Shown piece by piece: positions 1-17,360 of a DNA stretch of 17,360 bases. Source of the DNA: Candidatus Hermodarchaeota archaeon. Lineage in GTDB: Archaea > Asgardarchaeota > Lokiarchaeia > Sigyniarchaeales > SOKP01. The stretch is taken from positions 1 through 17,360 of the forward strand of contig JBHLLG010000057.1 in NCBI GenBank assembly GCA_048885925.1. Reading direction: 5' to 3'. A program made the position numbers and the translations under genes. Below the pieces are notes generated by a model. The model was given only the letters and a program-made list of their open reading frames with translations, was not told where the DNA came from and made no database searches. Each line of letters begins with the position of its first letter. The first letter of the stretch is position 1.

Positions 1-1186
1 AGATTATCCTCGATTTTCCTGGCGTGGTTATATGTTAGATGAAGCAAGACATTTCCATGGAAAGGATGTTGTAAAAAGATTACTAGATCTTTTAGCTTTT
101 TTCAAGATGAATTATTTTCACTGGCACTTAACAGATGATCAGGGATGGAGGATAGATATTAAAAAATATCCCAAGCTTACGGAAATAGGCTCAAAAAGAG
201 AAGAAACCCAATTAGGTGCTCGTCTTAGTAAAAAACGGGATGGGATACCCCACTCAGGATATTATACACAAGAGGATATTCAAGAGATTATAAAATATGC
301 AGAAAATCGATTTATTAAAATAATACCTGAAATAGACTTACCGGGACACACTAGAGCTGCCCTTGCATCATATCCAAATTTAAGTTGTAAAGGTTATCCT
401 TTTAGAGTTTCAACACACTGGGGCTTTCATAAAGATGTTATGTGTATTGGGAAAAATGAAGTTTTTGAGTTCATATTTGGAGTTTTAGATGAAATAATGG
501 CTCTTTTTCCTTCAAATATAATACACATAGGAGGAGATGAAGTTTTAAAGAAAAGATGGAAAGAGTGCAGTGATTGTCAAAATAGGATACAGTCTGAAGG
601 ATTAAAAGATGAAAAACAATTACAAACTTATTTTACTAATGAAATATCGAGCTATCTAAATTCTAATAGTCAAAAAGTAATATGCTGGAATGATGCCTTA
701 GACAAAAATTTAAGAGAAAATCTTATTTGCCAGTATTGGTTTCGTGGAAAGAAGAAAGTTCTTGAACATATTAGGAAAGGAGGATATGTTATTATGTCAA
801 ATTTCAAATATACATATCTAGATCATTCCTATTCTTTTACACCATTGAAATTAGCATATAAGTTTGAGCCAATTCCAAAAAATCTAGGTAAAGAATATCA
901 TAATAATGTATTGGGCTTAGAAGCTCCAATGTGGGGTGAATATATTCCCAATATTAAGCGTTTAGAATGGCAAACTTTTCCACGTCTCATAGCATTTGCA
1001 GAAATTGGATGGACCCCAAAAATAAAAAGAAACTTTGCCTCTTTTCAAGAAAGATTACCAGAATTTTTAAAGAGATTTGATTTTTTTGGAATAAATTATG
1101 CAAAATTGCATGAGATTAAAGGGAGTCTTTTAAAAAGATTATTCAAATGGTTTACATTATTCGCAGAGGAAAAAGGAGGAACTTAA
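1..1186 (+). CDS. GH20 beta-N-acetylhexosaminidase, 5' partial
   Basis: Frame is open from base 2 (DYPRFSWRGYMLDEARHF), so the ATG at 32 is internal. GH20 motifs: FHWHLTDDQGWR, IPEIDLPGH, catalytic HIGGDE, YLD, MWGE, FPRLIAFAE. Confidence 0.93.
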   Translation, partial: DYPRFSWRGYMLDEARHFHGKDVVKRLLDLLAFFKMNYFHWHLTDDQGWRIDIKKYPKLTEIGSKREETQLGARLSKKRDGIPHSGYYTQEDIQEIIKYAENRFIKIIPEIDLPGHTRAALASYPNLSCKGYPFRVSTHWGFHKDVMCIGKNEVFEFIFGVLDEIMALFPSNIIHIGGDEVLKKRWKECSDCQNRIQSEGLKDEKQLQTYFTNEISSYLNSNSQKVICWNDALDKNLRENLICQYWFRGKKKVLEHIRKGGYVIMSNFKYTYLDHSYSFTPLKLAYKFEPIPKNLGKEYHNNVLGLEAPMWGEYIPNIKRLEWQTFPRLIAFAEIGWTPKIKRNFASFQERLPEFLKRFDFFGINYAKLHEIKGSLLKRLFKWFTLFAEEKGGT

Positions 1187-1196
1187 TTTAATATGA

Positions 1197-2384
1197 TCAA
1201 ACATATTCAATTGTTGCTGGAGGTTTAGGAGTAATGTCAAAATATACTGTTTTTGTTTGTGATATATCAAGAAGTTTATCTTTTAAATCGTTTAATAATT
1301 CAAATGGTAAATTTGTGACTGTTGCTGTTCTTGCATCTTTACTATTAATAGATCTTATAACTATATCATATTTACCTTTCTGATTGCTTCCCAATTCATA
1401 AAATAACCTAGCATATGCTTTAATCTTAGATGATTTTTCGATTAATCTATTGTAATCCCACTCACCTTTTTCAGAAAGAGGATATTCGTAAATTCTTTTA
1501 CCATCTATTAATCCAGTGACTTTCTTATTGAGTATATCTTCACTTATGGCCGCAAAAACTTGAAATGGCTCTTGTTCTCCTTCATTATTGATAATCATCG
1601 TTGTTCCATATTTCTCTTTATAATGATTTTCTACTGTTGATTCTACTAAGTCATGAACTTTTTTCTCGAATGTCAAGTTTTCTTCAGAAACTGGTCCAAT
1701 AATTCTTGCTGAAAGTGCTGGTCCCGGAAAAGCTTTCCTATAGATTAGCTCAGAGGGCATTTTCAAATATTCAAGTATTTTACGTATTTCGTTTTTCGTA
1801 AGACTTGCAACTGGTTGAATGGTTGCGTTTACATCATATTCAATTTCAACGTTATGTTGACTTTTAACAAAAGTTTGACTATGTGCCTTCATTAATTCCT
1901 TTTCCTCTTCAAGGTTCATTGTTTCTTTTAGATCATTGATTTTTACTCCAAAACTTTCCTCTATGTCTGGAAGTATAGTACCATCTGCAAGTAAATCGCA
2001 TTTCTCTTCCCGAATTACTTTACTGATAATTTCTGAATAAGCAGATTTGAAAAGTTTCCTTTTTGTTTCCGCATCCCCTTCACCGTATACCTTTGGTAAG
2101 AAGTCATCTCTAATATCAATAATTCTTATGTTAGGAAAAAGCTCTTTTATATGTTCGCTTTCCTCAACACCTCTGATAATCCTCATTAGTCCATGATCAA
2201 TAAACACAGGAATTGTATTGATTTTTGCCTTTTTTAATAATAGATATGTTGTAGCACTATCAATTCCTCCTGAAAGTGCACAAAACACCTTTTTGTCTTT
2301 AGCATGTTTTTTTAGGAATTGAATTGCTAATTTAACAAACTTTTTTGGCTCTACTGGATCTAATATTAGTCGATGGTTTAGCAT
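1197..2384 (-). CDS. guaA: GMP synthase, ATP pyrophosphatase (B) subunit
   Basis: PP-loop ALSGGIDS, DHGLMR, GTILPDIEES, KSQHNV, FPGPALSARI, C-terminal DITPKPPATIEY. No glutamine amidotransferase domain (archaeal split type). Confidence 0.9.
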   Translation of the reverse strand: MLNHRLILDPVEPKKFVKLAIQFLKKHAKDKKVFCALSGGIDSATTYLLLKKAKINTIPVFIDHGLMRIIRGVEESEHIKELFPNIRIIDIRDDFLPKVYGEGDAETKRKLFKSAYSEIISKVIREEKCDLLADGTILPDIEESFGVKINDLKETMNLEEEKELMKAHSQTFVKSQHNVEIEYDVNATIQPVASLTKNEIRKILEYLKMPSELIYRKAFPGPALSARIIGPVSEENLTFEKKVHDLVESTVENHYKEKYGTTMIINNEGEQEPFQVFAAISEDILNKKVTGLIDGKRIYEYPLSEKGEWDYNRLIEKSSKIKAYARLFYELGSNQKGKYDIVIRSINSKDARTATVTNLPFELLNDLKDKLLDISQTKTVYFDITPKPPATIEYV

Positions 2385-2519
2385 AGAATTGATTAATTAA
2401 ATTCCAAAATTAAGTGCTTTTATTAAGTGGTTATGATTTATGTTTTATTTATATAATTTCAAATTGGTCTAGAATTTATAAACCAAAGGAATAATTGCAT
2501 TATTTATGTATTTAAAATT

Positions 2520-3380
2520 ATGGACAAAATTAGAAAAATTAAAGTAACATTAAAGAGTAGACCTACATTTGAAGGTGCTGGTGTTCGATTAAAAAGAGCG
2601 TTTGGCTATACTGATGAATCACTTGACCCATTTTTACTTCTTGATGATTTTCATTCTGATGATCCGAGAGATTATATAGCAGGGTTCCCATGGCACCCCC
2701 ATCGTGGTATAGAAACCATAACATATATGTTACATGGTAAAGTTGAACATGGTGATAGTCTAGGAAATGGTGGAGTTATTGAAGCAGGAGATGTTCAGTG
2801 GATGACAGCTGGATCTGGCATTATACATCAAGAAATGCCAAAAAAGGATAAAAATAACACTTTATTATGGGGATTTCAACTTTGGGCAAATCTACCAGCT
2901 TCCCATAAAATGATGGAACCCCGATATCGAGGATTAAGAAAAGATGAGATTCCTGAAGTGACTTTAAATGATAATAAGACAAAAATAAAGATAATATCTG
3001 GTCAGCTAAATGGAATCAAGGGGCCTGTACAAGATATAATTACAGATCCTGAATATTTAGATATTACTATAGAACCCAATTCAGAGTTCACTCACCCTAT
3101 TAAGGAAGGATATAATGCTTTTGCATATACTATTGAAGGGGAAGGATATTTCGATGATGATAAAAAAGAACTCGTAAAAAATGAAACCCTAGTTATATTT
3201 CGCGAAGGTGATAAAGTAAACATTAGTACCGATAAAAAAAAAGTCAGATTCTTATTGGTATCTGGAAAACCACTTAGGGAGAAGGTAGCCTGGAGGGGGC
3301 CTATAGTTATGAATACAGAAGAGGAATTAAGAATAGCTTTTCAAGAATATCAAAATGGTACATTCATTAAACATAATTAA
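2520..3380 (+). CDS. Pirin family bicupin
   Basis: EGAGVRLKR, DPFLLLDDF, HPHRGIETITY, WMTAGSGIIHQE, FQLWANLP, GPIVMNT. Confidence 0.95.
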   Translation: MDKIRKIKVTLKSRPTFEGAGVRLKRAFGYTDESLDPFLLLDDFHSDDPRDYIAGFPWHPHRGIETITYMLHGKVEHGDSLGNGGVIEAGDVQWMTAGSGIIHQEMPKKDKNNTLLWGFQLWANLPASHKMMEPRYRGLRKDEIPEVTLNDNKTKIKIISGQLNGIKGPVQDIITDPEYLDITIEPNSEFTHPIKEGYNAFAYTIEGEGYFDDDKKELVKNETLVIFREGDKVNISTDKKKVRFLLVSGKPLREKVAWRGPIVMNTEEELRIAFQEYQNGTFIKHN

Positions 3381-3473
3381 GAATTAATTAATTTTAATTT
3401 GGATTTTTTTATTTCTATAATCTTAAATGACTGTATTATTATCAGTTATTTAAATTTACAAATGCGAATCTTC

Positions 3474-3743
3474 ATGGAAGCAGAGATTAATTCAGAACTC
3501 CAAGAAAAGATATATAAAAAGGTTGATAAAATATTCACCAAGTGGCTTGAAAAAGTTTCGAAGGGCGAATCCATAGAAGGGATAGTTAAAGGTCTTATGG
3601 TTGAGAAAGTAATGAATATCCTCGGAGCTTTAATAAAAAGAGCTGTTGTAAAAAAAATAGTAAAAAGAGCAGTGAGGAAAGCAGTTGATAAATACTGGGA
3701 AAAAAATCGAGTAACCATTCTGGAAAAAATTAAAAATTTATAA
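3474..3743 (+). CDS. Small basic helical hypothetical protein (~89 aa)
   Basis: Coding-like composition from ATG 3474 (MEAEINSELQ; ATG 3462 is an alternative). The TTG extension to 3399 runs through AT-rich intergenic-looking sequence. Co-oriented with both neighbours. Confidence 0.7.
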   Translation: MEAEINSELQEKIYKKVDKIFTKWLEKVSKGESIEGIVKGLMVEKVMNILGALIKRAVVKKIVKRAVRKAVDKYWEKNRVTILEKIKNL

Positions 3744-3774
3744 GCTTTTTATTATTTTTTTTAAGAGATTTAAT

Positions 3775-4632
3775 ATGATCTCTTTAAGTGATTTCAAGAT
3801 TTTTGATGCTCATCTTCATACTTATGGAATGTTTTTACACCCTCATGAAGATATATTAAGTTATATGAATTTTTACAAGGTAGAAAAAGCAATCTTAACC
3901 ACAATTAATCGAACCAAATATCACAGTAAGCAGAAGGAATATGCTTCCAATGCAAATCAAGGAGAAAATCTTTCAAAATATTTAAATGATTTTAAAAATA
4001 TGATGCCAAAAGGGCAATTGTCGCATCAAGATGTAATAGATCTTGCTAATAAAGCACCAGATAGATTTTATAAGTTTTTTTGGTTTAATCCATCATTAAG
4101 TCCAGAAGAGGAGGAAGAAAATTATCAAATTTTAGAAAATCATTTAAAAAATGGTTTTGTTGGAGTTAAAATACATGCTAGTTTTAATTTTTTTAAGTTC
4201 CCTAAAGGTATTGAAAAGTTAGTTAGATTTATGCAAGATTTTGATAAGAATATTATGCTCTATATACATTCACTTCCTAAAACGAAATTCTATGATGGAT
4301 CTGAGCCTCAAGATATTGCTAAACTAGCGACAAAATTTCCTGATTTAAAAATCATTGTAGGTCATGCAGCATTTTGTATGGAATATGCTGTGAGCATTGG
4401 AGTATTAATGAAGAAATTTAAAAATGTATATTTTGAGACGAGTTGTTCTGTTTCTTTGGGTATTTATAATCTAATTAAAAATGTAGGGCATAAAAGAGTA
4501 CTATTTGGCTCAGATTCTCCGACAACTTCAACCTTACCAATCGAAATTGAAAAAATTTTATCACTTCCAAGAATTTCAAATGAAGATAAACAAGATATTT
4601 TATATAATAATACTAGTAATCTACTTAAGTAG
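3775..4632 (+). CDS. Amidohydrolase_2 family metal-dependent TIM-barrel hydrolase
   Basis: DAHLH metal motif, GFVGVKIH, IIVGHA, NVYFETS, RVLFGSDSP. Confidence 0.9.
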   Translation: MISLSDFKIFDAHLHTYGMFLHPHEDILSYMNFYKVEKAILTTINRTKYHSKQKEYASNANQGENLSKYLNDFKNMMPKGQLSHQDVIDLANKAPDRFYKFFWFNPSLSPEEEEENYQILENHLKNGFVGVKIHASFNFFKFPKGIEKLVRFMQDFDKNIMLYIHSLPKTKFYDGSEPQDIAKLATKFPDLKIIVGHAAFCMEYAVSIGVLMKKFKNVYFETSCSVSLGIYNLIKNVGHKRVLFGSDSPTTSTLPIEIEKILSLPRISNEDKQDILYNNTSNLLK

Positions 4633-4861
4633 TAGTTTACATAATTTTTTCTTTCTAAATTCGGGATGGGTATTATTTCCATCCATTAAATCTTATATAA
4701 ATATCTATATTATTAATGAATTAATTTTTTATCATCCAATTATTAAAATTTGTAATAATAATTTGTAAAACTCATCTTATTTGTAATTTAATAATAAATT
4801 AATTAAAAAACTAAGCACATTTTTTTTTATAATTAAATTAAAATTTAGCAAAGTTGATTCA

Positions 4862-5434
4862 GTGAGTTATTTAGGGGATAATAAATTCTTGGAGAAGGAA
4901 GAAAAAATAAATTGTGATGTTATAGAAATTTCAAAGGTTGACGACACAATCATCCAAAGGCTGGTTAACAATTTAAAACTAGAAACCCCATATTTATCAG
5001 AAAGCTTCTTTATTTCCTTTGAAAGTCTTTTAAAACTGGGAAAAAAAGTAACCCCCATATTGAAGAAGTATATAAGAGAAAAGGATGAAATTCATAATTT
5101 TAAAGTAGATATTTTTAATTTTATGTTAGATTTTGCAGGAGAGAAAACCCTAGAGCATGTTTTAGTACCCCAATTATTTCATCCTGATTTTATTACCAGA
5201 GCCAGAACGATACTAAAACTTGAACAAATGGGAGATTTAACATATATTAAATATATTTTTTGTTTATTAAACGATCCTGATGATTCTGTTCGTTGGGCAG
5301 TAATACGATTTTTAGATACACATTCACACTTGATAAGAAATCCTTTGGTTAGTAAAGATTTTAAAAGTTATATTGAAAAAGAATCAAATCAAGTAATTAG
5401 AGACAAAATGAAAGAATTATTCAAGAAATACTAA
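4862..5434 (+). CDS. HEAT-repeat protein
   Basis: GTG start. HEAT-like repeats LFHPDFITRARTI, LLNDPDDSVRWAVIRFL, KESNQVIRDKMKEL. Confidence 0.75.
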   Translation: MSYLGDNKFLEKEEKINCDVIEISKVDDTIIQRLVNNLKLETPYLSESFFISFESLLKLGKKVTPILKKYIREKDEIHNFKVDIFNFMLDFAGEKTLEHVLVPQLFHPDFITRARTILKLEQMGDLTYIKYIFCLLNDPDDSVRWAVIRFLDTHSHLIRNPLVSKDFKSYIEKESNQVIRDKMKELFKKY

Positions 5435-5825
5435 AAAAATTTTTCTTTTACTCTTTTTTTAAGCAGATAAATTATTAAAGAGTTTCGCTATAAGAGTTTC
5501 CAGAAAAGAAGTTAAATCTTTTTTCCAAGTAAGGCCATCTAATTTACGTATTTTGATTGTTTTGCTAAAGTTTGTTATACTATTAAGAATTACATATTCA
5601 ATATTATCTATTGTGTTAGTGAGTTTCAATTTTTCAATTTTGAATAAGAAAATAGGAATATTCATATAAAGAGCAAGGTTAAAATGTTTGTGTTAAAAAC
5701 CAATACAACAAAATTTCAAACTATATTTAAAAACTAAGAATTCATTAAAATAATATTGAAAGAGGTATAATAATATAAATATTTAAATTGATTTATTTAC
5801 CTAATTACCTGTAGGTTTAAAGATA

Positions 5826-6359
5826 ATGGCAAAAAATTACGATTACACCTTTAAAATATTATTGCTTGGTGATGCCTCAGTTGGAAAAACGTCATTCACA
5901 AAACGCTATTGCTACAACATTTTCAACCCAAGTGAGCGTTTAACTATTGGTGTAGATTTTCACGTTAAAACAATCGAATTAAGTAACAAAAGAATAAAGT
6001 TACAACTATGGGATGTTGGAGGCGAAGAGCGTTTTCGATTCCTTTTACCAACATATTGTTTAGGTGCCAACGCCGCTTTTTTACTTTATGATATTACTAG
6101 ACCGTCTACTTTAAACAATATCGGTGAGTGGATTAACATTGTTAAACAGAAAGGTGGACCAATACCAATAATGCTTGTTGGTTCAAAAATAGATCTTGAA
6201 GAATCCCAACGCCAAATTCCAAGAGATTATGGTATACAAATCGCTGAAAAGAACCGTATGGCTAGTTTCGTAGAAATTTCGGCTAAGGAAAACATCAATG
6301 TCGATGAGGCTTTTAAGGTATTAACGGAACTTACATTAGAAAAAACAGGTAATAGGTGA
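5826..6359 (+). CDS. Rab-like Ras-superfamily small GTPase
   Basis: G1 GDASVGKT, RabF-like TIGVDF and KLQLWD, G3 DVGGEE, G4 SKID, G5 SAK. No C-terminal prenylation Cys. Confidence 0.93.
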   Translation: MAKNYDYTFKILLLGDASVGKTSFTKRYCYNIFNPSERLTIGVDFHVKTIELSNKRIKLQLWDVGGEERFRFLLPTYCLGANAAFLLYDITRPSTLNNIGEWINIVKQKGGPIPIMLVGSKIDLEESQRQIPRDYGIQIAEKNRMASFVEISAKENINVDEAFKVLTELTLEKTGNR

Positions 6360-6363
6360 TGTA

Positions 6364-7326
6364 ATGGAAGATACAGAATTTTTGTCTCTTAGTCAATTAT
6401 TTGATTCAATTGGAATAATAGAAAAAGGTATTGAAAGAATTTACCATTATCTCCTAATTAACAAGAAAATTGATAATTTAAAAGCAGTTTGCAATCAATT
6501 TAATCTCTCCTTAAAAAGAGGATATAAAATCTGCTCGGTATTGAATGATCTAGGGCTTGTACAAATCTATGATAGACCCATGAAAATCTTGGTAAACACA
6601 CCAATTATGACATTATGGCAAAATATAATCAATAAACGAATTGAAGACCTTAAAAGTGAATTCCAAGAGAAAATAGATAATTGTGAATCTGCTATTGAAG
6701 ATTTTACTAGAAAATATAAATTAGACGATCAAATCATTCAAGAACCTGTTGAATTTATTAAATATAATATTAGGAATTTTGATGAGTCTTATCATCATTT
6801 CTTAGCCACTAGTGAATGTAAAATTGCGATTGGGATTAGATATGATAATCCTCTGGTTTCAATGATTCATGAAGATCGTTTTAAAAGTCTTCCTGAGGAT
6901 ATTAAAACGGCAATGAGCTCAGGAATGAATAGAATCAATGAAAATCTTATAAATGTGGAGGTGCAGGTTATTTTTAATTCTGAAGTTATAAAAGATTTGT
7001 TATTAAGTAGAGAATTTGAATTACTTACCAATCATATAACATCATATAATATTAAATTTAAAAAGATAGACATTCATGTTACCGATGAAGCTTTCAGTAA
7101 CTTCAGCTTAACTGATAACGAGTTAATTCAACCAAGTTTCGACCCTACAAATATTTTAATAGGAACTTATGTTTCTCGTAATAAAAATATTTATCAAATA
7201 TTTCATGATAAATTTATTGAAATTTTTGAAAAAGGAATCCCAATAAATAGATTCTTAACAGAAGAAAAAGATATCAAGATATCTACTCTTACTGAAAACC
7301 AATCATTTGTTTTGTGTGTTATGTAA
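6364..7326 (+). CDS. TrmB-like transcriptional regulator (N-terminal wHTH)
   Basis: N-terminal pattern ERIYHYLL...RGYKICSVLNDLGLV...RP, then a coiled coil and a C-terminal alpha/beta domain. Starts 4 bp after the GTPase stop. Confidence 0.6.
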   Translation: MEDTEFLSLSQLFDSIGIIEKGIERIYHYLLINKKIDNLKAVCNQFNLSLKRGYKICSVLNDLGLVQIYDRPMKILVNTPIMTLWQNIINKRIEDLKSEFQEKIDNCESAIEDFTRKYKLDDQIIQEPVEFIKYNIRNFDESYHHFLATSECKIAIGIRYDNPLVSMIHEDRFKSLPEDIKTAMSSGMNRINENLINVEVQVIFNSEVIKDLLLSREFELLTNHITSYNIKFKKIDIHVTDEAFSNFSLTDNELIQPSFDPTNILIGTYVSRNKNIYQIFHDKFIEIFEKGIPINRFLTEEKDIKISTLTENQSFVLCVM

Positions 7327-7397
7327 AATAAGTATAGATATAGGAAAAATGCAATTTTTAATTTTAAAAAAGAAATAATAAAAAAGTCTAATAAAAA

Positions 7398-8933
7398 TTA
7401 GTTTTTTGTTTTTCTTTGCATCGTTTTTCCAAATTTTTCCAGCATTTTTCTTGGTGTAACTGTTGGGCGCTCATATCTTTTTAATTTCGATTTTATACCA
7501 AAAACATACTTTGAAATATCCTTAAGTCTTTCTGTATCATAGCGCATCATCATTGTGATAGTCTCCATAGCTGGACTGCCTCCACCGTGTAACCCAGCAA
7601 CTTGCATTAACCCCGCTAAATCTGAAACCACCATACCTTCTATTCCTCTGAAACATCGATAAATATTCTCTGGTTTAACTCTAGGATTTCGTTTCAAATA
7701 TTTCATGGCGAGATCCCCAACTTCTTTAGAGAAAAATGATCCTTCATAAGGTAAAGTGGCAATTAATCCTCCTGATAAATCTGCTAGGATTTTATATTCT
7801 TCATAAATATTTTCTCCTGCTAATCTTCTACCAGCGTTAGTAAGTATCTCATCTGGAATTTGCGTACCTGATGGAGACTTTTCTGAATGTTTTGCGCTTG
7901 ACTCTCCTGCAGCAAAAACAAGTTCGGCAATTCCAATAATATGAGATAATTTATCTTGAACATGAGATGCTTTTTCTATTCCGTTATATTCTGCAACTAG
8001 AGCAGCAGCAGAAGCAAGAACTTCCGACATTGCGGGTTTACAACCTGTATATGTGTGACGATGATAATGGGCAAACATTAAAGCTAAAAATCCCGCATAG
8101 GGTGTTTGTCGTGGATCACCATGACCATTCATGAATACTCGATCATTTGGGACGAAAACATCATCAAATATAATAAAAGTCTCAGCATCTCCTATATGAG
8201 TACCTGGAGCGTCTAAATGTTCACTCTGTCTATAATATGCTGGTCTTGTTAACAATTTTATACCTTCCCAATCTCCTGGTAAAGCAAATGAAACGGCATA
8301 ATCTTTATCTTCAGGACCCATGTATCTACATGGAACGACAATAAATTCATCTGCGTAAGGTGTGTTAGTAATATTAATCTTACATCCCCTAACTACAATT
8401 CCATCATCTCTTGTTTCAATAACTCTAAGATATTGATCTGGATCTTCTTGTTGATGGGGTCTTTTTAAACGATCTCCTTTTGCATCTGTCTGAGCACAAC
8501 TTGCTACTACATCCTTATCTTGAAAATATTCCAAATACTTGAGAAATCTCTTATAATGTTCTGTTCCTAAGGCTTGATCCATCTCATACGTGATAATAGA
8601 AAGTGCATTCATTGCATCAATACCCATACATCTTTGAATACAACCTGCAACACGATGACATAAAAGACGAGTCATTTTCTGCTTTTTTAATAGGTCTTCT
8701 TCACTCTGATGTATATGACAAAATCGGTTTATTTTTTTACCAGTTAAGTGGGAAGTTGTTACGCATAGATCTTCATATTCTGGGTCTTGAGCGCAATCAA
8801 ACGTCTCTTTAATAATATTCATACCTCCTCGAAGACGAGGGTCGTCTCTACCTACTCTTTCCTCACCAATGTATATATTGGGCTTCATTTTCTTTAAATC
8901 TTCAACATATTGTTCAAATGTACGAATTCTAAT
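7398..8933 (-). CDS. abfD: 4-hydroxybutyryl-CoA dehydratase/vinylacetyl-CoA isomerase-like protein (AbfD/HpaB family)
   Basis: Fe-S ligand motifs CIQRC (Cx3C) and HRHTYTGC (Hx6C), QTDAKGDR, HGGGSP. The frame extends 15 codons upstream of ATG 8888 (IRIRTFEQYVEDLKK), matching the family N-terminus and implying an ATT start near 8933. Confidence 0.8.
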   Translation of the reverse strand: MRIRTFEQYVEDLKKMKPNIYIGEERVGRDDPRLRGGMNIIKETFDCAQDPEYEDLCVTTSHLTGKKINRFCHIHQSEEDLLKKQKMTRLLCHRVAGCIQRCMGIDAMNALSIITYEMDQALGTEHYKRFLKYLEYFQDKDVVASCAQTDAKGDRLKRPHQQEDPDQYLRVIETRDDGIVVRGCKINITNTPYADEFIVVPCRYMGPEDKDYAVSFALPGDWEGIKLLTRPAYYRQSEHLDAPGTHIGDAETFIIFDDVFVPNDRVFMNGHGDPRQTPYAGFLALMFAHYHRHTYTGCKPAMSEVLASAAALVAEYNGIEKASHVQDKLSHIIGIAELVFAAGESSAKHSEKSPSGTQIPDEILTNAGRRLAGENIYEEYKILADLSGGLIATLPYEGSFFSKEVGDLAMKYLKRNPRVKPENIYRCFRGIEGMVVSDLAGLMQVAGLHGGGSPAMETITMMMRYDTERLKDISKYVFGIKSKLKRYERPTVTPRKMLEKFGKTMQRKTKN

Positions 8934-9060
8934 CCACTCTTGATTTAAAAATTATATTTTAAATTAATATAATATAAGTAATTGAGAAAAGATTATAAAT
9001 TAAATGCCTAATTAAATAAGTTATAGAAGTTATAACCATTTTAGGGGTTTTTTTACATAT

Positions 9061-11124
9061 TTAAGCTTTTAATTTAGGAACTTTAGTAATAAATATTTTT
9101 TTAATTAAGGTTTCAAGCAATGGTTGATCTTTTAATTCAATTACTCTATTAGATTTATAAAATTTATTCATAGTCTCCCAAATCGTATTTGATTTTTGTA
9201 TATGTTTAACAAATCGTAAAAATTTTTGTTTTGCGAGATAAGTTTGACCCTTGAATAAATAACATATTGAGAAAAGGCTAACAGATTGCATAAGTATCGT
9301 ATATTCACCAAATTTGGCTCTATCCAGTCTTTTCGCAAAAAGTTCTTGGCTAAAGTTATTAAAGGCAGTTAAAAATCCACTGATTAAATCATCTTCGAAT
9401 GACAATTCTTTTATAAATTGGTTAGAAAATAGTGGAACACCACCTTCTGAGATAATTAAAAGTAAAACTGGTATTTCATGAGATAATTTTGGGAGTTCTA
9501 TTGTGCTTTTTCCTTGCATACGATTGATAACTCCATCAAAGGATGCAAGTTTTATCCTTTCTGACATTGGGGCATCTTTTTTTTTAAGACTATCCCAAGT
9601 GTTCAATTGTTCTAATAGTACATCATACTCATTAGAGATTTTTATAGCTAGTAAGTCAAGACCGTGCATTTCTGCAATTTGTTGGGCTTGTGTTAATAAA
9701 ATCTCTGCTTCTTCGATTTTCATTTGAATTAATGCTACTTTAGCTTGCAATAATTTAGTTTCAGTTAACCATAAATATGAGTTTTGTTTTTCCGCTATTT
9801 CAAATATTCGAGATATTAAAGGATTTAGATCCTCTAAAATTTCAAGGTTATTAGTAATATATAATTCCTCTAGATATAAATCACAAAGATTAACTATTGC
9901 TAAAAGATATAATTGGGGAATAGCATATTCATCTTTTGAGACTTCTATCAATAAGTTTTCAGCTTCAGCCCTACTCCTCATTCTACCACTCCTTTTCAAT
10001 ACTAAAGCTTTTGCAATCATATTTAATTGTTTAAACACATTTGTTTCATTTTGTTTCGTGAATTCTTCTAGCTTTTCTAAATATGAATGTGCTTTTTCAG
10101 GAAAATTATTGTCTAAATTTGTAAGAATCAAATAAAAAAGTGATGAACTTATCCCATAAAGGTTATTGTTTTCTTCAGAAAGTCTTAAACTTTTCATAAG
10201 GTATTTTGTAGCTTGATCAAAATCTCCTTTCATTCTATATGTTGCACCAATTCCCATTGTATTTTCTATGAAACCTTCTAAATATCCCTCCTTTTCAGCA
10301 AGTTTTGCTGCACGACCATAATATCTTAATGTTCTATCTATATTTCCTTTATCTTTATAAATAGCGCCTAAAAGATGTAAGGTTGCAAGTTTGGTAAAAA
10401 TACTAATTTCCTTTATCATTAAGCTTCGCCTACCAAACTTTAGAGCTTTACTGAAATCACCTTTTCTAAAATGACTAAATCCTATGAAACTAAGGCTTGT
10501 CGCAATACCTATCGGATTTTTTAATTCTTCTTGTAATTCTAGACTTTTCAATCCGTAATTTAAAGCAATATTAGGATTATTTTTTAAAAGATAAATATCT
10601 ACTAATAAGTTATAAATACGTGAAATTTCAAGCTTTTCCCCTAAATGTTCTAGTATAGATAAACATTGTTTTGCTAATTTTAATGCTTTAGTATGATCTG
10701 TTCTAAAATGATAAGCCATCATTTTTATAATTTGTAAATTTGCTTCCAATGTTGGAAACTCAGAAGCTAAATCTTCAGAAATAAGTTTGATAAGTTTCTC
10801 AGCTTCTTTAATATATTTATAACCTTGCTCTACATTCCCAAGATATACCGTATATGCTTTGATAAGAAGAGATTCAATAGAATGAAATATAGAACTTAAT
10901 TTTTGACTCAGTTGATAAGCAAGTTCCCCAACTTCTATGGCTTGCTTATACTGTTCTTTATAGCAAAATATCTTTCCTTTTAAAATATATAAAGATAACT
11001 GATCTTTAGTGTTATCGAATTTGCTTTCTTCGAGAATTTTAATTAGTTCAAATGCTTTTTCAAATTTAGCTTGTTGTATTAGTTGTTGTACTTGAAGTAA
11101 CTCTTTGGATGTTAAATTAGACAA
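9061..11124 (-). CDS. TPR-repeat protein with C-terminal longin-like domain
   Basis: Multiple TPRs (IATSLSFIGFSHFRKGDFSKAL, TMGIGATYRMKGDFDQATKYL). The C-terminus LLLIISEGGVPLFS...LISGFLTAFNNFSQELF is longin-like. TTG start with upstream GGAGA. Confidence 0.8.
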   Translation of the reverse strand: MSNLTSKELLQVQQLIQQAKFEKAFELIKILEESKFDNTKDQLSLYILKGKIFCYKEQYKQAIEVGELAYQLSQKLSSIFHSIESLLIKAYTVYLGNVEQGYKYIKEAEKLIKLISEDLASEFPTLEANLQIIKMMAYHFRTDHTKALKLAKQCLSILEHLGEKLEISRIYNLLVDIYLLKNNPNIALNYGLKSLELQEELKNPIGIATSLSFIGFSHFRKGDFSKALKFGRRSLMIKEISIFTKLATLHLLGAIYKDKGNIDRTLRYYGRAAKLAEKEGYLEGFIENTMGIGATYRMKGDFDQATKYLMKSLRLSEENNNLYGISSSLFYLILTNLDNNFPEKAHSYLEKLEEFTKQNETNVFKQLNMIAKALVLKRSGRMRSRAEAENLLIEVSKDEYAIPQLYLLAIVNLCDLYLEELYITNNLEILEDLNPLISRIFEIAEKQNSYLWLTETKLLQAKVALIQMKIEEAEILLTQAQQIAEMHGLDLLAIKISNEYDVLLEQLNTWDSLKKKDAPMSERIKLASFDGVINRMQGKSTIELPKLSHEIPVLLLIISEGGVPLFSNQFIKELSFEDDLISGFLTAFNNFSQELFAKRLDRAKFGEYTILMQSVSLFSICYLFKGQTYLAKQKFLRFVKHIQKSNTIWETMNKFYKSNRVIELKDQPLLETLIKKIFITKVPKLKA

Positions 11125-11261
11125 AAAATATTATCTCCATTTATAAATCAAAATATAGAATTTAAGAACTATTTAATGGGCATTTCAATAAAAAAAGAAG
11201 AATATTTTGCTTAAAAGACTTTGTAAAAGCTTTCTTTTCTATATGAGAGTTAATGAATAAT

Positions 11262-13499
11262 TTAAAACTCAAAAGGATTTATTGGTTTGAAGATAAAGTC
11301 TTTTACTAAATTAAATTTGTTAATATACTCAGCTGGTTCATCCGTTCTACAGGCTCTTTTAAACTTACAATACATTTCAGTTGATAAGGGATATGGAAAT
11401 AAACATTTAAGGCAATTCTTATTTACTATACAATCTGTACAAGTTCTCTTTTCTACAGTTTCTTTTCTTAAATTTTTTAATTTTTGAACTATACTCTGAA
11501 AAGATGTTCCTATTTGTCCAATAGGATCGGAATACCAACAAATTCTAATTGAATTATCATTTCCGATAATCGCAGTTTCTAATGTCTGACAATTTGCTTG
11601 ATTATTCGTCCATCGACATAATTGCTGAAATTGAGGTAAAGGAATACTATCGAAAAGATATTTAAAAATATCTTTAGTATTTGAAAGTTCGATTAAAAAA
11701 TTATAAAGTCTTTCTGTGTCAATTGGATCATAATCTATTCCTATCGAGTAATCAATATCAGCAGAATTTTTTTTATATTCTTCTAAGACTAGATTTGTAT
11801 TTTTCAGTTTTATAGGTAAACCAATTTGTTGATTAAATAAGGCTATTCTTCCAGATCTTAAAGTAGACGAGTGATTAGAACGTTCTAAATAATAAGGTTC
11901 ATAATACAACGTCGGTGAGTATTCATTATAAAGAGTTTTTCTATTTTTTTCATGAAACTTTAAGAATTTCTTTTTATCTGAATGAATTTGAATGATTGCT
12001 CCATTTAAAGCAAGATTTTTTTGAAGACATTTTATGACTGAAGGTTTAATAACATCAGAGTTAATTATTGTATTGTCAAAATAAGATTTGTCTTTTGATC
12101 TTGTAGAGTATAACGATAAAATTTTGAGAGTGTTATAATCAAGTATCTCATTATTTTCTATTCTTGCACATTTAGGATGTACTTGTACTTTAAACACATC
12201 AAAGGGAAAACTATTTTTAAGGTGGACTCTATTTTTATGACCTATGGGATTAACCTTGTATCCATATTTCAAATAGTTTTGATAAATAGGAGTACCCTTA
12301 TAAATATGGAAAAAATTATGTGTATAAAAATCGATATCTAACTTATCTATAAATTTTATGGTTTTTTGAGCATCTTGAAGAGATTCACCGGGTAATCCAA
12401 TCATAATACTTACAAATACTTTTGCTATTCCAATCTTTTTTGCATATGATGTCATAGTCTTCAATTTATCAATAAACTCAATTTCTTTGTCAAATTCTGT
12501 CGCGTTTTCAGTTTTTGGAGGGCTAACTTTGCCTATTGTGTTTAACACTCTCGGAACTGCACTTTCTAATGAAAAACCTATTGAAGTAAAACCAGCTTGC
12601 TTCATTAAATCTAAAAGTTCTTCCGTAACTTTATCACAACGAGTAAGACAAATAAGTGGTATTTGTAGATTATTTTCGATTATTGCTTCACAAATTTTTT
12701 TTGCTCGTTTTGGTAGTATTGTAAATGTATCATCATTAATAGGAACTGGACTCAAGAATTTTTTATAATCGTTAATATATGTTAATTCTTCAATTACTCT
12801 CTCTATTGAGTGAAAAAAAATATTTCTTTTACTTATTACCGCACAATTACAATAAGTACAATTCTGATTGCATCCTCTAGCGGTAGTTACCCCTGTTGGA
12901 AATGCTTTGGATTTAGGAATAATCTGCGAAAGATACGGAGATGGATATTTATCAATATAATTTTTAACAAATCTATTTGATAGCAAAACATTACAATCTG
13001 GATTTATGATAATTTTATCTTTATGCTTAAATGTTATACCATTAATGTTAAAAAGTTCTGTTTGAATCAAGTCAAAGTTAGTATTAGAGAAAGCTAATAG
13101 TAATTTAAGAACAGTTTCTTCTCCTTCACCTCTAACACATAGATCAACACTGCCAATACTTTCCAAAATTTCCTTCGATTGAACACTTGGAGTAGGACCC
13201 CCAAATAGAATAATAATTTCAGAATTATACCTCTTTAAACCACTACTAATTAACACACATTGTATAAAGTTTGCTTCATAAACAGAGAATCCGACTATTT
13301 TAGGATTATAGCTCAAAATTCTCTTTACACATTCATTGACATTATAAGTTTCATCTGAGATGTACTGTTTTGCCTTGAAACCATGCTGCTTTAAATAGGC
13401 AATTATATAAGCTGATCCCAAATGATAACTAAAATTTGTGAAGTATAAATCACCACCAGAGGGAAAAACCATCAAGATCTCTAAAAAACTATCATCCAT
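11262..13499 (-). CDS. B12-binding radical SAM enzyme with C-terminal SPASM-like domain
   Basis: Cobalamin-binding domain (HLGSAYIIAYLKQHG, IVGFSV, GGPTPS, VRGEGEET), ARGCNQNCTYC Cx3Cx2C at 12849-12872, DDTF, SLES, MIGLPGES, GTPIY. C-terminal C...IGNDNSIRIC...IG...CTDCIVNKNCLKC...C. Confidence 0.9.
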   Translation of the reverse strand: MDDSFLEILMVFPSGGDLYFTNFSYHLGSAYIIAYLKQHGFKAKQYISDETYNVNECVKRILSYNPKIVGFSVYEANFIQCVLISSGLKRYNSEIIILFGGPTPSVQSKEILESIGSVDLCVRGEGEETVLKLLLAFSNTNFDLIQTELFNINGITFKHKDKIIINPDCNVLLSNRFVKNYIDKYPSPYLSQIIPKSKAFPTGVTTARGCNQNCTYCNCAVISKRNIFFHSIERVIEELTYINDYKKFLSPVPINDDTFTILPKRAKKICEAIIENNLQIPLICLTRCDKVTEELLDLMKQAGFTSIGFSLESAVPRVLNTIGKVSPPKTENATEFDKEIEFIDKLKTMTSYAKKIGIAKVFVSIMIGLPGESLQDAQKTIKFIDKLDIDFYTHNFFHIYKGTPIYQNYLKYGYKVNPIGHKNRVHLKNSFPFDVFKVQVHPKCARIENNEILDYNTLKILSLYSTRSKDKSYFDNTIINSDVIKPSVIKCLQKNLALNGAIIQIHSDKKKFLKFHEKNRKTLYNEYSPTLYYEPYYLERSNHSSTLRSGRIALFNQQIGLPIKLKNTNLVLEEYKKNSADIDYSIGIDYDPIDTERLYNFLIELSNTKDIFKYLFDSIPLPQFQQLCRWTNNQANCQTLETAIIGNDNSIRICWYSDPIGQIGTSFQSIVQKLKNLRKETVEKRTCTDCIVNKNCLKCLFPYPLSTEMYCKFKRACRTDEPAEYINKFNLVKDFIFKPINPFEF

Positions 13500-13588
13500 A
13501 TTAATTCAATTCTCCAAAATCAAAATTTTAAAATTAGGATCTTAATGTAAAGCTCATATTCAATTGAAGTATATTCTAAAACTATAAA

Positions 13589-13600
13589 TTAAAAAAATGG
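13589..13600 (-). terminator. Oligo-T terminator after small gene A
   Basis: CCATTTTTTTAA on the minus strand about 35 nt after the stop. Identical at 14149-14160. Confidence 0.45.
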
Positions 13601-13635
13601 AATAAAGATTATAAATCTTAAATCTAATCTCATTT

Positions 13636-13905
13636 TTAACCTGCTGTAACCCAATAACCAAGAATAGTACATACTTCCTTTAAATTCTCATCACTTATAG
13701 CTGGATTTAATCCCTTTTTTTTAAGACATTCTTTAATTGCTTTTATCATACCTTTTTGATCTGTTTTTGAAATCTGCACTCCGTTGCCTATACATTCCTG
13801 AATACACTCAGCAAGGTCTTCACCAATAGCAGGTCCATATCTTTCTATAAGACGATGTCGTATAGTTTGTTTCAAATCAATTCTTACGTTTGGTATTTTT
13901 AACAC
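13636..13905 (-). CDS. Small Cys-containing protein, putative radical SAM substrate/RiPP precursor (copy A)
   Basis: Paralog of 14196-14450 (28/36 identical over residues 4-39), ECIQECI motif, C-terminus LGYWVTAG. True start is possibly ATA at 13896. Confidence 0.8.
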   Translation of the reverse strand: MLKIPNVRIDLKQTIRHRLIERYGPAIGEDLAECIQECIGNGVQISKTDQKGMIKAIKECLKKKGLNPAISDENLKEVCTILGYWVTAG

Positions 13906-13942
13906 CTCAAAATTTTAGAATTTCGCTTTTAATTATAATAAC

Positions 13943-14011
13943 ATGTAAATTAGTTAAATTTCTTACATTATAGTAAAATATATTTACATGTTTAAAAATA
14001 TATTATATTTT
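13943..14011 (-). promoter_or_regulatory. Promoter region with ATGTAA-N14-TTACAT palindrome (copy A)
   Basis: Half-sites at 13943-13948 and 13963-13968. TATA-like TTTTAAA on the minus strand at about 13991-13997. Conserved in copy B. Confidence 0.6.
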
Positions 14012-14148
14012 GATTTTAAAATAAAAAGTATTTTTTCTAAAATTTCTTAGAAAAGAAGATAAAATGGGTCTCAAAAATCAAAATTACAAATATTTAAGAT
14101 CATAAGGTTAAGCATAAATTCGACAGTAATATATTCTAAAATGAAATA

Positions 14149-14160
14149 TTAAAAAAATGG
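14149..14160 (-). terminator. Oligo-T terminator after small gene B
   Basis: CCATTTTTTTAA on the minus strand at the same distance from the stop as in copy A. Confidence 0.45.
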
Positions 14161-14195
14161 AAAAAATATTAATAGTACTAAATCTATTCTCAACT

Positions 14196-14450
14196 TCAAC
14201 CTGCTGTAACCCAATGCCCAAGTAAACCAAATACGTCATCTATATCTATTGCTTTATAATCTTCTTCTTTAAGCTTATCAGAAAGACATTTTTCGATACA
14301 ATCTTTTAAATCATTACCTTTATATCCTGCGGCTATGCACTCCTGAATACATTCAGTAATTATAAGGCCAATTCTGGGGCCATGTCTTTCTATAAGACGA
14401 TGTCTTATAGTTTGATTCAAATCAATTCTTAAATTTGGTATTACTCTCAC
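14196..14450 (-). CDS. Small Cys-containing protein, putative radical SAM substrate/RiPP precursor (copy B)
   Basis: Paralog of 13636-13905, twin Cx3C (CIQEC, CIEKC), C-terminus LGHWVTAG. True start is possibly ATA at 14441. Confidence 0.8.
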   Translation of the reverse strand: MRVIPNLRIDLNQTIRHRLIERHGPRIGLIITECIQECIAAGYKGNDLKDCIEKCLSDKLKEEDYKAIDIDDVFGLLGHWVTAG

Positions 14451-14487
14451 CTCAAAATTAGTGAATTTCGCTTTTAAATTAATTGAT

Positions 14488-14556
14488 ATGTAACTTTGCA
14501 GCTTTTGTTACATTATAGTAAAATATTTTTGCATGTTTAAAAATATATTATATTTT
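14488..14556 (-). promoter_or_regulatory. Promoter region with ATGTAA-N14-TTACAT palindrome (copy B)
   Basis: Half-sites at 14488-14493 and 14508-14513. The TATA-like block is identical to copy A. Confidence 0.6.
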
Positions 14557-14632
14557 CATTGTGAAAATTATGTAGATTTTAGAAAATTTTTATCAAAAAA
14601 AAAAATAGGTTATAATTTTAGGAAACTCAGTT

Positions 14633-14890
14633 TTAATAAACTGCATGATTTCTAAAGTATATTTTATTCTTTACATCTTCTATTGATTTTGTCTCTTGTA
14701 GATATTTAGCATTATATCTAACTTTTTCAAATAATTTTAATAACGCTTTTTTAGGTTTTTTCTCTCGTTCAATCTCTTTAGGTTCCTCAAGTTGTTCCTG
14801 CTCTTCGACAGGAACCTCTTCTAAAATTATAATTTCTTCCAATATTATACTATTTTTAAAATCTTTTCCCTTCTTTAATACTTGTACCAT
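14633..14890 (-). CDS. Small hypothetical protein (85 aa; acidic middle, basic C-terminus)
   Basis: ATG preceded by RBS AGGTGA at 7 nt spacing. Coding-like E/K-rich composition. Confidence 0.7.
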   Translation of the reverse strand: MVQVLKKGKDFKNSIILEEIIILEEVPVEEQEQLEEPKEIEREKKPKKALLKLFEKVRYNAKYLQETKSIEDVKNKIYFRNHAVY

Positions 14891-14910
14891 TTTTCAATCA
14901 CCTTTTTTTG

Positions 14911-15177
14911 TTATTTTAAATTTCTTAATCCAAATTTATATTTCTCTGGGTGTAGATAATAATGACTAGATGATTGTTTCCATCTTTTTAACGCTCTTTT
15001 TTGTGCTATTGAGTCTGATTCATCCTTAACAGGTGAGATTTCTTTATTCATATTCTCACTTATTTCAAATGGAATTTCTAAACTCAAATTATTGGTTGCT
15101 TCCTTGCTTTCTTCTTTATAAAATACATAAAAGAATTCCTTGAAATCCGGTACAATAATTTTTTCACTTTCAGTCAG
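14911..15177 (-). CDS. Small hypothetical protein (88 aa), CTG start, absent from the ORF track
   Basis: GAGGTGGTGA-aat-CTG followed by 88 open codons (TESEKIIVPDFKEFFYVFYKEESKE...RWKQSSSHYYLHPEKYKFGLRNLK). Stop is 20 bp before the next ATG. Confidence 0.65.
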   Translation of the reverse strand: MTESEKIIVPDFKEFFYVFYKEESKEATNNLSLEIPFEISENMNKEISPVKDESDSIAQKRALKRWKQSSSHYYLHPEKYKFGLRNLK

Positions 15178-15391
15178 ATTTCACCACCTCTATTTTTCAC
15201 TTTTACTTTTTTTGAGCTTTAAATATAATTAGATTAACCTTCTATTTTTAGTTTCTTTTACTGAACTTTGAGTGGACTCTTGGACAAATATTGGAAAACA
15301 AAAAATAAATGAATATAATTAAAAAAGAAATTATTTTATTTTTTCTAATAGAATCCTAAAAAATGATTAGAGTTTAAATAATAAATTGAAT

Positions 15392-15949
15392 TTATCCTTC
15401 TGCTAATAAAGTCTTAGATTTGTGGTACAATTCATTAATAATGTTATTAAATGCTTCAATAACTCCTTGACCCGTTTTGGCAGAAGTTATAAAATATCCA
15501 AAGAACTTTCGATCATTACTTATTTTTTGGATAAATGTTTCATTTAAATCGTTTTCATCAATCAAATCGACTTTGTTAGCGAATAGAACGACAGGAACGT
15601 CTCCGCAGAAGTTTATGATATCTTCATGCCATTTAGGGATATGATAGAAGCTTTCCTTACCAAGATCATTTTCTTCAAGGCTATATACAATTATAGCAGC
15701 TTTACTATTTTTAAAAAAAGAGGGTCGAGCAAAATTGAAATCATCTTGACCAGCGATATCCCAAAACATTAATCTTATTTTATCTTGATCAATCTCTTTA
15801 TCATATATAGAAAATTGAGCTCCAATTGTTTTGATATAGTCTTTCTGAAATGATCCTCTTGTAAATTTTTTGATTAGGGACGTTTTACCGACTCTTCCGT
15901 CTCCTACTAAAGTTATTTTAAATATAAATTTCGACCCTATATCATTCAT
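15392..15949 (-). CDS. Rab-like Ras-superfamily small GTPase
   Basis: GDGRVGKT, TIGAQF, WDIAGQD, NKVD, TSAKTG. No prenylation motif. Confidence 0.93.
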   Translation of the reverse strand: MNDIGSKFIFKITLVGDGRVGKTSLIKKFTRGSFQKDYIKTIGAQFSIYDKEIDQDKIRLMFWDIAGQDDFNFARPSFFKNSKAAIIVYSLEENDLGKESFYHIPKWHEDIINFCGDVPVVLFANKVDLIDENDLNETFIQKISNDRKFFGYFITSAKTGQGVIEAFNNIINELYHKSKTLLAEG

Positions 15950-16200
15950 TTGATTGCTATTTAGAAGTCATATTAGAGAATATTAATTAATATAAGATTA
16001 GATTTAGAAAAATATAAAACTATGTTTTGTTGGTTAATAAAAATCTCTAAAATAAATCAAACAATATAACTATTAATATTGCATTATAAGTATAAGTTGA
16101 TTAAGTCCAAATGGAGTCTTAGATTGATTATGGATCATAAAGTATAAATAGATTTTAAAATATTATTCTTATAAAGAAAATTGATCAGGGAGTACTAATT

Positions 16201-17360
16201 GTGGTTTCTACATTTAATTATCCTCCTGAAGAAATAATTAAACCTATTTTTGGAAAACCTAATTACGAATTTATTATCCTATGGATTTTAAATAATAACA
16301 AGACTTGTACATGGGCCAACTTGAAAAAAAAAGTTAAACATTCAACGTTATCAATCTACTTAAACAGACTTAAGGATAAGGGACATGTTGAAAAAAGTAC
16401 CTTCAATCAATATACCATTACATCAAAAGGGAAGGATAGATATTATGAATTATCTGAAGCAACTCAAAAAAAGCGAAAATTAAGTTACCCTCCTAAAGCT
16501 ATACTTAGAAGGAGGAACTATGATCACTGGATTCTTTGGATGGTTTATAATAATAATTATTGCAAATGGTCTGATTTTCTTGAACCTCCTCTAGCTATTA
16601 ATCAATCATCATTATCTAAAAATTTGAATTCATTAATAGACAAAGAATTTTTGAGAAAGGAAGAAAAAGAATATAGAATTACTAGATTAGGTAAAACAGA
16701 ATATTCAAATGTTTTAAGATTATATGATTTAGATAGACAATCTGTCTTAGAGGAAGAGGGTAAACGGATTAAAGAAATCACAAAAAAGACAATTAATTTT
16801 TTTAAAGAATATAAAATAACAGATAAAGATATTAAATTCCGGTTTTTAACTAATATTTTAAAGCTACCGTATGATAGAGTCAATTCTATTTTAGATAATG
16901 AAGAAGAATATAACAAGATTTTACTTTATCTTTCTATAAATCATCCAAATCAATTTCCTAAATACGTATCTCCAGAGGAATTTTCTAAAAAGCATGATAT
17001 CAATCTTGTAAAACTAAATTTTGTTATTCTTCGAATTGTAGAAGAAAATATCTTCCCAATAAAATTTTTTAAACTTGTATTGAATGATGGGAAAACCTTT
17101 TATTTTCAAGCTAATGAAAAAATAGAAAGAATGCTTAATGCTGTTGTTGAGGACCATATTACAAAATTTTCATATTTGAACAATTTATATGAGGAAACAC
17201 CAAGAGAGACCTCTCCTTTAACAATGGAAAGCACAGTCACATCGATTTTGGATGAAATTTGTGGTGTAATTTACAACGAGGGCCTAAAAGAATCATTAAA
17301 AAATTTTTTACCAGGTTATATTAATTATCTAGCTTATAAAATTGAGAGAGAGAGAAAGTT
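16201..17360 (+). CDS. Tandem winged-helix protein, 3' partial (absent from the ORF track)
   Basis: GTG at 16201 after GGGAG, frame open to the window end. Internal repeat NYPP..NYEFIILWILNNN..CTW..STLSIYLNRLKDKG..YTITSKG / SYPP..NYDHWILWMVYNNN.CKW..SSLSKNLNSLIDKE..YRITRLG. Confidence 0.85.
   Translation, partial: MVSTFNYPPEEIIKPIFGKPNYEFIILWILNNNKTCTWANLKKKVKHSTLSIYLNRLKDKGHVEKSTFNQYTITSKGKDRYYELSEATQKKRKLSYPPKAILRRRNYDHWILWMVYNNNYCKWSDFLEPPLAINQSSLSKNLNSLIDKEFLRKEEKEYRITRLGKTEYSNVLRLYDLDRQSVLEEEGKRIKEITKKTINFFKEYKITDKDIKFRFLTNILKLPYDRVNSILDNEEEYNKILLYLSINHPNQFPKYVSPEEFSKKHDINLVKLNFVILRIVEENIFPIKFFKLVLNDGKTFYFQANEKIERMLNAVVEDHITKFSYLNNLYEETPRETSPLTMESTVTSILDEICGVIYNEGLKESLKNFLPGYINYLAYKIERERK

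Follow-up and report, generated by a model that had tools for sequence, protein, structure and literature searches.

A small four-helix protein and a B12-type radical SAM enzyme mark a candidate protein-modification system in Asgard archaea

Results

Gene organization of the locus

The window (the whole 17,360-nucleotide stretch of DNA analysed here) carries, on its minus strand, two small ORFs upstream of an ORF encoding a 745-amino-acid (aa) protein (Table 1). Both the ORF list and BLASTP agree with the original prediction that two co-oriented paralogous small genes lie directly upstream of a B12 radical SAM gene. The two small proteins share 47% identity (BLASTP E 3e-25), contain four Cys each, including those of ECIQEC, and have in common the N-terminus, the ECIQECI motif, and the L-G-[YH]-WVTAG end that had been read from the sequence. 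Each small gene has its own conserved upstream block and its own downstream block with a T run, which may serve as promoter and terminator, respectively, judging from their sequence features. GAGGTG, followed by 6 nt and then the start, occupies the same position in the window small genes and their orthologues. Further small ORFs also occur nearby.

Table 1 Features of the small protein–radical SAM locus in the window.
Feature	Position	Strand	Description
TPR protein, 687 aa, with C-terminal longin/roadblock-like domain	9061..11124	-	TPR_12 E 4.9e-22; MalT-like TPR
B12-binding radical SAM enzyme, 745 aa	11262..13499	-	Family-specific middle domain and Cys-rich C-terminal domain
SPASM-like Cys-rich domain	11367..11618	-	C628-X8-C637-X16-C654 ... 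C687-X2-C690-X5-C696-X2-C699-X11-C711
Middle alpha/beta domain, residues 425-625	11625..12227	-	Matches no known family
Radical SAM core, residues 206-384	12348..12884	-	PF04055 E 8.4e-18; CX3CX2C at C210, C214, C217
B12-binding (Rossmann-type) domain, residues 25-133	13101..13427	-	PF02310 E 3.5e-15
Conserved downstream block, copy 1, T7 run	13560..13635	-	Terminator-like; between small gene and radical SAM gene
Small protein copy 1	13636..13905	-	89 aa from GTG; BLASTP paralog of copy 2
Copy 1 tail YWVTAG	13639-13656	-	Stop at 13636-13638
Copy 1 probable ATA start	13894-13896	-	Gives 86 aa
Conserved upstream non-coding block, copy 1	13906..14013	-	A/T-rich promoter-like stretch and GAGGTG ribosome-binding site
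Conserved downstream block, copy 2, T7 run	14120..14195	-	Terminator-like
Small protein copy 2	14196..14450	-	84 aa; twin CX3C (ECIQEC ... DCIEKC)
Copy 2 tail HWVTAG	14199-14216	-	Sequence
Copy 2 probable ATA start	14439-14441	-	Gives 81 aa
Conserved upstream non-coding block, copy 2	14451..14559	-	Nearly identical to copy 1 block

The TPR gene is next to the radical SAM gene in 25 of 26 loci from genomes and in 13 of 20 from metagenomes, and its distribution in the genome loci is nearly the same as that of the small gene; it is usually the third member of the block. For the C-terminal 158 aa of its product, ESM-Atlas gave a match to a Roadblock/LAMTOR2 cluster (score 0.82), which we regard as a lead only. 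In three genomes of the same genus, HpaB lies directly beside the MVQVL ORF, and the TPR, radical SAM, and small genes are all absent. At this site, these genes form a clean presence/absence block.

Domain structure of the radical SAM enzyme

PF02310 and PF04055 both matched the 745-aa ORF, in agreement with its earlier description as a B12-binding radical SAM enzyme. The AF2 model of the enzyme (pLDDT 81.9, pTM 0.87) matched the structures of CysS (Z 22.2), MgmA (21.2), TsrM (21.0), AprD4 (21.0), TokK (20.1), and OxsB (19.5), Foldseek returned the class B radical SAM fold with E 3.6e-16, and the B12-binding domain matched cobalamin-binding domains with Z of about 10–11. The N-terminal half of the enzyme is thus modelled as a class B (cobalamin) radical SAM fold. 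C210, C214, and C217 of the core are invariant in all 26 orthologues. The middle domain showed no Pfam match common to the 26 members at E<=10, and its profile found a single match among PDB sequences (E 0.26). No RRE/PqqD domain was detected in the enzyme.

The original prediction also assigned a SPASM domain to the enzyme. The part of this claim that stands is the Cys pattern: the eight C-terminal Cys (628, 637, 654, 687, 690, 696, 699, and 711) do not vary among the 26 orthologues and are retained in three more distant metagenome homologues. NCBIfam TIGR04085 (SPASM domain) matched three of the 26 C-terminal domains (best E 8.9e-4), and a homologue is named 'radical SAM protein with 4Fe4S-binding SPASM domain' in one source. 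On the other hand, Pfam SPASM did not match the C-terminal 325 aa even at E<=10. The Cys-rich domain, which a 200-aa domain sets apart from the radical SAM core, is weakly suggested by its sequence to be SPASM-like.

Features of the small-protein family

The small protein matched no described family, as had been supposed, and our literature search found no description of a system combining it with a B12 radical SAM enzyme. The AF2 model of copy 1 (pLDDT 73.0, pTM 0.61) predicts a folded four-helix bundle rather than a disordered peptide. The N-terminus, which had been proposed to be a free leader, forms part of this predicted bundle. None of 50 small proteins matched the Nif11 or NHLP leader models, and a GG cleavage site ahead of the tail is absent in the Asgard small proteins.

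Among 71 distinct family members, 16 contain no Cys and five contain only one. Where Cys do occur, they are arranged as a twin CX3C on predicted helices 2 and 3, and two twin-CX3C families, zf-Tim10_DDP and DUF842, weakly matched 5 and 6 of the 50 small proteins, respectively, which suggests a structural staple. The Cys-free small proteins at four loci (L028, L029, L033, and L036) accompany intact enzymes with all conserved Cys present. Since 16 of the 71 members lack Cys, these residues are unlikely to be the modification sites that the original prediction had considered.

The most widely kept feature of the family is the C-terminal tail, aromatic(-4)-x-[T/I](-2)-[V/A/I/L](-1)-Gly(0), usually at the protein's very end. 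A C-terminal Gly is found in 47 of the 71 distinct members, and in 43 of these position -4 is W, F, Y, or H; position -2 varies among T, I, L, A, K, and G. In most of the 24 tails not ending in Gly, the same motif is extended by 1 to 13 residues, as in GVPPP... or GR, and the motif is wholly missing in a few members (e.g., L031 and P0078). The small protein has diverged much faster than the enzyme, with identities to the window copy of 10–51% versus 42–72%. The conserved tail is the best candidate modification site.

Linkage of the small gene and the enzyme gene

To take a census of the enzyme, its C-terminal domain was searched in 399 genomes of the phylum. The enzyme was found in 27 genomes: the window's genome and 20 of 52 genomes in its own genus, 5 of 42 in a second genus, and one of two in another family; all belong to one order and most to one genus, so that as kin they are not independent. 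The Asgard assignment is based on the source names of homologous clusters and records, such as Promethearchaeota and Lokiarchaeota. The co-occurrence check put forward in the original prediction bore it out: the small-protein HMM matched 25 of the 399 genomes, every one of them an enzyme carrier, and no match came from the 372 genomes that lack the enzyme. In the two enzyme genomes missed by the HMM (L034 and L035), a divergent small ORF still lies upstream. By contrast, the MVQVL ORF, the KRWKQS ORF, and the neighbouring Ras-like GTPase persist in enzyme-less genomes.

A co-oriented ORF of 62–98 aa lies directly upstream of the enzyme gene in all 21 same-genus loci. Such an ORF was also found upstream in all six loci of other genera, one behind an inserted TPR gene and one cut by the contig end, and in 14 of 20 metagenome loci; in four of the remaining six, the upstream DNA or the whole enzyme gene is missing. 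Tandem small genes occur in the window and at L024, L025, L073, and L081. Three of the 21 same-genus loci have tandem copies, in line with the expectation of multiple precursor copies beside a maturase. The pair is kept across two families, in unrelated gene contexts, and where the surrounding gene order is rearranged (L028, L040, and L042). L074, L075, and L078 are surrounded by unrelated metabolic genes and have no TPR gene; the pair is seen at L075 and L078, and L074 begins at the enzyme gene with the upstream DNA missing. The small gene thus recurs beside the enzyme in all 27 genomes, far more often than expected by chance, although co-inheritance would hold any neighbours together in physically linked genes of related genomes.

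The most distant full-length homologues, which come from two contigs of metagenomes (L079 and L080), share 40% identity with the window enzyme and retain all 18 conserved Cys. Next to them lie precursors of recognized types and four or more additional B12 radical SAM genes. One of the precursors there scored above the cut-offs of TIGR03798 (34.3 bits; cut-off 32.3) and Pfam Nif11 (28.9 bits; cut-off 23.8); a second is NHLP-related, with 22.4 bits under a cut-off of 34.

Prediction of a complex between the small protein and the enzyme

Co-folding, proposed earlier as a check, gave a score of 0.45 (runs 0.50, 0.45, and 0.01), and the best of three controls scored 0.00. Contact agreement was at least 16%, and partner pLDDT was at least 54. 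Of 80 solved complexes, 58 attained the mark for complex scores, as did 2 of 110 mismatched pairs, but those passing at 0.60 or under comprised only 7 of the 80 solved complexes and both mismatched pairs. The prediction gives weak support for a complex, and it cannot separate a substrate from a partner.

Discussion

A candidate protein-modification system

The pair of a small four-helix protein and a B12-type radical SAM enzyme most likely marks an undescribed Asgard protein-modification system. For the more specific reading, a RiPP-like system in which the tail of the small protein is modified, we put the chances slightly above even. The linkage of the genes, the domains of the enzyme, the conservation of the tail, and the RiPP surroundings of distant homologues are observed; we infer the substrate role of the small protein, the tail as the site, the chemistry, and the binding of cobalamin and clusters. 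The radical SAM enzyme would make up a dedicated two-gene unit with the small protein, which is present in one or two copies and would be the enzyme's substrate; here the TPR/longin-like gene joins the unit. The helical body, often stapled by the twin CX3C, would dock onto the enzyme, and the flexible C-terminal tail would enter the active site. The enzyme would combine its B12-type domain and the SAM cluster with probably two auxiliary Fe-S clusters on the eight invariant Cys, and would start by removing a hydrogen atom from one of the tail residues. A methyl group could then pass from methylcobalamin to the tail, C-methylating an unactivated carbon; alternatively, an aromatic ring could be cross-linked to a neighbouring residue through a carbon-carbon bond. 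As anticipated, the window ORFs showed no protease or transporter, and the product would therefore probably stay inside the cell as a small protein bearing the modification.

Four other readings were weighed against tail modification. The small protein could be an accessory partner (a docking, chaperone, metal-binding, or regulatory subunit) of an enzyme whose real substrate lies elsewhere, for instance in the TPR/longin protein, a GTPase, a lipid, or a cofactor; we consider this unlikely but deserving of attention. A predicted folded bundle with a frequent twin CX3C that could bind metal would suit such a role, as would the missing protease and exporter, and the linkage and the weak complex score suit a partner equally well. 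Many B12 radical SAM enzymes use non-peptide substrates, and the NCBIfam models near the window enzyme include PhpK, HpnJ, and BchE. However, tandem copies with separate promoter- and terminator-like blocks, and a sequence that diverges very fast apart from one conserved motif at its end, are usual for substrates but not for subunits. The dispensable Cys and the distant enzyme homologues beside recognized RiPP precursors also argue against a partner. It is improbable that the tail is cleaved off once modified, leaving the small protein as the scaffold for a peptide-derived metabolite or cofactor. Mycofactocin and PQQ are small metabolites or cofactors made from peptide scaffolds in this manner, and the enzymes of their pathways have a SPASM domain comparable to the Cys-rich domain here. 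A short conserved motif on a long variable carrier would fit this reading, and the residues past the Gly in some members would fit later trimming. Against it stand the absence of a peptidase from the window, the variable residues at -4 and -2, which are unlike the precursor of one fixed cofactor, and the patchy distribution (27 of 399 genomes), which argues against a core cofactor.

That the small gene stands beside the enzyme gene by shared descent alone, with no functional link, appears quite improbable. The kinship of the genomes and the presence of other small ORFs nearby are compatible with it, but the MVQVL and KRWKQS ORFs and the Ras-like GTPase survive without the enzyme and the small protein never does, and the pair holds across two families, in unrelated contexts, and in rearranged gene orders. 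The least probable of the readings is that the Cys are the modified residues, carrying thioether or similar cross-links as in sactipeptides or ranthipeptides. The four Cys of each window copy and the SPASM-like domain had made this attractive, yet Cys-free members coexist with intact enzymes, and the position of the CX3C pairs on predicted helices points to a structural role.

Comparison with known systems

In proteusin-type clusters, precursors bearing Nif11 or NHLP leaders occur alongside multiple B12 radical SAM C-methyltransferases, for example PoyB and PoyC. Homologues of the window enzyme with the same Cys lie inside such a cluster at L079/L080, where a long helical N-terminal stretch of each precursor precedes the short part that is modified. 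The Asgard loci differ in their small proteins, which match neither leader family and have no GG site, and in having one radical SAM gene only. SPASM peptide maturases include PqqE, the three-residue cyclophane ('triceptide') enzymes, and MftC, whose target is the C-terminal Val-Tyr of MftA. They resemble the window system in having seven or eight Cys C-terminal to the core, a precursor gene directly upstream, and a short motif in which an aromatic residue precedes an aliphatic one by two positions (aromatic-x-T/I in the proposed target here). However, they have no B12-binding domain, and their SPASM domain directly follows the core; the Cys spacing of the window enzyme (CX2CX5CX2C) also differs, with no Pfam SPASM match and TIGR04085 matches in few members.

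MgmA (PDB 9ccb) and Mmp10 (PDB 7qbs) are archaeal class B radical SAM methylases of methyl-coenzyme M reductase; they alter the side chain of a protein, as we propose for the window enzyme. MgmA was the second-best structural match (rmsd 4.3, 358 residues aligned), and Mmp10 gave Z 9.6. Unlike the system proposed here, their target is a large enzyme subunit, not a dedicated small protein, and they have neither the middle nor the Cys-rich domain; the NCBIfam MgmA model scored 57 bits on the window enzyme against a cut-off of 360.

According to the aminopyruvatide preprint (bioRxiv 10.1101/2023.10.30.564719), the B12 radical SAM enzyme ApyD beta-methylates the penultimate Tyr in the GYLYD motif of the precursor ApyA. 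ApyD/ApyA thus provides a cobalamin-type radical SAM enzyme acting on an aromatic residue in a short conserved C-terminal precursor motif, as proposed for the window. The same text describes an RRE domain in ApyD and a P450, an MNIO, and a methyltransferase as its partners, whereas the window enzyme has no detected RRE, carries the extra 200-aa and eight-Cys domains, and is not accompanied by other tailoring enzymes. Among NCBIfam models, ApyD ranked second on the window enzyme (E 1.1e-28), and the ApyA models gave E of only 0.4–2 on the small protein. Membership of the window enzyme in ApyD was rejected (100 bits; cut-off 750).

PbsB, which acts on biphenomycin-like peptides, is likened here on the basis of its description. 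According to that report (PMC12257519), PbsB needs prior MNIO hydroxylation, targets an FHAFRF motif rather than a C-terminal tail, and has a protease in its cluster, in all of which it differs from the window system. It is nevertheless a B12 radical SAM enzyme that forms an aryl-aryl C-C cross-link instead of methylating, and its cluster, like the Asgard locus, contains several precursor copies upstream and a TPR-containing protein.

Gene organization around the radical SAM gene

The window spans an entire contig (17,360 bases). Its source genome is 3.9 Mb in size and is rated 95% complete, and the G+C content of the window is 24-37%. Besides the minus-strand series listed in the table, the window contains ORFs for a GH20 hexosaminidase, a GMP-synthase-like PP-loop protein, a pirin, an amidohydrolase, a HEAT-repeat protein, a second Ras GTPase, a winged-helix protein, and a 320-aa protein without a family. 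In agreement with the original prediction, a Pfam scan covering the window found no leader protease, exporter, or transporter among its ORFs. Rfam and tRNA scans of the window gave no match.

Minus-strand gene series around the radical SAM gene, in transcription order
Feature	Position	Strand	Remark
Ras-family GTPase	15392-15949	-	First of the series
KRWKQS small ORF	about 14911-15180	-	Without family, conserved
MVQVL small ORF	14633-14890	-	Without family, conserved
Small protein copy 2	14196-14450	-	
Small protein copy 1	13636-13905	-	
Radical SAM gene	11262-13499	-	745 aa
TPR protein gene	9061-11124	-	687 aa
HpaB-family gene	7398-8888	-	Last of the series

The MVQVL and KRWKQS ORFs, named after their sequences, are kept beside a Ras-like GTPase gene and a winged-helix gene across the genus and are also found in genomes without the radical SAM block. 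The KRWKQS ORF is conserved in orthologues from the first codon after the stop (NLTES...), and its first ATG, GTG, or TTG appears only at residue 32. Since the conserved part starts right after GGTGA, a CTG or ATT start is possible.

Linkage of the small gene and the enzyme gene

We searched 399 genomes of the phylum with the C-terminal domain of the enzyme and found it in 27, consisting of 20 of the 52 genomes of the window's own genus and the window's genome, 5 of the 42 genomes of a second genus, and one of the two genomes of a genus from another family. The co-occurrence anticipated in the original prediction was borne out: the small-protein profile matched 25 of these 27 genomes and none of the 372 genomes without the enzyme. 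In the two genomes that the profile missed, strongly diverged small ORFs occupy the expected position (loci L034 and L035). Among the genomes searched, the system is restricted to one order of Asgard archaea.

A co-oriented small ORF lies directly upstream of the enzyme gene in all 21 own-genus loci. All six loci outside this genus also have a small ORF upstream, with a TPR gene inserted between it and the enzyme gene at L040 and a contig end cutting L039. Thus counted, a precursor-like gene adjoins and is co-oriented with the maturase gene in 27 of 27 genome loci. Tandem small-gene copies were found in the window and at L024, L025, L073, and L081. A family member is present upstream in 14 of the 20 metagenome loci, which are not independent cases because some of their contigs probably duplicate genome contigs. 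Four of the other six lack upstream DNA or a whole enzyme gene, and two are L079 and L080, which carry distant homologues. A contig scan with the enzyme C-terminal alignment returned 14 loci, all on contigs already among the known loci; 12 are titled as Asgard MAGs (Promethearchaeota, Hodarchaeota, or Thorarchaeota) and two as 'uncultured archaeon'.

Two loci showed irregular structures. At L040, the small gene is directly followed by a short ORF similar to the enzyme N-terminus (...KKYTDILFIRPVGEDF...), like a rearrangement scar. L069 (1070-1555) encodes only the C-terminal 145 residues of the enzyme, directly before a TPR gene and with no N-terminal part upstream; it is either a decayed locus or an assembly artefact.

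Duplication and start codons of the small genes

Small protein copies 1 and 2 are 47% identical (BLASTP E 3e-25). The paralogy and shared ends claimed for them were confirmed, as their N-termini and L-G-[YH]-WVTAG ends are near-identical and their middles are variable. The flanks of the two copies are also near-identical, both upstream (ca. 110 nt, with an A/T-rich stretch and a GAGGTG ribosome-binding site) and downstream (ca. 80 nt, with a run of seven T), and resemble each other more than the mid-coding regions do. Judged by this comparison, the surrounding DNA is duplicated along with the small genes, and since near-identical flanks enclose both, each copy looks like its own transcription unit. 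When 13560-14090 was compared with 14120-14640, the flanks and the first and last coding parts were near-identical and the mid-coding part differed, with insertions or deletions, which points to gene conversion at the ends or a swap of the middle.

An ATA codon occupies the position where other orthologues have the ATG start in both window copies (13894-13896 and 14439-14441, minus strand) and in two orthologues (L019, 9912-9914; L020, 1501-1503), in each case 6 nt after GAGGTG. At L020, an in-frame TAA lies directly before the ATA, which rules out the upstream GTG as the start codon of that gene. These features suggest an ATA start codon for these four genes.

Features of the small protein family

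We built a profile from 24 upstream ORFs and, on searching 1.84 billion representative proteins with it, obtained 65 matches at E<=0.001. Fifty-nine of them are the same kind of protein (56-117 aa), and the remaining six, long repeat proteins of 295-2,150 aa, were set aside as presumed low-complexity matches. The 59 matches and the 24 locus ORFs yielded 71 distinct sequences, among which three truncated or chimeric ones were kept. Forty-seven of the 71 end in Gly, and 43 of these 47 have W, F, Y, or H four residues before it. At position -2 of this tail, T (24) and I (12) prevail, as does V (28) at position -1. In most of the other 24 sequences, 1 to 13 residues follow the same motif (e.g., ...NYETIGR or ...ITIHGVPPPTEPSL), and a few are without it. 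In the small-protein alignment, the terminal Gly is invariant because its 50 sequences were chosen from the 71 mostly with that ending; the unbiased count is 47 of 71.

The number of Cys residues varies among the 71 members (none in 16, one in 5, two in 23, and four in 20). When present, they form CX3C pairs (ECIQEC ... DCIEKC) on predicted helices 2 and 3. Families with twin CX3C motifs gave weak matches, zf-Tim10_DDP (PF02953) in 5 of 50 sequences (best E 5.4e-4) and DUF842 in 6 of 50. Membership in the Tim10/DDP type was rejected, as the PF02953 threshold was not reached and 16 of the 71 members have no Cys; the likeness is in the motif only.

AlphaFold2 predicted a four-helix bundle (helices 8-20, 22-37, 44-60, and 69-85; pLDDT 73.0, pTM 0.61), with low confidence at the first seven and last three residues. 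Foldseek against PDB gave no match at E<=0.001 and only generic helical likenesses, and the ESM Atlas gave no usable match. Pfam and NCBIfam assigned no family to the small protein, with only scattered weak matches, and none of the 50 small proteins matched the Nif11/NHLP leader models (TIGR03798, TIGR04509, and PF07862) at E<=10.

Domain architecture of the enzyme

The enzyme has a B12-binding Rossmann-type domain at residues 25-133 (PF02310; E 3.5e-15, 56.3 bits, cut-off 32.1) and a radical SAM core at residues 206-384 (PF04055; E 8.4e-18). The CX3CX2C cluster motif (C210, C214, and C217) is invariant in all 26 orthologues. We compared an AlphaFold2 model built on the 26 orthologues (pLDDT 81.9, pTM 0.87) with solved structures. 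The top match was CysS (Z 22.2, rmsd 3.7, 383 aligned), and further matches were MgmA (Z 21.2), TsrM (21.0), AprD4 (21.0), TokK (20.1), and OxsB (19.5); Foldseek gave E 3.6e-16 to 2.8e-10 against solved class B radical SAM enzymes. Residues 3-165 align to cobalamin-binding domains at Z of about 10-11. The part matching solved cobalamin-dependent radical SAM enzymes is the N-terminal 450-550 residues; the matched rows of the whole-model search span residues 3-520 and barely cover the C-terminal third. According to the model, the N-terminal half has the fold of class B (cobalamin-dependent) radical SAM enzymes. Methyl transfer is not proven by this fold in itself, as one of the top matches, AprD4, is a listed diol dehydratase. 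The best NCBIfam models were those of the PhpK family and ApyD, and all NCBIfam scores were far under the cut-offs, placing the enzyme in no named subfamily.

The core is separated from the Cys-rich part by a conserved alpha/beta domain of about 200 aa (residues 425-625). This middle domain had no family match in Pfam and none by profile against PDB sequences. No PqqD match indicative of an RRE was obtained in the whole enzyme or, at E<=10, in the 26 middle domains.

Eight Cys residues at positions 628-711 are invariant in the 26 orthologues and are also present in three more distant homologues. Their spacing is C637-X16-C654, with a Gly 7 residues before C654, followed by C687-X2-C690-X5-C696-X2-C699-X11-C711; C628 is the eighth. 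The seven-Cys pattern of SPASM domains is CX9-15GX4C ... CX2CX5CX3C ... C, which the residues fit in count and order and from which two spacings differ. Pfam SPASM (PF13186) gave no match at E<=10 on the C-terminal 325 aa, TIGR04085 matched weakly in 3 of 26 members (best E 8.9e-4), and two further SPASM-enzyme models matched 2 and 1 of the 26. A profile of the C-terminal domain against PDB sequences found no SPASM enzyme and nothing related; one source names a homologue as carrying a SPASM domain. With fitting Cys number and order and this thin sequence support, we call the domain SPASM-like. The SPASM assignment originally proposed finds partial support: eight invariant Cys run in SPASM-like order, family matches are few and weak, and the domain does not directly follow the radical SAM core, as about 200 aa intervene. 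The enzyme joins a B12-type domain to a probable double-cluster domain. We are not aware of a described enzyme combining a B12 domain with a SPASM-like domain of this kind, and none was found in a limited body of literature, which is not proof of absence.

Distant homologues in a RiPP-type cluster

L079 and L080 (metagenome, 45-47% G+C) encode homologues of 745 and 757 aa that are 40% identical over the full length and keep all 18 conserved Cys. Their neighbours include a Nif11-like precursor that exceeds the cut-offs of TIGR03798 (34.3 bits; cut-off 32.3) and Pfam Nif11 (28.9 bits; cut-off 23.8), a peptide related to NHLP that stays under its cut-off (22.4 bits; cut-off 34), and at least four further B12 radical SAM genes. 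By this context, the enzyme family falls among peptide maturases, and no other indirect evidence speaks as strongly for a peptide or protein substrate in the Asgard loci. Together, L079 (1-10378) and L080 (1-6037) represent a large RiPP-type cluster holding two 745-aa-type enzymes, and its NHLP-like precursor has a Thr/Val/Ala/Ser-rich core.

Presence of the block and its TPR/longin-like gene

In three genomes of the same genus without the enzyme (G069, G067, and G098), HpaB directly adjoins the MVQVL ORF, which is followed by the KRWKQS ORF, a Ras-like GTPase gene, and a winged-helix gene. The products of all these genes, HpaB included, are 51-94% identical to those of the window. These empty sites indicate that the TPR, enzyme, and small genes (about 9030-14630) form a single presence/absence block. 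The GTPase gene and the other two small ORFs occur independently of it. Filled and empty sites share a conserved spacer on the HpaB side, and no flanking or direct repeats were seen at the block edges when they were compared.

A TPR/longin-type gene is the enzyme gene's neighbour in 25 of 26 genome loci; a contig end interrupts the remaining locus, and the sequence that continues it has the same arrangement. Such a gene also adjoins the enzyme gene in 13 of 20 metagenome loci. At L075 and L078, the small gene and enzyme gene lie among unrelated metabolic genes with no TPR gene, and at L074 the enzyme gene, at which the contig starts, has a similar metabolic setting. Since the pair is found without the TPR gene in metagenome loci, the pair is the conserved core and the TPR protein a frequent third member.

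For the C-terminal 158 residues of the TPR protein, a Roadblock/LAMTOR2 cluster was obtained as a lead only (score 0.82). Proteins of the TPR/longin-like family have multiplied strongly, the richest genomes having at least 22 among the matches listed (E<=1e-40). Relatives in the genus are often beside Ras-like GTPase genes, and several have in-frame stop codons. A 48%-identical TPR/longin gene on contig C154 of genome G068 lies in an unrelated context and is uninformative.

Predicted complex and candidate reactions

Co-folding of the enzyme with small protein copy 1, each with its alignment, gave a weak score of 0.45 (runs 0.50, 0.45, and 0.01), and the best of three controls gave 0.00. Of 80 solved complexes, 58 attained this mark, compared with 2 of 110 mismatched pairs; only 7 of the 80 solved complexes, along with both mismatches, passed at a score of 0.60 or under. 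Agreement between the runs covers at least 16% of contacts, and the partner pLDDT is at least 54. The co-fold suggested with the original prediction thus exceeded its controls, but weakly, with one run near zero, and does not tell a substrate from a partner. The predicted complex slightly raises the odds of a link between the pair and would fit either role alike.

The pair most likely constitutes a system of RiPP-like or protein-modifying type. With its helical body, the small protein would dock on the enzyme, where the middle domain is a candidate receiver, and the flexible tail would enter the active site. Since the window has neither protease nor exporter, the product probably stays in the cell as a modified small protein.

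As for the chemistry, two candidates are almost equally probable, the first being C-methylation of an unactivated carbon via methylcobalamin. A precedent is ApyD, whose target is the penultimate Tyr of the C-terminal GYLYD in ApyA, methylated at its beta-carbon (bioRxiv 10.1101/2023.10.30.564719). The B12-type domain fits methylation. Some SPASM enzymes link an aromatic residue to the residue two positions on, and the near-invariant aromatic residue at -4 with T or I at -2 fits a carbon-carbon cross-link involving an aromatic ring, which we regard as the second candidate. A precedent for this reaction is PbsB, described in PMC12257519 as a B12 radical SAM enzyme making a carbon-carbon cross-link at an aromatic ring. 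A reaction other than these two is somewhat less likely than either.

In most own-genus loci, the block lies within a few kilobases of Ras-like GTPase genes. With its TPR/longin-like member, the block might therefore touch the regulatory systems for which Asgard archaea are studied. An Asgard-specific post-translational switch, in which the enzyme puts a carbon-based mark on the small-protein tail and the TPR domain reads this tail, feeding small-GTPase regulation in place of a natural-product pathway, seems improbable to us. Should the product prove to be no more than an ordinary modified peptide, the system would be mainly of enzymological value.

Comparison with known systems

To our knowledge, modification of proteins or peptides by radical SAM enzymes has been described in only a few archaeal cases. 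We found no description of the Asgard pair or its small-protein family in the literature, where supplementary tables may list such clusters, and no description of radical SAM protein or peptide modification in Asgard archaea. The passages of PMC13635244 on Asgard radical SAM enzymes and RiPPs do not treat the small-protein family. The locus defines a new small-protein family with a clear candidate site and offers a compact two-gene test case, in which the joined B12-type and probable double-cluster domains could mean new chemistry on an aromatic-aliphatic tail.

The Asgard system resembles named radical SAM maturase/precursor systems in its apparent working mode of enzyme and precursor, but it differs from them in belonging to no named subfamily, and its small protein is neither a Nif11 nor an NHLP leader. 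What is new compared with these systems is the combined enzyme architecture, a predicted four-helix carrier that ends in an aromatic-Gly tail, the confinement to a single Asgard order among the genomes searched, and the TPR/longin gene inherited with the pair.
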